Below, one piece after another: positions 1-64,000 of a stretch of DNA of 64,000 bases. Both the position numbers and the translations under genes were made by a program. Below the pieces are notes generated by a model. That model searched no databases. It was not told the origin of the DNA and saw only the letters and a list, made by a program, of their open reading frames with translations. The stretch lies in the sequence record OK040170.1; one strand, written 5' to 3'. Within the stretch, counting starts at the first letter, position 1. Each line of letters opens with the position of its first letter.

Positions 1-44
1 TTACATCCATCCTGAAATAACTATGACCAACTGAGGAGAACATT

Positions 45-1037
45 ATGTCTGTTATGAACTTTGAGAAATTTGTTACCCGTGAAAAGAATCGTTATTCTGT
101 TTACAAGCTTCATGAAATGTACGTCATGAAAGATAACGATGAAATTATCTCGGTGCTACGTAAAGATCGCCCTCTGGATTCAGAAACAGAGATCGTCGTT
201 ATTACTGAGCGCGGTGAGTCGGGTATCTGGTATCTGGGCTTGCAGTCCGGCAACATGAATAACCGTAAGGAGATTAAACGTCTCCTGAAAAGAAATGCAC
301 CTAAGGGCGTTAAGTTTGAGTTCTTCGAAAAGATCCGCTTCAAAATCGACGGCAATCAACGCTTCCTGACATCTGCGGGCAATCGTATCGCAGAAGGGGC
401 AATGAACGAAGACTTCAACAACTGGCGTGGGCCGTTCAGTGGTCGTCAGTGGAAAGAAGATCTGGGTGGTAAATTCAAAGACTACCTGAAAGAACAGTTC
501 GACTTACAATGGGCTCACAAAGCCATTTGTCAGCGTCGTGGTGAATATCAATATCTACCCGATGTTGCGCTGTTCTTCGACACCACTAAAGATCTGGTAC
601 TGAAGTTGATTAAGCGTCCCAATGACAAGGATAGCTGCGAAGGCTTCTACGTCGGCACGCTCTACGGTAAACCATTCGGTTACCACATAGACGGCAATCA
701 ACCTAAGATCACTCAGATCGATGACTACGTCCGTCGTTCGGTTGCTGACATCACGCAGACTCCAATCGAATCCGTCGAACTCGAAGGCGAACGCTTCGCT
801 ACGGATGTTAACTACGATCGCGTTGCTGACCGTTGGATCCTCAACTCTACGATCGGCGAGATTGGTCACTTGGTCAAAGGGGTTCGTCCTGATAACACTT
901 GTGATATTCGCAAGCACGTTAAATGGACATACCGCGTTAACGGATTTGCTCTCAACGAAATTCCATTGTTGGAACCGTTGTTGGTAGAAAGTTTCCTTCG
1001 TGGTTACCATCGCCTTATTCAGCACACCACCGTCTAA
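45..1037 (+). CDS. hypothetical protein (330 aa)
   Basis: Long ORF with GAGGAG Shine-Dalgarno upstream and phage-like codon usage; no motif recognised. Confidence 0.8.
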   Translation: MSVMNFEKFVTREKNRYSVYKLHEMYVMKDNDEIISVLRKDRPLDSETEIVVITERGESGIWYLGLQSGNMNNRKEIKRLLKRNAPKGVKFEFFEKIRFKIDGNQRFLTSAGNRIAEGAMNEDFNNWRGPFSGRQWKEDLGGKFKDYLKEQFDLQWAHKAICQRRGEYQYLPDVALFFDTTKDLVLKLIKRPNDKDSCEGFYVGTLYGKPFGYHIDGNQPKITQIDDYVRRSVADITQTPIESVELEGERFATDVNYDRVADRWILNSTIGEIGHLVKGVRPDNTCDIRKHVKWTYRVNGFALNEIPLLEPLLVESFLRGYHRLIQHTTV

Positions 1038-1045
1038 GTGGCATA

Positions 1046-1077
1046 AAAGAAAGGGCATTGCGCCCTTTCTTTTTTTT
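1046..1077. terminator. bidirectional intrinsic terminator
   Basis: AAAGAAAGGGC-attgc-GCCCTTTCTTT plus T-run, between convergent genes. Confidence 0.8.
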
Positions 1078-1084
1078 GTGTTTT

Positions 1085-2338
1085 TTAAGAGGGACGAACA
1101 CCAGTACGAGAATGAGAACTACCGCCAGCTTGATAATACTTCATCGTAACAGTACGCAGAACGATGTAGAGAATAACACCGGTACGTTCTGAACTTACTG
1201 GGGTAGGCGGATTACGACCCGTGGCTTTACGAACGAGATCGTCGCCGTTGGTACGCAGGAACATGACATCCGGCTCTTTGTTACGCGAGGCGTTGATAAC
1301 ACCTTTCAACCCAGAGATTAACTCTGCCAGGTTTTGAGGGTTAATGCCGCGAGCATGGATAAAGTCGAAAGTATATTCCAACGTTCTCTCAACAAAACTT
1401 TTCACCTTCTTGCCTTGTGGCTTAGAGTACATCGTAGAGATGAACGTAAGCGTCTCTGTTAAGAGTTTAGGCTGAAGGCTAGGGTTTGTCTTACTAATCA
1501 GATCAACGAGCTCCGGTTTGACGAAGGAGCTTGTATCAGTGATAGTTTCGTTGAGGTAACGACGGTACATCGGGAACAGACGTTTAACGTCGCGTACTTC
1601 TAACGAGCCATCTACTTCAACCATAGTCGATGTAGCAATCACGCGGTCGCCAGCTTCTTTGACTTGATAGTACAGCGCAGTCAGCGTCTTGATCACTACG
1701 CGGATACGGGTCTGTATATCTGACAGGATGTATTTCACATCGTCGTCGTCATTGAAGCGAATAAAGGATTCGTAGTGAATCCCGTTAGTAGCGATGATTG
1801 ACTTGGCACGTTCCTCGATTAACTTAGCCCAGGTCTTGTATTGCTTAAGGTCGTACTTGTAGGACATTGCCTCGTAAGTACGCAGGGCGATCTGGGGATC
1901 GGTACCGTACGGGAAGTACTGCGTTAAAATACCACAGATGAACTTAAAGTGCAGGACACGAATAATGTCGATTGCGCAGTTCGTCTTTTGAGTCGGGTTC
2001 AACTTATCGCTAGTCAATACCCGGTGAACGAAGTAAATCGTGGTCAGGTTGAAAGCGTCAGTTGTAACGATGTGGTTAGGATCGATGTTGTCCAGGTTAT
2101 CGATGTTGATCTTTAACGTGTCCATATCGGTCACTGCGATATTGTCGAACCATTCTTTCAGTTCGGTCATCGTCCAACGAACCTTGTGCGCTGCCAATAG
2201 CCCTGAACCAAAGAAGGCTGAGTGCTCGCCTTTGTTCATGAATACACGGACAAAGGTATTTATTTTTTTGGCTAAGCTAGGGTCAAAGGAGATGTGCGAA
2301 TAGGTGCTGTCGAAAAGCTGTTTGATTTCCACGGACAA
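1085..2338 (-). CDS. conserved phiKZ-family protein, probably virion structural (gp32-like)
   Basis: 417-aa ORF opposite to the accessory genes; TATG upstream on its strand; family assignment from recalled similarity only. Confidence 0.55.
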   Translation of the reverse strand: MSVEIKQLFDSTYSHISFDPSLAKKINTFVRVFMNKGEHSAFFGSGLLAAHKVRWTMTELKEWFDNIAVTDMDTLKINIDNLDNIDPNHIVTTDAFNLTTIYFVHRVLTSDKLNPTQKTNCAIDIIRVLHFKFICGILTQYFPYGTDPQIALRTYEAMSYKYDLKQYKTWAKLIEERAKSIIATNGIHYESFIRFNDDDDVKYILSDIQTRIRVVIKTLTALYYQVKEAGDRVIATSTMVEVDGSLEVRDVKRLFPMYRRYLNETITDTSSFVKPELVDLISKTNPSLQPKLLTETLTFISTMYSKPQGKKVKSFVERTLEYTFDFIHARGINPQNLAELISGLKGVINASRNKEPDVMFLRTNGDDLVRKATGRNPPTPVSSERTGVILYIVLRTVTMKYYQAGGSSHSRTGVRPS

Positions 2339-2465
2339 GGTCCTTTGGTCAGTTATTCAAAAAGTTACATACCAACCGATTTCAAACAATTTTCAAGTCT
2401 ATATAACCGTGGCGAATATCCAGAAGTAATGGGTAAAGTTTAATAATCGAATAGGGTAATTCTTA

Positions 2466-2798
2466 ATGGCTATCAATACTATCCTAGATGCAAAGGTTCG
2501 TCTCGAAGAACTTCGTAAAGTGGTAGGTTCCGTTTCTCTCAATAATGACGAATCGCGTAAGCACGCTTTTTTAACGGTGCGTACAATTACAGTAGGTATT
2601 GCTGACGTCATCATGCATGACTTCGGTAACGATTACGCTCGGCTCTTACTCAGCGCCGATCATTATCAGCTTTATAGCTGGGCAACCGCTACAGCGTTCT
2701 ACTGCAGTAAGATGTTAACGGAAGATAACTCTTCTAAGTTAATTCGTGCAATCCATTTCCTCGACGATCAGATTGAAGATCAGCTCGAAAAACTGTAA
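2466..2798 (+). CDS. hypothetical protein (110 aa)
   Basis: ORF with ATG and upstream AGGG; fits the + strand cluster. Confidence 0.7.
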   Translation: MAINTILDAKVRLEELRKVVGSVSLNNDESRKHAFLTVRTITVGIADVIMHDFGNDYARLLLSADHYQLYSWATATAFYCSKMLTEDNSSKLIRAIHFLDDQIEDQLEKL

Positions 2799-2838
2799 TT
2801 CCATTTAATCCATTTTCACTAATAAAGAGGTATTTATC

Positions 2839-3273
2839 ATGGCTATCAACTTCACCGAAAAACAAACTCGTTCTATCACTGCTGCGCGTATCGCTGGTCT
2901 GGTTCAGGCATTGGCTCATGAAGTCGCAATGTTCGGTCGTGATCCACAAACTCTGCTGGAAACTGAATACCTGCCACTGTACTCTCAACTGCAGGATCTG
3001 GGCTTCAATGCCAAAGGCGACATCAAATGGATGCTGCTGCAGGATCTGGAGCGCAGCCATGGTATCGCGTTCCACAAAACCGATCTGGGTTTCGGCTTCC
3101 AGTTCAAAGGCCTGACTCTGGAAGTAGCTTCTAAAATCGAAGCGCAAAACTCAACCGGCGGTAAGGACTTTCCTTCCGTCATCCGTAACCGCGAAGCCAA
3201 ATACAAAGGCTACGAAGTCGTTTACGCTGTTGCAACTAAAACTGGTAGCGACCACGCGATCGTACGCGCTTAA
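2839..3273 (+). CDS. hypothetical protein (144 aa), strongly codon-biased
   Basis: GAGGT SD; CTG/CGT/AAC-rich codons typical of highly expressed genes. Confidence 0.8.
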   Translation: MAINFTEKQTRSITAARIAGLVQALAHEVAMFGRDPQTLLETEYLPLYSQLQDLGFNAKGDIKWMLLQDLERSHGIAFHKTDLGFGFQFKGLTLEVASKIEAQNSTGGKDFPSVIRNREAKYKGYEVVYAVATKTGSDHAIVRA

Positions 3274-3308
3274 AATCATCGCTGTTTTTCGATAAGTAAG
3301 GAAACAAA

Positions 3309-4073
3309 ATGACCATTAACAAATTCCCTCATGAAGTCTCTGAGAAATTGGGCTGGTACGTTTATACTCTCACTAATCCTCTGAATAATGACGAGGTGTT
3401 CTACGTTGGTAAGGGTTGTGGTAATCGCATCTTCGCTCATGTTAATGATCAACTCAAAACCAAGGATGCGAGTAACCTTTCACTTAAACTGGGAACGATT
3501 AAAGAGATTCATGAATCCGGTCTGGAAGTAGGTCACAACATCGTGGCCTACAACTTAAGGGATGAGACAGAAGCCTTTGCCGTAGAATCTGCTTTGATTA
3601 ACGTCTACCCTAACTTGACAAATGAAGTCAAAGGACACGGTAATAAATTCGGCGTACTTACTGTCGAAGAAGCCATTGTCCAATACGGGGCTGAGGAAGC
3701 TGTTCTGGAAGATGACGTCTTGATCATTAAGATCAATGACAGTTACGATAAGATGAGTACTTACGACGCAGTACGTTTCTCCTGGCCAGTAGTCGTTAGT
3801 CGCGCTAGTAGAGCTAAAGCTGTGCTGGCTGTTGCTAACGGTATCGTACGTGGCGTTTTTGAAGTAGACAGTTGGAAACCTGCTACTCCAGAAAACTTCC
3901 CTGAGATGTATCGTTTAAGAACCATCGAAGATGTTGCTAAAGAAAGCAAAAGAAAAGCTTTCTCAGGAAGGGTGGCTTCAGAGCCACTCTATTCCCGTTA
4001 CATTAACAAAAAGCTCCCTGCTGAATATTCCTTAAAAGGTTCTCAGCAATCAATCCGTTACAATTTCAAATAA
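3309..4073 (+). CDS. LEM-3-like GIY-YIG domain nuclease
   Basis: YVYTLTNP...FYVGKGCGNRIFAH and EAFAVESALI match the GIY-YIG core (two Tyr motifs, Arg, His, catalytic Glu). Confidence 0.8.
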   Translation: MTINKFPHEVSEKLGWYVYTLTNPLNNDEVFYVGKGCGNRIFAHVNDQLKTKDASNLSLKLGTIKEIHESGLEVGHNIVAYNLRDETEAFAVESALINVYPNLTNEVKGHGNKFGVLTVEEAIVQYGAEEAVLEDDVLIIKINDSYDKMSTYDAVRFSWPVVVSRASRAKAVLAVANGIVRGVFEVDSWKPATPENFPEMYRLRTIEDVAKESKRKAFSGRVASEPLYSRYINKKLPAEYSLKGSQQSIRYNFK

Positions 4074-4083
4074 GGAAATCATC

Positions 4084-4434
4084 ATGCATACTGTAAACGC
4101 CATTATCCGTACTATCGAAACTAACCCAGAGTTTGACAAAATCGCAGCTCCGTTCAACCGTACCTTGGTTCTGGCTCGTAAAGGTAAAGTCAAAAAGATG
4201 ATCAAAATGATCGAGTCTTTGGCTAACGAGCCTACTGAGCTGTATGTCATCAGAATCGAAACTGGCGATAGCTGGTTCAAAACTCCGGTCGGTGGTGATC
4301 ACTGGATCCTTAGCCGGACTGAAATCTCTCGCCTGCGTGCCGCACTTTATCGTGCGATCGAAAAGGACAGCTATCCGGTCAAGTTGAGTCGTACCATCGT
4401 TCAGTATCAGCCGATCGTAAACTTCGTAAAATAA
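4084..4434 (+). CDS. hypothetical protein (116 aa)
   Basis: AAGGA SD; C-terminus resembles the next gene. Confidence 0.75.
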   Translation: MHTVNAIIRTIETNPEFDKIAAPFNRTLVLARKGKVKKMIKMIESLANEPTELYVIRIETGDSWFKTPVGGDHWILSRTEISRLRAALYRAIEKDSYPVKLSRTIVQYQPIVNFVK

Positions 4435-4455
4435 TTAACCTCGAGGCCAGAACAA

Positions 4456-4833
4456 ATGAGCACCATGGAAATTCTGTTATCTCACGTCGAATCTAAAGTT
4501 TGGCGCAAGACTATCGATATTAGCTATCGTGAAATGAAACGCGCTGTATCGGCTTTAGAAGAGTTGTTGGATGAACCTGTACAGTTTGTCAACTTTGAAG
4601 ATGGCGCGATGTGTGATCGGATTAGCGACTCTGTGAATGAGGTTTTGGAGTTGTCCACCGCTAAGTTCTGGCCTGGTTGGAAATTCATCTACAAAACCGA
4701 AATCGTTTATACCCTCAGTCGACTGGATGCGATCCGTTTAGTCGGTGAACTGAAGCGTCGTCTGGAAACCGGTAATACTGCGCCTGTAAGCTTCACTATC
4801 GAACGCATTCGCAGACTGCCTATCATTCGTTAA
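4456..4833 (+). CDS. hypothetical protein (125 aa)
   Basis: GAGG SD; followed by a hairpin. Confidence 0.75.
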   Translation: MSTMEILLSHVESKVWRKTIDISYREMKRAVSALEELLDEPVQFVNFEDGAMCDRISDSVNEVLELSTAKFWPGWKFIYKTEIVYTLSRLDAIRLVGELKRRLETGNTAPVSFTIERIRRLPIIR

Positions 4834-4898
4834 TAAAACTATAGGAGAGGGCTACGGCTCTCTCCGCTTATTTTCTCTATTTTAAAAAGGATACTATC

Positions 4899-5219
4899 AT
4901 GGAACAGTGCATCTTCGATTCAGTTTTGGTTGCAGACTACAAAAAGACTATCATCCGTACTTTAGATCGTAAAACTGTAGTTATTCCGCTTGACCAAATT
5001 CAAAAGGTCGCTTCTTTCGTTTCGATCACTAAAGATGAAGCTACTGGCTTTGTTCGTTTCTCTTTCTTTGGTGAGCGTAAAGATCTTTTTGTTCAAGTGG
5101 ACTTCGGTAAGATGGACGAAGACACTCTGCAATACCCTGGACTGATCCGTGAAGGTATTCAAACTGTTCTGGATCGTATCATCGGCTGCTACAACGTCGA
5201 CGCTATTGTTAATAAGTAA
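4899..5219 (+). CDS. hypothetical protein (106 aa)
   Basis: AAGGA SD, clean ORF. Confidence 0.75.
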   Translation: MEQCIFDSVLVADYKKTIIRTLDRKTVVIPLDQIQKVASFVSITKDEATGFVRFSFFGERKDLFVQVDFGKMDEDTLQYPGLIREGIQTVLDRIIGCYNVDAIVNK

Positions 5220-5229
5220 GGAGTCAGTA

Positions 5230-5640
5230 ATGAGTAAGAACGAAGAACATCACAATGCGGAAGCGCGCTTAACTGTACAATCTTTCTTCGAGGCCTTGGG
5301 TCTGCGTACTCAACCTAAGTTGCCGGAAGGGATTATTGGTTACAACGGCCAAGTAAACATTTCGTTGCTCCGTGGGATTATTAACGCGCATCCTCTGCGT
5401 CAGTTGATCCAGGTTTCTAAAGCCAAGTCTGACTTCACTAGTTTGCCTATGGCCGTGCAGGATATCGTCAAGGCACTGTCTCGTTATGAAGATAGCGAGT
5501 GGGTACTCACTAAGTTTGGGGTATTCAAGTTTAAGGTGAAGAAGCCTCAGGAAGAGATTCAAACCGTGATTGAAAAATACCGGAACGAGATTCCTAACCA
5601 CGTTTACGACAAACTGAAAAACGCATTGAAGTCGTGGTAA
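5230..5640 (+). CDS. hypothetical protein (136 aa)
   Basis: Start moved to ATG 5230 (MSKNEE) behind AGGAG; the longer track ORF overlaps the previous gene. Confidence 0.75.
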   Translation: MSKNEEHHNAEARLTVQSFFEALGLRTQPKLPEGIIGYNGQVNISLLRGIINAHPLRQLIQVSKAKSDFTSLPMAVQDIVKALSRYEDSEWVLTKFGVFKFKVKKPQEEIQTVIEKYRNEIPNHVYDKLKNALKSW

Positions 5641-5645
5641 ACCAC

Positions 5646-5786
5646 TCTCTTTAATTCATTTTTTACGTCGTGTCTTATAGTGTGCTAAAAGCACACAAGA
5701 CATCTCGCAAGAGGGGTCACGGCGGAGCCTGTGACTATTAGGGGTTAGAATGACTGAGGAATGTAATGACGAAAGGAATTCCCTAA
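5646..5786 (+). repeat. dispersed structured module, copy 1 of 3
   Basis: ATTTTTTACGT, then GGTCAC-GGC-gga-GCC-T-GTGACT (5715-5736), ATTA, then TAGGG...CCCTA enclosing GACTGAGGAATGTAATGACGAAAGGA (5752-5777). Confidence 0.85.
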
Positions 5787-5853
5787 GAGTACGGCTAGCT
5801 AAATACCCTAGATGAATTAGTGTGATTATAACTCAATAATCCACGTCTAAGAG

Positions 5854-6213
5854 ATGGAAAATACGATGAGAAGAAACCAAGCAGTAATCGATAAATCAAT
5901 CGAAGAACTGAACGATCTGTGCATTGGTGGCCCAGAGACTAAAGAGAAAACTCTGGCAATCAGCTCTGCTATGATGCAGATCTTTACCAACGGCTTAGGC
6001 TTGATGGTAAGTTCCTCTGAGGAAGGGAAGTATCCTCTGGGCAAATACGATTCATTCGCTGAAGTAAGTTTAGCGTCTAGTCGTATCTACGGTCAGATCG
6101 TAGTCTTCCGTGTACGCATTGGTTGGCAGGACACGACGTTCACTCGATTCGTGTTCCTGGATGAAGCAGGTGCTCCAGCCGCAGCCGTTGATGATATCGG
6201 TACTCCGTACTAA
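5854..6213 (+). CDS. hypothetical protein (119 aa)
   Basis: First ORF after module copy 1; followed by a terminator hairpin. Confidence 0.7.
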   Translation: MENTMRRNQAVIDKSIEELNDLCIGGPETKEKTLAISSAMMQIFTNGLGLMVSSSEEGKYPLGKYDSFAEVSLASSRIYGQIVVFRVRIGWQDTTFTRFVFLDEAGAPAAAVDDIGTPY

Positions 6214-6340
6214 GTAAAAATGATCCAGCTCATTCCTCTAACCGGGAGTGGGTTGGGTTATTCCTTTTATTTTTTGACGCTATGTATCCATGGTATAGCG
6301 ATTATGCTAGTTTAACTATTGAAAACAAGGGAAGAGAAAC

Positions 6341-6988
6341 ATGTCTGATACTCGTAAGCCGACTAAGATCCTGAGCATGGGTAAGCTCGTAGTAGAAGAG
6401 CAAATGGTTCGTGTGGTCGATATTAATCTTCTGGATCAAAACGGTGCACAACGCCCGGATATGGAAGCATTCAATCCAGCCTTCGGCTTCACTAAAGATC
6501 CGGTAGTATTCCAGAACCCAATGGCAATGTTCGGTTGCGCCAGCTCTATCGAAGAGCTGAACGAGGCGATTAAACCTCACTACGAAAACCTGCCGTGGGA
6601 ACTGTTCGAACTGATCGCTACCTTCAGCGAGACGTTCCGTATCTCCATCATGGTGAGCGCTAACAAAACGATCACCGCGCTGCTGGAAAGCAACGAAAGT
6701 ACCACGCTGGCCTGGTGGGTACCTAACCAGGGCGTGATCTATACTTCCTCTACCGATCGGGTACAGGCGATTCAACGTCGTCCACTCAACCCATCTGAAG
6801 TTCTGTATGCATTCAGCATTGCGTTGGCACAGCTCGGTATCGGCGCGCCGGCGGTAAGCATCTCTCGCACCGAAGACAACGAAGGCGTAGCGGTTACTTA
6901 TATCGACCAGGAAATGGCGATGAGCAACCCAGGTGCGTGTCGTATCTCTTTCGTGTTCCCATCCATGGCCACGGAAGTAAAACACTAA
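6341..6988 (+). CDS. hypothetical protein (215 aa)
   Basis: Strong codon bias and purine-rich SD. Confidence 0.8.
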   Translation: MSDTRKPTKILSMGKLVVEEQMVRVVDINLLDQNGAQRPDMEAFNPAFGFTKDPVVFQNPMAMFGCASSIEELNEAIKPHYENLPWELFELIATFSETFRISIMVSANKTITALLESNESTTLAWWVPNQGVIYTSSTDRVQAIQRRPLNPSEVLYAFSIALAQLGIGAPAVSISRTEDNEGVAVTYIDQEMAMSNPGACRISFVFPSMATEVKH

Positions 6989-7108
6989 TTCATTCGACAT
7001 GAGGGAGTTCGCTCCCTCTTTTTGTACAGGAGGATATAAACGCGAAGTGGTAACACTCTCCTCTCGCCAAGGTACTCGTTAAACACGACTACTTGAGGAA
7101 AAAAGAAC

Positions 7109-7777
7109 ATGCGCATGGTATTCTGGACTCTTGTCCTTTGCTTGGTAACATTCAGTTTCCCAGCAACCGCATCTGTATCCGTGAACCAGGCCGGTTGGAA
7201 TAAACACAAAACCGTCTTGCTTTCTACGTCCAAACGTACGGACGTAAACATGATGGATCTAGTCATTTTGGCTAGCATCGAATCAACTATGGGTCAAAAT
7301 CGTCATAACCGTTCCAGCTCCGCCGCAGGTCTGTTTGGGTTCACCGACAGTACGTGGCGTGTAATGGTTAAGCGTTACGGTAAACAGTACGGCATTCGAC
7401 CTGGTACAAGTAAACAAAACCCGCGAGCCAACGCTTTGATGGCTGCGGAATACATCAAGGAAAATCAACGATATCTTGAGAAGCAACTTCACCGTAAAGT
7501 CGGTATCGAAGAAATCTACATGGCTCACTTGCTCGGGCCTGGAGACGCTGTCAAGATCCTCAAAGCGCGTAACAACCGTTACGCTTCTTCCGTAACGCCT
7601 AGTGCTGCTCGGGGCAATAAAGCGTTCTTCTACGATAAAGGACGTGCCCGTACTGTAGCAGGATTTAAGCAATACGTTCATTCGAAAGTTAACAGCCACC
7701 GCAAAGCTTATAAAAGCGAAGTGGTTCTCTTAGCTTACAAACATCAACTCCCCCTAACTTTAGCTGACGCAACTTAA
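7109..7777 (+). CDS. lytic transglycosylase (SLT/GH23-like) with N-terminal signal peptide
   Basis: ASIES (catalytic Glu), SAAGLFGFTDSTW, NALMAAEY and YMAHLLGPG motifs; hydrophobic N-terminus ending in PATA. Confidence 0.8.
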   Translation: MRMVFWTLVLCLVTFSFPATASVSVNQAGWNKHKTVLLSTSKRTDVNMMDLVILASIESTMGQNRHNRSSSAAGLFGFTDSTWRVMVKRYGKQYGIRPGTSKQNPRANALMAAEYIKENQRYLEKQLHRKVGIEEIYMAHLLGPGDAVKILKARNNRYASSVTPSAARGNKAFFYDKGRARTVAGFKQYVHSKVNSHRKAYKSEVVLLAYKHQLPLTLADAT

Positions 7778-7886
7778 GCGTTCCGGGAATAACGAAGTGA
7801 CCATGGCGAGAGTAACTCATCCTTTCCTCTAGTTAATTCTAGAGGAAAGGGATCTATTCACTATTTTGTTAAAACAAGGAAACAAA

Positions 7887-8411
7887 ATGATTCACTATTC
7901 TCTGACTTTTCCATGTGGTTTGATCGAACGTGTCTCTAAGAAAGGAGATGCAACTATCGTCACTGCTAATATCGCCAAGGGGAATTTCCACTTTAACGTA
8001 CGCGGTGTTCGGGTCTACGATTCTTCCGTAGATAAGAAGCTCCCTAAGGAACATAAGGCTGCTATCGAGAAGTGTGAGCTCTACGGAGTTTGGCTGCATG
8101 TTCAGAAACACGGCGTCCCACCGAAGGTTCAGTTCTTCTCAGACCTGCCGTATTACTTAGACGACTCGAAAGAGTTCCCTAAGTTCGTTCAGAGTTTCTG
8201 TGGTAAAGATGCCTCTGTGGTCGAGCTCTATTTCAAGCCAGGTTATGACGATGACCTTTTCAAGTCTATCGTAGAGGCCGCAGGTCGACCGGTACCTTAC
8301 CTCAACCCGATTAACCGACCTACGCTTTATGATGCGTTGACTTTCGACGTATTCGCGTCAGCGTTCAACCCTCGTGAACTTAAACAAAACATGTCTCGTG
8401 CAAAAGGATAA
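7887..8411 (+). CDS. hypothetical protein
   Basis: ATG 7887 behind AAGGA preferred over the TTG at 7866. Confidence 0.7.
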   Translation: MIHYSLTFPCGLIERVSKKGDATIVTANIAKGNFHFNVRGVRVYDSSVDKKLPKEHKAAIEKCELYGVWLHVQKHGVPPKVQFFSDLPYYLDDSKEFPKFVQSFCGKDASVVELYFKPGYDDDLFKSIVEAAGRPVPYLNPINRPTLYDALTFDVFASAFNPRELKQNMSRAKG

Positions 8412-8417
8412 CTGAAA

Positions 8418-9026
8418 ATGAAAACTGATTATATCCAGGTCTTTAACTCCGGCTCAGTAAACGTTGAATCTCGCAGAGTAGACAACGACAAACTCCATTA
8501 TGTCATTCGCATTGATGGTGGCGTTCAAGTTACATTCACCTCCGTAAAACTTCCACTGACCTTCGTACTCGAGCGAGCTTATATCCTGCACTACTACGAA
8601 AACTATGGTGGTTCTAACTATTGGAAGAAAGCGGTCCCTTCTGCTATCGCGGAAGCCCTTCGTACCATCAGCACTACTCATCTGGTCGGGGAAGTTTATC
8701 TCGATACTTTCAAGCGTCTGATCGTTTCCGGCCAGGGTCGTTTGAACATTCCCCACATGGTGAGGGAAGTTGCTAAGTTGATCGATATGGGTACCGAAGA
8801 TTTTACTGTTAGGGTACAACGTTTCGAACTGAGTACCGACAGCAAGTTCCAGGTAATTCAAACTCTGTCAGCGGTATTCGATTTCGGCGAAGATCATTTC
8901 CGCCCGACCAAAACGGTCACCTTCACCCGCGTCGTTCCACAAGGCGCCTATCCGTTTAATTACCAAGAATTGGCTCAAGCTATGCGCGCTGAAGTCAATT
9001 TAGTTATCCGTGACATCAACGGCTAA
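8418..9026 (+). CDS. hypothetical protein (202 aa)
   Basis: Operon-like spacing after the previous gene. Confidence 0.75.
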   Translation: MKTDYIQVFNSGSVNVESRRVDNDKLHYVIRIDGGVQVTFTSVKLPLTFVLERAYILHYYENYGGSNYWKKAVPSAIAEALRTISTTHLVGEVYLDTFKRLIVSGQGRLNIPHMVREVAKLIDMGTEDFTVRVQRFELSTDSKFQVIQTLSAVFDFGEDHFRPTKTVTFTRVVPQGAYPFNYQELAQAMRAEVNLVIRDING

Positions 9027-9086
9027 ATAACAACATACTCGCCTAGGGAATTCCCTAGGCGTTTTATACCGTATATCGGAGTAGTC

Positions 9087-9665
9087 ATGAAAGATTCAAT
9101 TAAACACGCGTTTCGTACCGTACTTGAAACATACCGTACTGAGATAGAGCCATCACGAGTCATTAGCGACCATGGTGGTATTGCCTTATTCCACCAATTT
9201 GAAACTGATTTACCAGAAGAACACATCCATACGGCTGCATTGATTAACATTACAGATCACGTAGATCTCTTCGACATTGATCCTCTACGTGGTATCTGCC
9301 TACCCTGTGCATTATTTGTTACTGCCTATATGCAGGATGTTTACGGGTATGACGTAGTTAGGCAGGATCTTAAAGTACCGAATGAAGACTTCAGTGATTC
9401 GGTATTCCTTCATACTTTCATCTTGGAAGACGGTCTGCACTTCGATACATGTTACGTCGAAGGTCTGCGCTATATCCACGATCATCCTTTACTGCGCCAA
9501 TTCGATGAAGACGAAGATTGGTGGTTATCATTCTCGGATACTAAAGAAGATTACGGTATTATCCATAAGGGTACGGAACTTAGTGACTTCTTCGTTAAAT
9601 GCGCTGATTTGATCTACCCCGCTGCGTGCTCCCGTACGGAATTCAAAAAGATATTCCTTAACTAA
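9087..9665 (+). CDS. hypothetical protein (192 aa)
   Basis: GGAG SD. Confidence 0.75.
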   Translation: MKDSIKHAFRTVLETYRTEIEPSRVISDHGGIALFHQFETDLPEEHIHTAALINITDHVDLFDIDPLRGICLPCALFVTAYMQDVYGYDVVRQDLKVPNEDFSDSVFLHTFILEDGLHFDTCYVEGLRYIHDHPLLRQFDEDEDWWLSFSDTKEDYGIIHKGTELSDFFVKCADLIYPAACSRTEFKKIFLN

Positions 9666-9754
9666 GTTACGTAAAAAATAAACTCATCATCGTAGTCTAT
9701 GTACGGGATTCTCTTTAGAGTATCCTTTAGTTCATTAACGAAGAGAGATTTCTC

Positions 9755-10354
9755 ATGGCTAAAAGTAATGAGAATGAAGTAGCGTTCTTCTTCCAGATTA
9801 CGCCCGAAACACGGCAGACTCTGTTGGAGACACCAGACTACCTCATCATCACTCAGTCGGAAATCCAAACCGTAGCCGACAACGGCCTGCGGTTAACTAA
9901 CCGTGTTCGTCGTACCGAAGCTGTTCAGGCTAAGACCTCAGTTGGGGTTGTGTTTGAGTGCGCGACTAAATATCGGTTCCCTGGTAAACCCGGCGATATG
10001 ACTTCTCGTTGTCTGGAACGTGAATTCCAAGTTAGCGAAGAAGAATACGAACTTGCGTTGCCTTTTGGTGAGCGAGTTTACCACAAGCGTCGTTTCTCAT
10101 TCAACTTAGCTGGATTTGAAGCAGACCTTGACTGGTTCGTCGAGAAAGAGTCTAACGACTTCGGCGAATGGGTTAAACTGGATATCAATGTTCCTGAGGA
10201 AGGCATCACTGACAGTAAGCTCTATCAGTTACTGACTAAGTTGCCGCAATCAGGCATCACTATTGCAAACCTGATTAACCCACCTGGTATTTACAACGAA
10301 CGTATCAAATCCACTATTAGTGACCTGATGCAGAATACCTGGAACCTGGCATAA
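9755..10354 (+). CDS. putative CYTH-like (triphosphate tunnel) protein
   Basis: N-terminal ENE, RVRR, ERE..VS, KRRF, DLDWF and VKLDI follow the CYTH motif order; the ExExK Lys is missing. Confidence 0.45.
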   Translation: MAKSNENEVAFFFQITPETRQTLLETPDYLIITQSEIQTVADNGLRLTNRVRRTEAVQAKTSVGVVFECATKYRFPGKPGDMTSRCLEREFQVSEEEYELALPFGERVYHKRRFSFNLAGFEADLDWFVEKESNDFGEWVKLDINVPEEGITDSKLYQLLTKLPQSGITIANLINPPGIYNERIKSTISDLMQNTWNLA

Positions 10355-10424
10355 AGCCAACCGTACGGCGTAGGGGAATTCCTCTACGCCAAAACACCCA
10401 TTTATTTTTGAGGAGTATATCTCC

Positions 10425-10865
10425 ATGCGCAAACAATGTATTATTTGTAACGTAACCTTCGATCTTTCCCAATTCATGCGTGACGGTAAAGAACATGCCG
10501 ATTGCAATGGTTGCAACTGCTTCCAAAAAGCGAAGCCTGCTGCCAAAGTATTTGAACGTGTTACTGAGGTAAAAGATACCTGCAAGTGCCCGACGTGTTT
10601 AGAAGAGAAATCGATTAAAGAGTTCACAAAGGACTACAAGGTATATCGTTATTGCAATACCTGTCGTACCGAAGCACTCGAAAAACGAAGTGCAAAAAAC
10701 AAAGAACTCTTGGGTGCATTCGCGCCCAAATCTCAAACGCTTTGCCGCTGTTATCGTTGCGGTCGCATTAGTGCCACAACGAGTGGGGATTTTAAAATAT
10801 CAACAACCTCCGAAACAGGGTATAGCTTTTACTGTTATACGGTTTGTAAAGGGAGACGTGGATGA
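10425..10865 (+). CDS. Cys-rich multi zinc-ribbon protein
   Basis: Repeated CxxC pairs (CIIC, CNGC, CPTC, CNTC, CYRC). Confidence 0.7.
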   Translation: MRKQCIICNVTFDLSQFMRDGKEHADCNGCNCFQKAKPAAKVFERVTEVKDTCKCPTCLEEKSIKEFTKDYKVYRYCNTCRTEALEKRSAKNKELLGAFAPKSQTLCRCYRCGRISATTSGDFKISTTSETGYSFYCYTVCKGRRG

Positions 10866-11323
10866 AAGTCACCGTTAAACTTTCTGAAGGTATTGTTCAG
10901 AACGTTTCAGTGATCGATGATAGTAACGACGTAGTGCTGAACATCGCCCGTCGTTCCTCGGTAGCCAGACATTGTTTAATCGTTGGTACCAAAGACGGTT
11001 TACAAGTTTACCGCATTACTCGTACGCAGGCTGGTCGTAAGTTACCGATCCGCCCACTACTTAATCTCATCGAAGAAGATCTGAAAAGCCACTATAACTT
11101 AATGTTCCGTGGCGTATGCTGGGGTAAGCCGTCCTACTCTGTTTACAATGGCGTTAACCACTTCGTACTCAATACCTGTTTTATTAGTACCTGGGAAGGC
11201 GAAATCACCGAAGTCTTTAAAGAGACTCTGGAAAAGGCTGGGCTAGACACAGTTCCCAAAGCTGGACTTGTCGAGTTCATCAAGTACTTTACCTTCCAAA
11301 CACCTGAGCCAGAAGAAGAATAG
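10862..11323 (+). CDS. hypothetical protein (153 aa)
   Basis: ATGA overlap with the previous stop. Confidence 0.75.
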   Translation: MKVTVKLSEGIVQNVSVIDDSNDVVLNIARRSSVARHCLIVGTKDGLQVYRITRTQAGRKLPIRPLLNLIEEDLKSHYNLMFRGVCWGKPSYSVYNGVNHFVLNTCFISTWEGEITEVFKETLEKAGLDTVPKAGLVEFIKYFTFQTPEPEEE

Positions 11324-11398
11324 AGAGAGCCTCTGCACACTTTGTGTGCAGAGGTTTTTCTTTCTGTTACCCTCTTTTCTTTTTTGTTAGGAGTGCCC

Positions 11399-12205
11399 AT
11401 GGAACAAGTCACCTCAGCTATACCTGAGTCTACTGTAGATGAAAACAAGTATGCCATGACCTTCATGCTTTCTTTCAAACCAGAGAATGTAACACCTGGG
11501 TCATTGATTATCGACTTGTATGCCAATGGGGAAACTTACCCCGTACTGCTCTCTGTACCGCTGGGCTATGAAGTTCCATTTGAGAACACCGGGGACGTTA
11601 AGAAGATTATTGAAACCCTGATGAAAGGGGGTGCTAAGTTCACGGATGATTGGAGGATTGTTTCTACTTTCCTGGTCCACAAGGTCAGCCTCATCGACGA
11701 TATGTATCGCTTTGAGTTTGGTGAAGTCGTTTGCGTTCCACACGTAGACGAAGATGGGTTCGTTAGCGACTATCAGGTTTTGGCTGACGATACTGAACTC
11801 GATATGTCTGTTCACCGCATTGATCGCCATCTCATTGTTGTTCACGATAAAGTCAGCAATGAAGATATTACCGTCCACATGGTGACTGAAGATCAACCGG
11901 TTAAAACTGGGGACTGCATCGCCACAATCTTCGATATCGATACCAAGGAGAACTTCATCTACAACCTTTACAACTACAAACGTAAAGACGATGAAGAAAA
12001 GACCAACTACATCTGCGCCATGGTTTGGTTGACTCAAACTCAATCACTTGGTCAGTTTAGTTTCATGACAGGTGACTTCAGTTTGGCTAAGAGCGACTTA
12101 GGTGATATTGACCCAGGTTACCTTGCAGCGACAGTAACAGAACCAGACGGAACTGAGTACGATTTCGAAATTCCTAAAGAGCACTATATCGCCTCACTTC
12201 ACTAA
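11399..12205 (+). CDS. hypothetical acidic protein
   Basis: ATG 11399 (MEQVTS) behind AGGAG. Confidence 0.75.
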   Translation: MEQVTSAIPESTVDENKYAMTFMLSFKPENVTPGSLIIDLYANGETYPVLLSVPLGYEVPFENTGDVKKIIETLMKGGAKFTDDWRIVSTFLVHKVSLIDDMYRFEFGEVVCVPHVDEDGFVSDYQVLADDTELDMSVHRIDRHLIVVHDKVSNEDITVHMVTEDQPVKTGDCIATIFDIDTKENFIYNLYNYKRKDDEEKTNYICAMVWLTQTQSLGQFSFMTGDFSLAKSDLGDIDPGYLAATVTEPDGTEYDFEIPKEHYIASLH

Positions 12206-12214
12206 AACAAAATA

Positions 12215-12237
12215 GGTAGGAGGGTTTCCCTCCTACT
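12215..12237. terminator. bidirectional terminator hairpin
   Basis: GTAGGAGGG-ttt-CCCTCCTAC between convergent genes. Confidence 0.7.
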
Positions 12238-12244
12238 TGTGACC

Positions 12245-13078
12245 TTACATGAATCCGCCGATAAGGTTTCGGTAATAGTTCCCAGCTGCACTGGCATCCG
12301 AAAGGAAGTTGACAGCTTGCCATTCTTCCCTGAAGTATTCTTTATAGAGCTCTGCTGCATCCGAGTATCCGTCGACGAACTCTTGGATGACTGGCATTTC
12401 ACTACCACCTTCCAAGTAGCCCTGATTAAGACTTACCTTCAGATTATTATAGATCCATGCTTTCGTTGCATAGACGCACAGCTGAACAAATTGTGGAACA
12501 GCCCTAGGTGGCAGGGTATTCATATCAGCGTCATGGGAAACACGGCAGGTAATAGAGCCTTGTTTAACAGAACCCATGTAGTCCGTGATGAGAATCGTAT
12601 TCTCACCAATCAGACGGACAGCTGCTGAACCCGTAAGACCACCTGGGGCGGCGGAGGTGAGGATTTTAGATGCGTAGTTCATCAACTGGGAGTTACCACA
12701 GTTGTTCATCGAGTAGTCGTTGTTCAACGTACCACCGATCATGGTTTGTGCACCCAGGTTATACGTATAGTTGAAGTACAACGTTTCAACAATAGTACGA
12801 CCCTGAGTTAAACGTTTAGGGATACGTACCACGGTACGATAGTCACCAGTTGGATCAGGGATTACTTCCGCTTGAGCTAATGGGATGTTAATCTCAAGAG
12901 CACCGAGAAGGTTACAATCTGCCCTGACTTTCGCATCGATAACTTTGTTACGGATCTCCCAGTCCAATGACCCCGGAGAGATTCGTTCCCTTCCTCGTTT
13001 ACCGAGAAATGCTATTTCAAGGACATCGGTTGGAATTTCAAACCGAATATCCGAGATAACTTTATGAAGGACTGACAT
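12245..13078 (-). CDS. conserved phiKZ-family hypothetical (probably structural) protein
   Basis: 277 aa with AGGAGG SD; divergent from PhuZ. Confidence 0.7.
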   Translation of the reverse strand: MSVLHKVISDIRFEIPTDVLEIAFLGKRGRERISPGSLDWEIRNKVIDAKVRADCNLLGALEINIPLAQAEVIPDPTGDYRTVVRIPKRLTQGRTIVETLYFNYTYNLGAQTMIGGTLNNDYSMNNCGNSQLMNYASKILTSAAPGGLTGSAAVRLIGENTILITDYMGSVKQGSITCRVSHDADMNTLPPRAVPQFVQLCVYATKAWIYNNLKVSLNQGYLEGGSEMPVIQEFVDGYSDAAELYKEYFREEWQAVNFLSDASAAGNYYRNLIGGFM

Positions 13079-13184
13079 GGGCTACCTCCTAGTAGGATCC
13101 GTCAGGTTATTTTTTACATCTCTTCTGAAGATGTGTAGCAATTACACAGATAAAGTAGTTTTTTCTTATCAGTAGTGAGGAAAT

Positions 13185-14147
13185 ATGCAAACTCGTAATA
13201 GCGTCTCTATCTATGGTTGTGGCGGTGCCGGTATCGACCTGGTAAACCGTCTGCTCGATCAAGACCTCAGTGGTCTGGCTTATGTCAACGCTGCCTTCGT
13301 AGACAGCAGCAAATCCAACTTCAACGGCCGCTACGATCCTAAGACGTGTTACGTCCTGGAAGGCGTAGATGGCTCCGGTAAAGAGCGTTCGATCAACTAC
13401 CCTCTGATCGCTCGTGCAGTAGACGATGTTCTGCTGTCACACAAACCATCCGACCTGAACATCCTGGTCTTCTCTGCATCCGGCGGTACTGGTTCAGTAT
13501 TCTCACTGAAAATCGCCGAAGCGCTGTGGGAACAAAACAAAGCCGTTCTGCTGTTCGTCGTCGGTTCGACCGAAAGCGGTAAAACCACCGGTAACGTTCT
13601 GGATACTCTGTATTCGATCGATACCATGGCTCGGAAGAAAAACGTCTCTGCGGTTGTCTACTACGACACCAATGGCAGCAACGTCCGTAACTCTGAAGTC
13701 GACATCAACATGCTGACCGGTATGCGTTGGATCCTGGATCTCTACGCAGGTACTCACCACGGCCTTGATAGCGCCGATGTTCTCAACTGGGCTCGTCCTA
13801 CTAGCGGCGCCAAAGTAACACCTCAGCTCTGCCTGCTGGACATCACCGAAGATCGCAACGAAGCGATCGAAATCGAAGCACCAATCTCTGTTGCTGAACT
13901 GCACGGTGACGACTATCGTGGTGAAGGTACTATCGCCGCTGACTACAGCGCGTATGGTAACCGTCGCGAAAGTGGTAAAGGTTCTCTGTACTTCAGCATC
14001 TACACCCATGGCCTGGGTTCGCTGATGGATGAACTGAAAACCATCAAGGACGATTACGAGCGTCGTAAGGCCTCTCGTGAGAAACTGACTTCTTCTGTAA
14101 TGAAGAACTCTGGGCCGTCCGAAGACGACGGGATGTTTTTCTCCTAA
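13185..14147 (+). CDS. phuZ: phage tubulin PhuZ
   Basis: IYGCGGAG N-terminal motif, SASGGTGS tubulin signature, DSADVLN region, acidic-hydrophobic C-tail (DDGMFFS). Confidence 0.93.
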   Translation: MQTRNSVSIYGCGGAGIDLVNRLLDQDLSGLAYVNAAFVDSSKSNFNGRYDPKTCYVLEGVDGSGKERSINYPLIARAVDDVLLSHKPSDLNILVFSASGGTGSVFSLKIAEALWEQNKAVLLFVVGSTESGKTTGNVLDTLYSIDTMARKKNVSAVVYYDTNGSNVRNSEVDINMLTGMRWILDLYAGTHHGLDSADVLNWARPTSGAKVTPQLCLLDITEDRNEAIEIEAPISVAELHGDDYRGEGTIAADYSAYGNRRESGKGSLYFSIYTHGLGSLMDELKTIKDDYERRKASREKLTSSVMKNSGPSEDDGMFFS

Positions 14148-14149
14148 TA

Positions 14150-14470
14150 GTATGTAGAAAACATTCTTCGTGTTTCAAAGTAGTTCAATCTTGATCTTCG
14201 GCAGTTAACGCTGCGCTTGGATTCGGATAAAACTCTGGGCGGGGTTAACCTCCCGCTCCGTTTAACAATTTGGAAAAGGTCTGAAGAAGACCAACCTCTC
14301 GCGGATTAAGTTCCGTACATTAGCCGACTAAATCGTATTCGGCTCTAAACAAGATATACCGCACTATAGATCTGCAAACAAACGTTGAACGATTGAACGC
14401 TGTAGCGTCTTCCTTCCGTAGCTATCTCCCTCGGCGACCTTAACCGGTCGTCGGGGAGAGATATGCTATT
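14150..14470 (+). other. highly structured intergenic region (candidate ncRNA)
   Basis: About 320 nt with no ORF and at least six consecutive hairpins, ending in TATCTCCC-TCGGCGACC/GGTCGTCGG-GGAGAGATA. Confidence 0.35.
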
Positions 14471-14500
14471 ATGACTTTTTGCTCGAAATGATTTCAGAAC

Positions 14501-14508
14501 TATATTAC
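14501..14508 (+). promoter_or_regulatory. TATATTAC phiKZ-type early promoter motif
   Basis: TATATTACTACAATGA upstream of the 14634-18974 operon; the motif recurs 7 times in intergenic DNA. Confidence 0.7.
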
Positions 14509-14633
14509 TACAATGATAGGAGTTTTATACTCTAGAACTTACTGTATCAAATTGTACGTAGCTTTCACTTATAATGAGGGTAGTTGCTGCACATTTGGTA
14601 TTAAATTGAATCTGGTGGATTACAGGGACAATT

Positions 14634-15026
14634 ATGATTGGGCAAACTACAGTAGTAGGTAACGTACCATTGCTGTTACGTTCTATCACGAAACCTTATC
14701 CTTACTTAGTCCATGAGAACACGATCTTCCAATTGATGTTATTCACTTGGTGGAGTGTAGGTGACCTCGGCTGGGCAGAGCAGTTGTATACCTGGGTAAT
14801 CAGGACTGGTAAGGATGAGCTTCCTCGAGCAGCCATGCTACTACCGGGAAGGAACCCGGTCGATTACGATAGGATGTTATTCGAGATATTTGATAACGTC
14901 TGTAATCACGAAGACATCCTCACTGACTACATGATCTCGAGCTTCGACCATTATCGACATCTGTACATTGAGGAAATCTATTTTAGGAAAAGGGAATTCA
15001 CACTGAAACTAGCGGTGAGAAAATGA
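14634..15026 (+). CDS. hypothetical protein (130 aa)
   Basis: First gene of an overlapping operon. Confidence 0.7.
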   Translation: MIGQTTVVGNVPLLLRSITKPYPYLVHENTIFQLMLFTWWSVGDLGWAEQLYTWVIRTGKDELPRAAMLLPGRNPVDYDRMLFEIFDNVCNHEDILTDYMISSFDHYRHLYIEEIYFRKREFTLKLAVRK

Positions 15027-15388
15027 TTATACTTTACGACATCAACACGATGATCAGTATAGCGAGAAAGATAGACCCAGAACTGAGCCAAGGAGACTTG
15101 CTTGAAATATTCATATTTTGCATTACGAAAGACAATGATCTAAATTTGGTACATCCGACTTATATTGACGGATCAAACAGAAGAGTAGCTGAGACAGTCA
15201 GGAGATTATGGCGGTTCATGCCAGGTTATAATTTCTTGGATATAGAGGATGTTCAACTCGCTCCATTCGGCCGTGTAGCAATACACGTAGATGAAGAGGA
15301 GTTCTACGACAGAAACCCTAATGCAATCCCTAGGAGTAAGTCATGGAGAGAATATACCGTCTCGACTACCCAATGTCTGTTCAAGTAA
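15023..15388 (+). CDS. hypothetical protein (121 aa)
   Basis: ATGA overlap. Confidence 0.7.
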   Translation: MIILYDINTMISIARKIDPELSQGDLLEIFIFCITKDNDLNLVHPTYIDGSNRRVAETVRRLWRFMPGYNFLDIEDVQLAPFGRVAIHVDEEEFYDRNPNAIPRSKSWREYTVSTTQCLFK

Positions 15389-15759
15389 TCCTGAATAAGC
15401 TGGATGGTTTGGAAGCTAAATACCGATTCCTTTATTCGTTAGTGAACACCGCTATATGGACAGGGATCTACGAAGGGGAATCGGATAAAACCCTTCCCTT
15501 CAACGAACATTATTACAACGATCACATCGAGTACGTATACGACGACGAAGAGATGTCTGAAGAAACTCTACAGGCTAGGATGAAGGAGTTGGATTTCTTA
15601 TCTGACTTATTCACTCGACCTGAGGGAATCAATCTCTTCGAGAACAGCCTGGCTACAATGGGTCGTTCTTTGTCAGATATCGTAGACGGTTTAGCCGATC
15701 CAGTTCTGGCTGTAGAAACCGCCTTGATTAGTCACTACGATGTTTCAGTTATGGATTAG
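15343..15759 (+). CDS. hypothetical acidic protein
   Basis: Operon member; true start may be ATG 15373. Confidence 0.65.
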   Translation: MERIYRLDYPMSVQVILNKLDGLEAKYRFLYSLVNTAIWTGIYEGESDKTLPFNEHYYNDHIEYVYDDEEMSEETLQARMKELDFLSDLFTRPEGINLFENSLATMGRSLSDIVDGLADPVLAVETALISHYDVSVMD

Positions 15760-15768
15760 AGGATTGCA

Positions 15769-16248
15769 ATGGGCAAGTTAGTTGTCGTAGATAGTTATTC
15801 GTTAACCGGGTTCTTGCTCAGTACAATACGACAGTTTATCCGTCGGTATCCTGAGTACCGTGAACGAATCGATCCGAACATTTCGATAAACAATTTGCAA
15901 GAAACTACCGAGCGCATCATCTGGAATATCATTCAGAAGGACAAGCGTTTCGGTTCCCCGGAGTATTGGGATGAGGTTCAGGAAATCGGGAAGTGGTTCA
16001 AGGGCTACGATCCCGAAGGCGTCTATATAGACGACCGTGGTGAAGAGCAAAATAGCGATGAGATGTCAGGTGAATTCTTCCGTGAAGTTATCGACATGTA
16101 CGAAGTTCGTATCCGGTCAGTATTGGGATCGATCGGCGTAGATCTCAGCTGGGAATATTTGGAGTACGAGAAATCTACACCAACCGCTCTTCTATTACGG
16201 AGTCACGGTGACTATCGTATTTACGATTATCACAAACGTAATGGGTGA
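15769..16248 (+). CDS. hypothetical acidic protein (159 aa)
   Basis: GAGGA SD. Confidence 0.75.
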   Translation: MGKLVVVDSYSLTGFLLSTIRQFIRRYPEYRERIDPNISINNLQETTERIIWNIIQKDKRFGSPEYWDEVQEIGKWFKGYDPEGVYIDDRGEEQNSDEMSGEFFREVIDMYEVRIRSVLGSIGVDLSWEYLEYEKSTPTALLLRSHGDYRIYDYHKRNG

Positions 16249-16251
16249 GTT

Positions 16252-16599
16252 ATGAGGACATGGTTGATTCCAGTAGAAACGCTACGGGCAAGATACACGA
16301 GGTTACTCGATAATGTAGATCGGGATGCGAAGAACTCAGTTAACGTTGAGGTGCATCTGAAATACTTGTTGGCTAACCTTATGGAACCCGATCTCTTCTC
16401 CTACCGTGTTGATGAGATAGCGAACGACTTGAGTATGTTTGGTTTCGACCATATTGTCTTTGATTGTTTGGTCTTGGAGGTTAGTGATTTCTTCAAGAAA
16501 CAAATCGTCTATCACACCGGCTTACCCCCGCATCTTTTCGAAGGAAACTGGCACCTTGACTTCCCAACAAGAACGTTATCGGTCAGTGCATATTGTTGA
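16252..16599 (+). CDS. hypothetical protein (115 aa)
   Basis: Operon member. Confidence 0.65.
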   Translation: MRTWLIPVETLRARYTRLLDNVDRDAKNSVNVEVHLKYLLANLMEPDLFSYRVDEIANDLSMFGFDHIVFDCLVLEVSDFFKKQIVYHTGLPPHLFEGNWHLDFPTRTLSVSAYC

Positions 16600-17059
16600 T
16601 ATCTCGAACCTACTCAGTCTATTTAAAGTCATGGTGAGTCCGTATGGGCTCTCCGTGGCTGATTGTGTTCGGGTAGCATTCCTTTATGCCATGACCTATT
16701 CAGTAAACAGTGATGGATCCTCTGTCTTTGACATGAGGTTACGTTATCGTATCGTTAATGAGATGGAGGTACTGGTCGAGAAATCGTTGATCAAACATCC
16801 ACTTAATAACGAAGAGGAGTATGAATTACATCGGACTAATATCTACCTGATGATTCAGAAAATGTCTCGTAATCTAGGGCCGCAATCCTCAGGGTACTTC
16901 GGCGTTATTGATTCTATAGAGGATATAATGTTCGATTTTGATCTCACCTTAGGAACGCTCTATGTTAGATTTAAGAAGCCCGCCTGGGAGGCATTCAAAG
17001 AGAATAGTTCTATATCTCGACTACAAAGAGGAAATCCACGATCTCTATCTCAGCCTTAG
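16586..17059 (+). CDS. hypothetical protein
   Basis: Track ORF 16439-17059; GTG 16586 chosen to reduce overlap, start uncertain. Confidence 0.55.
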   Translation: MHIVDISNLLSLFKVMVSPYGLSVADCVRVAFLYAMTYSVNSDGSSVFDMRLRYRIVNEMEVLVEKSLIKHPLNNEEEYELHRTNIYLMIQKMSRNLGPQSSGYFGVIDSIEDIMFDFDLTLGTLYVRFKKPAWEAFKENSSISRLQRGNPRSLSQP

Positions 17060-17369
17060 TAAAGACTGGGGGATCATTGGAGCACCTCGATTGTTGATCG
17101 AAGGGGCTATCAACTCTATTACGGCCTCTACGCCTCCTAAGGTAATACTTAAGGAACTCTCCGAAATCATCATGTTAGTTCGTAATCCGTTCTTCCAGAA
17201 AGAGAATTGGGACATGAACAACTGGATGTCTGACGCGCTCGTTTTTTACGGCATGTTTCAAAAGTTCTATGCGCATGTTCTACTTGCCAGGAACTTAACC
17301 GGAGAGTACTCCGTATCATCTATCGACTTCAGTCAATCTTCAATAAGGTTGATGTTGGAGAAACCATGA
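16962..17369 (+). CDS. hypothetical protein (135 aa)
   Basis: Operon member; start uncertain. Confidence 0.6.
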   Translation: MLDLRSPPGRHSKRIVLYLDYKEEIHDLYLSLSKDWGIIGAPRLLIEGAINSITASTPPKVILKELSEIIMLVRNPFFQKENWDMNNWMSDALVFYGMFQKFYAHVLLARNLTGEYSVSSIDFSQSSIRLMLEKP

Positions 17370-17806
17370 TTAACCGTAACTTCACTTCCACGGCATTATT
17401 CGAGATTCGTGGATGGAATGCAGGTGTTCTAGATGCATTCGTAAAGAGGCACGCTCCGGATCTAACTGGCCCGGAGTTACTTAAGTATGCTGCTCAGTTG
17501 TCTTTGGATTACTACATCCATCCCAATGGAGAAGCGTTTGATAATCTCCAGGATAATCTTGAAGAACAGTTTGGTTATAACGAGTTGACGGAAGATAGCC
17601 CGGATTACGTTTATGAGCAAATTGAACGTGAAGTGCAAGTATATGTGGAAATCGTATCTGACTTCGCAAGGTATCTTGATAAAGAAATCGAACGCATCGC
17701 CAGCCGTATCGACATCCCGTTGAGCCGAGTCAGTATTGATCGTGCATTCGTACGCGGGCACACATTCGGTTTACAGTTAGTCGATTATGACCGGGAGGTT
17801 TGGTGA
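17366..17806 (+). CDS. hypothetical acidic protein (146 aa)
   Basis: GGAG SD, ATGA overlap. Confidence 0.75.
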   Translation: MINRNFTSTALFEIRGWNAGVLDAFVKRHAPDLTGPELLKYAAQLSLDYYIHPNGEAFDNLQDNLEEQFGYNELTEDSPDYVYEQIEREVQVYVEIVSDFARYLDKEIERIASRIDIPLSRVSIDRAFVRGHTFGLQLVDYDREVW

Positions 17807-18258
17807 GCACCGTAGCTAAAGTAATTGTCTTTGAAGCACTTGAGTATTTAAGGCTGTTGGAAAACCTGTGTTCTGTAGTAGAAGCCTCTGACGAAATGGT
17901 ATATGTCAGCCGTGAAGGTATTACCCATTGTATTCTGGATGATATCATGAGCGGCGGCACATTCGAGGGCTCTATGCGGGGCTATGTGTTTGCCGATAGT
18001 AAATGTAAAATGGATGTTGCTCTTGAAATAATCGAAGAGCAGCGTGAGTTATTAAGGAATGAATTGACTCAGGTAATGATGCGTCAGTGCATGGGTGTAA
18101 TCAAAGATGCCTCTTTCATTGATAACTTCACCATACTCGGGTTAACTAAATCCATTGCGATGAGATACCTGACAAATGATTCTGAAATGTTACCACAGCA
18201 GCGTATATCTCCCCGTCGTAATTGGGGAATACGTAGACGCGATAACCGGGCGTATTAA
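17800..18258 (+). CDS. hypothetical protein (152 aa)
   Basis: GGAGG SD in the previous gene's tail. Confidence 0.7.
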   Translation: MVSTVAKVIVFEALEYLRLLENLCSVVEASDEMVYVSREGITHCILDDIMSGGTFEGSMRGYVFADSKCKMDVALEIIEEQRELLRNELTQVMMRQCMGVIKDASFIDNFTILGLTKSIAMRYLTNDSEMLPQQRISPRRNWGIRRRDNRAY

Positions 18259-18556
18259 GAAAGAGGCTAGCGAGTCTGGGGAAGATCTGGAGATCGACCC
18301 CGTCTTCGTCATGGAAGAAGCCGTTAAAGAGATTGAATGGTGTTTCATTGAACTGTTGTCTCTCGAGGAAGGAACACCGCCTACTTTCGATTGGTTAATT
18401 AACTCGAGTTTACCTGCAATCAACTTCTATCGTTCTTTGATGGATACCGATGTCTTCACCCATCTACACAATGAGGAGTTCGACTTCGTAAGTCTGGATG
18501 TTATGAATTCTTGCGAAATCTTAGTAACTCTGAAATGGAGAAGTAAAAATGGCTGA
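18176..18556 (+). CDS. hypothetical acidic protein (126 aa)
   Basis: Operon member. Confidence 0.65.
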   Translation: MILKCYHSSVYLPVVIGEYVDAITGRIKKEASESGEDLEIDPVFVMEEAVKEIEWCFIELLSLEEGTPPTFDWLINSSLPAINFYRSLMDTDVFTHLHNEEFDFVSLDVMNSCEILVTLKWRSKNG

Positions 18557-18974
18557 AGCAGGTAACAAGATCCTAGGTAAGTTTAACCTGGGTGATCGGG
18601 TTACGTTCCAGATTTACCCGGTGACACTTTACGGTGACATTTTCCGTAACTGCGTCCCTACTGACCTTATCTCGTTCAAGTCAACGCCTCGCTTTAATGT
18701 CGATGCTGCCGCTGAACACGCTAAGGTCTACAACTTACTTCCACCTGGCCAAGCGCCAAATGACCCTGCGGGTTATAAGTGGTTAGTAGTTACTCTGGAG
18801 AACGGCGATGAGCGCGTAATCGGGTTACCTTGGATTAAGGTTGATACAATCCAGGTAATCCAGGTGGTTAACACCTACGTGACTATCCCGAACACTGCCC
18901 CAGAAGATCAAGAGAAGATTCGACTGGCACTCTCTGCCGCAGGTTTCAACGACGTCGAAATCAATCAGCGATAA
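18549..18974 (+). CDS. conserved phiKZ-family protein upstream of DNA polymerase (gp49-like)
   Basis: GGAG SD; followed by a strong hairpin; family call from synteny. Confidence 0.6.
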   Translation: MAEAGNKILGKFNLGDRVTFQIYPVTLYGDIFRNCVPTDLISFKSTPRFNVDAAAEHAKVYNLLPPGQAPNDPAGYKWLVVTLENGDERVIGLPWIKVDTIQVIQVVNTYVTIPNTAPEDQEKIRLALSAAGFNDVEINQR

Positions 18975-19091
18975 CATACTCCTCCCTCTGCCTAATGGCA
19001 GAGGGAGGGCTATTTATTCTCTTTCTTTTTTCTTTTACGTCATGGGCTGATGGTATAGATGAAAGTTTAAGATTAGAAAAAAGGGATTAAC

Positions 19092-21320
19092 ATGTCCGCT
19101 AATATTCAGAACCCATTTAATCGTCCTGCGTCACACTACACGCGTAACATCGATGTCATTACGGGTTACATCGAACAGAATACTTTACTCCTCCATAAGT
19201 CAACCGGACTTCCGATGGATGAGTGTGAAGCTTTCGTAAGAGAAGAACTCTTCGAAGGCCCGAATAAAATGAAGGATCCTGAGTTCCTGTTATTGGAAAG
19301 GGACGACGAGCTCGATCAGCATCCTAAAGCTGTGAAGTTTACTCAGTACATCAGTACAGTGACTTCAAACGGCTGGTTACTGGCACCTACCTTCACTACG
19401 GTACTGCCACCGCACATCAAACAGTCTCTGCTTTCTGAATACATCAAAGGAAACTTGAGCAAACGTTCCGCTGAGAAGCACTTGATGTTTGAAGCCGAGC
19501 GTAAAGGTAATGGTTTTAAAGCTACGTTCCACAAGAACAACCAGAACAACAAAAAGATCCTGAACAACGCCATCTCTGGTAACCACCGTTCTGAGCACAG
19601 CCCGTTACATGACCGTAGTACTCACCCAGTGTTGACTTCGTGCTGTCGTATTGCTAACGGTAGTGCTAACTCCAACGATGATCGGTTGTTGTCCGGTAAC
19701 CGTCACTATTGGAAGCCTGAAGTTGTACTGAACAATATCAGTAGTATCCTCAGCCTGAGCAATTGGGACGAAGTGGAAGAAGCGGTAGTGAAACATAACC
19801 TCCATATCCCGACAGTGGATGAAGTTATGGAAGTTATCCGTTGGGGTAGTGACCTTTATTGGGGTCGCGGTAACCCTGACTCACCGGCTCACCGTACAAT
19901 CCGTAAGTACGTAGAAGGTTGCACGGATATCGAGCGTGCAGGTATTGTTTATACCGGCGACCTTTACCACTTACGTAAATACAACGAACCGTTAGTACGT
20001 GACTTCATCTCTGGTTTGGTTACTCCAGCTACTGAGATTGATCCTGATCATGAAGCGTGGCTGAAACACGTAGATGATGACACCATCGCACAGATGAAAG
20101 TTATGTTCCCACACATTCTCTTGGAAGAGGATCTTTGGGATGACTACGAGGAAGTGAGTCAACGTGAAGGCTTTGGTCTGATGGGCACAACGTGCAAACA
20201 GATCTACCAGAAGCTGGACAAGTATAAGGAGATCATCAACGTCTTCTTCATGTCTAAGAACATCCCGTTCCTGACTTGTGACTTCCCTCACTCCATCCGT
20301 CGTAGTGGTGTAGGTTCAGATACAGACTCCGCAATCTTTACGGTGCAGGATTGGGTACAATGGTACTCTGGTCACAACCGAGTGAACCATGAGAACATCA
20401 TCATAGCCGAATCTATGGGCTTCATTGTATCTCAAACCACAACACACAACCTGGCTAGCTTGGCGGGTAACATGGGTGTTGTAGAACCTAAAGAAGTATT
20501 CCGTCTCTCAATGAAGAACGAATACCTGTTCCCTATCTTTACTCTTACGTCTCGTGCTAAGCACTACTTTGCTAACATGGCGGTACAAGAGGGGGTAATC
20601 TTTAAGAAGTATAAACGTGAGAAGAAAGGTGTGGAGTTAATCGCATCTAACTCACCGGCCGGGGTACGCGCTGACCTTGATAGAATCATCGAGGAAATCA
20701 CTGACCTGGCTACGGAAGATAAAAAGATTAACCTCGCTCGTTACTTACGCTGGGTAGCTCGCTGGGAATACACCATTTACGATTCTATTCGTAACGGTGA
20801 AGTAACTTACCTGAAAGCTGCTCGTGTAAAAGAGGAAGATGGTTACGAAGGTGAAAACACCCCTTACCTGAACTATGAGTTGTGGCAGGAAGTGTTCGCA
20901 CCTAAGTATGGCTTGATCGAACCACCTCCGTACTCTGCCTTGGCGTTTAGCATTATTCATGACACCAAGAAGAAAACGGATAACTGGTTGAATACGTGGG
21001 AAGATCAGGAGATGGCTGGGCGCTTCCGTAAATGGTTAGCGTCTAAAGGGAAGAGTTACGTTGGTCGTATGTTGCTGCCTGAGAGTATCATTATCTCCAT
21101 GGGTATTCCATCAGAGATTCTGGATGCAATCGACGTTCGCAAGATTATCGGTTCAGCAATGAGCCCGATGTACCTGGTCTTAGAGAGCCTGGACTACTAT
21201 CTGTTTGACAGTAACCAGACTCGTCTTATCTTTGACCACATCGACCGTGACGTAGCCTTTATGGACGTAGACCAAGTGGACTCAGCACTTCGGACTCAAG
21301 TAGCTGAAGAGTTCGATTAA
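19092..21320 (+). CDS. family B DNA polymerase, polymerase-domain subunit (phiKZ gp50-like)
   Basis: Motif B variant QNNKKILNNAISG and motif C variant GSDTDSAIF; no exonuclease motifs recognised, consistent with a split polymerase. Confidence 0.82.
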   Translation: MSANIQNPFNRPASHYTRNIDVITGYIEQNTLLLHKSTGLPMDECEAFVREELFEGPNKMKDPEFLLLERDDELDQHPKAVKFTQYISTVTSNGWLLAPTFTTVLPPHIKQSLLSEYIKGNLSKRSAEKHLMFEAERKGNGFKATFHKNNQNNKKILNNAISGNHRSEHSPLHDRSTHPVLTSCCRIANGSANSNDDRLLSGNRHYWKPEVVLNNISSILSLSNWDEVEEAVVKHNLHIPTVDEVMEVIRWGSDLYWGRGNPDSPAHRTIRKYVEGCTDIERAGIVYTGDLYHLRKYNEPLVRDFISGLVTPATEIDPDHEAWLKHVDDDTIAQMKVMFPHILLEEDLWDDYEEVSQREGFGLMGTTCKQIYQKLDKYKEIINVFFMSKNIPFLTCDFPHSIRRSGVGSDTDSAIFTVQDWVQWYSGHNRVNHENIIIAESMGFIVSQTTTHNLASLAGNMGVVEPKEVFRLSMKNEYLFPIFTLTSRAKHYFANMAVQEGVIFKKYKREKKGVELIASNSPAGVRADLDRIIEEITDLATEDKKINLARYLRWVARWEYTIYDSIRNGEVTYLKAARVKEEDGYEGENTPYLNYELWQEVFAPKYGLIEPPPYSALAFSIIHDTKKKTDNWLNTWEDQEMAGRFRKWLASKGKSYVGRMLLPESIIISMGIPSEILDAIDVRKIIGSAMSPMYLVLESLDYYLFDSNQTRLIFDHIDRDVAFMDVDQVDSALRTQVAEEFD

Positions 21321-22356
21321 CGTCTACTCCGGTAATCCCATTGAAGTAGTTACCGTTCTTTAACCGATTGAAATAGCGATCAAGGTATTGAGCAACGCGG
21401 GTATTGTTCTGCGTCTTAGTCTCTTTACCTGCCCAGGCAAGGAATGCCAGGTATCGCATATAAGCCAAGGTATAAATACCTAGGTTCTGTCGGTTGAAGA
21501 ACGTATCCGGGATTCGCAGTTTATCTGCGAGGTTATCCAGGAAGATCAGAGGGATCTGAGCTGGCAAAGTAAGGAAGTCTTTGTTGGCTGTACGTAACCG
21601 ATTGATCAAGTCGGCAATAACTGAATCTGCAGGTGTGTTTAAATCCACGGAGGCCAGCCCAATTCGTTTGGGTTGGCTTACCATGGGTTTATGCTCCCAT
21701 CTCGCTGCCAGACGGTTAAAGAAGCAGGTATCGATATCGCTACTGATCATGTTCACCAATGGATATTGATAAACGAACTGAGTAACTAGCGGTTTGACTT
21801 CGCTATATGCCTGGACATTAGCTTTCCATTTAACGAACTGGAGAGCAAGTAAACCGATGTCCAATTCTAGGAAAGCACCAGCCTTACCGATCGGATAATC
21901 TTCTCCGTTACGAGTCTGCATGGTCAAGTCAGTAAATGGATGAGATATTACCTTAATAGGTTCCAAGTCCATCCAGATGTCTGTCACGTCCAAATTGGTT
22001 GGGTAGCGACGCTTGACGCAGATAATGAATTCGCGAACGCTTTTAGGGAAGAAAGAGTTCTTACTCAGCGCACCGGACAGTTGAACCTCATTGTTCAGCC
22101 CAAGTGCACGGATGATCTTATCAGCCTGGGTGTTAACACGGTAATAAAAGTCTTCATCATTACCTAGGTACTGGACGGCTACGTGCTGAAGAACCTGAAC
22201 CAGGATATGGTCTGACTCCACCGCGTGTACAGATTTACGGTACCAGTATTTGGTACGAACCAAATTCGATTGAGCATTGTTCCTGAGGAGATTCATGGCG
22301 CCAGGTGTATAATCTCTGACGTTATCTGTCCTTAGGTCTTTGAATATTTCGATCAT
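21259..22356 (-). CDS. conserved phiKZ-family protein (gp52-like, probably virion)
   Basis: 365 aa, GAGGT SD and TATG upstream; lies between the polymerase and chimallin genes. Confidence 0.6.
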   Translation of the reverse strand: MIEIFKDLRTDNVRDYTPGAMNLLRNNAQSNLVRTKYWYRKSVHAVESDHILVQVLQHVAVQYLGNDEDFYYRVNTQADKIIRALGLNNEVQLSGALSKNSFFPKSVREFIICVKRRYPTNLDVTDIWMDLEPIKVISHPFTDLTMQTRNGEDYPIGKAGAFLELDIGLLALQFVKWKANVQAYSEVKPLVTQFVYQYPLVNMISSDIDTCFFNRLAARWEHKPMVSQPKRIGLASVDLNTPADSVIADLINRLRTANKDFLTLPAQIPLIFLDNLADKLRIPDTFFNRQNLGIYTLAYMRYLAFLAWAGKETKTQNNTRVAQYLDRYFNRLKNGNYFNGITGVDVNRTLQLLESEVLSPLGLRP

Positions 22357-22388
22357 CGTTTACCTCATGGGTAAAGGGTTAGGTAATT

Positions 22389-22413
22389 TTTTACATACGA
22401 TCCATTAGATATG
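22389..22413. promoter_or_regulatory. TTTTAC-N15-TATG promoter-like element, possibly bidirectional
   Basis: On + it points to chimallin; on - it reads TATGTAAAAA toward the 22356 gene. Confidence 0.5.
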
Positions 22414-22540
22414 TAAAAGTAACTATTCCGATTGGAATTGTTGCTAGGTACGTATAATCTATTATATGTACAAACTATTCTTGGGTGCCTCGGGGTGCTC
22501 AGGTCGTACTATAGGCTATATAGCCGAAATGAAACTTTTT

Positions 22541-22563
22541 TCACGTCTATATTCCTACTATGA
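22541..22563 (+). promoter_or_regulatory. early-type promoter variant (TCACGTCTATATTCC) of chimallin
   Basis: Matches the TCACGTATATATTAC consensus with two changes. Confidence 0.6.
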
Positions 22564-22644
22564 AGATAAACAAAGATGTTTGTTCTTCAACTAATTACTT
22601 TCATTGCAATGAAACAATAAACAATGCTTTTAAGGAGCAAAACA

Positions 22645-24477
22645 ATGAGTCTGTCTGACCAAAACGTTAACGAAGCTAAAAACACCCAACGCGCTGCAGC
22701 TGCACAGGGTCAACAACCTCGCGAACAAGCAGGCCGTCGTCTGAACACCAACATCTTCGAAAGCGGCCAACTGGTACAAGCCGGCGTTTCCGGTAACGAA
22801 CTGACCACTTTCATCGAGCGCTTCAACGCTTATCACGACGCAAACAAAGCTGCTCTGTCTGCCGGCGGTCAACTGACCTGGGCCGTAATCCCAGCATCTT
22901 CTGGCGAAACCAAAATGAAGCTGGATGCAGCTGTCGTTGTCGGTAAAGCCACTACCTCCGAAGGCGTGATCACCACTGCACTGACTCTGCTGTTCACCGG
23001 CGGCCAGCCTCTGCCGAAGCAAGTCGTAGAGATCAGCAACCGTAACGAGCGTCAGTACTCTGCCGTCGCGAACGATCAGTTCACCGAAGCGTATCAGAAA
23101 AAGCTGACCGAAATCATCAACCGCAAAGCGCCTTACATGGGCGAAGCTGAAAACATCGTTCTGATGGGCGCCGTGGCAGTAACCAACGCGCAACTGAGCG
23201 AAGCGAAGTGTGAAGACCTGATCATCTCCGCGGTGAACTCCGTCTTCGGTTACCTGGGCAACATGCTGCGTACCGAACACTTCTCTCTGACCGATGCGAT
23301 CGACTCTCAGCGCAGCGAGTTCGTTTCTCGCGTGATCTACAATCAGGGCGATGCCCATGACGAAATCACCGAGCGTCCTCGTCGTCGCGATCTGGCCGTC
23401 GAAGTATCTCTGGCAACCAAAGGTCAGCGTAACCGTGTGTCTAACGCACTGGAAAACGCTGAAGGCGCAATGGACATCGCAACCATCGAAGGTTACGTTG
23501 ATCTGCTGTTCCTGGGTCGTCCGGATGGTCAGCAACGTCGTTCTCGCTACCGTTCTCAGCGTGAAGAAGACGCAGCGCGTCAGATCTACGGTAAAAACCT
23601 GGTCATCACCCACATGAAGCACGAAGCTTCTCCTGAGCACCTGTGCCTGGCACTGGCCCAGATCCCTGTACTGATCAACGAAAACGTTCTGACCACTGGC
23701 CTGAAGCCAGCCGGCGACAACGCGAAACTGCGTACTCCGGTTGCTCTGACCTACGAGCTGGACGAAGAGTTCGAAGCAGTGCCGGACGTTCTGGACGATG
23801 CAGAGTGGGCTGACCTGACCGACGTAGTGATCCAACCGGATCAGAACTTCGTAACCGTACTGATCGACGAAACCGGCATCACCACCCAACAGCAGAAACT
23901 GCTGCTGCAAGCGACCGACCGCATGAACCCGAACCGTGACCTGTTCGCAGACATGCTGGTACAAGCGGCTGATAACCTGACCAAAGGCGCCTTCATGGAA
24001 AGCCTGGGCGCAGCGCGTATCAACCCGCTGGATATCGGCGAACGTCAAGACCGTATCGTCCTGCTGGGCGAATGGACTGACGACCGTGGCCAAATCCGTT
24101 CTCTGACCGAAATCGACTACTACGCGATCCTGACTGCCTTCGGCCAGAAAGATCGTCGCATCGTAGAAGACTGGGATCGTTGCCAGAACGATGTAAGCCT
24201 GCCGATCGAAATCCGTCTGGCGAAAATGGAAGAGATCATCGACCAATTCACCGGCGGTTCCTACCGCATCACCGGTCACGGTGTTCCAGTACTGGTTAAC
24301 ACCCAGTGGCTGTTCACTCTGACCAACGCCGCAGAGCGCGCTGGTATGGTTACTCAGGCTGACGGTATCTATCAGGATACTCGTTTCCGTCGTGGTTTCC
24401 AATCTCAGTACGCTACTTCCGGTTACGCCGGCAAAGCGTTCCGTATGCGTGGTACTGGTCGCAACGATTACTTCTAA
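22645..24477 (+). CDS. chmA: chimallin, phage nuclear shell protein
   Basis: About 610 aa with extreme codon bias, AAGGAG SD before ATG 22645, low-complexity N-terminal arm; sits immediately upstream of the nvRNAP beta' N-terminal gene, the conserved chimallin position. Confidence 0.8.
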   Translation: MSLSDQNVNEAKNTQRAAAAQGQQPREQAGRRLNTNIFESGQLVQAGVSGNELTTFIERFNAYHDANKAALSAGGQLTWAVIPASSGETKMKLDAAVVVGKATTSEGVITTALTLLFTGGQPLPKQVVEISNRNERQYSAVANDQFTEAYQKKLTEIINRKAPYMGEAENIVLMGAVAVTNAQLSEAKCEDLIISAVNSVFGYLGNMLRTEHFSLTDAIDSQRSEFVSRVIYNQGDAHDEITERPRRRDLAVEVSLATKGQRNRVSNALENAEGAMDIATIEGYVDLLFLGRPDGQQRRSRYRSQREEDAARQIYGKNLVITHMKHEASPEHLCLALAQIPVLINENVLTTGLKPAGDNAKLRTPVALTYELDEEFEAVPDVLDDAEWADLTDVVIQPDQNFVTVLIDETGITTQQQKLLLQATDRMNPNRDLFADMLVQAADNLTKGAFMESLGAARINPLDIGERQDRIVLLGEWTDDRGQIRSLTEIDYYAILTAFGQKDRRIVEDWDRCQNDVSLPIEIRLAKMEEIIDQFTGGSYRITGHGVPVLVNTQWLFTLTNAAERAGMVTQADGIYQDTRFRRGFQSQYATSGYAGKAFRMRGTGRNDYF

Positions 24478-24517
24478 GTAATAGTTCGGAAGTAATTGAA
24501 GTACTCCCGTAAGGGTG

Positions 24518-24549
24518 AGAAAGGGGGCGTTTGCCTCCTTTCTTTTTTT
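24518..24549 (+). terminator. intrinsic terminator
   Basis: AGAAAGGGGGC-gttt-GCCTCCTTTCT plus T-run. Confidence 0.8.
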
Positions 24550-24578
24550 CTATCTTTTCAGAAAAGAGGGGAAAGTAA

Positions 24579-25856
24579 TTGGGTGTTTATCTGTTAAATC
24601 CGGACTATGACAGGGATATCGCAGCTCTGCCTCGTCCTCCAATTATCCTCAATGATATCGACCCGGCGCATTATGAAGGTACTGATCCAGTCAAAGAACT
24701 GACCATGACCGAATATAGCGACGACTTCATTGAGACATTACCGGCGTGTGAGTGTGGCCACACCCATGGTCGGTATAATTCATCGAACGACCCAAGTATC
24801 CCTAACACGGTATGTCCGAAATGTCAGACTGAAGTGATGAGCCCAATCGATCGAGGGTTTAAATCTTCTGTGTGGCTGAGAGCACCTAACGGTGTTCGTG
24901 CGTTCATCCGTATCAATGCGTTGGTCATGTTGCTGAAGAACTTCACCCAGGAGAACTTCTCGGCAATTGAATGGCTCTGTAACACCAAATATAAGCCAAC
25001 CAACGATACCAGTGCCACGTTCCGTCGGTTCAAAGAACTGAACATCCCTCGTGGTTATAATCACTTTATCGAGAACTTCGATGACATCCTGGGCGCGATG
25101 GTAGATAGTAAGATATTCAAGCCATCTGCTAACCGTAACGATGCGTTGGTGTATTTTGATAAGTTCAGGGATCTCCTGTTCCCAACCGTCCTCCCGCTGC
25201 CATCTCGCCGGTCTATCATCACGGAGCTTAGTAACAAAACTCGCTTCTGTGCTGAAGGCTATGCAGATGTCGTCGATGCTGCACGAGCTATTTATAGCTT
25301 GGTCGGTAAAGATGAACCGCGTTATCAAGTGACTAAGGAATATCACGTATTCCGAGCACTGATGATGTTGGTGAAGTATCGGGAATATATCGACAAGAAC
25401 ATCCTGGGTAAGAAAGAAGGCTGGTTCCGTAAACAGATCTATGGATCTCGTACCGGGCCAACTTATCGTGGCGTAGTAACGTCTATCGCGGGATCTCACG
25501 ACTATGAAGAAATGCATATGCCGTGGGGGATTGCGTTAGGGGTTTATCACACCCACTTGATCGGAAAGTTAGTTCGTCGCGGATTCACCATCCAAGACTC
25601 TGAGGATCTACTGATCTCTTCAGTAGGGCGTTATAATCCGCTGATCTCCACTCTGCTGGATGAGCTGATTGACGAATCTCCGTTTACGACAATTAGTGGT
25701 AAACGTGGACTGCCTCAGTTGCTGGGTCGAAATCCAACGTTGAACTTACGTTCGATTCAGAACCTGTTTGTCACCAAAATCAAAAGGGACGTGCACGACA
25801 ATACTATCGGCCTATCGCTGCTAGTGCTGAAGGCTCCGAACTGTGACTTCGACGGT
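24579..25856 (+). CDS. non-virion RNA polymerase beta' N-terminal subunit (phiKZ gp55-like), exon 1
   Basis: Zn-binding CECG...CPKC, RKQIYGSR, GRNPTL and NCDFDG; the catalytic motif is cut after Gly. Confidence 0.88.
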
Positions 25857-26152
25857 AGAAGTAACCCAACTAAGTTGCCGTCTTAAAACTCCTTTAACTG
25901 CTGGGAACTCTTGCTAGGTAGATTGGCTACAACGTAACTGGAAACGGTAAGCGTGAATGCTTGAAAACAATCTAATAGAGACAATCAGCATCCAAGCTCC
26001 TGTAAAATGGAGAAGGTTCAACGACTATCGAAAGCACGTAACACGGATGTGGTAAACGTAGTGAGTAGAGTAGGGGAAACCCGAAACGGGGAGCACTTGA
26101 ACGATTCAAGTGAAGATATAGTCTGTTAAGTACTCGGTGCATTTAGCCGAGG
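25857..26152 (+). mobile_element. group I intron (phage IA2-like), 296 nt, no endonuclease ORF
   Basis: P AACTGCTGGGAA (25896), Q AATCAGCA (25983), R TTCAACGACTAT (26017), S AAGATATAGTCT (26113); P1 GACGGT/GCCGTC with U-G at the 5' site; P9 CTCGG/CCGAG then terminal G26152. Confidence 0.9.
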
Positions 26153-26326
26153 GACATGTTGGGCGGGATGCCTATCCTGAGTAAGGCGGATTATCATCGT
26201 GTGCGCAAATTAGCTCCTCACACGGGTACATTCGATCTGAACAAACCGCACGCCTTGAACAACAATATGGCGTTGGGTGCTCCGGTAAGGGCTACGATAA
26301 ACAACTACCTTCACAGGAGGAAGTAA
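26153..26326 (+). CDS. nvRNAP beta' N-terminal subunit, exon 2 (57 aa, gp56.1-like)
   Basis: DMLGGMPILSKADYHRVRKLAPH...NNYLHRRK*; splicing restores NCDFDGD and gives a 483-aa protein. Not in the ORF track. Confidence 0.85.
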   Translation, partial: DMLGGMPILSKADYHRVRKLAPHTGTFDLNKPHALNNNMALGAPVRATINNYLHRRK

Positions 26327-26947
26327 TTGAAAATTTCTATAGTTAGCGGAGACGAGCGATCGTTCCGAGCGGCTGCGTTCGGGATGCCTGATCGTGACTC
26401 CGTAGAGCGGACATATTCTCGTCTGGAAGAATTCAGTCGTGGGTTGTCTTCTCGGGCAAGGGAAGGTCTGGAACGTACTCGTGGGTTGATTGAATCCATG
26501 TATGATGATACGGTGCGTAACTCGCTGCGTATTCTGGGCCGGGTTAAACGCGGGCTGTTCCGTGATGACGTTATCCAGTTCTTGGATGATCAGACGGAAA
26601 TTGCCACAGCACCGATGACCATGCGTCGTTGGATTCTGGCGCACCCATTCATCCGTAGTCGTTATGATACCCAATCCATTGATGCTTGGGGTAGTAAACC
26701 CGGTCAGTGGGATCTGGAAGGTAAAGGCTATGAAGATCTCTTCTATCGTGCAGCGACCAATGGTCTGGCAACGAAGAACGAGAAAGGTGAATGGTGGAGC
26801 GAATATACGTTTGGCGGTTGTTCTGTTCCTGGTGCGGGTACTATCTCTCTGGAAGAGCAGATGGATATCCTGGCTACCTGGGATATTATTGACGACTGCA
26901 TCGCAGACGGAATCGATCCGACTTCAGTAATGAAAGAGCGTCTTTAA
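26327..26947 (+). CDS. conserved hypothetical protein (206 aa)
   Basis: TTG start right after exon 2, AGGAGG SD. Confidence 0.75.
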   Translation: MKISIVSGDERSFRAAAFGMPDRDSVERTYSRLEEFSRGLSSRAREGLERTRGLIESMYDDTVRNSLRILGRVKRGLFRDDVIQFLDDQTEIATAPMTMRRWILAHPFIRSRYDTQSIDAWGSKPGQWDLEGKGYEDLFYRAATNGLATKNEKGEWWSEYTFGGCSVPGAGTISLEEQMDILATWDIIDDCIADGIDPTSVMKERL

Positions 26948-27029
26948 TAGACGAAGAAGAGGGGCGTTTGCTCCTCTTCTTTTTTTGTTCGAATTCTATG
27001 GACAAGTAATCATTCATTAGGAGTTCTAG

Positions 27030-27425
27030 ATGGCAACTGTACATGCCTCTTTAAACGGGTACGGTTACACCAAAGACCCAACTATCATTGCCGATGAGTT
27101 ATTCGGCGAGAGCATCTATAGCAGGCGCTCTCAGACCGAGATCTACTTCGGGAAGATTGTCTCCTTGGACGACATAATTCGACAATTCAGCGATCGACCT
27201 ACTGAGCTTTGTAAGGAGTTGGAAGATCAATACACCGAGTTGTTTGGTCGTCACTTTGTAGACGTACGGGTTCAGGCTACTTCTGAGGAGCCTGAAGGTA
27301 AAGACACTTTCAACGTAGTGTTAAAAATTAGATATCTGCGAGATGGTATACGGTACGACTTCGCGCGTGTCATCGAGCACTACGATGGCGTCGTTAAAGA
27401 GATTACAAGGATACTTGACAAATGA
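27030..27425 (+). CDS. conserved hypothetical protein (131 aa)
   Basis: AGGAG SD; core block position. Confidence 0.75.
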   Translation: MATVHASLNGYGYTKDPTIIADELFGESIYSRRSQTEIYFGKIVSLDDIIRQFSDRPTELCKELEDQYTELFGRHFVDVRVQATSEEPEGKDTFNVVLKIRYLRDGIRYDFARVIEHYDGVVKEITRILDK

Positions 27426-27985
27426 CCGATCTCACCCCTCCAATTCCTCAGGAAGATACCAGCTTCCTGGATGCGATCTTAGACTGGAGCGAAGCCTCCA
27501 TCGGATCCATCGATAAAGAAACCTTTGCCCGTACCTGGCTACCTGCCTTGACCAGCGAAGATAAAGTTATTCGTGAAAACGCCTGGCGTGCCTGGGAAGC
27601 TGACGTTGCTAAAAGCTTCTCCTTGCCGGTCTATGTTACCGAGGATGGCGAACGTAAGTGGTTAGTTCCCCCTGTCATTGGTACCATTAACTCGGGTTAC
27701 ACTGCCAACCCGATGTCAGTAAATACTCAGAACCAGATGGTAGCAACTATGCGTAACCGTCTACTCGCCAACGGCGACATTGCCCAGGACAAAATGTTCG
27801 AGGGTATCGCCAATGCAGATGGCACTGCCGCAGATATCAATAAGTTCTATCAGCTGAACTGGTTTGTTATTCTCCGTGACTTCGGTCACCTGAAAGATGA
27901 ATCTGGAAAGGCGGTTGCTGCTACTAATGTAGACGCGGCTAATGGTAGTGATGATGTCTACGAAGAAGGCGAGTATGATTTCTGA
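27422..27985 (+). CDS. conserved hypothetical protein (187 aa)
   Basis: ATGA overlap; acidic tail. Confidence 0.75.
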   Translation: MTDLTPPIPQEDTSFLDAILDWSEASIGSIDKETFARTWLPALTSEDKVIRENAWRAWEADVAKSFSLPVYVTEDGERKWLVPPVIGTINSGYTANPMSVNTQNQMVATMRNRLLANGDIAQDKMFEGIANADGTAADINKFYQLNWFVILRDFGHLKDESGKAVAATNVDAANGSDDVYEEGEYDF

Positions 27986-29099
27986 CGAAAAAGGCCTGCG
28001 TATTGGGCTCGTCAGTGATGTTCACTTTTTCCATAAACGGACTCGGTCGCCACGTATGTTGGCGGCCATCCGTCGTCTATTTCCGGATAATGACGAAACG
28101 GGAGAATTAGACATCATTGCGATTACCGGTGACTGGACAGATCACCTGGTATCGTTAGATGATCCCGATGTATATTTCGCCCAGGAAGCGGCGATTTACT
28201 TGATGCGCCTCTGCGCCAAACGGGACATTGATCTTATCGTCCTGGAAGGTACCAAATCTCATGACCGAAACCAAAACATCATGTTCGACAAATTGAACAA
28301 GATACTGGAATTAGGTTGTAACGTTATCTACCGAGACACGCTGTGTATTGAGTATCTGGAAAAGCACGGGATTAACATTCTGTTCTTACCTGATGAATGG
28401 TCGCCTAATGCTGAGGTTACTCTGCAACAGGCCAAAGACTTGATTCACTCTCGTGGCTTGGCAAAAGTTGACTTTGTCTTTATGCATGGCGGATTCACTT
28501 ACCAATTACCCGGCATCCCATCTCCAGCGTTGCACGACGCAGTAGCATGGAGTGAGTTAGTTGAGTATGCGGTATTTAGTGGGCACATCCACACTCACTC
28601 TCGTTATCTTAACGTCATGTCTGTAGGCTCTCTGGAGCGCCTTGGGCACGGCGAAGAAGAAAGCAAGGGCGTAGTCTACATGACCTATGCAAATGGGCGT
28701 GAGGCTGACTATGTGCGTAAATTCAACCATGATGCTAGGATTTACCGTACTCTTGATGTTCAGGGTATGGAGATCAATGACGTCTTACAGATTATCGATT
28801 CAGAGGGGCCGTGGGAACCCGGTTCTGCGATTCGTCTTCTGTTCGATCCTGAAGATCCTAAGATGGCTATAATGGAGGCGGTAAAAGCAATATACGGAGA
28901 TATTGAGTTTACTGAGAAAGTCAACGGTAAGAAGTTAAAAACAATGCATCGTGGTACTGCGTTTGTCCAGCAGAAATACGTAGCTACGCCGATTACTCGT
29001 GCAAACGTATCTTCTCTTTTAGAGAAACGTTGGTCTGATCGCGGTACTGATTCAGCAACCATCGAAGAACATCTTGATTTGGTAAGGGGACTTTTGTGA
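27975..29099 (+). CDS. SbcD/Mre11-like metallophosphoesterase nuclease
   Basis: SDVH, GDWTD, GTKSHD, MHG and GHIH calcineurin-like motifs; start set at ATG 27975. Confidence 0.85.
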   Translation: MISDEKGLRIGLVSDVHFFHKRTRSPRMLAAIRRLFPDNDETGELDIIAITGDWTDHLVSLDDPDVYFAQEAAIYLMRLCAKRDIDLIVLEGTKSHDRNQNIMFDKLNKILELGCNVIYRDTLCIEYLEKHGINILFLPDEWSPNAEVTLQQAKDLIHSRGLAKVDFVFMHGGFTYQLPGIPSPALHDAVAWSELVEYAVFSGHIHTHSRYLNVMSVGSLERLGHGEEESKGVVYMTYANGREADYVRKFNHDARIYRTLDVQGMEINDVLQIIDSEGPWEPGSAIRLLFDPEDPKMAIMEAVKAIYGDIEFTEKVNGKKLKTMHRGTAFVQQKYVATPITRANVSSLLEKRWSDRGTDSATIEEHLDLVRGLL

Positions 29100-29500
29100 A
29101 GGCAATTGTTAGAAACTCAATGGAGGTCACCGTAGACAATACGGTGCCTTATATCCTACTTTTGGTTTTGTCGCCTGTATTGGGACTTATCGCTAAGGTA
29201 ACGTTCTGGTCGTTTTACGGCGGCTCCAGTATTTTGATCTTCGGGGCAGGTGTTGGGTTAATCGTTCACTGGTGTTCGTGGGTGATGACTAACACTACTG
29301 AGAACGATGGTATCCCTGGCTGGTTAGCTGGGGTAATGTCTTACCTGGCTGTCAGTATCGGTTTTGTTCTGATCAACTGGGGACTCCACCTTATCGACTA
29401 CAGAGTACGAGTTGATACAGCTAACGCATCTATCGTCTGTCTGTTAGCGGCATCTGCCGTACCGTTGATTCGCTTATGGTTCGATAAACGAAAAGGGTAA
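29096..29500 (+). CDS. membrane protein (about 4 TM segments)
   Basis: Four hydrophobic stretches; GTG start overlapping the previous stop. Confidence 0.7.
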   Translation: MKAIVRNSMEVTVDNTVPYILLLVLSPVLGLIAKVTFWSFYGGSSILIFGAGVGLIVHWCSWVMTNTTENDGIPGWLAGVMSYLAVSIGFVLINWGLHLIDYRVRVDTANASIVCLLAASAVPLIRLWFDKRKG

Positions 29501-29503
29501 GTT

Positions 29504-30328
29504 ATGAACGCATACGACGTCCTTTCTCAGCGGGCTGTCGGCGAACTTCCGATTTCTATAGGCACGGCTCTAGCTCTTGAGGGGCTAGAGAAAAACATTA
29601 GCGCTGGTGATTCTGGTAATCAGCGCTATGGTGCTTTGTGGATTAACATTCGCACGCTGTACCGTAACATCTACGAATCGGTGGAGAATATCCGCCGACC
29701 TTTATTAACGCCAAAAGCAATTGCGGATACATTGATCGAAGAAGTTCAGTATATTCGTCGTTTTGCTAGCGGTAAGATTGACCACGTTCAGTTGTACCAC
29801 CGTGAGTACGCAGATCTACTTCGTCGGTTCCCGAAAGCGTACATTAAGGTTCCTAATACCCCGTTGCAAAAACAATACGATGCGTTCATGAACAAGACAC
29901 TGGACATTGTCATTGCTCGTGATGTCGACCAAAGTATTGAATGGGATAAGGGATCGATATTGCGCGGTGAGCCTACCAAAGCGTTGATCATTACTCACTA
30001 CCCGGTTGACTTACTTTCTCGTACCAAGTTCACTCAGCTACGTTTGCTGGAGTCGTACACGGCTGCGATTAAGTCTAAGTCGCAATGGAACACGAAGTTG
30101 ACGGAAGGTAAGAACCTCAAGAACATGCCTTTCAACGATTTCACTATTCAGGTGTTTGGCGATGGCCCGACGCAGTTCTTGCGTATGCCAATTGCAATTC
30201 GCCGAGCGGTTATCGATTGTGCAATTAAGTACAAATGGACACCGATGACCACCGCTGAAAAGATCCGTCAGAACATCCAATGGATACCTGACAAATCGAT
30301 CGTGGAGCTACTCAGAGAGGCTCTCTAG
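29504..30328 (+). CDS. conserved phiKZ-family protein, possibly PIN/5'-nuclease-like
   Basis: 274 aa in the core block; nuclease fold is a weak inference from ITHYPVDLL and QVFGD. Confidence 0.5.
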   Translation: MNAYDVLSQRAVGELPISIGTALALEGLEKNISAGDSGNQRYGALWINIRTLYRNIYESVENIRRPLLTPKAIADTLIEEVQYIRRFASGKIDHVQLYHREYADLLRRFPKAYIKVPNTPLQKQYDAFMNKTLDIVIARDVDQSIEWDKGSILRGEPTKALIITHYPVDLLSRTKFTQLRLLESYTAAIKSKSQWNTKLTEGKNLKNMPFNDFTIQVFGDGPTQFLRMPIAIRRAVIDCAIKYKWTPMTTAEKIRQNIQWIPDKSIVELLREAL

Positions 30329-30405
30329 TAGTATTTTACGCCGGCTCTAGTGATATGAGCCAACTTACAAATTTATCTTCAAACCGAATATTAAGGGTTT
30401 ACCAA

Positions 30406-31191
30406 ATGGCAGAACAAAAGTCTTATAGCCTGGGTCGTCGAGAACGTGCACTCGATGATTGGGCATGTCGCCTGTTTGCTCCGGCTACTCAAAACAGCGA
30501 TGGTAAAGAACCATTCCTGTTTATTGATTTCCGCTACAATCATCAGGATAAAGTTCGCGATATCCAGATGGGTGTAAACCTGCGCAAAGGCGGTAAAGAC
30601 GGTAAGATCGACTTCTTCCCTAACCTGGTTCAGTTCAACGCGCTGTGCGAAGCTATCCGCATGGTAGCTAACGACCAGATCCCTGACGGTATGGTCAAAA
30701 TGGAAGTCATGACCACGTTCATGTTCGGTAAGAAACTGGATCGTCCAGAAACCGAATTCATGATCGTGGTCGGGAAAGACCAGGAAGGCGTATTCATCGG
30801 GATCACTCAGAAAGGCCGCGATAACGTGAAGTTCTACTTCACCGGTCCGCGCATGACCGTTCTGCGCAACCGTGCAGGTGAAGTGTTCGATAACTCGGTC
30901 ACCAGCAAAATCTTCGCGATCGCTCGTGCGAACATGTGGGAAAGCCACATCAACTATCTGATGCAAAGCGCATACCTGGACGCTCCTGAACTGGAGCAAG
31001 CAAAGGAAGCGAAGAAACGCGCCAACCAAGCACGCTTCAGCCAGAACCAAGGTCGCCAGGGCGGCGGCGGAAATTCATGGGGCGGAAATGGTGGTGGTAA
31101 CGGCGGCGGCAATAGCTGGGGCGGCGGTCAGCAACAGCAACAATCTGCTCCTCCAGCCGATGGCGGCTTCGATAACGACATTCCGTGGTAA
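30406..31191 (+). CDS. putative ssDNA-binding protein with SSB-like tail
   Basis: Gly/Gln/Asn-rich linker ending GGFDNDIPW, like bacterial SSB DFDDDIPF; start ATG 30406. Confidence 0.55.
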   Translation: MAEQKSYSLGRRERALDDWACRLFAPATQNSDGKEPFLFIDFRYNHQDKVRDIQMGVNLRKGGKDGKIDFFPNLVQFNALCEAIRMVANDQIPDGMVKMEVMTTFMFGKKLDRPETEFMIVVGKDQEGVFIGITQKGRDNVKFYFTGPRMTVLRNRAGEVFDNSVTSKIFAIARANMWESHINYLMQSAYLDAPELEQAKEAKKRANQARFSQNQGRQGGGGNSWGGNGGGNGGGNSWGGGQQQQQSAPPADGGFDNDIPW

Positions 31192-31201
31192 TACGGTAAA
31201 G

Positions 31202-31228
31202 CTGCTGAGGGCAAGTAGCCCTCAGCAG
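31202..31228 (+). terminator. terminator hairpin
   Basis: CTGCTGAGGGC-aagta-GCCCTCAGCAG. Confidence 0.65.
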
Positions 31229-31242
31229 TCTCTACTATTTTT

Positions 31243-31264
31243 CACGTATATATTACCTAATTGA
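31243..31264 (+). promoter_or_regulatory. TATATTAC early promoter
   Basis: CACGTATATATTACCTAATTGA. Confidence 0.75.
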
Positions 31265-31294
31265 TAACAAACCAAATGGTCTACAGGAGACTTC

Positions 31295-32812
31295 ATGGAA
31301 ATCTATTTTGATCCGGAAATCGACGAGAAACAAAAGCTCGTTTTGATGGGACATCCCGGAGAAGAGCCGTTGGTCTGGGACATGCGTTATTACAAGAAGG
31401 TAAACGCGGAAATGTTTCGGGACATCAACGATTTCTGGCGGTGGCGTCCAGAAGAAGAGCAGGCTGCGATCTTCCAGGCGTTCAGGAATATCCGCGATGT
31501 GCTCGGTGTAGTATTCGATCCAAACGTCCTGTTCAGTATCATCAACAAGGAAGTCATTAAGATCGCGAAGTATCATCCGATCGACCTGGTTGATCACTGG
31601 GTAAGAACGCGTTCTCAGATTCGTTTTCCAGATAACCTGAAAGACGAAATGGATGAGCGTGACCGACCTGAGCAAACGTATCTGCGTGACGACTATCGTC
31701 AGCTGACGTCTCTGTCGGTAATCCTGAAGTTCATGTTGCCGATCTGGTCTGAGTATACCATGCTCAAACTGGGGTTGCGTGAGAACCAGCAGGAAGTAGT
31801 ATCCATGGCGTTGCTGCAACGTAGTGGTATTGAAGAGAGTGCTCCATTCCAGCGGTTCCGCGTATTCGTGGATTATATCGCATCGGATAACGATCCGGGT
31901 ATGAGAAACATTCTCGAAGGTATCGGGACGTTGGACATGCCAGAGTGGATCTTCAGTCTGATGATGGTAGAACGACTGGCGGCTGCGGTAGTGTCTCACA
32001 ACGACGATGCGAACAAAGAGCAAACAGTTAACCTGATCTCTACGCTCTGGGCACAAACTCGGGCTAAACTGAGCCCTGACCAGAACCGTAAGAAAGGAGA
32101 TGTTCGTCCTAAGACGTTTACGTCGGCGAACGGTAGCGAAGAAGACAACTCGTCTACAGCGGAAAGTTATAAGCCCAAGGAACGTATCAGTGATGGTACT
32201 CGAATTGAGTTCGACTATTCTGCAGCAGATGCGGCGTTGATGGGTCGTCGGTTGATGAACGATATCGATCTGGATCTGTTGAAACGACTGGTTCGTCGTA
32301 ACTCGCTGCGTAAGTATTTCAACCCGACCGAAGAGCAAGTTAAGTTAACGGCACTGACGTTAGCGAAAATTAACCCGACTCGTGCAATGCCTCACACCGA
32401 TCGTACCGGTGCGATTAACATGTTGTCGGTAGCTCAGACCTATCTGCATCAGAAAGGGTTCTCTACTCTGGCTGATCTGTTAGGTGCAAGTCGTGGCGAA
32501 CCATGTAACACGATCTCTGGTAGCGAGCAGATCAAAGATCACCACAAAACTATACTGGCAACCATCTATCCATATCGTCGCCAAGTAAAAGCGGGTACTG
32601 GCTCTAAAACGGTATTGAAAGATCCGGGTACAATTGCCATTGAAACATTAACAAGTAAATTCGCAGGCTATTATTGGTATCGTGATACCGATGACGTCAT
32701 TGCGGAAAGCTCCAAGATGGTTATTCGGGAAGGCGGTATGGTTATCCCTAGTGATATCCGACTGATCCTGGCTGACTTCATCATTGCATTAAACGGCCCA
32801 ACTGGCCTGTAA
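31295..32812 (+). CDS. nvRNAP promoter-specificity subunit (phiKZ gp68-like)
   Basis: 505 aa; position in the block before the gp69/70/71-like genes; mainly synteny. Confidence 0.65.
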   Translation: MEIYFDPEIDEKQKLVLMGHPGEEPLVWDMRYYKKVNAEMFRDINDFWRWRPEEEQAAIFQAFRNIRDVLGVVFDPNVLFSIINKEVIKIAKYHPIDLVDHWVRTRSQIRFPDNLKDEMDERDRPEQTYLRDDYRQLTSLSVILKFMLPIWSEYTMLKLGLRENQQEVVSMALLQRSGIEESAPFQRFRVFVDYIASDNDPGMRNILEGIGTLDMPEWIFSLMMVERLAAAVVSHNDDANKEQTVNLISTLWAQTRAKLSPDQNRKKGDVRPKTFTSANGSEEDNSSTAESYKPKERISDGTRIEFDYSAADAALMGRRLMNDIDLDLLKRLVRRNSLRKYFNPTEEQVKLTALTLAKINPTRAMPHTDRTGAINMLSVAQTYLHQKGFSTLADLLGASRGEPCNTISGSEQIKDHHKTILATIYPYRRQVKAGTGSKTVLKDPGTIAIETLTSKFAGYYWYRDTDDVIAESSKMVIREGGMVIPSDIRLILADFIIALNGPTGL

Positions 32813-32844
32813 AATAAATCGACTAAGAAAAGGAAAGACAATAA

Positions 32845-34338
32845 ATGAAACCTCAAGTTATCGACGCAATCTTCTTCGAATCTTCTAACTACGATGATCA
32901 GTTCTCTCGTTCTTTCGATACTCACTTCGACGGAGATGTATCGAATGACCTGTTGCGTAACACCAACAACGGTCGTAACTTGTCACCGACTGCATTGTCC
33001 CGTTCTGTGGGTTCTGCGATCACGATGCAATCTCGTCACCGTGGCGAAATCGTAATCCCAGGCGGCTGGGGCGAAAAACGTCTCAGTTTCATCATCACTG
33101 TACTGATCGACGATTATAATGGTCGTAGTCGTCGTCAGGTATTGACTGGCTATACTGACTATAACGGCGTGTCTCGTGTAAGTGGTTCTCTGGATGATGA
33201 GATGTTGCTGTATGTCAACAACTCCACCACTATCGCAGATACCGTGTTCAGCACCGGTCGTGGTAATACTCGTCGTTCTCGTATTGAGAGCAACGATTAC
33301 ATCATCCGACCAAACGCGCTGCGTAACGACCGTACTCGTCGTCTGGGCTTTGACGAACCTGAACGTCTGCTTCGTCCAAACGATATCTTCAATAACCGTT
33401 CTATTGCAGAACAAACTCGCTTCCTGGGCGGTAGTGACGAAATCATCGATACTCGTGGCGATCTCGGTAACGAAATCAAACTGGGTCGTCGTACTGATAA
33501 CAATGCGTCCAACTATCTGTCTCGCGTTCTTCGTGCAGGGATCATGGCTGAAACTAACACTCAGCCGGAGTTCAATGTCGAATCTCGTTTTGCGGCAGAA
33601 GAGCTGACTCCAGCAGAACATGCAGCAGCGGCAACTATGCCGAACGATATCGGTTCAAACACACTGTTCATGGAATTCCTGGCCAGCTGTGATTTCGGCG
33701 TAAGTGGTTCCATCACTCTGCGTGAGTTTGCAGACTGCACCGATTGGGATGAGCGTGCAACGCGCTTCATCGATGCCGGCGAAGTGGGTAAACGTGGCTA
33801 TACTGGTTACGAACGTGGTCGTGGTAGCGACTGGAAAGGCTCTGACCGTAAGACCATCGCAGCATCTATCATCGCGCAATCTGTTCCGGCGTTGATGATG
33901 CAACACTTCATCTCCGATGCTATCATTAAGATCACTAATGATACATTGACTGGTGAAATGAAAGCGCTGGTAGAAGGTCCTCGTGCAATGATCCCAGGTA
34001 TGGACGTAACTCCATATCTGACTCCGCTGGAAGACCTGCTGGTTCTGCAAGTCGGCGAAGTGGTATCGCACAACAACCAAATGTTGATCGATGTTCAGAT
34101 CGACTGTTCTGTCATTACCGATATCAAAATCACCATCAGCATTGAAGGTGATGAGGACGAAGAGTTCGTAGCTCCGTGCTTCTGTGATGGCCTGACTTCT
34201 CCGATGAAAACTCCTGACTACGATCAGGCAGCTAAGATCGGTAACGACCTGAGCGCAATCATCGACGACGTCGTAGACCAAATGCGTGCTGAGACCGATG
34301 AGCCAACTCGCGACTACTTCGACCGCGACGGTTATTAA
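32845..34338 (+). CDS. probable nuclear import factor PicA/Imp1 (phiKZ gp69-like)
   Basis: 497 aa directly after the gp68-like gene; synteny-based. Confidence 0.55.
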   Translation: MKPQVIDAIFFESSNYDDQFSRSFDTHFDGDVSNDLLRNTNNGRNLSPTALSRSVGSAITMQSRHRGEIVIPGGWGEKRLSFIITVLIDDYNGRSRRQVLTGYTDYNGVSRVSGSLDDEMLLYVNNSTTIADTVFSTGRGNTRRSRIESNDYIIRPNALRNDRTRRLGFDEPERLLRPNDIFNNRSIAEQTRFLGGSDEIIDTRGDLGNEIKLGRRTDNNASNYLSRVLRAGIMAETNTQPEFNVESRFAAEELTPAEHAAAATMPNDIGSNTLFMEFLASCDFGVSGSITLREFADCTDWDERATRFIDAGEVGKRGYTGYERGRGSDWKGSDRKTIAASIIAQSVPALMMQHFISDAIIKITNDTLTGEMKALVEGPRAMIPGMDVTPYLTPLEDLLVLQVGEVVSHNNQMLIDVQIDCSVITDIKITISIEGDEDEEFVAPCFCDGLTSPMKTPDYDQAAKIGNDLSAIIDDVVDQMRAETDEPTRDYFDRDGY

Positions 34339-34370
34339 TCCAACCCAATTTTAAAAGAGAGTAAAGTATA

Positions 34371-35696
34371 ATGAGCGCAGAGAACAAAAAGAAACTGACT
34401 ACGATCTATAAAGAGATCATGATCGCATTAGGTTTCGAAGTTGATTCCAAGATGCACGTACTGCTGAACGAGGCCGGGGTGAAAACCCCGTTCACGATCA
34501 AAGGTAAGCAACTGATCATCCCGACCGATGAGTGGTTGAAGAATCCGGACTACGATAACCAGATCCCGTTCCATCCTCTGTCTGAGAACGTACGTCGTAA
34601 GAAATCGGAAGTCCAGGAACGTCTGGCGCTGGCGGTTTCTAATCGGGTATATCGCGTAACCTGCACTCTGCTGAACTTCATCTTCACGCTGGCGCTGGAT
34701 ACCGACAAACACCCGCAGTTGACTCCGGAACAACGTGAGTATCTGCGCGACGTGCCGGACGTGACCAAGAAGACGCTGACTGCGGTGCAGAAACTGATCC
34801 AGGAGAAAGTAGACTTCAAAGGTCAGTATGCCCTGGTCAACATGTTCGTGAAACGTAGCGGCCTGTGGAAGGGTGAGGAATATCCTCGTGTCTGTACGAC
34901 CACCTTCCCGATCATGGACGAAGAGCATTCTCCGGAAAAGAAAATCTTCGACGTACCGTTCCTGGTTCGCGATCGCAGTACCTTCTTCAAAGTGATGCGT
35001 CGGATCTTCCCGAACATCGATACTTCCATGGACGACTATTCTTACGGTAGCCGTTCTCAGGTAGCGCCAAACTTCCACAGTCTGATGATGGCGTTCTCTC
35101 TGCTGGCCAATGACCTGAACAAGGTCACCAAAGTATTCTGCGAAGACTTCGCGGAGCTGGAAGGTTGCATCATCCAGACTAACTGGGTGAAAAACATGGC
35201 CGACCTGAACGACTACAAAAACGATATCCCGCCACTGGACGGTAATATCGGTGAAGCGAATGAAGATGAACTCGCTGAGATGAAGTCTCGTCAGGAAGAG
35301 AAAGTGAAACGTGAAGAGCGTCGTACTCTGCGTCGTGAAGTGTCTGCAGGTCGCCAGAGCATCCTGCGTCCTCGCGACGAAGGTAACCGCTTCGTGCGTC
35401 AGGAAGAAAGTCGTGAAGATGAAAGAACTGTTAGCTGGCGTGGTCGCGCTGGTCGGGACGACGATCGCGGATATGGTCGTGAAGATCGTTATCGCAGCCG
35501 TCGTGATGATCGCTACGACGATCGTGATCGTGGCCGGGATAGCCGTTATCGTGATGAACGTGATGACCGCGGATTCGGTCGTCGAGACGACCGGTATAGC
35601 CGTGAAGACCGGTTCAGTCGCGATGATCGCCGAGATACTCGCGGCGGTAATGACGATTCCTGGTTCGACAACGTAAGTACTCGTCGCCGTTGGTAA
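34371..35696 (+). CDS. conserved core protein (gp70-like) with Arg/Asp-rich C-terminal tail
   Basis: 441 aa; roughly the last 130 aa are R/D/E low complexity (RDDRY-type repeats). Confidence 0.7.
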   Translation: MSAENKKKLTTIYKEIMIALGFEVDSKMHVLLNEAGVKTPFTIKGKQLIIPTDEWLKNPDYDNQIPFHPLSENVRRKKSEVQERLALAVSNRVYRVTCTLLNFIFTLALDTDKHPQLTPEQREYLRDVPDVTKKTLTAVQKLIQEKVDFKGQYALVNMFVKRSGLWKGEEYPRVCTTTFPIMDEEHSPEKKIFDVPFLVRDRSTFFKVMRRIFPNIDTSMDDYSYGSRSQVAPNFHSLMMAFSLLANDLNKVTKVFCEDFAELEGCIIQTNWVKNMADLNDYKNDIPPLDGNIGEANEDELAEMKSRQEEKVKREERRTLRREVSAGRQSILRPRDEGNRFVRQEESREDERTVSWRGRAGRDDDRGYGREDRYRSRRDDRYDDRDRGRDSRYRDERDDRGFGRRDDRYSREDRFSRDDRRDTRGGNDDSWFDNVSTRRRW

Positions 35697-35749
35697 GTTA
35701 AGCATAGAGGAGGGGTAAAACCCTCCTCCCTATTTTGTTCGAGGAAACT

Positions 35750-35959
35750 ATGTCTGGATGTAAAGAAGTTAGCGGTATTGTGAAAGAAGCTGTTCTGTTA
35801 TACGGGGAAGTTCTTGAGCTATCTCTGTGGCGCCAGGTTCAGGTTGCAAAAGAGAAATCGATTGACGATGAAACTATCGCAGCCGTATTGGATATCTCGG
35901 TTGAAGAAGTCCAACAGTATTCCAACTCCACCGAAGCAGAAGTCGTTCGTTGGTTCTGA
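35750..35959 (+). CDS. small protein, possible helix-turn-helix
   Basis: GAGGA SD; IAAVLDISVEEVQQY resembles an HTH. Confidence 0.6.
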   Translation: MSGCKEVSGIVKEAVLLYGEVLELSLWRQVQVAKEKSIDDETIAAVLDISVEEVQQYSNSTEAEVVRWF

Positions 35960-36060
35960 CATAACCCTCTCTACCTATTAAGGTAGAGAGGGGATATATG
36001 TTTAGTCGATTTATTTTTTACGTAAATAGGTCGCAATTTACGCCGGCTACACTTGATTTG

Positions 36061-36408
36061 TTAACTGGCTTTAAAGGCCAAATACTTTTCCATCAGGGTT
36101 TCAATCTTACCATCTTTAGGGATGAGTATCTCATGCCAATTCTCATCGAACTGAATCGGTGAGGTCATGTTATTAACTCTGAGGATCGTGTAGTAGTACT
36201 CCGGTTTATTGGCGTTCACTACATCGCGAAGGAATGCATAAAAGCGGCCGTAATAGCGGTGAGCTTCCATCCCGCTGACTTTGTGAAGATTAGAGTTTGC
36301 CGGATCTTGGAGCCACTGCAGATGATCTTCTACGATATTGTAGAACCCGCGTTCGTAGTAGATAGCTGGCCCAGGATTATTCATTGCGTCGATTAAGTTA
36401 GTCGCCAT
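36061..36408 (-). CDS. conserved small protein, LysM-like baseplate wedge type (T4 gp53/P2 X-like)
   Basis: AHRYYG...YYYTILRVNNMTSP pattern; AGGA SD. Confidence 0.5.
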   Translation of the reverse strand: MATNLIDAMNNPGPAIYYERGFYNIVEDHLQWLQDPANSNLHKVSGMEAHRYYGRFYAFLRDVVNANKPEYYYTILRVNNMTSPIQFDENWHEILIPKDGKIETLMEKYLAFKAS

Positions 36409-36429
36409 GATGATTTCCTAAAATGATTT

Positions 36430-36451
36430 CATGTATATATTACCTAAATGA
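36430..36451 (+). promoter_or_regulatory. TATATTAC early promoter
   Basis: CATGTATATATTACCTAAATGA upstream of the nvRNAP beta gene. Confidence 0.75.
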
Positions 36452-38778
36452 TAGGTAAATCAAAACAAAAGAAAGGTGTTGGTTTAAAAGCCAACACCAG
36501 TATTATTCACTATTCCATCGAGGAGCGTATGACTGAATATCAGATGTCGGAACTAGAGCAAGGACAAGTGGACGTAAGGGTAGCAGGAACAGCGACCAAC
36601 TTGGCACCGTATGCTCCGTGTACATCTCCAAGTCGTCTGGTGATGTTAGGTTCTCAGATTCAGCAGAAGCTGTTGACCAAAGGACTGAAGCGTCAACGAT
36701 TCTTCACCGGTGTTGAACACGAATATGCCAAGTATACTTTTGGCGTTAAAGTGGACGAGCCGGTAGAGATCATCGCAGCAATCGATAAATATAACGTCGG
36801 GTTCGGTGAGCGTAGTTTCAAATATAACCCAACTCGGTATCTGTTCGTCTTCAACGTGAAGAAGCAAGAATATGACTTGATGGAAGTCACTAAGTATTGC
36901 TCTCATCACAATAACTTTGGTTTTGAGTTCGACATCAATGAAGAAGCGATGTTCCGTACTCAAGCGGGTAACGTACTTCAAGCAAATACCTGGTTGACAA
37001 AAAGTCCTGGTGTTATGCCTGAGGGTGATTATATCTTCGGTACCCCAACCAAAACGGCGTTCATGTCGTCGCACTATGTTACCGAGGATGGTTTCATGGT
37101 GTCTCAGGAGTGGTGTGAGGAAAACACTACGACTGGCTATGGCGAGATTGTCATCAACGTACCTAAGGGTAAGTATCTGACTAACAGCTATGGGTCGAAA
37201 GGGTCGTATATTCCGTTCCCAGGTCCGGGTGATAAAATCCGTCCAGATGGACTGATTGCATCTCTTCGGGATTATGATGATATCCTGGGTGCGGTAGAGA
37301 TGACCGAAGACGCCATGGGTACAGTGGATCACTTCTTCGATGAGCGTTATTACATCGAGGCGGGTTCTCTGAATGCCCGTGTACTGGATGTCGATATCTG
37401 GTGTACTGACGGCGACGGCGTTGATAAGATGCCGACGTTTGAAGCCACTGGTCCGAATGAGTCTGACTATATCGACAAGTTCTGGAAAGCTAAGCAGAAG
37501 TTCCACAAGCAAGTAGATGCTGCCTATACGCTGATCAAGAACCGTAGCCGTGGGAAACCTCGTCTGAGCCGTGCACTTCATCGGTTCATTACAGACTCCC
37601 GTGACTTCATGCTGACCAAACCAGGGAAGCGTCGTTATCGTTACAAGAACACTCCGATCCCAACGGTGCGTATTGCGATTCGTTTCATGTACGATATCGT
37701 GCCGACGATCGGTTTCAAATTAACCAATATGTACGGTGGCAAGGGCGTAATCTGTCGCATTAAACCGCGTTCGGAGATGCCAACTTATCCTGATGGTACA
37801 GTTGCCGATTTCATCGGCGATGGCTTAAGTACTATCAACCGTATGAACCCGTCGGTCTTGTTCGAGCATTACATGAACTATAAGGCCGAAGAGGTTGAGA
37901 AGAAAGTCCGGGACTTCGTTGATCAGGATCGTTGGGAGGATGCCTTCGATATTCTGATGGCGTATTATCGGGCAGGTGTTCCGCTGTATTACAACAAGAT
38001 CGTTTCTCAGAACTGGTCGGAGAAGCGTCGTCGTGAGCATGTGAAAGCTGTCTATGACGATAAGATCTTTGCGTATATGCCGCCGAATACCCCTGGGTTA
38101 GGTATTGAGCAAATTGGTCGGGTTGAAGATGCGTTACCTTCTAAGGTAGAGCATGTAACCTGGATCGGTGATTTGGGTCGTGAAGAACGTAGTGTTGATC
38201 CGGTAATGATCGGCGACATGTATATCATGGTGCTCGAGAAAACTGGTCACGACTGGTCTGCGGTCGATGTACCGAAACGTCAGGTACACGGCGTTCCAAC
38301 TAAGGTGAGTGCTCGCGATAAGCACAACTTACCGTATCGTCAGTCTCCGCTCCGATTCTTCGGTGAAGCAGAGATCCGTAACTATTCAGGTATCCTGGGT
38401 GGTGACTGGGCTGCCGATATGTTGGATCGTGCAAACAATCCGAAAGCTCAAGAAGCAATCTGGAAACAGGTTATCGAGAATGAACGTCCAACCGATCTGG
38501 ACATCACTATCGATCGTAATCAGATCCCAGTCGGCAACTCGTTGTCTCTGAGTTATCTGAACAATGCGATGTATTGTAACGGCGCTCAGTTCGCATATGC
38601 TGAAGTCGATACTGCATCGGATCTGGAAATCGAGATGCTTCGTAAATACCCTGATCCAATCAACCGCCCACGGGTAAGTTCATTGGCTAAGTCCTTGGAA
38701 GAAGTCGTCGAGGATGAGGACGAAGAAGGGTACATTGAACCTGAAGCTGACTACGACGATGAAGGTGAAGAAGAGTGA
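36448..38778 (+). CDS. nvRNAP beta subunit (phiKZ gp71-73-like), uninterrupted
   Basis: SPSRLVM, GFKLTNMYGGKGVI, TINRMN and RFFGEAEIR beta motifs; real start may be a downstream ATG (MTEY). Confidence 0.88.
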   Translation: MIGKSKQKKGVGLKANTSIIHYSIEERMTEYQMSELEQGQVDVRVAGTATNLAPYAPCTSPSRLVMLGSQIQQKLLTKGLKRQRFFTGVEHEYAKYTFGVKVDEPVEIIAAIDKYNVGFGERSFKYNPTRYLFVFNVKKQEYDLMEVTKYCSHHNNFGFEFDINEEAMFRTQAGNVLQANTWLTKSPGVMPEGDYIFGTPTKTAFMSSHYVTEDGFMVSQEWCEENTTTGYGEIVINVPKGKYLTNSYGSKGSYIPFPGPGDKIRPDGLIASLRDYDDILGAVEMTEDAMGTVDHFFDERYYIEAGSLNARVLDVDIWCTDGDGVDKMPTFEATGPNESDYIDKFWKAKQKFHKQVDAAYTLIKNRSRGKPRLSRALHRFITDSRDFMLTKPGKRRYRYKNTPIPTVRIAIRFMYDIVPTIGFKLTNMYGGKGVICRIKPRSEMPTYPDGTVADFIGDGLSTINRMNPSVLFEHYMNYKAEEVEKKVRDFVDQDRWEDAFDILMAYYRAGVPLYYNKIVSQNWSEKRRREHVKAVYDDKIFAYMPPNTPGLGIEQIGRVEDALPSKVEHVTWIGDLGREERSVDPVMIGDMYIMVLEKTGHDWSAVDVPKRQVHGVPTKVSARDKHNLPYRQSPLRFFGEAEIRNYSGILGGDWAADMLDRANNPKAQEAIWKQVIENERPTDLDITIDRNQIPVGNSLSLSYLNNAMYCNGAQFAYAEVDTASDLEIEMLRKYPDPINRPRVSSLAKSLEEVVEDEDEEGYIEPEADYDDEGEEE

Positions 38779-40766
38779 AAACCCGTTACGCTCGTGAATT
38801 AGTTAACTGGCAAGAACGTGAGATCTGGGCACACGCAGAAGACCCAGAGGAATTCATTATCGTCTTTGATGATGGTGAGTTACCAACTCATTGGGAACAG
38901 GTTTTAGTATCCTGGTATTTCTGGCAGTATCATCGGGAATATCCGAACGTACCATTGGAACTGAAACACTTCCTTTGGGACGATCGTCTGGAACCTGGCA
39001 TGGAAGACAAGCTCCGTAACCGCGGCATGAACTCTGTTCTAGCGGTGCATCCGGAAACCGATCGTGAAGATCTGCAAGCGACTGCATATCGGTTGTCTAA
39101 CATGCTTCACAACGCATTCTCGTCTGAAGGGGAAAGTTATCAGGCTTCTGTAGATGCACTGGCGTTGTTGCAAATCCACAGAGATCCGGATATCTCTAAA
39201 GCGTTGAACGAAACCCGCCACACCAAGGCGGGGATTAACGAACTGTACTCTCGTATCAATAAGGTCTTGATGGATAAACCGAGTCTTCGGTTCAATCCGA
39301 TGGTTGCAGCTAACCGCAACAAACAAATCAAGATCGCTCAGTTTGACCAGGTAGTCGGTGCCAGGGGATTCTGTTCTGAGATCGATCAGACCATTTTCCC
39401 AACCATGGTATCGTCTGGGTTCTCTCGCGGTCTACATCGGCTGTCTCATTATCTGATGTGTAGTCGAGATGCGTCTAAAGCGATGCAAGCAACCGATGAC
39501 CCGGTAAAACAAACCGAGTATTATAACCGAGAGCTGCAACTCTTTACGTTCGTCGTGAAAAGTATCTGGGTTGGCGACTGTGGTTCCACCGAGACAGTTC
39601 CGTGGTTAGTGGAAGCTGATGAGCTGGATACAATCCTGCCAGGGAAACGATATGTAGCAGAAGACGGCACGTTGAAGATGATCAAGCCGAGCGATCGTCA
39701 TCTCCGTGGTAAAGTCATTCAGCTGCGTAACGTAGCCAGCTGTTGGCATCCGGACGATGGGGTAATCTGTAGCACCTGTATGGGTGATATCGGTGAGTCC
39801 ATCCAGCGCGGTACCAACCTCGGCCATGCCTGTACTGTAACTCAGAACGAACGTGTATCTCAGGACGTAATCTCAACGAAGCACTTATTGATCTCAGCGA
39901 CCAGTGAAGGCTTTGAAGTAGATCCGTTCTATTCGGAGTATCTGGTTAACGCCGGTGACATCTCCGAGATCATGTTCTCCACGGGTGTTTGGGATAAACG
40001 CGTAGAGATCGAAATTGATCTGGCCGATATCCCTCGTCTGTCTGACATCACTGTAATGAAGAACCTGAGTAACGCAGAGCTGGCGCGCTTCTCTGTTATT
40101 CGTAGTTTGACATTGCTGATCCATAACGACGATGAAGATAAGTCTATCACGACAGTCATCGTACCTACATCCCATGGCTCCTATCGTCCGTTCCTGACGG
40201 AAGTGATGGTTAAGCACATGTTGGATTATGGTTATGAAACGTTGGGGAAGAAGATTAAGATCGACATGACTAACTGGGATAACACAGAGTCCATCCTGCG
40301 ATTCCCAGAACGTCACCAATCTACCCTGGAGCTGATGGCTGAACTGAAGTCTGCATTGTTCATGTCTACCAAAGAATCGAAAGCTAAGCTGCGCTATGAC
40401 CTGACTGACCCGGACATTCTGTCCATGGCCATGAAGGACATGTGTGAGATGACTAACCGTAAGTTCTCGGTTAACTTGGCAATCGTCGAAATGGTACTCT
40501 ATGCGATGATGTCTCGTGATCCTGCCAACGGCGATTATCGTCTGCCGAAGAAAGGAACTGGGCGTTGGTTTGATTCTAAATCCAACATTATGAACGGGCG
40601 CTCCTTGTCCGTTAAGTCCAGTTACGAGCAGCAGTATGAAATGCTTCAGTCTGCGAGCAGTTACACGAACCCAGTTAGACCTTCGCATCCATTTGATTAT
40701 CTACTTGTGGATGTAGAGGGTTGGCGTCGTAAGCATCGCCGTAACGGTACTGAGATAAAGGCGTAA
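38775..40766 (+). CDS. nvRNAP beta' C-terminal subunit (phiKZ gp74-like)
   Basis: GDCGS and CWHPDDGVICSTCMG Zn site, QDVISTKH; GTG start overlapping the previous stop. Confidence 0.85.
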   Translation: MKTRYARELVNWQEREIWAHAEDPEEFIIVFDDGELPTHWEQVLVSWYFWQYHREYPNVPLELKHFLWDDRLEPGMEDKLRNRGMNSVLAVHPETDREDLQATAYRLSNMLHNAFSSEGESYQASVDALALLQIHRDPDISKALNETRHTKAGINELYSRINKVLMDKPSLRFNPMVAANRNKQIKIAQFDQVVGARGFCSEIDQTIFPTMVSSGFSRGLHRLSHYLMCSRDASKAMQATDDPVKQTEYYNRELQLFTFVVKSIWVGDCGSTETVPWLVEADELDTILPGKRYVAEDGTLKMIKPSDRHLRGKVIQLRNVASCWHPDDGVICSTCMGDIGESIQRGTNLGHACTVTQNERVSQDVISTKHLLISATSEGFEVDPFYSEYLVNAGDISEIMFSTGVWDKRVEIEIDLADIPRLSDITVMKNLSNAELARFSVIRSLTLLIHNDDEDKSITTVIVPTSHGSYRPFLTEVMVKHMLDYGYETLGKKIKIDMTNWDNTESILRFPERHQSTLELMAELKSALFMSTKESKAKLRYDLTDPDILSMAMKDMCEMTNRKFSVNLAIVEMVLYAMMSRDPANGDYRLPKKGTGRWFDSKSNIMNGRSLSVKSSYEQQYEMLQSASSYTNPVRPSHPFDYLLVDVEGWRRKHRRNGTEIKA

Positions 40767-40775
40767 TAACGTCAT

Positions 40776-40806
40776 AAGGGGAGCTTCGGCTCCCTTTCTT
40801 TTTTTG
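40776..40806 (+). terminator. intrinsic terminator
   Basis: AAGGGGAGC-ttcg-GCTCCCTTT plus T-run. Confidence 0.85.
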
Positions 40807-40883
40807 TTTTCACCATGAGGGAGGGCGTAAGAAAGCACGTATCCGCTTCTAGTTATGGAGCGATATTTTCTACGAGGACTGTT

Positions 40884-43445
40884 ATGGTAGAGTTTAAGAT
40901 CACTCGATACAGTCACTATTTCTCAGTGGCGGCGATAACTGCCAAGGCTCGCGGATTCCGTAGGTCTATAGCAGAGACGCTTATCGAGAGTAACCTAACC
41001 AAGAAACGTGGACGCTTTGTCCAAGAGCAAAAAAGGATCTATGCTCGTCGTGACTTGGAAAGAGAAGAAATCTGTTTCCATGATAACCTCTGGGAAGAGT
41101 TCTATCAAAAGGCGATGTATGAGGGATTCAATGAAGACTCTTTTGAGATTGACGTTGTCCCGATGTACGAGCCTGTTAAGTTTGAGATGTCAATAGATGC
41201 AACGCCATGGCCAGAGCAATTGCCTGTAATTGATTTCTGTCTTGCAGAAGGGAAACAGAAAGTCGTAACCGCCCAGCCTGGGTTCGGTAAAGCTCAATCC
41301 TTAGATGCGTCTATCAAAGTCCCTGGCGGTTGGAAACGAATGGGTGACATTTCAATTGGGGACAGAGTTATTAGTCGCGACGGTACTGAATGTAACGTCA
41401 CAGGTGTATTCCCGCAAGGGGTAACTGAATTATGGAGGGTACATTTTGCAGATGGCCGGTTCACAGACGTTAACCCGGATCACCTGTGGGAAATACGGAT
41501 GCGGTCAAATGAAGGTTCTCAGGTAATAGATACTCGGGAAATAAAACGTCGTTTAGATCTTAACAATGATAGGTCTAAACGGATAACTGTTCCGCTATGT
41601 GTTGCCGAGGAGGGCGTGGCTAAAGACTTCCTTATTGACCCTTATGTTCTAGGGGTTGCATTGGGTGACGGAAATATAACTGAGCGGGGAGTTTCGATAT
41701 CTAAACCAGATAAGTTTATCCGTGAAAGGATTTCTGGTTTGTTACCTGAAGATCTGCGAGTATCTGAGATCAAGTCGACTGAGGGTATGACATTCTCTAT
41801 CGTTAGATCTAGTACATCCGGTCCGAATAACTCCATTGTTTCCGCTTTTAATCAGCTTGGTTTGGCTGGGAAGCGGTCTTGGGAGAAATTCATCCCGGAA
41901 GAATATCTGCACGGTTCAGCTGAACAAAGAAGGGAGTTACTTCGTGGGTTAATGGACACGGACGGGACGGTTGATGGTAAAACCACCGCTACTTTTTCGA
42001 GTACGTCCTACGAATTAGCAAAAGGAGTTCAGTACCTAGTTCGCAGTCTAGGGGGAATCGCCAGTCTTTCCAGTAGGATTCCAAAGTTCACTTACAAAGG
42101 GGAAGTAAAGGAAGGTCGTAAGGACTATCGTCTGATTATACGGACTAAGACCCCGACTGACCTATTTGCGTTACCTCGTAAACTGAATCAGACCTGTGGC
42201 GAGAACCAATATCGTGAGCACTTAAGGTTGGGTATTACTGCAATTGAAGTTTTGCCCGATGCTCCTACTCAGTGCATCATGGTAGATCATCCGGAACACT
42301 TGTACGTTACTGATGATTTTATCGTGACTCACAATACGATGATCTCCCTTTACGTTGCCGCCCAGATGGGTGTACGGTTCGCCGTCGTTACATTAGGTGG
42401 CTACGAAGACCGATGGGTTCCTGAGATGTATCGTCTCTTAGGATTTGAGCCTAGCGAAGTTCGGTCTTGTTGCGGTTGTACTAAACTCTATAAGCTTCTA
42501 CGTGAAGTTAAAGAGACTGGGATTCCTGATGTTAAAGCAATCTTCCTCTCCACTGCAACGTTGCGTGATTTCTTCAAGAATTACAAAAACGGTAAGGTGG
42601 TAGGTACGGGTTGCGAAGATATTGATCCCCGTGACATTTGGGAAGTACTGGGCGTTGGTCTAAGGATCACTGACGAAGCTCACAAAGACTTCCATGCAAA
42701 CTTTATAGCTGATCTCTTTAGTCATGTTCCTAGGACTATTTATCTGACCGCTACGTTGTTCTCTAATCAGGACTTCATGAAGCGAATGTACGAGATTTTA
42801 CTACCTCGTAAGTTCCGGAAAGAAGGCGGTAAGTTGAATGTCTACGTTGAGACTGTTCGTGTTCTGTATCGTCTCAAAGACCCTAGTAAGGTTAGGTTCA
42901 ATGGCGGACAAGGGAGTTATTCCCACACGGCTTATGAAGCGTGGATAATGAAAGATGCCGAAAGAGAAAAGAACTACATCGAAGCTATCTATAAGTACGC
43001 TTTGAATCAATGGGTTCTGAGTAAACTGGACGGCCACAAACTACTGATCTTTGCTGCTACGATAGAGCTTTGTCAGAAAATCAGGGACTTGTTACAACAA
43101 CGACTACCTGACCTGATTATCAATAGTTATACGGCTGGGGATGATTATCAGATTCTTCTGGATTCTGACATCATCGTTTCTACAATCGGTAAATCCGGTA
43201 CTGCAGTAGATATTCCTGACTTGACTCAGGCTATCATGACCGTAGCTATCGATTCACCGAATGCTAACGTTCAGGCGTTGGGTCGTTTACGTGAACTGAA
43301 GGGTGACAAGAAGTTCCCTCAGATCTTCCATTACTTTGTCTGTATGGATATTCAGAAACAGATCGACTATGCCAAGAGTAAGGAACGGCTGTTCAGCAAT
43401 CGTGTAACGAAGGTTAGGACAGAACACTTACCTGGTGTCATTTGA
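40884..43445 (+). CDS. SF2 helicase (phiKZ gp75-like) containing an intein
   Basis: Walker A AQPGFGK/T, DEAH, YLTAT, QALGRLR; start ATG 40884 behind GAGGA. Confidence 0.88.
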   Translation: MVEFKITRYSHYFSVAAITAKARGFRRSIAETLIESNLTKKRGRFVQEQKRIYARRDLEREEICFHDNLWEEFYQKAMYEGFNEDSFEIDVVPMYEPVKFEMSIDATPWPEQLPVIDFCLAEGKQKVVTAQPGFGKAQSLDASIKVPGGWKRMGDISIGDRVISRDGTECNVTGVFPQGVTELWRVHFADGRFTDVNPDHLWEIRMRSNEGSQVIDTREIKRRLDLNNDRSKRITVPLCVAEEGVAKDFLIDPYVLGVALGDGNITERGVSISKPDKFIRERISGLLPEDLRVSEIKSTEGMTFSIVRSSTSGPNNSIVSAFNQLGLAGKRSWEKFIPEEYLHGSAEQRRELLRGLMDTDGTVDGKTTATFSSTSYELAKGVQYLVRSLGGIASLSSRIPKFTYKGEVKEGRKDYRLIIRTKTPTDLFALPRKLNQTCGENQYREHLRLGITAIEVLPDAPTQCIMVDHPEHLYVTDDFIVTHNTMISLYVAAQMGVRFAVVTLGGYEDRWVPEMYRLLGFEPSEVRSCCGCTKLYKLLREVKETGIPDVKAIFLSTATLRDFFKNYKNGKVVGTGCEDIDPRDIWEVLGVGLRITDEAHKDFHANFIADLFSHVPRTIYLTATLFSNQDFMKRMYEILLPRKFRKEGGKLNVYVETVRVLYRLKDPSKVRFNGGQGSYSHTAYEAWIMKDAEREKNYIEAIYKYALNQWVLSKLDGHKLLIFAATIELCQKIRDLLQQRLPDLIINSYTAGDDYQILLDSDIIVSTIGKSGTAVDIPDLTQAIMTVAIDSPNANVQALGRLRELKGDKKFPQIFHYFVCMDIQKQIDYAKSKERLFSNRVTKVRTEHLPGVI
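41292..42335 (+). mobile_element. class 3 intein with LAGLIDADG (DOD) endonuclease, 348 aa
   Basis: Ala1 start, NPDHLW block B, LGVALGDG and LRGLMDTDG, TQCIMV block F Cys, VTHN end, Thr +1. Confidence 0.92.
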
Positions 43446-43497
43446 ATCATAGGCGGAGGGGAAACCCTCCGATCTATTTTGTTTTAGGAGAAATAAC

Positions 43498-43929
43498 ATG
43501 ATCGATCGTATCAAACTTAAAATATTGGGTAGAGTGGGTTCTGGTAAGACTTCCGTATTGCAATTTATTAAGCATAAGCACGGACTGGTCTCTAATGATC
43601 CTAATGTTAACGCTATTTCACTGGAGCGGGCATTGGGCGTTATGGATGAGATTAAACGAGGTTTGCTCAAAGAGATTAATGTTAAGATCGTGAGCAAGTC
43701 AGAACCTGTGTCCGGATTAAAGAATGGAGATATGGTATTGGTTATTGAAGGTAATTTGTCCCGTGCCATTAAATGCCAATTCATGCTGGATGTAATTATC
43801 CCAGCATTAACTAGTCAGGGAATTAAATTCTCCATTGCTAGCGATCTTTCTGCTCACGTAGATAATCCTGCTGTCTTCCCTCTCGATAAAATCGATGTCT
43901 CCTACGAAGAATTATACCCAAGGAACTAA
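43498..43929 (+). CDS. small P-loop-containing protein
   Basis: GRVGSGKTS Walker A; no clear Walker B. Confidence 0.55.
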   Translation: MIDRIKLKILGRVGSGKTSVLQFIKHKHGLVSNDPNVNAISLERALGVMDEIKRGLLKEINVKIVSKSEPVSGLKNGDMVLVIEGNLSRAIKCQFMLDVIIPALTSQGIKFSIASDLSAHVDNPAVFPLDKIDVSYEELYPRN

Positions 43930-43930
43930 C

Positions 43931-44422
43931 ATGTTCGATTATGTTGAATGCAATGATGCTAACCAATTCTTTATTCTGGCTTCGGAAAACAGCTTACATC
44001 TCCCTCGTGGGATTATGATGCGTACCATCAGAAGTGCTGCCGATGAGCCTGATTATAGTTTCAAAGGTGTCTTAGTTTACGCTAATGGTAAATGTTGTGC
44101 GCTCGGTTGTATTACCAGGAAGAAGCCAGAGGCTGCGTACAGTCTTATGCTTTACGTAAAGACCTGGTTACGCGGCATGGGTATCGGTTACGAATTAGTC
44201 CGGCAGTTAATCAAAGCGGCAGAAGGTCGTCGTGTATTCTGTTTTCCTTGGGATAGCAGAAGCGTTATCTTCTATCGTAAATGCGTCGATAAAGAAATCG
44301 TTACGTTAGATAACTTCCATGCGTATGAACGAAGATTAGTTAGCGATGAAAGTCTTCAATGGACTTTAGGCTCGGGGGATAATAATGGCAATCGTAAGGG
44401 TGTTGAAGTCCAACGTATTTGA
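43931..44422 (+). CDS. GNAT acetyltransferase-like protein
   Basis: [16 protein letters not shown] (motif A) and SVIFYRK; start ATG 43931. Confidence 0.7.
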
Positions 44423-44840
44423 AAGTGATCGGGAGATCATCGGAGTTACAGTTAACTGCGTCGGTGTTGCCGGGGCGGGGAATGCTAAAGAATGGAAGGA
44501 GCGCTATCCTGAGCAATATGCCAGGTACAATGCGCTATGTCGTAAAGGTAAGTTTTTCCCTGGTAGTCTCTTGTTGATGCCAACTAACGACGGGTCTGGT
44601 AAAAAGATCCTCCTGATGGCGACCAAGAAACACTGGAAAGATAAATCTGAAATGGAGTGGGTGGCTCGTATATTCTCGGCGCTAGCGGCACGATGTGAGG
44701 AGTTTAACATCGACGAGCTGGCTATACCCTATCCCGGCTGCGGTCATGGTGGATTGAAACGTAGTGAGGTCTTCGATGTCATTCACAAGGCTATGGAAGA
44801 TACGCTCGTAGAAATCGATCTGCACGACTATCGTTCTTAA
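44385..44840 (+). CDS. macrodomain protein (DarG/Appr-1-p-like)
   Basis: [21 protein letters not shown] and [13 protein letters not shown]. Confidence 0.85.
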
Positions 44841-44901
44841 ACAACAAACGAGTAGGGCAAACGCCCTACTCTATTCACAATCGCTTATAGGGCGTCTAAT
44901 C

Positions 44902-45960
44902 ATGGGTTATTACTCAGTCCTTATCTTCTTTCCTGGTTTATTAATTATTCTGGGATCTAAGTATTTCTTTCCTCGTCAAATTACCAGGAAGGAGTTCATG
45001 GTTCAGCTGGGGTGCCTTGTTGTCTCGACTGCTATAGCGACTGCAGCATTGTCTGCCGGTCAGTTATACAAGACATCTGATTTCAATATCCTAAACGGCG
45101 TAGTTACTGATAAGAAGCGGGTAGAAGTTTCATGCGAACATCAGTACCAGTGCGACGAAATATGCTCAGGTACCGGTAAAAATCGAAGCTGTACTCCAGT
45201 CTATTGCGATGAGCACGATAACGACTGGGATTACAACGTTTACACTACCGTCGGTAAGTTTGAAATAAAGCGACTGGATGATCAGGGGGCTCGTACACCG
45301 CCTCGTTGGTTAGCGGCTAAGATTGGCGAGCCTGCTGCCAAAGTAGAATCGGTCACCAACTATACGTTAATCGATGATGAGCGTTATAAGGCTGAGGAAG
45401 CGAGTGAACTTAAGTACAAGGGTAAGTTACCTGATTATCCTAAGACTGAGGATTACTATCGCTATAATCGTATCGTAAATACCACCCCGTTCTCGTTCGG
45501 TTATTTGAACAACTACCTCAATCGAATGCTGATTGAATACGGTGCGAAGAAACAACTGAACGTTATCCTGGTTATTACCGAAAATGATCCTGACTACTGG
45601 AAGGCACTTCGTAGCCACTGGAAAGGGGTTCGGAAAAACGATGTTGTATTAGTTTACGGTATCGGGGATAATAATGAGATCAAATGGTTCGAAGCAGAGA
45701 CATTCGCTGACGGGGAAGGTAATCGTAGATTGATTATTGATCTGGAAGGGATGGCGCGGAACAATCGTTTGGGTTACGATCTTGTACATCATCAGTTTGA
45801 ACATATCGTTACCGAGTATGTCCGTAAACCGAACGCTGAGTTCGCGTATATGGCCAGTAATTACTCTCCGCCTATTTGGTGGATTGTTCTAATCATTTTC
45901 ATCAACATGCTCGTCACTGGTGGCGTGGCTATATACTTCAAAGACAACAGAGTCTTTTAA
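44902..45960 (+). CDS. membrane protein with TPM(DUF477)-like C-terminal region
   Basis: Two N-terminal and one C-terminal TM segments, CEH..C..C Cys cluster, NVILVI...HWKGVRKNDVVLV. Confidence 0.55.
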   Translation: MGYYSVLIFFPGLLIILGSKYFFPRQITRKEFMVQLGCLVVSTAIATAALSAGQLYKTSDFNILNGVVTDKKRVEVSCEHQYQCDEICSGTGKNRSCTPVYCDEHDNDWDYNVYTTVGKFEIKRLDDQGARTPPRWLAAKIGEPAAKVESVTNYTLIDDERYKAEEASELKYKGKLPDYPKTEDYYRYNRIVNTTPFSFGYLNNYLNRMLIEYGAKKQLNVILVITENDPDYWKALRSHWKGVRKNDVVLVYGIGDNNEIKWFEAETFADGEGNRRLIIDLEGMARNNRLGYDLVHHQFEHIVTEYVRKPNAEFAYMASNYSPPIWWIVLIIFINMLVTGGVAIYFKDNRVF

Positions 45961-45977
45961 TTAAGGAATAAAATACC

Positions 45978-46559
45978 ATGGGCGTTTCTGCAGATAAAAC
46001 CGCTTTCTCTTTCGCTAAAGCTTTAGTAGTAGCGATGTTACTTTCCGGTGCTGTGATTGTAGGGGTTACAGTCGCGTACGTATCCGCTTACAACGAAGGT
46101 AATAAGAGCGAAGAACAGATCAAGTATCTGAATACTGAATCAGAGAACCGTCTGAGCTCCTACACGAACTCTGTGCTGGAGCAAGCACAAATTCCAGAGA
46201 AGTACAAGGACAACTTGAAAGACGTCCTTAAAACGGCTCTGGAAGCTCGTTATGGCGATACCGGTAATAAGTCTACTATCTCCTTTATCCAGGAGCACGC
46301 AGTTAACTTCGACAGCAAGATGTACGAAAACATTCAGGCGACTATCAAGTCTGGCCGTGAGGAGTTCCGTATCTCTCAAACTCGTAAGATTGAAACCTGC
46401 CGTAACTACCGGACTTCCCTGGGTTACTTCTGGAAAGGGACTTTCTTGAAGTTTGCCGGTTATCCGAAAGTTAACCTGGACGATGTCTGCGCCCTGGTGA
46501 GCGATGAGCGCTCCATGGAAGCATTCAAAACCAAAAAGACATCACCAATCAAACTGTAA
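45978..46559 (+). CDS. LemA-like membrane-anchored protein
   Basis: N-terminal TM then YN, helical body, C-terminal RNY...FW..FLKFAGY. Confidence 0.6.
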   Translation: MGVSADKTAFSFAKALVVAMLLSGAVIVGVTVAYVSAYNEGNKSEEQIKYLNTESENRLSSYTNSVLEQAQIPEKYKDNLKDVLKTALEARYGDTGNKSTISFIQEHAVNFDSKMYENIQATIKSGREEFRISQTRKIETCRNYRTSLGYFWKGTFLKFAGYPKVNLDDVCALVSDERSMEAFKTKKTSPIKL

Positions 46560-46625
46560 TAATAAAACCCTCAGAGAGCCGCTTACGCTCTCTGAGGGCC
46601 TATAACGTTTAATAGAGGAAGTGTA

Positions 46626-47183
46626 ATGGAAACTCGTATGGTCTTTAGTAACCTTCGTCGTACTGCGGGTAAGTTGTTCCGCAATGTAGGCTTTCGTGAG
46701 GAGGGTGCACAAACTAACCTCAACTCACTGAATACGGCTCAGTACGAAGTAGTGACTTTCTTGAATCAGTCACTTAATGCTGGCGTTAACAATATTATCA
46801 AAAGTATTGCCAGTGAGTCCACTGTAGAGGAAATGGCGCATTTATTCCGTCATGCCCATACGTTGGGTTTCCTCAAGTGTGACGTCGCCGTCCTGACCTG
46901 TAAGCGAGGTTTTCAGAAGGGGTCGTTCTACGTCTACCTTCATGAAGAAAGCCTGAGTAAGAAAGTTTACCTGGAATGGGTAATTCACCAGGTAGGGCTG
47001 ATGTGGGGAGTTAACCTTCCGATTAAGGTTGTAACCGATTGTCAGTACGTTAGTGACACTCGAGTTAACCCTAATGAACTAAACGATCTTGATCACTTGA
47101 GTTTGTACTATCAACTCATCTCGTTCGGGGTAGATGTTTATCCTGGTAATGCGGGTAAAGAATCGGCATTTCTGATTAAGTAA
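46626..47183 (+). CDS. hypothetical protein (185 aa)
   Basis: GAGGA SD. Confidence 0.75.
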   Translation: METRMVFSNLRRTAGKLFRNVGFREEGAQTNLNSLNTAQYEVVTFLNQSLNAGVNNIIKSIASESTVEEMAHLFRHAHTLGFLKCDVAVLTCKRGFQKGSFYVYLHEESLSKKVYLEWVIHQVGLMWGVNLPIKVVTDCQYVSDTRVNPNELNDLDHLSLYYQLISFGVDVYPGNAGKESAFLIK

Positions 47184-47191
47184 TTAGTTAG

Positions 47192-47316
47192 CTCTCATTT
47201 TTTACGTACGTTTCAATTATGTGTCAGAACTTGGTCACGGCCCGGAGGGTCTGTGACTATTAGGGGTTTTAGAGTGAACTAGGATGACCAAAGGGAAGAC
47301 GAAGTGAGCTCCCTAA
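47192..47316 (+). repeat. dispersed structured module, copy 2 of 3
   Basis: CTCTCATTTTTTACGT, GGTCAC-GGCCC-gga-GGGTC-T-GTGACT (47233-47258), ATTA, TAGGG(47261)...CCCTA(47315) enclosing a GA-rich hairpin. Confidence 0.85.
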
Positions 47317-47435
47317 ACGCGTGGATAATTAACCCCATTTAAACTAAATTGATATTCACTGGTAGATTAAGTTCTACTGGTGATTATTGATCTATTTTGT
47401 AAAATTACCAATATACCTCCATTGGATCTTAGGTA

Positions 47436-47443
47436 TATATTAC
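47436..47443 (+). promoter_or_regulatory. TATATTAC early promoter
   Basis: GGTATATATTACCAGATTGA. Confidence 0.7.
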
Positions 47444-47463
47444 CAGATTGAATAGATTACTAC

Positions 47464-48027
47464 TTGGATAACAGGAGAAGTAAATTGAAACACTTATCAA
47501 TTACCGCTGGTTGGGGTAGCGTTAAGAACACTACGATCATCAGCTACGAAGATAACGATACTTTATCTCGTGGATTACTCCATACGTTCATTAACGAAGC
47601 AAGTGGAAGTTTCTGCCTGGATCATCTGGAAGCTATCGCTAAAGTGGTACGCGGTATTGTTAGCGGTGAACTGCGCACAGATGAGGACATCGTTGTAGTC
47701 CCTTCTTATCTCACTGTTTCATACAGCCAAGAACGTTCAGTTTGGACCAGGGCCCGTTACCAGATTTTCTCAGGTGGCGAGTTAATCTGGAAAGGGATTT
47801 TCGCATTAGATAGTAATGGCGACTTCGATACTGCATGGATGGTGCGCGCTTGGGTATCGAAAGCACTTATTCGCGTCGACCATAATTTGATAGGCTATGC
47901 TGCTGACATCATGGAACGTGTCCGGAGTAGCGATAACCTCAAGAAAGAATTGGTAATAGAGCGCTTTGTCTTTGAAGGCAAAGAGATTATTGTCAACGTG
48001 TCTAAAAGCTACCAAGGAGCTAAGTAA
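47464..48027 (+). CDS. hypothetical protein
   Basis: TTG start; an alternative TTG behind AGGAG at about 47485. Confidence 0.7.
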   Translation: MDNRRSKLKHLSITAGWGSVKNTTIISYEDNDTLSRGLLHTFINEASGSFCLDHLEAIAKVVRGIVSGELRTDEDIVVVPSYLTVSYSQERSVWTRARYQIFSGGELIWKGIFALDSNGDFDTAWMVRAWVSKALIRVDHNLIGYAADIMERVRSSDNLKKELVIERFVFEGKEIIVNVSKSYQGAK

Positions 48028-48287
48028 TGTCCAGAGAAAGTATCGTTAGTGTTACACTGAAATCCGAATACTGCGATGTTAGTGAGAAAGAGTTTTCTTA
48101 CTACTGCGGCGAAGAGCGTTCTCTCATGTGCGTTGCTGATGAGATTGCTGAATGGATCGAAGAGTGTAGCGTAATGCTCTGCCCTGAGCCAGACGACATC
48201 CAAGAGGCGTTGGAAAACCTTTATCTCAACGGCTCGTCTAAAATGGATACACTGGATGAAACGGAAGTCTTGTTCCGGAAAGTTTAA
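48027..48287 (+). CDS. hypothetical acidic protein (86 aa)
   Basis: AGGAG SD, TAATG junction. Confidence 0.75.
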   Translation: MSRESIVSVTLKSEYCDVSEKEFSYYCGEERSLMCVADEIAEWIEECSVMLCPEPDDIQEALENLYLNGSSKMDTLDETEVLFRKV

Positions 48288-48298
48288 AGGGGCCTGTT

Positions 48299-48871
48299 GT
48301 GGAAAACAAAGAATACATTTTAACGGTTAAAGAAAACGTTATCCGTGTTAAGTTACCGGGCGAGACTACGAAAGAAGAGTTCGTTCGCAAAGTCTCCAAA
48401 GAAATCCGTAAACAACTCAGCCGCGTGGCAAGTAAAGTCATCGTGGAAGGGTTGACGTCCCAATTACCGGAATACCTGGGTAAGTATTATCAGGAAACCG
48501 AGCAGTACAATTACGCGATGCTCTCAGCGGCTTATAACCTGTCGCTGTACGTTATCCCTATCGATGATACTCAGGTAGAATTAAAACCGGTTATACGTTC
48601 TCTGGGAGCGTGTCGTGGGCACATTACGTACAAAGGTCAGAAGAGTCCGTTCATTCTCATGGAAGGAGATACTCTAGAAGAGGCGGTAACAAAAGTCCAT
48701 CGTCGCTTGGCTACTAAAATCAAGGAAACTAATTTCCCTGAAGACCTGGAGTTAATCGAGTCAGGTCTAGCTAAAGATTCCATTACGGAAATCCTGGGCT
48801 ACTTTGCAAATGATGGTGAGCGCGGGTCAACTATCGAACATCCGTGTGGCATCGTTCTCTTTATCGAATAA
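48299..48871 (+). CDS. hypothetical protein (190 aa)
   Basis: GTG start, AGGGG SD. Confidence 0.75.
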   Translation: MENKEYILTVKENVIRVKLPGETTKEEFVRKVSKEIRKQLSRVASKVIVEGLTSQLPEYLGKYYQETEQYNYAMLSAAYNLSLYVIPIDDTQVELKPVIRSLGACRGHITYKGQKSPFILMEGDTLEEAVTKVHRRLATKIKETNFPEDLELIESGLAKDSITEILGYFANDGERGSTIEHPCGIVLFIE

Positions 48872-48883
48872 TTACCTGGAGCA

Positions 48884-50038
48884 TTGAAAGTGAAAAAAGA
48901 AAAGATGGTTAAAGTAGAAATCGTAGTTAATGGTCAACATCGCCTTACTCGTATTTTTGACGTCGATAACCTTAACGCTGTGTCGGATGCCATTGCGGAA
49001 AACAAAGAAGTATTCTCCGGTGACGAATTCAAACAATTAACCGATAACTACATGGAAAGCGTCAAGTGGCGTATTCGCGATGGCTTTATCGGTGTAATTG
49101 GACTCGGTACTTCACTGAACATTTCCGCCTGCGTATCCAAACCTACCGATCTGGAACTACAGCGCGTTAGCGTTTCTCTCCGAGCCCCTGGGAATCTATC
49201 GACTCGATTGATCCGCACGATCTGCTATCGTGGTGAGATCAACGATATGTTCTCGCTGTTTAAAGTTAACTTACTTCGTAGACTGTCTTTGACGGCCAGG
49301 GCGTTTTTGAGCTCACTTAAGTACGAAGACTGGAGCAAACTACGTTCTGGGGATAATGAGTTAGCCCTCATGGGGAGTGACTACACGCTGGTAGTTACAC
49401 CGGTAGGCCAACCTGCTGAGAAAATCGTTCAGATCTTCACGCCTGTGGAAATCAGAGAAATCATCGAGAGCCCGCAGGCAATTAAGAAGGATACTATCGA
49501 TTTGCCTCCGGAATTACTTGAGGCGATCGGTACGGTTTCTGAGTTACATCGCCGTAAAGCTCAGAACGGTGGTCGTTGGGAACTTCGGGAATTAGCTAAC
49601 CCTGAATTACAATTGAAGGTATGTTCGGCCGCTGTTTCGCCAATCACGGATTGGGCCAGTAATACACTGCAATATCTCGTGTCCCCACGTCGGGTTGGTA
49701 AACATTCGGTGGAAGAGGTATTCAAAAAGCTATCGGCTCGGCACGAGGAACTTCAGGCACTATGTAAACGCGGCGAAGACATGAGTAAGGTCATCGTCTA
49801 TCGTGGCTCCGCCGAGGCCAATGGTAAGAAGACCAACTTCGTTTTGACCTACGATATGGTCTACGGTAAACAAGAGGGGTTTAGCTGGGTCATCGACCGC
49901 GTAGCTCGCCAGATTAAACGTAACTTGGGCGAAAACATTTCTCCGCCTATCCTCTATCATGCGTTCCATATCACTAACTTGGGGCACTGGGTAGAATTAG
50001 TCCCTGGACTTAATATCCGCATTGAAGCTGTACTTTAA
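48884..50038 (+). CDS. hypothetical protein (384 aa)
   Basis: TTG start behind GGAG. Confidence 0.75.
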   Translation: MKVKKEKMVKVEIVVNGQHRLTRIFDVDNLNAVSDAIAENKEVFSGDEFKQLTDNYMESVKWRIRDGFIGVIGLGTSLNISACVSKPTDLELQRVSVSLRAPGNLSTRLIRTICYRGEINDMFSLFKVNLLRRLSLTARAFLSSLKYEDWSKLRSGDNELALMGSDYTLVVTPVGQPAEKIVQIFTPVEIREIIESPQAIKKDTIDLPPELLEAIGTVSELHRRKAQNGGRWELRELANPELQLKVCSAAVSPITDWASNTLQYLVSPRRVGKHSVEEVFKKLSARHEELQALCKRGEDMSKVIVYRGSAEANGKKTNFVLTYDMVYGKQEGFSWVIDRVARQIKRNLGENISPPILYHAFHITNLGHWVELVPGLNIRIEAVL

Positions 50039-50102
50039 ACCCGTCATAGGCCCGTAGGATTAACCTACGGGCTACTATAATCTTTTTTAGAAGGAAAATA
50101 AA

Positions 50103-50696
50103 ATGAACTATCGTGGCAAAGTAAATGGCGATGAATACCTGGCATCTGTAGTTAAGTCTGTTCTGTTCTCTGGCTCGGTACCCGATGCAGATTCCCGCAG
50201 TGAACTCCATTGCGTTTCAGTTGCAATCCCTAAGTTCGATGTCATCAAAGAAGTTAAGTTCAACTTCGCTGGCGGGGCATCTTGCTTGGATGAATATCAA
50301 TACCCCGTACGTGAGGTCTGTGAGACGCTACAGGCCATGGGTGTTAAAGGTGTCACTCTGGTAACCCAGAGACTTGTTCGTGCCTTAGAGGCCCGTCTGA
50401 CGACGATTGTCCCAAACATGGATGACTTCTCCGTCAACCAGTATTGCGAATGGTTGAAAGTTACCATCCGTGAAAAGATTGCATTATGCTATCCGGATAT
50501 GTTAGCCGTGTATGTCGAACCTAACTCTGATCTGTTCGTGGTAGATGAGTTAGAACAACCTTGTCCTACTGGTTCAGTCAATGTGGTTATGGCTGATATG
50601 GTTGGTTCAGTATTCGGTTGTGAATTGTATTCGTGTACTTACTTCACGGATGATGGTGTTATCAATCCGATATTCAAGTTTGTACTTAAACAGTAA
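50103..50696 (+). CDS. hypothetical protein (197 aa)
   Basis: AAGGA SD. Confidence 0.75.
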   Translation: MNYRGKVNGDEYLASVVKSVLFSGSVPDADSRSELHCVSVAIPKFDVIKEVKFNFAGGASCLDEYQYPVREVCETLQAMGVKGVTLVTQRLVRALEARLTTIVPNMDDFSVNQYCEWLKVTIREKIALCYPDMLAVYVEPNSDLFVVDELEQPCPTGSVNVVMADMVGSVFGCELYSCTYFTDDGVINPIFKFVLKQ

Positions 50697-50700
50697 TAAT

Positions 50701-50830
50701 CTCTCATTTTTTACGTCACTTCTCTTTAGTTTGTCAAAACAATACCACTCAGGTCACGGCCGTAGGCCTGTGACTAATAAGTACCCGTATGACTGAAGAA
50801 CGTAGTGATGAAAGGAATACATCTTGGGTA
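50701..50830 (+). repeat. dispersed structured module, copy 3 of 3
   Basis: CTCTCATTTTTTACGTC, GGTCAC-GGCC-gta-GGCC-T-GTGACT (50752-50775), AATA, TACCC(50782)...GGGTA(50830) enclosing GACTGAAGAACGTAGTGATGAAAGGA (50791-50816). Confidence 0.85.
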
Positions 50831-50882
50831 AAAAGAGAGTTAAGTAAGGTTAAATTAACTCTATTGATAAAGAGTAATAATC

Positions 50883-51437
50883 ATGAATAATACTCATTTA
50901 GTAATAACTGTAACTAATGGAATGAACAGTTTAACAGATACATTACGAGTAGAGCTGGATAACTTTCCGGTAGCTCGTATCAAGGGATGGGTAAAGAGCA
51001 TCAGTGAACGATATGGATTAGCTACTCTACCTACGCTGTACTACATGGACTGGGGGAAAGTGGTTGATGACATTAACGAAAACCCTCATACCGTTCTCAA
51101 TGTAGGAGGAGACAGCAGTATTACCTGGGAAGCGGGTAATACATGGCCAAAGGGTGTAAACTCTGATGGTACGTTATCGGCTGGACGTAACATTAAGTTC
51201 CATCCAACCACCTGGTCAGAAATCATGTTTGCTACCCATGATAACTTTTTAGAAGTAGAAGGTTTCATTCTGGTAGATAAAACCGGGGCTGTTTATGAGT
51301 ACGGTATCTTAAAGGAACGTAATTTCATTAACCTGGGTGGATTTGATTTCCTCTCTAGCGATTACAAAGCGTTTGCTTACCATCGTAGAGAAGGCGTAGT
51401 CACCCTGATCGAACGCCATAGTCCACCAACCGCTTAA
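50883..51437 (+). CDS. hypothetical protein (184 aa)
   Basis: First ORF after module copy 3. Confidence 0.7.
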   Translation: MNNTHLVITVTNGMNSLTDTLRVELDNFPVARIKGWVKSISERYGLATLPTLYYMDWGKVVDDINENPHTVLNVGGDSSITWEAGNTWPKGVNSDGTLSAGRNIKFHPTTWSEIMFATHDNFLEVEGFILVDKTGAVYEYGILKERNFINLGGFDFLSSDYKAFAYHRREGVVTLIERHSPPTA

Positions 51438-51454
51438 TTAATTAGGAGCACGAC

Positions 51455-51745
51455 ATGATCGAAGTAACTTGTGATTCAGTAGCAGATAACTTATTCTCCG
51501 TAACGTTGAGTAAGCCATCTGAGGGCAGGTTTAATTCTAACTACTCTCGTAAAGTTTCTTTCCGTATCGATACGAAAGTATACTCCATTCGCTTAGCGAG
51601 CATCTCTGCGGTTCACCAGGCTGCACGCAACGGCGGTGAAGGGGTGATTACTATCATCACCCAATCGGCGAAGTACACGTTCAACTACCGTAAGGGCGGC
51701 CAGGAAGCAATCAATGAGTTCTTGGCTGCATGGGAACAGATCTGA
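51455..51745 (+). CDS. hypothetical protein (96 aa)
   Basis: AGGAG SD. Confidence 0.75.
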   Translation: MIEVTCDSVADNLFSVTLSKPSEGRFNSNYSRKVSFRIDTKVYSIRLASISAVHQAARNGGEGVITIITQSAKYTFNYRKGGQEAINEFLAAWEQI

Positions 51746-51999
51746 TGGAATACTCCATTATCAACCCTAATGGGAAACTCCCTGTACTACGTATCAAGGT
51801 CAGTGGTGTTTTGAGTCATTACTCGATTATGGGCATTACGGGTATCAGCTACGCCAAAATGGCCATGCCGTTAGGTACTGTACAAGTGACGATTGACCGG
51901 GAAGGAACAAGTAATATCTTCCAGGTTCCGGTAAAAGATGTCCCATTAGTAGATGAGATCGTTACTCTCTGGGTAAATATCATCAACGGTATCAAGTAA
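51745..51999 (+). CDS. hypothetical protein (84 aa)
   Basis: TGATG junction favours ATG 51745. Confidence 0.7.
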   Translation: MEYSIINPNGKLPVLRIKVSGVLSHYSIMGITGISYAKMAMPLGTVQVTIDREGTSNIFQVPVKDVPLVDEIVTLWVNIINGIK

Positions 52000-52122
52000 G
52001 TAATTTGTCATAAACCCACCTACCCTAACCGGTAGGTGGGAGTTGTATTATCCTAAATCTTTTTCTTTTGTCATTACGTTAAAATGTACGCATGTTTGAC
52101 TTAATGTAGACATTAGGGAATT

Positions 52123-53037
52123 ATGAGGGAGTTTCGGAAAATGGCCGGGACAAAGAAATTAATCATTACACCAACCTTCAAACTAAAAAAGTTATTGAAG
52201 GATATGGTAGGCTCAGAGCCAGGTTTTAATCTAGTCTGGCAAATGGCCGTAGACTACATGGTGAAATGCATCTTGTCTGGTGCCCGTAAAGAAACGCTTC
52301 CCGAATTCATGCAGGAAGCATACGGCGAACTAGATGGTTCCACGAGTTATTACTTCGCAGATCTGTTGGGGTTCAAATTAGTTGAGTCCTCGTACAGAAA
52401 AGATTCATTTACATTCTCCTTGGCATTATCTGGGGAATCTAAAAACGTCCCTGATCTTTCTAATGTTACGAAGATCTCTCGTACACCTTACGATAACGGA
52501 TGGATGAATGGCGTAGTTTGGTTCCGGCCTGTACACTGCGCATTTTACTACGTTAAAGCAACCCGTAACCCATTAGCTGACTTTGTACAGGAAAGTGCAT
52601 ATCTGGTCGGCAAACACCACAAGGTGAATATCTACCAAAAGGTATTTGATGCGGGTGATGATAAACGTATTAAAGGGATTTACTTTGAAGTAGCCGATCG
52701 GAAGGAATCCGAAGATGTAGGTAGTCAGATGTCTAACTACGTCAGAAACAATAGAGGGATCTACGAAGAGGGAGAAAGACGTGTCGGGGAATTATTACCT
52801 GACCGTAAAGATCAACCCAATACCCAACACCAGGGGAATGGGAAGAAGCCTGACTTTGGTATCGGGAGAAATCAGGTATGTGTAAAAGGTAAGGAATACC
52901 GTAATGTAGTTTCGTACCACAAAGAGACTCGTTTACCGATGCCGCAGATCTACCGTCGATTGAATTCCCGTCATCCTGAATGGATTGATTGGTTCTTCAT
53001 CGGCTCTCCTAAAGATACCAGAAGGAAGTCAGTGTGA
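52123..53037 (+). CDS. hypothetical protein with C-terminal HTH/NUMOD-like DNA-binding segment
   Basis: VKGKEYRNVVSY...IYRRLNSRHPEWIDWFF resembles homing-endonuclease DNA-binding tails; no nuclease motif recognised. Confidence 0.55.
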   Translation: MREFRKMAGTKKLIITPTFKLKKLLKDMVGSEPGFNLVWQMAVDYMVKCILSGARKETLPEFMQEAYGELDGSTSYYFADLLGFKLVESSYRKDSFTFSLALSGESKNVPDLSNVTKISRTPYDNGWMNGVVWFRPVHCAFYYVKATRNPLADFVQESAYLVGKHHKVNIYQKVFDAGDDKRIKGIYFEVADRKESEDVGSQMSNYVRNNRGIYEEGERRVGELLPDRKDQPNTQHQGNGKKPDFGIGRNQVCVKGKEYRNVVSYHKETRLPMPQIYRRLNSRHPEWIDWFFIGSPKDTRRKSV

Positions 53038-53288
53038 AAGTATTGGAAAGTAAAGAAGGACACGGTGTTTTCCTTATCCAAACGTACAAGTGCGTTTTCG
53101 ATGCAATCAAGTGGTTCGCAGACCAACTAGGTTCAGAAGACCTAGATGAAAGCATCTTAGAGAAATCACTGACCGGGATCGCTATAGAGACAGGGGTAAG
53201 CTTGTTTCCTGCGATCTTAGAAGTCATGGAGACGGACAAGGTAATGTCCTACCGAGTCATTAATCTCGATGGTCTTAAACTTAGCTAG
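53034..53288 (+). CDS. hypothetical protein (84 aa)
   Basis: GTG start overlapping the previous stop. Confidence 0.6.
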   Translation: MKVLESKEGHGVFLIQTYKCVFDAIKWFADQLGSEDLDESILEKSLTGIAIETGVSLFPAILEVMETDKVMSYRVINLDGLKLS

Positions 53289-53356
53289 TCCATAAACCGG
53301 CTGGGGAAACCTGGCCGGTCTATGTTGTTTATGTACAATTAAGAGGAAACACCACC

Positions 53357-53515
53357 ATGCCTAGTACCAGTAAGAAACAAGAGCAATTCATGGCAGTCGC
53401 TGCCCACGACAAAGAGTTCGCTGAAGAAGCAGGCATTCCCCAGAAGGTTGCTAAAGAATTCCATAACGCCGATAAGCGTAAGAAGAACAAGAAAGCGATC
53501 TTGGCAAAACGTTGA
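53357..53515 (+). CDS. small phage protein (52 aa)
   Basis: GAGGA SD; MPSTSKKQEQFMAVAAHDKEFAEEAGIPQKVAKEFHNADKRKKNKKAILAKR*. Not in the ORF track. Confidence 0.75.
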   Translation: MPSTSKKQEQFMAVAAHDKEFAEEAGIPQKVAKEFHNADKRKKNKKAILAKR

Positions 53516-53526
53516 TTTAGATCTTT

Positions 53527-53550
53527 TTTTACGCAACAAGTTTAAGTATG
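53527..53550 (+). promoter_or_regulatory. TTTTAC-N14-TATG promoter-like element ahead of the RNA array
   Basis: TTTTACGCAACAAGTTTAAGTATG; same spacing as at 5661, 13112, 30334 and 47200. Confidence 0.6.
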
Positions 53551-53661
53551 TAGAAGCTGCATCAAGTAATCATTTAGTTCAATTAACTCCAGGGTCGATT
53601 GTCGGTAACTAAGTGAGATTCAGCTACAAGCGGGGATGGATCCCCACTAAGTATTGGAGAG

Positions 53662-53758
53662 CTTTAAGGGTACGATCTCAATCGTCCGGGTTGTGGAACA
53701 ACTTCCGCACACTAGTGCGTTGGTTTAGGGTTCGACTCCCTACCGGAATGCCTTAAAG
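53662..53758 (+). ncRNA. tRNA-like cloverleaf on an extended stem
   Basis: T-arm TAGGG-TTCGACT-CCCTA, D-like GTTG/CAAC, CGCAC-acta-GTGCG, TCCGG/CCGGA, outer CTTTAAGG/CCTTAAAG; no CCA. Confidence 0.55.
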
Positions 53759-53830
53759 GTAGCGCATGATAAATGCGAGCAACTAACACGAGGCGACATT
53801 ACGCGCCTACTCCAATCAAGACGAATTCCT

Positions 53831-53915
53831 GGTAGGTTACTCAAGCGGCAACGAGAACAGACTGTAAATCTGTTGCCTTCGGGCTTCGATGGTTCGAGTC
53901 CATCACCTACCACCA
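53831..53915 (+). tRNA. tRNA-Tyr(GTA)
   Basis: GGTAGGT/ACCTACC acceptor, ACAGA-ctGTAaa-TCTGT, long variable arm, GATGG-TTCGAGT-CCATC, encoded CCA. Confidence 0.95.
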
Positions 53916-53922
53916 AAACAAT

Positions 53923-54001
53923 GAACCGAGTAGCTCAACTGAATAGAGCACCGTCCCGCTAAGACGGAGGTTAGAGGTTTAAGTCCTTTCTCTGGTTCCC
54001 A
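53923..54001 (+). tRNA. atypical tRNA (GCT anticodon in a short-variable-arm body)
   Basis: TAGCTC...GAGC D arm, CCGTC-ccGCTaa-GACGG, AGAGG-TTTAAGT-CCTTT, bulged acceptor, CCA. Confidence 0.65.
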
Positions 54002-54007
54002 AACAAC

Positions 54008-54171
54008 GACACTGATCTCAAGAAGATCGGCAGCCTTACCCAACCGTGTCGCGGCGATCGCCAGCAATCGGTATTTAGTGCACGGTACGTAGACAAGCCT
54101 TTGAGCGAAGTTCCGCGTCCCGAGCCGTCGGCAGCCCATAAGCCTCAGTGAAATTCTGAGGGGTGTCACCA
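54008..54171 (+). ncRNA. 164-nt tRNA-like RNA with large central insertion and CCA end
   Basis: GACACT/GGTGTC-A-CCA, GATCT-caaga-AGATC, CCTCAG-tgaaatt-CTGAGG. Confidence 0.6.
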
Positions 54172-54175
54172 AAGA

Positions 54176-54241
54176 TGTCCTCATTGCAGAGGGAGGTTGA
54201 TTGTAGTCAGCCTGTTGTGAAACGAATCTGCAGTGGGGACG
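54176..54241 (+). ncRNA. three-way-junction structured RNA
   Basis: 14-bp GTCCTCATTGCAGA/TCTGCAGTGGGGAC enclosing AGGTTGA/TCAGCCT and a small hairpin. Confidence 0.5.
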
Positions 54242-54261
54242 CCTTCCCTTTCTAAAGTTTT

Positions 54262-54350
54262 ATCGAGATAGTCTACTTAAACCTAGTGAGGAATTCGACG
54301 GCGGATACGTCCGTAAGACTGCGTAGGTTCGATCCCTACTCTCGATCCGA
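54262..54350 (+). ncRNA. tRNA-like-domain RNA (acceptor plus T arm, no canonical D arm)
   Basis: ATCGAGA/TCTCGAT, AGTCT/AGACT helix, GTAGG-TTCGATC-CCTAC. Confidence 0.6.
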
Positions 54351-54363
54351 TTTAAAAGAACAA

Positions 54364-54490
54364 TGACGCCTGCACGTAAAAAGCAAACTGCGCCAGCTGG
54401 GCGCGGTGGGGGCTAAGTGCCATGAACCATGCGGCGAGATCGCGGCGAAGGTATAAGATAGCCAGGTGCGATTCCTGGGGGCGTCACCCA
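54364..54490 (+). ncRNA. 127-nt tRNA-like RNA with expanded variable region and CCA end
   Basis: TGACGCCT/GGGCGTCA-C-CCA, ACTGCGCC-agctg-GGCGCGGT, CCAGG-tgcgatt-CCTGG. Confidence 0.6.
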
Positions 54491-54492
54491 AT

Positions 54493-54590
54493 TAGGTACG
54501 TAAGTCTCAAGTGGCCGCATTCATCTGCCCGCATTCATCTGCCCGCTGCCTAAAGACTTTGTGGAATGGATTCCGCGTACCTAAAAACCA
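54493..54590 (+). ncRNA. tRNA-like-domain RNA carrying a 14-nt tandem repeat
   Basis: TAGGTAC/GTACCTA, AAGTCT/AGACTT, GTGGA-atggat-TCCGC; CCGCATTCATCTGC x2 at 54515-54542. Confidence 0.55.
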
Positions 54591-54619
54591 GTAAGTTAAA
54601 CTAATAGGACGATTCTACG

Positions 54620-55129
54620 ATGACTATCCTTAATCGCGATATGATCATGCAAGAACTCTTAAACTCAATAGATCCTGATGCAGGCCCATGTCTTGGGCTT
54701 AGCAGGGAAAAAGAGTTAGCCGAAATTTATACGCTAGGATTCAAGGCACCTCGCCAAACGGGGTCTACGTATTGGCTTATCGAAAAACTCATTGAGGATC
54801 GTAACTCAATTGTAATTTTGATTAATAGCGACTTTAAAGAACACTTCCTAGCGGATGTTGAGAAATACCCTAAAGTCATTTTCGACAAATGTGTTCAATA
54901 TGGACCATCTGTTGAACGAGGTATTCTTAATGGCGATAAAGACAATATAGTCGATCGCTGTTTCACTGCCAGGGAATTCCTAAACGCCGACCTAGAACGT
55001 CACCGCTACGCCACATCGGTCTTCTTTGATGGCGCGTCGACGATTGCTAGTAAGATTAATCTTAATGCGTATTACCGAAAGTTGGCCAAAGAAGTAAAAG
55101 GTTATCCGGTTACTTGGCTGATTAACTAA
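54620..55129 (+). CDS. hypothetical protein with degenerate P-loop-like motif
   Basis: APRQTGST resembles a terminase-type Walker A; only 169 aa. Confidence 0.55.
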   Translation: MTILNRDMIMQELLNSIDPDAGPCLGLSREKELAEIYTLGFKAPRQTGSTYWLIEKLIEDRNSIVILINSDFKEHFLADVEKYPKVIFDKCVQYGPSVERGILNGDKDNIVDRCFTAREFLNADLERHRYATSVFFDGASTIASKINLNAYYRKLAKEVKGYPVTWLIN

Positions 55130-55138
55130 AGAACACTT

Positions 55139-55446
55139 GATGTGCTGGTAAAGGTTTAGTCGCCTTTTTTAAGATCGTCCGCTAACGATTGATACTAGCG
55201 CATCTTTTTTATTGAAGAATCCCGCCGATCGGGTAGCGTACGTCTGGCGTAGTCATTACTCTAATTGAGTGGGGATACGAGGGGTTTACCAGTCGATCGG
55301 TGGTACCAAACTCCGAGCAGGTTGCAGCCGGCTGGAGTAAATAGGGGACTGCGAGTCCCCAGGTGCATAAAGGCCCAGAAATGGCGCCCGGCACAAGACG
55401 CAGCGCGTCGGTATCGAGAGGGGCTTCGGCCCCTCTCTTTATTTTC
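55139..55446 (+). other. GC-rich structured intergenic region (candidate ncRNA) ending in a terminator
   Basis: GATGTGCTGGT/ACTAGCGCATC junction, CCGATC/GATCGG domain, GGGGACT/AGTCCCC, then GAGAGGGGC-ttcg-GCCCCTCTC plus T-run. Confidence 0.45.
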
Positions 55447-55463
55447 TTCAACGGGAAACTGTT

Positions 55464-55940
55464 ATGAAATTCATACTGGCATTGAATCCTAAAGATCCGG
55501 CAATTAAAGGTTACGAATCAGATCTTCTTAAGATGATCCAGATTATGGATAAACGAGAAGCTACTTACTGGAAAGAGTCAGCTAACTTAGATATCCTTAG
55601 TCGTGAGATGGAGTGTAAAACCTTAGAGGAACGTTGGGTAGACGATACTCAAATACTAATGCTCCTTGTGAGGGGTAATCCTGTAGGTTTCGTTGAGTAC
55701 ACGACCGCAGTAGTTAACGCTAGTTCTAAGTGGCTTTCTATATGTTATCTGTACGTACAACGAGAGTACAGAGGGTTTGGATATGGATCTGCACTAGTTG
55801 ATCAAGTAAGGAACTTTGCCAAGATCCAACAAGTAGATCAGTTATCACTTTCAGTCAAGTCAAGAAATAAACGAGCCATTAAGTTTTACAAGAGATACGG
55901 TTTCTCGGAACAGACTAAGTACTTCTGTATGAAACCTTAA
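55464..55940 (+). CDS. GNAT family N-acetyltransferase
   Basis: LYVQREYRGFGYGSALV and NKRAIKFYKRYGF. Confidence 0.88.
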   Translation: MKFILALNPKDPAIKGYESDLLKMIQIMDKREATYWKESANLDILSREMECKTLEERWVDDTQILMLLVRGNPVGFVEYTTAVVNASSKWLSICYLYVQREYRGFGYGSALVDQVRNFAKIQQVDQLSLSVKSRNKRAIKFYKRYGFSEQTKYFCMKP

Positions 55941-55954
55941 TTAGGAGAGTAACG

Positions 55955-56155
55955 ATGATTATCTTCCCTGGGATTACTGCGGTAGAGAAAAGTCAACTGA
56001 GCGTCGGTACGCTCATTAATTATACCGGGCTAGGACTCAAGTTTAAATGTGATGTCTGCGAAGAGAAGTTAACCGTAAGCTATTACAAAGACAGTAAACC
56101 CGAAGATCGGATTATCTGTTCAAAGTGCAGCGGTTCTTCTTTCAGCACCTACTAA
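55955..56155 (+). CDS. small zinc-ribbon protein (66 aa)
   Basis: CDVC...CSKC; AGGAG SD. Confidence 0.7.
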   Translation: MIIFPGITAVEKSQLSVGTLINYTGLGLKFKCDVCEEKLTVSYYKDSKPEDRIICSKCSGSSFSTY

Positions 56156-56196
56156 GCAAACATAGGGAGAGGGAAAACCCTCTCCCTCTATAATGT

Positions 56197-59166
56197 TTAA
56201 ACGCCGTCAGGAATATTGAGCATGGAGTTAACCTGATCCGTAGACCACTCGAGAATATCGAATGTACGGGAGTTAATGTTCTCCTGGTCACCGGTATCTA
56301 AGACGAACTCAAATACGAACGTAGGAGCGTCCTGATCAATCCTGTCAATACGACCTATCGCTTGTTCCATGTTGTAGCTACGGAACGGCACGTTCAATGC
56401 CAGGATGGTATTTGCCATTGTCATCGGTACGGCACTGGAAAGAGATTGGAATGTAGTAACCATCGCCCGCTCTTTACCCGTTTCGAACTTCTTGACTTCA
56501 CTATCAGCAGTACCTTCAGAACTACCGTGAACTACCAGTGGTTGAATGCCTTTACCTTTAAGATATTTGGCACACTCATCAACTACCTTAACGTACGAAG
56601 TAAAGACGACAGTTTTCTTCTCAGCCTCCTCGATATACTTCTCGATTTTAGCATGACGCATAACTGCCTCAACTGCTTCCTCACGCCGTTTGGATACAAG
56701 TGACCCAAGACACTCCCCTCTGACTTTCAATTCAACATACTTGATTACAGAGAGATAGGATCGCAGTTTCTTCCTACGTTCATTATCCAAAGCAGGTAAA
56801 AGAACATTCTTCTCGTACTTATTAACAAATACGATAGTGTCCCGGATTTTAGGATAATCAGTAGTCTTAACTATCACGTTGAACATCTTACGATAAAGCG
56901 CGAACTGTTGCTTCTGCTGAGGACTCTTCAACGCCTTCTCAAAGATGGCAAGGGACTCGTTGTAATACTTCAGAGCATTACCTCGCTGACCTTCCCAGTA
57001 CTTCAAACGATCCTTGATAAACTTCTCCATATCTTTCTTGAGAGTAGTCAACAAGAAAGGAGTTGGGTCGGGTATCTTAACAGGGACACGTTCGATCTTA
57101 GGTTCGGTTTTAACAACCTCAGCTTTGAAGACGATATTACCCAGACGATGACTAATGATGTCGAATACCTTATTACTGGACTTACCGTATAACTTACGGA
57201 AAGCCTCTGCAACATCGTCGTTCATGAGCGGATCGATTGTCCTTAGCATCGTGATCGCTTCAGTACCGTATGCTTTAAGCGGGGTTGCCGATGCCCAAAT
57301 AGTCGACATGGGTTCGATGATCTTCCATGCTTCGTACATGATGTTATTTCGACCACTCGTCTCTTCGTTCAACGTGTGGGATTCGTCGAGTATTAACGTG
57401 ACTTTCTTACCACGGAACTTACTCGCAATCTCTTTGAAATAACGTAGGTCTTCTACGTGGAAGATCAGGAAAGGAGGAGGATTTCCTTTTAACTCTTTGT
57501 CCCGATCGTAGATCCAGTACTTAGGAGGATTACGAAAATCTTCCTTCATCGACTTTTCCCAAACACGATAGACCGCACGTTTGAGCGTTATGATAATCGT
57601 GAAGTCTGACCCTAACATCTGGGACAGAGCCAACGAGGTATAGGTGTTGTGAGTCACGATAAAATCATCAGTAACGTACAATCTCCTAGGGTGACTAATC
57701 GAAATACATTGGGTTTCCTCCATCCCTATTTCGATTATCTTTTCAACCCGTAAAGAAAGATGCTCGCTGTACTGATTACTTAGCTCGGCCCGCTGAAGCT
57801 TCCTAGGTAAAGTGAAAAGTTCCGATGCCTTTTTAATCCGAATATTAACTCGGTAGTGTAAAGCTCCGGTTTTCTTTTCTCCCTTGTAAACATAAGTTGG
57901 AACCTTAGTAGATATTCTGGCAATACCGCCAAGGCTACGAACAAGGTACTGCACGGATTTTGCTAAGTTCTCCGAAGAAGATGAGTAACTAACGCACGGA
58001 CTATTTAAATCAACCGTCCCATCAGTGTCCATCAATCCCTGAAGTAGCTCAAGTCTTTGCTTTATAGATCCATTTAGATAGATCTCAGGTACGAATTTAT
58101 CGACAGCATTTTTACCAGCAAGACCTAAATCTCGTAACCTCCACATCAATGAATTTTCATTCACCCCATCTTTGCAGATTATGGAGAACGTAAGACCCCG
58201 ACTTGAAGGTAATTCCGAAATAACTAAGTCGTTAGGTAGTCTGGATGATACTTTATCCCAGATGAACTTATCGTATTTAGAAACCGTCACAGCCTTTTCG
58301 CCGATATGACCATCCCCAAGAATAACGCCCAAGATATATGGGTCGATCGGGAGATCGATATCCGGAGAATCTTCCGGAATAGCTAAAGGAACCGCCATTC
58401 TTCTAGATATACTGGTGCCACGCTCCAATCTTTCCTTTATTTCTTCGGTGGTAAGTAAAAGGGATCCCTTGTCCGCACGGTAACGAATTTCCCAAAGGTG
58501 TTCTGGGTTAACGTCAGTGTACCGACCATCAGCAAAAATAACACGATAAACCCTAGTTACGCCTTGAGGGTGAACCCCAGTTACATTTGTAACTGTGCCA
58601 TCCTGAGCTATTACGGGATCGCCGACTTTGATATCCCCCATGCGCTTCCAGCCACCGGGCACTTTAATCAACGACGACAGAACCTGAGCTTTACCAGTAC
58701 CAGTTCCCATAGCCAACGTATAGCCACGAAGACGGAATCTTGGTACTACGTTATCGTATTTATCAAAGAACTCATCCTGGTGTTCCTTAGGCGTGAATTT
58801 GAACAATGATAACTTAGAACGATTAAGGATTGGATCGTGTTCTTCTTGAGTACTCTTCAGCCAGGTATTTTCTAACATGGCGTTTTTAACGGACACCAGA
58901 GATCGTTTGGAGGTCTTGTTTAACTTAGGGAACTCCAATAACTTGTCGACAATGTAAACGAACTCTACTGCGAAGAAACTATAAAACTCAATCTCGTAGG
59001 GAGAGACTTTAATGAACATCGATTTGGCGATCCTGTTTGTCCGCCACAGAGAATAGATGTCCGCAAACATGTTCTTGGTTTTCAAAGCCGAAACAGTAAT
59101 CTTCCCATTACTCTCCACGACCTTAACCGAACCAATTAAAGAACGAATTGGGTTAAGAATGCCCAT
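56197..59166 (-). CDS. SF2/SNF2-like helicase (phiKZ gp203-like) containing an intein
   Basis: Walker A MGTGTGK/T, LDESH, SATP, EQAIGRIDR; TATG upstream on its strand. Confidence 0.85.
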   Translation of the reverse strand: MGILNPIRSLIGSVKVVESNGKITVSALKTKNMFADIYSLWRTNRIAKSMFIKVSPYEIEFYSFFAVEFVYIVDKLLEFPKLNKTSKRSLVSVKNAMLENTWLKSTQEEHDPILNRSKLSLFKFTPKEHQDEFFDKYDNVVPRFRLRGYTLAMGTGTGKAQVLSSLIKVPGGWKRMGDIKVGDPVIAQDGTVTNVTGVHPQGVTRVYRVIFADGRYTDVNPEHLWEIRYRADKGSLLLTTEEIKERLERGTSISRRMAVPLAIPEDSPDIDLPIDPYILGVILGDGHIGEKAVTVSKYDKFIWDKVSSRLPNDLVISELPSSRGLTFSIICKDGVNENSLMWRLRDLGLAGKNAVDKFVPEIYLNGSIKQRLELLQGLMDTDGTVDLNSPCVSYSSSSENLAKSVQYLVRSLGGIARISTKVPTYVYKGEKKTGALHYRVNIRIKKASELFTLPRKLQRAELSNQYSEHLSLRVEKIIEIGMEETQCISISHPRRLYVTDDFIVTHNTYTSLALSQMLGSDFTIIITLKRAVYRVWEKSMKEDFRNPPKYWIYDRDKELKGNPPPFLIFHVEDLRYFKEIASKFRGKKVTLILDESHTLNEETSGRNNIMYEAWKIIEPMSTIWASATPLKAYGTEAITMLRTIDPLMNDDVAEAFRKLYGKSSNKVFDIISHRLGNIVFKAEVVKTEPKIERVPVKIPDPTPFLLTTLKKDMEKFIKDRLKYWEGQRGNALKYYNESLAIFEKALKSPQQKQQFALYRKMFNVIVKTTDYPKIRDTIVFVNKYEKNVLLPALDNERRKKLRSYLSVIKYVELKVRGECLGSLVSKRREEAVEAVMRHAKIEKYIEEAEKKTVVFTSYVKVVDECAKYLKGKGIQPLVVHGSSEGTADSEVKKFETGKERAMVTTFQSLSSAVPMTMANTILALNVPFRSYNMEQAIGRIDRIDQDAPTFVFEFVLDTGDQENINSRTFDILEWSTDQVNSMLNIPDGV
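57646..58689 (-). mobile_element. class 3 intein with LAGLIDADG (DOD) endonuclease, 348 aa
   Basis: Ala1 start, NPEHLW, LGVILGDG and LQGLMDTDG, TQCISI, VTHN end, Thr +1. Confidence 0.92.
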
Positions 59167-59220
59167 TACAGTTTACCCGATAGTTGATTAGCCTAGACAT
59201 AGAAAATCTCGAAAAGTATT

Positions 59221-59242
59221 CACGTATATATTACTACCATGA
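59221..59242 (+). promoter_or_regulatory. TATATTAC early promoter
   Basis: CACGTATATATTACTACCATGA. Confidence 0.75.
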
Positions 59243-59268
59243 TAGAGGTCATTAGTAGGTAATGTCAG

Positions 59269-59937
59269 ATGGGCAATCTAATAGTTAAGTTCGATTACCC
59301 AGCGGGTATACGGGCTAAGATAAAAGAATGGGTTAAGAATAATCCGTTCTTCGAAGCATTGATCTTTTCGATGGTAATCGAATCTAAGATCGATACCATG
59401 TTCGCTTGTCCTGAAATAGAAGGGCTCGCAGATAAGTTTAAAGGTAACTACGAATCCCTAGAGGATCACCTTGACGGTAAAGAATTCAGTCATGCTAAAC
59501 CGACTGAGTTAGGATTGGACGTAATAGCTAACAAGGATAAAGATAAACTCCTTGACTATTCTCCGATGAGGTCGATAAACGATATCCGTTTCTTCAAAGA
59601 CCAAGAAGAGATGAAGAAGTGGTTTAAAGGCCCAGGTAAACACTGCTCCAGATTTATCCTGATTTGTTCAACTGTGGTATTAAAGGAATATGGGGTAGTA
59701 AACTCCAATCAAGGAAACGACCTGGAAGAGTGTTTAAAGATCAACGGCAAGATGTTTGATTACATCACAGCCAAGAAAGCGCAGTGGGCAGTATTGAACT
59801 TTAACGTGAATGGAAATGAGGGAGCGATCAATAATTCGTCTAGAGTTATCGAACGTTTAATCACCTTAACCATGAACGCTAAGAGAAAAGCACGCGGCAG
59901 AGACGCCGGTAAATTAATCGCACCAATCGAAAACTAA
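59269..59937 (+). CDS. hypothetical protein (222 aa)
   Basis: Follows the early promoter. Confidence 0.7.
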   Translation: MGNLIVKFDYPAGIRAKIKEWVKNNPFFEALIFSMVIESKIDTMFACPEIEGLADKFKGNYESLEDHLDGKEFSHAKPTELGLDVIANKDKDKLLDYSPMRSINDIRFFKDQEEMKKWFKGPGKHCSRFILICSTVVLKEYGVVNSNQGNDLEECLKINGKMFDYITAKKAQWAVLNFNVNGNEGAINNSSRVIERLITLTMNAKRKARGRDAGKLIAPIEN

Positions 59938-59947
59938 GGAAATACAA

Positions 59948-60355
59948 ATGAAAAACATCACCAAAACTATCGCAGCTATCGCATTCACAACCGGCGCAAT
60001 GTTCGCAGCCAATAACGTATATGCCGCAGACGGCTACAAATCTCCAGATGTGAAATACGCTAAACCATGCGTAGCCGACGCTCGCCAGAAGGCGAAGCTC
60101 ATGGCTAACACCTACCAGGAAATGAACCAGCTGGATTACGAAGCTGAACTGAAACTGGTCGACCCTACCTTCCCGGCGGCGTTCCGCAATCCGGTACGCA
60201 AAGAGCAGTTCGTTCACCCGATCGAATTCAAAGTGCTGTTCGTCCGTGGTTTCGAAACACGTATCCGCGTGATGTACTCCAACTCCTCAGCCACTGATCC
60301 TAACATGTGTGTATTCCAGGGCATCGAATTCCTCGACCTGACCGACGCAAACTAA
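59948..60355 (+). CDS. exported protein with signal peptide (135 aa)
   Basis: MKNITK plus hydrophobic core plus VYA cleavage-like site. Confidence 0.75.
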   Translation: MKNITKTIAAIAFTTGAMFAANNVYAADGYKSPDVKYAKPCVADARQKAKLMANTYQEMNQLDYEAELKLVDPTFPAAFRNPVRKEQFVHPIEFKVLFVRGFETRIRVMYSNSSATDPNMCVFQGIEFLDLTDAN

Positions 60356-60382
60356 TTCTACCAATCCGAAATAGCGGTCTTA

Positions 60383-60925
60383 ATGGCCGCTAATAAATTT
60401 AAGGAGCTTAACGTGACTAAACGATTTATTCTGCTGAAGGACATTTTTGGAGAAAACTGGAAACGAGGTGGCGTAGTAGACTTAGCCGAAGTGGTCATGA
60501 TTGCACCGGCTAATATCGCGGTACCGCGTACACTCGATGATATCCGCATCATCACTCGTGGCGGCGCAGAAACTCGCATCATCGTTGAAGATTTAAATCA
60601 GTCCTCTATCGTAGCCGCTAACGATAAGTTGGTACAAGCCTTCATGGATTATGTTACCGCTCAAGCAGAGGGGCCGGAACTTCCCCCGGAACAAATTAAA
60701 CCAACACGGGAAGAAAAGCTGGCTCGGTTCAATAAAGGAGTTGCTGCTGAAATAACAAGGTCAGATAGCTATGGTCATATAGCCGCCTTTTACCTGAGCA
60801 TTACCGAATCGACGGAATGGGATACGAAAACACTCAGTGGTCTCGACGAAATCCTTAAGTACCCAAAAGGGACCTGGCAAGACACCTACCGTAAAATAAT
60901 GGAGTGCGAAGATGTTGTTCTCTAA
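60383..60925 (+). CDS. hypothetical protein (180 aa)
   Basis: Operon member. Confidence 0.7.
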   Translation: MAANKFKELNVTKRFILLKDIFGENWKRGGVVDLAEVVMIAPANIAVPRTLDDIRIITRGGAETRIIVEDLNQSSIVAANDKLVQAFMDYVTAQAEGPELPPEQIKPTREEKLARFNKGVAAEITRSDSYGHIAAFYLSITESTEWDTKTLSGLDEILKYPKGTWQDTYRKIMECEDVVL

Positions 60926-61214
60926 CTACAAGGCAGTCACGATCCAACGTTCAGACGTACCTGATCTGAAATCACTGTACATCATGGTACTGCTCAACTC
61001 TCACGCTGTCGACCATCTGGCTGAATACGCTATGGTGCGCGATGAGACAACCGTCGGCGTATTCGCTGTTAAACCAACTGGCGAGACTGTAGAAGACTCG
61101 CTCACCATTATTCGTTTAACCGGCGGGGCTGTTAAGTTCATCCTTTCCGAATCCATGATTGAGTTTACCGTCGATCAATCCTTCCTCAAACGTTTTATCT
61201 CAGGAATTCAATAA
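60912..61214 (+). CDS. hypothetical protein (100 aa)
   Basis: GGAG SD. Confidence 0.7.
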   Translation: MLFSNYKAVTIQRSDVPDLKSLYIMVLLNSHAVDHLAEYAMVRDETTVGVFAVKPTGETVEDSLTIIRLTGGAVKFILSESMIEFTVDQSFLKRFISGIQ

Positions 61215-61690
61215 TGGCCAGAAAAGTAGAAGTTACTTCCCTTACCGATGATGCCGGTGAACTAGCCTTAACGCTGACCTACGAACGCCACTCGGAAACT
61301 GCGCGCTTTACCACCGAAGAGTTGAAACCTCTCGATGGATTAAAGTACGCGCTCTGCCTTTTATTTGCAGACGATTGGAAAGAAGAAGGTTTCATTCGCC
61401 GTATGTCATCTGATGAAATTAAAATCAAGTATGACATCACGATCTCAAAAGAAGCCGATTTGGCGGCAACTCAGTTGAACAACGGGTTCAAAGACCTGTT
61501 CCGTGAATTCCCTGGTACCTCCACCACCAAGGAAGACCGCATCACGGCATTAGTCCAATCATTGCTGTCCGATATCAACACCCGTGCGCTGCACAAACAC
61601 CAAAACGGCGATAGCTGGACATTGGAAGATTGTAAGAAAGGAGCCGACCTAGGTCGTAGCGTAATCAACCAGTTAAAAGAGTTATTGTAA
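61214..61690 (+). CDS. hypothetical protein (158 aa)
   Basis: TAATG junction, AGGA SD. Confidence 0.75.
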   Translation: MARKVEVTSLTDDAGELALTLTYERHSETARFTTEELKPLDGLKYALCLLFADDWKEEGFIRRMSSDEIKIKYDITISKEADLAATQLNNGFKDLFREFPGTSTTKEDRITALVQSLLSDINTRALHKHQNGDSWTLEDCKKGADLGRSVINQLKELL

Positions 61691-61760
61691 CATAATCGCA
61701 GAGTACCCTTCGGGGTACTCTGCTTAATCTAAAGTAACTATTTCTTTTTTGGAGAATTCA

Positions 61761-62405
61761 ATGAAAACTAAAGTCGAACGTATAAAGGCTGTGTGCGATA
61801 AACTGAATCCCGAAAAAGAATACTTCTTTACTGGGATCGGTTCAACTGAAGTAACCGAAGACGAGTTCTCTTTAATGAAAATGCTCGCCTCAGTAATCTC
61901 AGTTACTTTCAGAATCGGAGTTCGTTCAGGTCGTGCTCCTGGATCTGACCAAGCCTTCCAAGCTGGCGTGGAGTATTCCAACCATAAATGCAGTTTGAAC
62001 AATCTCCCCTTAGCGCCATTGGAGATTTACTTACCCTGGAGAAAGTTTGAGATCGATAACCCGAATACCTCTAAGGATAATTCAATTTGGGAAATGGATC
62101 ACTACGACAAAGCCTCAGAGATCTGCTCAACAATCCACCCTATCTTCGACAGACTAACGGATGCTCAACGTAAGTTCCACGTACGTAACGTTTATCAGAC
62201 CTTAGGTAAAGATCTAAACTCTCCGTCCCTCTTTGTGCTCTATTGCGCAGATGAGGATAAACACGGATTACCTAAGGGAGGAACTCGCACGGCTACTAAG
62301 TTAGCAGTAGATAGAAATATCCCTGTTTTGAACATCCGTGGTAAAACACTAACGTTTGTAATGGACTGGGTTCTAGAGATACTAGAGAGCCGGTTGTTAT
62401 GTTAA
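61761..62405 (+). CDS. SLOG-superfamily (DprA/Smf-like) nucleotide-binding protein
   Basis: FTGIGST, RSGRAPGSDQAF, YLPW, RNVYQ and GGTRTA motifs; start ATG 61761. Confidence 0.75.
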   Translation: MKTKVERIKAVCDKLNPEKEYFFTGIGSTEVTEDEFSLMKMLASVISVTFRIGVRSGRAPGSDQAFQAGVEYSNHKCSLNNLPLAPLEIYLPWRKFEIDNPNTSKDNSIWEMDHYDKASEICSTIHPIFDRLTDAQRKFHVRNVYQTLGKDLNSPSLFVLYCADEDKHGLPKGGTRTATKLAVDRNIPVLNIRGKTLTFVMDWVLEILESRLLC

Positions 62406-62436
62406 TTCGACAACCATGTGAAAAGGAATAACCAAA

Positions 62437-63306
62437 ATGTTAAGATCAAAAATCTTAGCGCGCTCCGCAGTCAGCAACGAAAGTTTCCTCGACTCCTTGA
62501 GAGCCAAAAAAGAACCAGAAACTAAAACGTTGCTGACGATCCCAGAGAAGACGATCGAAGCTACCGGGTATCTGGAAAAACACAAGAACGATGTCGAGAA
62601 TAAACTCGGCTCCGCTGAGTGGGTAGCTGAGCATTCCGATATCTCAACGATCAATCCGCTTTGGAGCCTGGTTCTCCTTAATGGGGAACTCCCAGAGAAC
62701 ATCGGTAAAGCGCTGACCGATAACTTCAAAGAAGCCATCGACTACGCCAAAGAAGGCGCGAAGGTACTCGAAGCTCGCAGTAAAGAGATCCGTGGTATCG
62801 AGAAGAAACTGGACGAAGACTACCAGGCCGATAAAATCGAGAACGCTTCTGCCGCTATCCAAAGCGCCTACTCGGACATCAAATGTCCACTGGAAGACCT
62901 TAAGTTCGACAAACCGATGCTCGGCGGTTTCGAAGTAGAGATGGACGGCACCAAACGCAAATACAAATTCCATGACGGTAAAGTCACCCTGGAAGAACTG
63001 CCTGCTGCCCAAGATATCGCCAAAGCGGTTAAAGTTGCTTTCGGTATCGTAGAAGAGGGTATGAAGTTCCTGAACGAATGGGACGACTACAAACTCTTCG
63101 ACGTTCCCGGTATCGATACTTCCGAAGGTATCTGGCGCGACCAATCCGTCAAGCACAACAACAAAAAGACCCGCGAGATCTCCGACTTCATCGATAGTGA
63201 GGGTCATGTAGAAGTCGCTGAGCTGTTCTACGTATCTCCTCTGCGTGCTGCGATTGATTCTGCGGTTGCCTTTATCCGCCTGGTCAACGACTCGAGCAAG
63301 AAGTAA
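62437..63306 (+). CDS. putative virion head protein with prohead-protease-type site
   Basis: N-terminal AVSNE/SFLDSL fits the S/A/G-x-E cleavage motif of phiKZ-like head proteins; strong codon bias. Confidence 0.55.
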   Translation: MLRSKILARSAVSNESFLDSLRAKKEPETKTLLTIPEKTIEATGYLEKHKNDVENKLGSAEWVAEHSDISTINPLWSLVLLNGELPENIGKALTDNFKEAIDYAKEGAKVLEARSKEIRGIEKKLDEDYQADKIENASAAIQSAYSDIKCPLEDLKFDKPMLGGFEVEMDGTKRKYKFHDGKVTLEELPAAQDIAKAVKVAFGIVEEGMKFLNEWDDYKLFDVPGIDTSEGIWRDQSVKHNNKKTREISDFIDSEGHVEVAELFYVSPLRAAIDSAVAFIRLVNDSSKK

Positions 63307-63332
63307 ACCCTAATTACGGGTGGAATCCAAGT

Positions 63333-63354
63333 CACGTATATATTACTCTAATGT
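63333..63354 (+). promoter_or_regulatory. TATATTAC early promoter
   Basis: CACGTATATATTACTCTAATGT. Confidence 0.75.
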
Positions 63355-63425
63355 AGGGGATTAGCTACCCTCTATTAAAAATCTTAACCTTGGCTTTCTT
63401 AGCCTCCTTTGCAAAGGATTTTTAA

Positions 63426-64000
63426 ATGAGTAAAGTAATACTGGCGGAAGATTCCACCTTAATCAATAAAAGTAGTTTACTCCTGGGCCAACCCGGCCCA
63501 GGGGTTTATGACCTTCTGATGACGATTGCGATCAACGCACTTCGTAAGCCTGAGGTCTTATTACCTGGCGCCCTGAAGGACGTCACCGAGCTTTTCAATA
63601 CCGAGCGATGGGGTAAGGAGGGATCTATTCCTCTTGCCTCCCTGCCGCCTTCTATAACGTCTGTATCGGGAGCGGAATTCTCAATCAACACCAAAGAAAC
63701 GATTTTCGAGGATGGCGATTACGAGAAGATCGTGGATATAATTCCGATTGACGACTTGATGGGTGATTTCGGATTCAACCGATCTGAGGGCGCTTTCGCT
63801 GGCGTCTATATCCTGACGTTCTCGAATAAACCGATCTCCTATATTGGATCGAGTGTAAACGTATTCAAACGTCTAAGGGAACATCGTAATAACCTGGCTG
63901 GCGATAGGCACTACAACAAGCGACTTCAGACCTTCTATAACCTGCACAAAGATGACCCTGTAGTTAGGATCAAAGTACAGGTTATTCGTACCGCTGAAAC
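63426..64000 (+). CDS. GIY-YIG endonuclease-domain protein (runs off window end)
   Basis: Open from ATG 63426 to the end; AGVYILTFSNKPISYIGSSVNVFKRLREH starts near 63798, after about 125 aa of N-terminal extension. Confidence 0.8.
   Translation, partial: MSKVILAEDSTLINKSSLLLGQPGPGVYDLLMTIAINALRKPEVLLPGALKDVTELFNTERWGKEGSIPLASLPPSITSVSGAEFSINTKETIFEDGDYEKIVDIIPIDDLMGDFGFNRSEGAFAGVYILTFSNKPISYIGSSVNVFKRLREHRNNLAGDRHYNKRLQTFYNLHKDDPVVRIKVQVIRTAE

Follow-up and report, generated by a model that had tools for sequence, protein, structure and literature searches.

The Serratia phage BUCT660, a jumbo phage of the genus Moabitevirus, carries nine tightly packed structured units and no annotated gene on the + strand of positions 53527–54590 of the 64-kb stretch of DNA analyzed here (the window). 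We propose, on comparative sequence evidence and with a probability of roughly 0.6, that this block is an operon of the tRNA type that yields mainly tRNA-shaped non-coding RNAs instead of decoding tRNAs, the RNAs being matured by host tRNA enzymes and functional in their bodies. What we observed directly, namely structures that are conserved, that covary and that accompany tRNA arrays, is described before the model that we build on it.

Organization of the array

The block lies between a 52-aa CDS (53357–53515) and a 169-aa CDS (54620–55129), and its nine units, all on one strand, fill 1.05 kb with spacers of only 4–20 nt (Table 1). They comprise tRNA-Tyr, a near-cloverleaf tRNA(GCU) with defects, four to five RNAs in which an acceptor stem and a T arm surround a foreign body, and two hairpin domains. 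An earlier note on this DNA had described at least seven closely spaced structured units, which is borne out; its description of about 1 kb as ORF-free holds for annotated genes, but short unannotated ORFs of up to 93 aa do occur. Among the proteins encoded near the array, no tRNA-related Pfam or PHROG function was found.

Table 1. Structured units of the BUCT660 array and the motif that precedes them.
Feature	Position	Strand	Description	Supporting detail
Promoter-like motif	53527–53550	+	TTTTAC-N14-TATG, putative	5′ edge of conserved block
Unit A	53555–53650	+	Leader domain	Long hairpin 53555–53628 and small hairpin 53632–53645
Unit B	53656–53813	+	Four-way-junction RNA, 158 nt	CM R1 112.9 bits, E = 8e-27
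Unit C	53831–53915	+	Canonical tRNA-Tyr(GUA), encoded CCA	ARAGORN; Rfam tRNA 53.9 bits
Unit D	53924–54001	+	Near-cloverleaf class-I tRNA, anticodon GCU	Rfam tRNA 41.4 bits
Unit E	54008–54173	+	166-nt RNA, body ~125 nt	Acceptor GACACU/GGUGUC, then A-CCA
Unit F	54178–54240	+	Long imperfect hairpin, then U-rich tract	MFE z = -4.0
Unit G	54262–54347	+	Y-shaped tRNA-like RNA, 86 nt	7-bp acceptor AUCGAGA../..UCUCGAU
Unit H	54365–54490	+	~125-nt RNA	7-bp acceptor GACGCCU/GGGCGUC, tail ACCCA
Unit I	54495–54581	+		Closing stem GGUACG/CGUACC, arm AAGUCU/AGACUU, hairpin GUGGAA-UGGA-UUCCGC

The scans that the earlier note had suggested returned few tRNAs. Over the whole 64 kb, ARAGORN called tRNA-Tyr as the single tRNA, and no tmRNA; at the gathering threshold, Rfam added a second tRNA within unit D (53924–53997), annotated as tRNA-Ser-GCT in GenBank. 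Only C and D combine a score above the RF00005 threshold (29 bits) with a full cloverleaf, and the core of B, E, G, H and I had no Rfam tRNA match at E ≤10. GOLLD and ROOL RNAs likewise had no Rfam match in the window. The T-loop motif GGTTYRANYCC, by comparison with 0.93 expected matches, occurs four times in the window, always on the + strand between 53729 and 54336. An acceptor-like stem beside a hairpin with a 7-nt loop is present in five units other than tRNA-Tyr, namely the core of B, D, E, G and H, the same number that had been proposed, and an encoded CCA follows tRNA-Tyr, D and E, and also H if its acceptor stem is taken as 8 bp. A simple scan for a 5-bp stem and 7-nt loop closed by a 6-bp acceptor matched about once per kb across the window; since a scan so permissive is of no use as a statistic, we relied on comparative evidence.

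The promoter-like site seen ahead of the array proved to be a recurrent intergenic motif, with a promoter role that is putative. TTTTAC-N12-16-TATG occurs five times in the window against 0.75 expected, all four + strand copies being intergenic, and no sigma-70-type site was found on the + strand at 53527–53550. As a correction, unit A is a leader hairpin domain and not a tRNA-like unit. Its acceptor-like pairing was rejected, as it is broken without compensation in both Moabite and Totoro. The domain folds with an MFE z of -2.45 and its small hairpin reads GGGGA-UGGA-UCCCC; in Totoro it carries a compensatory A-U to G-C change, two wobble changes, and a swap of a CCAG for a UUCG loop within a hairpin.

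Unit B belongs to a family of four-way-junction RNAs

Unit B is the sole match to covariance model R1 in the window and covers the full model (positions 1–149 of 149). Its P1 is GGAG/CUCC and its P2, CUUUAAGG/CCUUAAAG, encloses a tRNA-like insert at 53683–53750; the P3 hairpin, the invariant strand AGCAACUAACACGA and P4 (GGCGA..GCGCC) follow. Within the 158-nt four-way junction it is the insert alone that is tRNA-like, and this core resembles mascRNA at 30 bits (E = 9e-4), under the gathering threshold of 42.5. The family was defined by P1 NGAG/CUCN, an 8-bp P2 around the insert, the P3 hairpin, the strand AGNAANUAACACGA, and a P4 of GGCGN..NCGCC with UA after it; its members have in common the four-way junction and the invariant 14-nt joining strand, around an insert that is variable and often tRNA-like.

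Members were found in about 40 viral contigs plus prophages (38 model hits, 35–124 bits), among them phages that infect Gamma- or Alphaproteobacteria and one contig binned with an Acidobacteriaceae MAG. Among cultured phages they occur in Erwinia and Salmonella Ounavirinae and in Serratia jumbo phages, and prophage-type DNA of Bosea and Limoniibacter carries further copies. Across the family 99.4% of cells are paired, as compared to 78.3% in shuffles, with none of 500 shuffles reaching the observed value; double-change cells number 129 versus 36 in shuffles, and the covariation score of 0.482 compares with 0.099 in shuffles and at most 0.075 with slid partners. A tRNA lies within 300 nt of 21 of the 31 distinct members, and all tRNAs within 1.5 kb share the strand of B; for 10 of the 31, no tRNA was called in the stretch of DNA examined. 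The family has no conserved ORF, every reading frame being interrupted by stops in at least 25 of the 31 members, and no protein family recurs in four or more of 28 neighbourhoods. Neither B nor the G family described below was matched in Rfam 15, and a literature search with the B motif sequence returned nothing relevant; B and G may be unnamed candidates of a viral structured-RNA survey. Judged by homology and covariation, unit B is a member of an unannotated structured RNA family common to many unrelated phages. The insert may be dispensable, given that a 12-nt deletion has removed half of the inner T arm from the Moabite copy.

Unit G belongs to a second widespread family

Unit G has a single long arm with a UACG-capped hairpin, a canonical T arm (GUAGG-UUCGAUC-CCUAC), and no anticodon loop. 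It displays each of the features by which its family was defined: an acceptor stem, a canonical T arm, and a long arm whose invariant body reads UUAAACYUAGUGAGG(N)AAUUC..GGCRGA-UACG-UCYGU. Homologues of 82–87% identity, unannotated among the matches listed, occur in the jumbo phages N1M2 and SXP01 (of Klebsiella and Shewanella) and in about 70 T4-like phages, and IMG/VR and metagenomes add a handful of contigs, mostly of ~160–170 kb. Every helix shows compensatory changes, such as GUCU/AGAC to GUUGC/GCAAC and CGGA/UCCG to CAGA/UCUG; the acceptor and T stems vary in sequence among members with pairing kept, while 40 nt of the body are invariant across phage families. The RNAalifold consensus was poor, MAFFT having misplaced one arm by one base, and independent single-sequence MFE folds were used instead; seven of eight gave the same architecture.

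The tRNAs and the units confined to the genus

Unit C is canonical in all respects considered, with U33, a D-loop GG, a regular 7-bp acceptor stem, and a class that matches its anticodon. In Totoro it is cut short by an HNH gene and in Haymo 8 nt of the anticodon loop are lost, and judging by this decay tRNA-Tyr is dispensable. Unit D departs from a decoding tRNA in the same respects: the acceptor stem is bulged, the D loop lacks GG, position 33 is C in BUCT660, and a Ser anticodon sits in a class-I shape without the long variable arm, followed by discriminator C and CCA. ARAGORN, which passes over D in BUCT660, calls it in relatives, where its T stem covaries and position 33 is polymorphic (U33/C33, with U33 in three relatives). 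The description of tRNA-Tyr as the sole normal tRNA is hence fair in view of the defects of D, but slightly overstated in that D passes the Rfam tRNA model.

Homologues of A, E, F, H and I were not found outside Moabitevirus. Unit E bears the T-like hairpin CCUCAG-UGAAAUU-CUGAGG and is 99–100% identical in five relatives; in Moabite its ends are retained around a replaced body, and the T stem carries a compensatory A-U to C-G change. The T-like arm of unit H (54462–54478) is CCAGG-UGCGAUU-CCUGG, and the internal hairpin at 54423–54459 differs at more than nine positions between two allele groups, both of which still pair. In both E and H, the pair at acceptor position 3:70 is C-G. For unit F, none of 200 shuffles was equally stable, and all three substitutions in Moabite preserve pairing. 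Unit I is the weakest of the nine, with an MFE z of 0.1, little informative variation, and a 14-nt tandem duplication (54515–54542) found in BUCT660 only. Single-sequence folds of E, H and I were no better than those of shuffles; those of A and F were better.

Conservation, decay and mobility

The CDSs that flank the array are 60–76% identical between Totoro and BUCT660, with 36–55% identity at third codon positions, whereas B, E, F and G are 100% identical, and nearly all differences in the array fall in hairpins and keep the structure. Structure-preserving substitutions occur within the genus in A, E, F and H. B and G are kept beyond the genus as well. That phages with diverged flanks have nearly the same block, spacers included, need not be due to purifying selection: the cassette may have been exchanged recently, an HNH homing-type nuclease being present in the Totoro array, and within-genus conservation is by itself weak evidence. 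Taken together, the comparisons support the view that the units are real, selected RNA structures, not decayed tRNAs. The 169-aa CDSs that follow the Moabitevirus and Machinavirus arrays are equal in length but not homologous, and a synteny argument through them was dropped.

It is very improbable that the non-canonical units are functionless tRNA pseudogenes, decaying from a larger, Machinavirus-like array. Such an origin would suit the Machinavirus arrays, which hold 10–11 intact canonical tRNAs and have tRNA-Tyr and unit B in common with the BUCT660 locus, as well as the genuine decay of tRNA-Tyr in Haymo and Totoro and the deletion in the inner T arm of Moabite B. However, conservation is higher in the non-canonical units than in the true tRNA, pairing survives the substitutions seen in A, F and H and in the T stem of E, and the retention of B and G with compensatory changes across unrelated phage families largely refutes decay for these two. 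Intact tRNAs in relatives, which the earlier note would have held against its own reading, do exist in Machinavirus, but are not refuting because unit B lies inside the same intact arrays and compensatory changes are present. We also regard as improbable, if less strikingly so, a mobile cassette spread by homing-endonuclease recombination, in which the structures would act in cis and not as free RNAs; they may then be processing or stability elements for adjoining tRNAs or mRNAs, or recombination targets. The near-identity of BUCT660 and Totoro stops exactly where the array does, the Totoro array contains an HNH nuclease gene, an HNH gene adjoins B in Limoniibacter, and the T4 tRNA cluster includes segB; yet mobility leaves unexplained the covarying helices and invariant junction strand of B, the members of its family that stand alone, and the body of G that does not vary across phage families. 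That the region encodes small proteins seems hardly credible: the Moabite annotation places four CDSs of 40–67 aa in homologous DNA and BUCT660 has its short ORFs, but none is annotated in BUCT660, Kodama, Haymo, Totoro or ParM-25, stops interrupt each frame in most members of the B family, and substitutions track base pairing rather than codons.

A model for tRNA-scaffolded RNAs

In the tRNA-type operon that we favour, one precursor transcript would span the array, probably starting at the phage-type motif at its 5′ edge, and would be cut by the host tRNA maturation machinery, with RNase P acting at the 5′ ends and RNase E and exonucleases, together with the CCA enzyme, making the 3′ ends. 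The acceptor plus T-arm minihelix recognized by the maturation enzymes is displayed by six units, and the outcome would be stable small RNAs of 75–170 nt with their function in the bodies. For B, the scaffold is a cloverleaf-like four-way junction in which the T-loop-bearing insert sits in the arm at the D-arm position. That tRNA ends serve as processing and stability scaffolds, as the earlier note had it, fits the acceptor/T-arm module that the units retain, in many cases with CCA, while the bodies inside it differ or are exchanged among relatives; its accompanying suggestion of guide or sponge RNAs found no support, as antisense matches of the units to the other 63 kb of the window were no better than those of shuffled units. 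The cargo RNAs may act on conserved proteins of tRNA handling or defence, either by binding them or by mimicking their substrates. That the units are co-transcribed, processed, stable and bound by proteins is what we infer, the basis for the last being the absence of antisense targets in this one 64-kb window. Invariant single-stranded motifs across unrelated hosts, together with that absence, make the cargo more likely to be protein-directed than to act as guides.

Two further readings would give the same RNAs other roles. The units might regulate by base pairing, as guides or sponges of host or phage transcripts or as natural external-guide-like RNAs that steer RNase P, with tRNA ends present for maturation only; we judge this unlikely. 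Variable cargo within constant handles does resemble specificity modules (the H hairpin, the E body, the 14-mer of I), and RNase P, which processes several non-tRNA substrates, can be directed by guide RNAs with an acceptor and T arm (PMC11143913). Against it, in addition to the antisense result, neither copies nor mimics of B and G were found in 5,426 E. coli genomes, and the invariant strand of B is kept across phages of Gamma- and Alphaproteobacteria and the Acidobacteriaceae-binned contig, which argues against a host-specific mRNA target. Slightly more doubtful is the proposal that D, and perhaps G, H and E, are unusual chargeable tRNA-like molecules, employed in translation, where D would recode AGY codons, or as aminoacyl donors or acceptors off the ribosome. 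The full cloverleaf of D, its 7-nt anticodon loop, U33 in three relatives, the covarying T stem and CCA would agree with charging, as would the A-CCA and ACCCA ends of E and H beside acceptor stems of 6–8 bp. However, D joins a Ser anticodon to a short variable arm, with no D-loop GG and with C33 in BUCT660, and bacterial SerRS requires a long variable arm; G, E and H have no anticodon loop of any kind. With no G3:U70 pair and no tmRNA called by ARAGORN, charging of the tmRNA type is unlikely.

Within the tRNA-scaffolded reading, we offer more tentatively that B represents a new, widespread class of tRNA-derived phage RNA, which might act as a ribozyme, or else as a mimic, decoy or cofactor for a tRNA-handling or anti-phage factor that is universally conserved. 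Such a class would reach across tRNA arrays and prophages, in phages of Gamma- and Alphaproteobacteria and probably of other phyla. If this were true, the BUCT660 locus would be an operon turned from tRNA supply to tRNA-scaffolded effector RNAs.

The array is of value for its two families, whose clear covariation and spread over many phages give a comparative leverage that is absent for the orphan RNAs of T4. Because B occurs in cultured, tractable phages, the old question on T4-type RNAs becomes directly testable. Regions of this kind now either carry no annotation or are wrongly labelled as small ORFs or 'tRNA-OTHER', which covariance models for B and G would correct.

Comparison with known systems

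Like tmRNA, units E and H place an acceptor stem, a T arm and CCA around a large body, but they lack the G3:U70 alanine pair and an evident tag ORF, and their bodies are far smaller. GOLLD RNAs are likewise phage-borne, structured, and found in tRNA arrays, and at one locus (L036) a GOLLD RNA and a member of the B family stand together in a single array; GOLLD is unrelated to B and far larger (416 positions in the Rfam model). The tRNA-like elements of mascRNA/MALAT1 and of the gammaherpesvirus TMERs are RNase P/RNase Z signals that release or stabilize non-coding RNAs. These systems are eukaryotic and not homologous to B, and the likeness is one of logic only.

YrlA (RF02553), also present in some phages (PMC4201824), resembles B in that a tRNA-like domain lies inside a larger scaffold that its 5′ and 3′ ends close, and one member of the B family (L023) has the permuted order of YrlA, with the T arm before the D arm. 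Unlike YrlA, B has a 4-bp P1 in place of the long Ro-binding stem, lacks the GNCGAA motif, and adds two extra hairpins and the invariant 14-nt strand. The single RF02553 match in the window, at 24.8 bits (gathering threshold 69), lies over tRNA-Tyr and D, not B, and no B element was matched either among 10 loci at E ≤1 or in the window at E ≤10. No TROVE domain was found among the neighbours in the window.

Since the 1970s, extra tRNA-like stable RNAs have been known from phage tRNA clusters, T4 species 1 and 2 being the classic cases. By analogy, these RNAs (rnaC and rnaD) are the closest precedent for the array. Expression of both has been confirmed, with no function known (PMC9697503). Like the units described here, they are non-tRNA RNAs inside a phage tRNA cluster and on the tRNA strand, with lengths of 119–139 nt, and in the computed fold of rnaC a foreign body is framed by an acceptor-like closing stem together with a canonical T arm. 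They have no sequence homology to the array units, the best blastn match to the T4 tRNA region (E = 0.19) covering a T loop only. The array also differs from T4 in that non-tRNA units exceed tRNAs by about 7 to 2 and in the distinct four-way-junction scaffold of B. The BUCT660 array is an extreme form of the stable RNAs known from tRNA clusters, in which non-tRNA units outnumber the tRNAs and outlast tRNA-Tyr in relatives.

A gene-free array of nine RNA units

The window matches Serratia phage BUCT660 (OK040170.1; genus Moabitevirus, 272.7 kb) without differences. Between a 52-aa CDS (end 53515) and a 169-aa CDS (start 54620), the GenBank record of this phage annotates just tRNA-Tyr-GTA and tRNA-Ser-GCT; two tRNA genes are also the whole-genome total reported for the related phage Moabite (PMC6639629). 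We queried the region with the two scans proposed in an earlier note made from the sequence alone, and both recovered only part of the array. ARAGORN called a single tRNA in the 64 kb, tRNA-Tyr, while Rfam at gathering threshold returned tRNA-Tyr (53.9 bits) and unit D (53924-53997, 41.4 bits); a permissive Rfam scan added solely a sub-threshold mascRNA-like match at 53683-53750 (30.1 bits, E = 9e-4). Reading and folding of the sequence demarcated nine plus strand units separated by spacers of 4-20 nt.

Structured units of the BUCT660 array
Unit	Position	Strand	Description
A	53555-53650	+	leader hairpin domain
B	53656-53813	+	B-family RNA
C	53831-53915	+	tRNA-Tyr (ARAGORN, Rfam)
D	53924-54001	+	GCU cloverleaf
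E	54008-54173	+	acceptor-like stem and T-like hairpin
F	54178-54240	+	sequence reading and folding
G	54262-54347	+	G-family RNA
H	54365-54490	+	acceptor-like stem and 7-nt-loop hairpin
I	54495-54581	+	sequence reading and folding

In the B core, D, E, G and H, an acceptor-like stem directly adjoins a hairpin whose stem is 5-6 bp and whose loop is 7 nt long. Encoded CCA follows tRNA-Tyr, D (C-CCA) and E (A-CCA), the H terminus reads ACCCA, and all four matches of the window to the T-loop motif lie inside the array on one strand. Given these folds, CCA ends and placement of the T-loop motifs on one strand, the earlier description of an array of tRNA-shaped RNAs with one normal tRNA is correct overall, with two adjustments: D is tRNA-like enough for annotation as a tRNA, and A is a leader hairpin domain without tRNA shape.

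The spacers before D, E and H (53916-53923, 54002-54007 and 54354-54364) share an AACAAYG motif that ends at or beside the predicted mature 5' end and may be a processing signal. Small UGGA-loop hairpins lie near both array ends, GGGGA-UGGA-UCCCC (53632-53645) and GUGGAA-UGGA-UUCCGC (54561-54576). Elsewhere in the window, Rfam detected a group I catalytic intron (RF00028; 25833-26142, plus strand; 58 bits, gathering threshold 50).

Units B and G define phage RNA families

Unit B falls into a phage RNA family of wide distribution. In GenBank (blastn), it is 73-79% identical to sequences in Erwinia Machinavirus phages and ~40 Ounavirinae-type phages (84-92 kb), and its 3' part recurs in several further genera; where annotated, the homologues are labelled 'tRNA-OTHER', 'tRNA-Undet' or tRNA-Gln. 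A pattern representing the most conserved stretch of B retrieved 40 IMG/VR and 8 GTDB contigs, among which 36 loci were real family members by covariance model, the remainder being chance matches. The B model, built from 25 members, matched 38 times across the loci analysed and exactly once in the window, at unit B (112.9 bits).

All real members possess one layout, a four-helix, cloverleaf-like junction. P1 (4 bp, NGAG/CUCN) is followed by AG and by P2, the 8 bp of which surround a variable insert of 36-175 nt; 3' of P2 come GNAG, the often GNRA-looped P3 hairpin, the near-invariant strand AGNAANUAACACGA, P4 (GGCGN-loop-NCGCC), UA and the P1 return strand. A T-loop-type hairpin is nearly always present in the insert, which often comprises an entire tRNA-like domain: the insert of M7 is called by ARAGORN as a tRNA with a 6-nt anticodon loop, and that of locus L023 has its T and D arms permuted, in the order found in YrlA. 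The copies of B in Moabite (L002 ~1845-1860) and Yaphecito have a 12-nt deletion that takes away the inner T arm's 3' half and leaves the outer four-way-junction scaffold intact.

Pairing is realized in 99.4% of alignment cells, against 78.3% in shuffles (0/500 reach the observed value), with 129 double-sided changes against 36 in shuffles and a covariation score of 0.482, against 0.099 shuffled and <=0.075 with partners slid; this alignment is model-fitted, and an extraction based on anchors led to an equivalent result. In P2, six of the eight base pairs occur in three or four Watson-Crick types. Scans against Rfam 15 returned no family overlapping B, whether in the window (E <=10), in 10 other loci (E <=1) or, at gathering threshold, in 20 loci. 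B is non-coding, each frame being interrupted by stops in at least 25 of 31 members.

The sole consistent neighbour of the family is tRNA genes, located within 300 nt in 21 of the 31 distinct members, at distances that are often 5-12 nt and without exception on the strand of the B element; no recurrent protein family was found beside members. Copies in the bacterial chromosomes of Bosea (L066 7861-7993) and Limoniibacter (L065 5043-5178) both stand beside tRNA-Pro; the former precedes genes for terminase, portal, protease and capsid in a prophage-like setting, and an HNH endonuclease gene comes directly after the latter. One array of ~20 tRNAs (L036) holds both a GOLLD RNA (1814-2183, minus strand, 206 bits) and a B-family member (4069-4239).

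Unit G is a second RNA family common to several phages. Homologues with 86-87% identity occur in Klebsiella jumbo phage N1M2 and Shewanella phage SXP01, and over the core ~82% identity extends to ~70 T4-like Straboviridae, JD18 and STML-198 among them; in the matches listed, no feature is annotated beneath the homologues, and tRNA genes adjoin the loci examined. IMG/VR and metagenome scans added only a few contigs, most of ~160-170 kb. About 40 nt of the body are without variation. The helices change by compensation: GUCU/AGAC to GUUGC/GCAAC, CGGA-UACG-UCCG to CAGA-UACG-UCUG, GUAGG/CCUAC to GCAGG/CUUGC or AUAAGG/CCUUAU, and AUCGAGA/UCUCGAU to AUCGGGA/UCCCGAU. Independent folds gave the same Y shape for 7/8 sequences, comprising an acceptor stem, a long UACG-capped arm and a T arm and lacking an anticodon loop. 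The array finding of the earlier note is real and broader in scope than that note supposed.

Genus-specific units and the tRNAs

For A, E, F, H and I, evidence is thinner because relatives were not detectable outside the genus Moabitevirus. In Totoro, unit A carries a double change from A-U to G-C, two wobble changes and UUCG in place of the CCAG tetraloop, and all three substitutions of F in Moabite keep pairing. The internal hairpin of H differs at >9 positions between two allele groups, both of which pair (ACC.UGC/GCG..GGU and CUGUUG/CAACAG), and E in Moabite has a different body, around which the acceptor stem and T-like hairpin persist, including one compensated pair (A-U to C-G). Such constant handles around changing bodies agree with the previously suggested use of tRNA ends as scaffolds. 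In unit I, the 14-mer CCGCATTCATCTGC is tandemly duplicated (54515-54542) in BUCT660 only, being single copy in all relatives.

Unit D adopts a cloverleaf fold whose acceptor stem contains a bulged U and whose D loop lacks GG; the variable loop is 5 nt long and the anticodon is GCU. The T stem of D covaries, and BUCT660, ParM-25 and Moabite have C at position 33, where Kodama, Haymo and Totoro have U. A class-I body with a Ser anticodon should not serve as a SerRS substrate. The least stable array element is tRNA-Tyr, present as two alleles. It is truncated in Totoro by an HNH nuclease gene inserted in the array (L003 2015-2620), and in Haymo its anticodon loop is shortened by 8 nt (L005 ~960-975), so that the only canonical tRNA of the array is dispensable in relatives. 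Kodama carries an extra tRNA-like gene between Tyr and D (L004 ~1020-1118), with canonical D and T arms and an anticodon loop ~25 nt larger with a hairpin inside. The Machinavirus tRNA arrays have 120-280-nt gaps (L007 2824-3028, 3625-3901 and 3979-4214; L008 equivalents) that contain further T-arm-bearing non-tRNA units and long hairpins without sequence kinship to E-I.

Constraint or cassette exchange

Between Totoro and BUCT660, flanking CDSs are 60-76% identical (third codon positions 36-55%), whereas identity reaches 100% in B, E, F and G. Nearly all of the ~45 differences within 53537-54590 lie in hairpins of units A, H and I. With identical units between diverged flanks, and tRNA-Tyr as the least stable element, neutral decay of the array is excluded at the level of sequence comparison. 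The near-identity block coincides exactly with the RNA array, which points either to very tight constraint or to the array being exchanged as a cassette. Pure purifying selection was not adopted as the reading, since conservation extends to the spacers and the block shares its edges with the array; recent cassette exchange, perhaps driven by the homing-type nuclease, accounts for the within-genus identity equally well. The case for function derives mainly from the cross-family covariation of B and G and the compensatory pattern.

Expression and possible roles

No sigma-70-type site was found on the plus strand at the array. The TTTTAC-N14-TATG motif, earlier flagged as promoter-like, is recurrent, with five copies in the window against 0.75 expected; the four plus strand copies are all intergenic, three of them just past the stop codon of the preceding gene. 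This excess and placement suggest a putative phage-specific promoter. At 30334-30357, the ATG within TATG is the start codon of ORF 30355-31191, which, should the motif act as a promoter, hints at a transcript with no leader or a very short one.

The array most probably constitutes a polycistronic, tRNA-type operon, the transcript of which host tRNA enzymes would mature into stable small RNAs. This processing model is reasonable, since RNase P acts on non-tRNA substrates, among them pre-tmRNA, 4.5S RNA and phage P1/P7 C4 RNA (PMC11143913). Three lines of evidence lead us to favour protein- or enzyme-directed mimicry over base-pairing guides: i) antisense complementarity of the units within the window does not exceed chance, ii) no counterpart of B or G was found in E. 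coli genomes, and iii) the most conserved parts are single-stranded motifs common to phages of unrelated hosts.

Comparison with known systems

ARAGORN and Rfam assigned no array unit to tmRNA, GOLLD or mascRNA. Like B, YrlA, which some phages carry (PMC4201824), holds a tRNA-like domain within a scaffold; however, B fails the YrlA model, is without the YrlA motif and has no recurrent neighbouring protein among the loci searched. The nearest precedent is the T4 species 1 and 2 RNAs, with rnaC and rnaD annotated inside the T4 tRNA cluster. The fold of rnaC includes a closing stem plus a canonical T arm, and neither RNA bears sequence likeness to any array unit; expression of both was lately confirmed anew, with the RNAs described as 'of yet unknown functions' (PMC9697503). 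The array belongs to this old, unsolved kind, the tRNA-operon stable RNAs, and its main value lies in the two families that it opens to comparison. B matters most: it is widespread, has strong covariation support, is missing from Rfam 15 and occurs in tractable phages.

Follow-up and report, generated by a model that had tools for sequence, protein, structure and literature searches.

The stretch of DNA analyzed here, a window of 64,000 nt, comes from Serratia phage BUCT660 (OK040170.1), a jumbo phage of the genus Moabitevirus with a genome of 272.7 kb, and positions in the window are also positions in the record. Between genes of 52 and 169 codons, both on the + strand, lies a 1.1-kb array (53516-54619) that is poor in open reading frames. 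A terminator-like hairpin is located ahead of this array at 53296-53319, and the next one on the same strand is found at 55416-55437. The 169-amino-acid protein encoded downstream of the array has no Pfam match, and a gene for a GNAT acetyltransferase is located further on.

ARAGORN calls one tRNA in the window, a tRNA-Tyr, and Rfam adds an aberrant tRNA with the anticodon GCT (Table 1). Position 33 of this second RNA is C in BUCT660 and U or A in the aligned relatives. When the complete record of BUCT660 is searched, the tRNA model matches only these two RNAs, both inside the array, and tRNA-Tyr is the sole fully canonical tRNA of the genome according to the whole-record search. Beside these two matches, the array carries at least five tRNA-shaped RNAs, all within 53680-54590, in which an acceptor stem and a T-type arm close around inserts that are unrelated to one another. 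Two of them, termed E1 and E2, are the main subject of this report.

Table 1. Features of the non-coding tRNA array of phage BUCT660
Feature	Position	Strand	Evidence
Conserved non-coding stretch, with T-arm-like hairpin at 53729-53745	53656-53813	+	BLAST, alignment
tRNA-Tyr(GTA), encoded CCA	53831-53915	+	ARAGORN; Rfam 53.9 bits
Aberrant tRNA, anticodon GCT, no long variable arm, C33	53924-53997	+	Rfam 41.4 bits; ARAGORN silent
164-nt tRNA-framed RNA, encoded ACCA end	54008-54171	+	Fold, alignment
E1, 85-nt tRNA-framed RNA plus discriminator C	54262-54347	+	Fold, strict scan, homologs, covariation
E1 acceptor, 7 bp	54262-54268 with 54340-54346	+	
E1 U8	54269	+	
E1 inner helix, 5 bp, AGTCT/AGACT	54270-54274 with 54316-54320	+	
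E1 hairpin 1	54282-54291	+	
E1 hairpin 2, UACG loop	54301-54314	+	
E1 T arm, preceded by 2-nt linker; stem 54323-54327 with 54335-54339; canonical T loop TTCGATC	54323-54339	+	
E3, 121-nt tRNA-framed RNA between E1 and E2	54365-54489	+	Strict scan; fold z -1.98
E2, 91-nt tRNA-framed RNA	54493-54584	+	Folds in seven Moabiteviruses
E2 acceptor; possible eighth pair 54492-54584	54493-54499 with 54577-54583	+	
E2 inner helix, AAGTCT/AGACTT	54502-54507 with 54554-54559	+	
E2 insert, with 14-nt tandem duplication 54515-54528 / 54529-54542	54508-54553	+	
E2 terminal hairpin in place of T arm	54561-54576	+	

Other parts of the array can be recognized in more distant phages. BLAST finds homologs of the conserved stretch at its 5' end in Erwinia jumbo phages and in Ea21-4-like phages. 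In those relatives, part of the homologous region overlaps genes annotated as 'tRNA-OTHER' or 'tRNA-Undet'. The syntenic array of Erwinia phage ChrisDB consists of ten ordinary tRNAs, among which odd tRNA-like RNAs are interspersed, and it ends at the same 510-nt gene. Comparison of this array with those of Moabiteviruses indicates that array content turns over fast. RNA reads over E1 and E2 were absent from the runs searched, of which one wastewater run yielded short contigs of 53500-53742 and of parts of tRNA-Tyr only, and three further raw-read runs yielded nothing from the array.

The original prediction described E1 and E2 as RNAs in which an acceptor, an inner helix, and a T stem enclose different internal segments. 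Every one of these stems is present in the sequence where it had been placed, and the minimum-energy folds of both RNAs reproduce them. The energy of the E1 fold is ordinary (z -0.24). Both strands of the 64 kb were also scanned with a strict descriptor, in which a 7-bp acceptor adjoins a stem of 5 bp whose loop carries the T-loop motif. Just three matches were obtained in the window, namely tRNA-Tyr, E1, and, at 54365-54485, the element termed E3 in Table 1. Because the scan returns these three alone, E1 is far beyond chance and clearly tRNA-derived. The genome of BUCT660 holds one copy of it.

E1 resembles the tRNAs described by the Rfam model RF00005 in its 7-bp acceptor, its U8, a T stem of 5 bp that includes the G53-C61 pair, its T loop, and its slot in a tRNA array. 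Unlike these tRNAs, both E1 and E2 lack a D arm and an anticodon arm with a 7-nt loop. The combination of a 7-bp acceptor, a 5-bp T stem, and a 7-nt T loop is found in E1 and is absent from E2. A T arm had been proposed for both RNAs, and this description is correct for E1, which has a canonical T loop, whereas E2 has a plain hairpin with no T-loop motif at the corresponding place. RF00005 itself matches neither RNA of BUCT660 at E values up to 10, and the E1 homolog of Shewanella phage SXP01 scores 28.3 bits with this model, whose gathering threshold is 29. No Rfam family of any kind overlaps E1 or E2 at E values up to 10. Two further ideas about E1 were rejected. A conserved CUUAAAC resembles the anticodon loop of a Leu(UAA) tRNA, yet it has no flanking stem that would make E1 a decoding tRNA. 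Likewise, a pairing of the junction sequence AAUUCGA with the T loop of the same RNA is contradicted by changes in JD18 and in another homolog that are uncompensated.

When the region was compared with phage genomes by BLAST, homologs of E1 alone, with identities of 82-86%, were recovered from three further phage groups. Klebsiella jumbo phage N1M2 carries E1 9 nt before a tRNA-Arg gene, SXP01 carries it in a tRNA slot, and about 70 records of T4-like Jiaodavirus phages (JD18 and others) also include it. In JD18, E1 is located 10 nt past tRNA-Leu and 4 nt ahead of tRNA-Thr. E1 is annotated in none of the GenBank records listed, and Rfam has no family for it. A covariance model, R1, was built on the four jumbo-phage E1 sequences, and it assigns 60-110 bits to all members and at most 26 bits to tRNAs. 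The best match outside the family is the tRNA-Leu of T4 (25.6 bits), of which the acceptor and T arm are the only parts that align.

Nine distinct E1 sequences were used to examine covariation at 25 base pairs. Of the alignment cells, 97.8% are paired, compared with 38-49% when the partners are slid, and 11 of the 25 pairs are altered on both sides. The covariation score was equaled by none of 500 shuffles. All five helices of E1 are backed by covariation, and the homologs thereby keep the pairing of both the acceptor and the T stem. For example, the inner helix AGUCU/AGACU becomes AGUUG/CAACU in the T4-like clade, which leaves AGU/ACU as its sole conserved part across the family, and the UACG-capped hairpin changes from CGGA/UCCG to CAGA/UCUG. 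The orientation is settled as +, the strand of the tRNAs, by G·U pairs, of which one is invariant and several others vary.

U8, the G53-C61 pair, and the T loop are retained throughout the family. The acceptor sequence and the discriminator vary, and therefore no conserved charging identity is visible. The best conserved portion of E1 is its 45-nt insert, which is about 82-86% identical between the jumbo and T4-like phages despite their differing stems. Judged by this conservation, the insert is under sequence-specific selection. A short reading frame present in E1 is not kept in SXP01.

The core pattern of E1 occurs in none of 185,579 prokaryote genomes (one per species) and in four metagenome contigs of phage size. 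Searches of T4, phiTE, ChrisDB, and Ea21-4 with R1 revealed no E1, and pattern scans of viral contigs for more members returned only T4-like members and chance matches. E1 constitutes a genuine, conserved family of RNAs, and it has been passed on horizontally among lytic phages that are unrelated to one another and infect Enterobacterales or Shewanella.

This family is an undescribed member of a known, unexplained class, the small RNAs of phage tRNA clusters. To our knowledge, the non-tRNA RNAs of such clusters have had no known role since the discovery of RNAC and RNAD of T4. These two stable RNAs (species 1 and species 2) come from the tRNA region of T4, and their roles are described as unknown (PMC3014915; PMC9697503). 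Like E1, they are small non-coding RNAs from within a phage tRNA cluster and share the strand of the tRNAs there. RNAC even has a canonical T arm in its 3' part, and the strand that comes next is complementary to a segment further upstream. RNAC differs from E1 in being 139 nt long with an extra 5' domain, and RNAD differs in having no terminal T arm. Homology between E1 and RNAC was considered and rejected: R1 scores RNAC at 10.2 bits (E 0.34-4.7), and the whole T4 genome gives no match at an E value of 0.1.

The case for E2 is weaker. Its terminal hairpin can be drawn with 6 bp and a UGGA tetraloop or with 5 bp and a 6-nt loop, and neither form has a T-loop motif. The minimum-energy fold again corresponds to the outline that had been described, with an energy that is likewise ordinary (z -1.68). 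However, an acceptor plus a hairpin, with no loop motif specified, occurs 112 times in the 64-kb window versus about 82 times in random sequence, and the three-helix outline with an added inner helix occurs nine times versus 2.2 expected by chance. The outline of E2 is near chance level and is not decisive alone, because its terminal hairpin has a loop of 4 or 6 nt and no T-loop motif.

Homologs of E2 are confined to the genus, in which seven Moabitevirus genomes were compared. The three helices of its frame are the same in all seven, with two exceptions: Haymo has A-U where the others have a G·U pair, and Totoro differs at a loop-closing position. Three substitutions distinguish the insert of Totoro, and the 14-nt tandem duplication is present in BUCT660 alone. 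In Totoro, the 30-nt spacer 3' of E2 is far more diverged than the E2 frame. From this comparison, the frame seems to be under constraint, and it is too invariant across the seven genomes for covariation to be assessed. E1 and E2 thus display opposite modes of evolution, with a conserved insert and a covarying frame in the former, and an invariant frame and a drifting insert in the latter.

A common helix core, AGTCT/AGACT, had been taken as a link between the two RNAs. The core is indeed present in both, but local alignment of the two gives no significant score (p 0.125), so that the match is an observation and not evidence of common descent. The use of a covariance model to find more members, which had also been suggested, succeeded to the extent that R1 recovers the E1 family; E2 is undetected by R1 even at an E value of 10. 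Local similarity of E2 to six related arrays was also not significant, nor was its similarity to the other parts of the BUCT660 array, among them E1 (p ≥0.125). On these grounds, E2 was rejected both as a relative of E1 and as a relative of any tRNA in the six related arrays.

Additional elements of the array bear on whether its members share a frame. E3 has a 7-bp acceptor, the T loop TGCGATT, and an ACCC end, and E2 begins 3 nt after it. Among Moabiteviruses, the frame of E3 is conserved and its insert is variable. A more striking case is the slot of the 164-nt RNA at 54008-54171, which in phages Moabite and Yaphecito is occupied by a different, unalignable insert of 121 nt. These two phages have the same T arm and acceptor 3' strand as BUCT660, with a compensatory change in the T stem, and the 5' strand of the acceptor is new and fully complementary (fold z -2.59). 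At the level of aligned sequence, this slot is direct evidence that one frame can hold exchangeable inserts.

The reusable scaffold of the original prediction therefore finds its support at the level of the array, with its at least five elements and the insert swap at 54008-54171, and not in E1 and E2 as detectable relatives. Overall, the observation behind the prediction is partly confirmed, strongly for E1 and weakly for E2, and its interpretation is partly supported.

The 12-bp minihelix formed by the acceptor and T stems is recognized by host RNase P, by 3'-trimming enzymes, and by the CCA-adding enzyme. From the structures, covariation, distribution, and context of E1 and E2, we infer how these RNAs might be transcribed, processed, stabilized, and used in trans. 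Both would be tRNA-derived RNAs that have retained nothing of the tRNA except an acceptor stem and the T-type hairpin on which it stacks, and another folded insert would have replaced the D and anticodon region. The array is probably made as one precursor transcript with tRNA-Tyr and the downstream 169-codon gene, and host tRNA-processing enzymes would cut this precursor to release stable RNAs of about 85-165 nt. Searches of the four E1-bearing phages revealed no gene for a CCA-adding enzyme, for Ro (TROVE), or for SmpB, which means that host enzymes must do any such processing. In this model, the frame would be the handle by which the RNA is processed and stabilized, and any activity would reside in the insert.

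The insert of E1 is conserved and its acceptor is variable, and the RNA has spread horizontally among unrelated lytic phages and is absent from bacteria. This combination points to a sequence-specific interaction with a feature that the hosts share. E1 most likely binds a host factor that is common to its host bacteria. Phage tRNA genes are known to counter tRNA-cutting defenses, which include Septu and retron Eco7 (acting on tRNA-Tyr), PARIS and PrrC (acting on tRNA-Lys), and OLD (acting on anticodon arms) (PMC13096335). Since the sole real tRNA of BUCT660 is tRNA-Tyr, the known target of Septu and retron Eco7 (PMC13096335), our preferred guess for the partner of E1 is a tRNA-binding or tRNA-cutting defense factor or a translation factor. 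Such a role as a decoy or as the ligand of a host factor is a guess made solely from the distribution of E1. The main role of E2 may instead be to direct processing and thereby define where the downstream mRNA begins. Its fixed frame, its drifting insert, and the distance of 36 nt from its end to the start codon of the gene at 54620 are explained no less well by such a signal. Taken as a whole, we judge it probable that E1 and E2 are members of an array in which the minihelix is a handle for host processing and stability, with E1 directed at a host factor and E2 being more like a signal.

A more far-reaching version of this proposal can be formulated, which we regard as speculative and rather unlikely to be correct in full. 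Phage tRNA arrays could be modular platforms, in which any RNA inserted into the portable frame of an acceptor/T minihelix is cut out, CCA-tailed, and stabilized by host tRNA enzymes, and in which inserts are swapped by recombination with the aid of homing endonucleases of the arrays. E1 would then be a trans-acting blocker or decoy of a host immunity nuclease that targets tRNAs, or of another tRNA-binding factor common to Enterobacterales and Shewanella. If true, E1 would be the first RNA anti-defense factor delivered on a tRNA frame.

Several other explanations for E1 and E2 were weighed against the favored reading of processed, tRNA-framed RNAs. One is that they are decayed pseudo-tRNAs, the neutral and functionless remains of a tRNA array that was once larger. 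The ten ordinary tRNAs that precede the same 510-nt gene in ChrisDB make the Moabitevirus array look reduced, and the missing T-loop motif, drifting insert, 14-nt duplication, and near-chance outline of E2 could all be signs of decay. However, compensatory change has kept the helices of E1, and the sequence of its insert has been kept across unrelated phage groups, which is not the behavior of neutral decay. The claim that these RNAs are not decayed tRNAs consequently carries for E1 at least. Even for E2, the frame is unchanged in seven genomes, next to a spacer that is strongly different in Totoro, and ChrisDB too has odd tRNA-like RNAs between its real tRNAs. We therefore consider decay to be a quite improbable explanation for the pair.

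Another possibility is that E1 and E2 are processing signals that act only in cis, such that RNase P and 3' nucleases cut the polycistronic transcript at these sites and the excised RNAs have no role. Punctuation of transcripts by tRNA-like structures is established in organelles and provides a precedent. The spacing of the elements is compatible with this idea, given that E2 ends so close to the 54620 start codon and is separated from E3 by 3 nt, and so is the fixed frame of E2 with its drifting insert. In contrast, the best conserved part of E1 is its insert, and E1 resides between true tRNAs that need no extra signal. Moreover, a conserved three-way junction of 45 nt would be superfluous in a bare signal. 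As an account of both RNAs, a role restricted to cis signaling has a low probability.

It is much harder to sustain the view that E1 and E2 have a defined nucleic acid or toxin as target and work by RNA mimicry or antisense pairing, for example as type III antitoxin mimics like pseudo-ToxI or as antisense RNAs of the C4/CI type that are released by RNase P. The pseudo-ToxI of phage phiTE, which is encoded about 300 nt downstream of tRNA-Tyr and permits escape from defense by repeat expansion (PMC3475682 and its supplement), is a suggestive precedent, and the duplicated 14-nt unit in the E2 insert of BUCT660 is reminiscent of it. However, no significant similarity to pseudo-ToxI was observed for E1, E2, E3, or the 164-nt element (p ≥0.13), and the phiTE locus itself folds into no clean tRNA frame. 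Searches of the phage genome for antisense targets of the E1 and E2 inserts returned self matches, or matches with two mismatches at the level of controls, and hence no complementary site. The lack of an Rfam family over E1 and E2 at E values up to 10 also counts against such RNAs in general, and is uninformative for the pseudo-ToxI family because Rfam misses the annotated pseudo-ToxI of phiTE as well. We regard this explanation as highly unlikely.

The original prediction had likened the scaffold of both RNAs to the tRNA-like domain of tmRNA. As tmRNA-like RNAs, they would bind SmpB and EF-Tu and enter or block ribosome rescue. As in tmRNA, an acceptor is stacked on a T arm, there is no D stem, and a single helix leads from the junction in place of the D and anticodon stems. 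In addition, the 9-mer ATTCGACGG is common to E1 and the D-loop analog of E. coli tmRNA. A G3·U70 wobble pair in the acceptor is the alanine identity element of tmRNA, and its mRNA-like part, with pseudoknots on either side, has a resume codon and a tag frame. At 3:70, E1 has C-G and E2 has G-C, and across the E1 family this pair is C-G, G-C, or U-A and never G·U. E1 and E2 are a quarter of the size of tmRNA and contain neither a tag frame nor pseudoknots, and ARAGORN predicts no tmRNA in the window.

Models of the Rfam tmRNA clan have no match in 53700-54700 at E values up to 10, nor was a tmRNA match found in the whole BUCT660 record. The same type of search does flag a plain tRNA in phiTE via the local tmRNA model. 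E1 and E2 are no more similar to the ssrA of E. coli than shuffled sequences are (p 0.17-0.49), and the shared 9-mer was rejected as a sign of kinship because it is at chance level and varies among E1 homologs. With no SmpB encoded by the phages either, the link to tmRNA is architectural only, and participation of E1 or E2 in ribosome rescue is extremely improbable.

YrlA (RF02553) is another tRNA-mimicking non-coding RNA that is also found in phages. Its topology is the opposite of that described here: the stem bound by Ro is made from the two ends of the RNA, and the end that resembles an acceptor is closed. An identity as Y RNAs was rejected for E1 and E2 because the YrlA matches are well below threshold and are located on or upstream of the two true tRNAs rather than on these elements.

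A parallel to the logic proposed here is man-made. In the tRNA scaffold engineered for production of recombinant RNA in E. coli (the approach of Ponchon and Dardel), an extension of which has been described (PMC3753655), a foreign RNA replaces the anticodon arm and the cell processes and protects the product. The engineered scaffold retains the D arm, whereas E1 and E2 are natural and their D arm is gone. Our findings add to the small RNAs of phage tRNA clusters a mobile family, E1, that is supported by covariation and annotated in no database or genome record. They also reveal that a kilobase is given over to tRNA-shaped RNAs without anticodons in a jumbo phage whose one real tRNA is tRNA-Tyr, and they document an insert swap within one frame. 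Together, the E1 family, the array, and the swap offer a testable handle on such RNAs and point to a natural counterpart of the engineered scaffold.

Framed elements of other kinds are present in related and unrelated phages. An extra element of phage Kodama keeps its D arm and has 24 nt in place of the anticodon loop. N1M2 and SXP01 share a separate framed family (fold z about -4) whose stems differ in sequence yet pair, and JD18 carries a Leu-like element with an insert of about 50 nt.

A second conserved family of tRNA-shaped RNAs adjoins E1, the tRNA-framed small RNA of the BUCT660 array, in Klebsiella phage N1M2 and Shewanella phage SXP01. Representatives carry a long arm with a conserved tip sequence, and their predicted folds have z-scores of -4.3 (N1M2) and -4.0 (SXP01). 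The stem sequences of the two RNAs are unlike each other, and pairing is nonetheless retained. A conserved noncoding block in N1M2 is also found within an insertion of about 300 nt that lies 3′ of E1 in the BUCT660 relatives Moabite and Yaphecito. This block, over which short hypothetical genes are annotated in the records, may be a further structured RNA.

Other tRNA-like genes have an enlarged anticodon region. In the T4-like phage JD18, an unannotated 127-nt element with a tRNA-Arg directly downstream has a Leu-type D arm, T arm, and acceptor, and its anticodon region is extended by an insert of roughly 50 nt. Likewise, an additional tRNA-like gene, placed between the tRNA-Tyr and Ser-like genes of Kodama, has normal D and T arms and about 24 nt where a 7-nt anticodon loop is expected.

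Coordinates of RNA features in the BUCT660 window and in loci of the compared phages
Feature	Phage (locus)	Position	Strand
Group I intron match	BUCT660 (window)	25833-26142	+
Ser-like gene	BUCT660 (window)	53924-53997	+
Long conserved hairpin	BUCT660 (window)	54175-54240	+
Second tRNA-shaped family	N1M2 (L008)	1081-1186	
Second tRNA-shaped family	SXP01 (L009)	1292-1397	
Conserved noncoding block	N1M2 (L008)	985-1080	
Insertion 3′ of E1	Moabite, Yaphecito (L005)	1180-1480	
127-nt element	JD18 (L010)	1188-1314	
Additional tRNA-like gene	Kodama (L002)	722-815	
Interrupted tRNA-Tyr region	Totoro (L004)	about 640-1320	
tRNA-Tyr counterpart	Haymo (L003)	630-709	
Pseudo-ToxI	phiTE (L135)	1395-1512	

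The Ser-like gene of BUCT660 probably does not encode a typical serine tRNA. It has the anticodon GCT and lacks a long variable arm, and ARAGORN made no call for it. Position 33 is C in BUCT660, U in Kodama, Haymo, and Totoro, and A in Yaphecito.

Elsewhere in the window, a group I intron is predicted by an above-threshold Rfam match (58 bits, E-value 4e-12). The sole Rfam match for the long hairpin between the 164-nt tRNA-framed element and E1 is a weak, nonsignificant one to a microRNA precursor.

The tRNA-Tyr gene varies among the relatives of BUCT660. In Totoro, it is split 3′ of the D-arm region by about 700 nt bearing an HNH nuclease gene, and this stretch may represent either an intron or an insertion. 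The Haymo counterpart, annotated as tRNA-Asn, is short of 8 nt spanning the anticodon loop, and this gap is either a true deletion or a sequencing error.

About 300 nt downstream from the tRNA-Tyr gene of phage phiTE lies an annotated pseudo-ToxI anti-defence RNA. Folding of this locus gave no clean tRNA frame. Fragments resembling tRNA flank the pseudo-ToxI RNA: a UAUAGCUCAGC stretch lies 5′ of it, and a GGUUCGAACC...CCACCA stretch lies 3′ of it.
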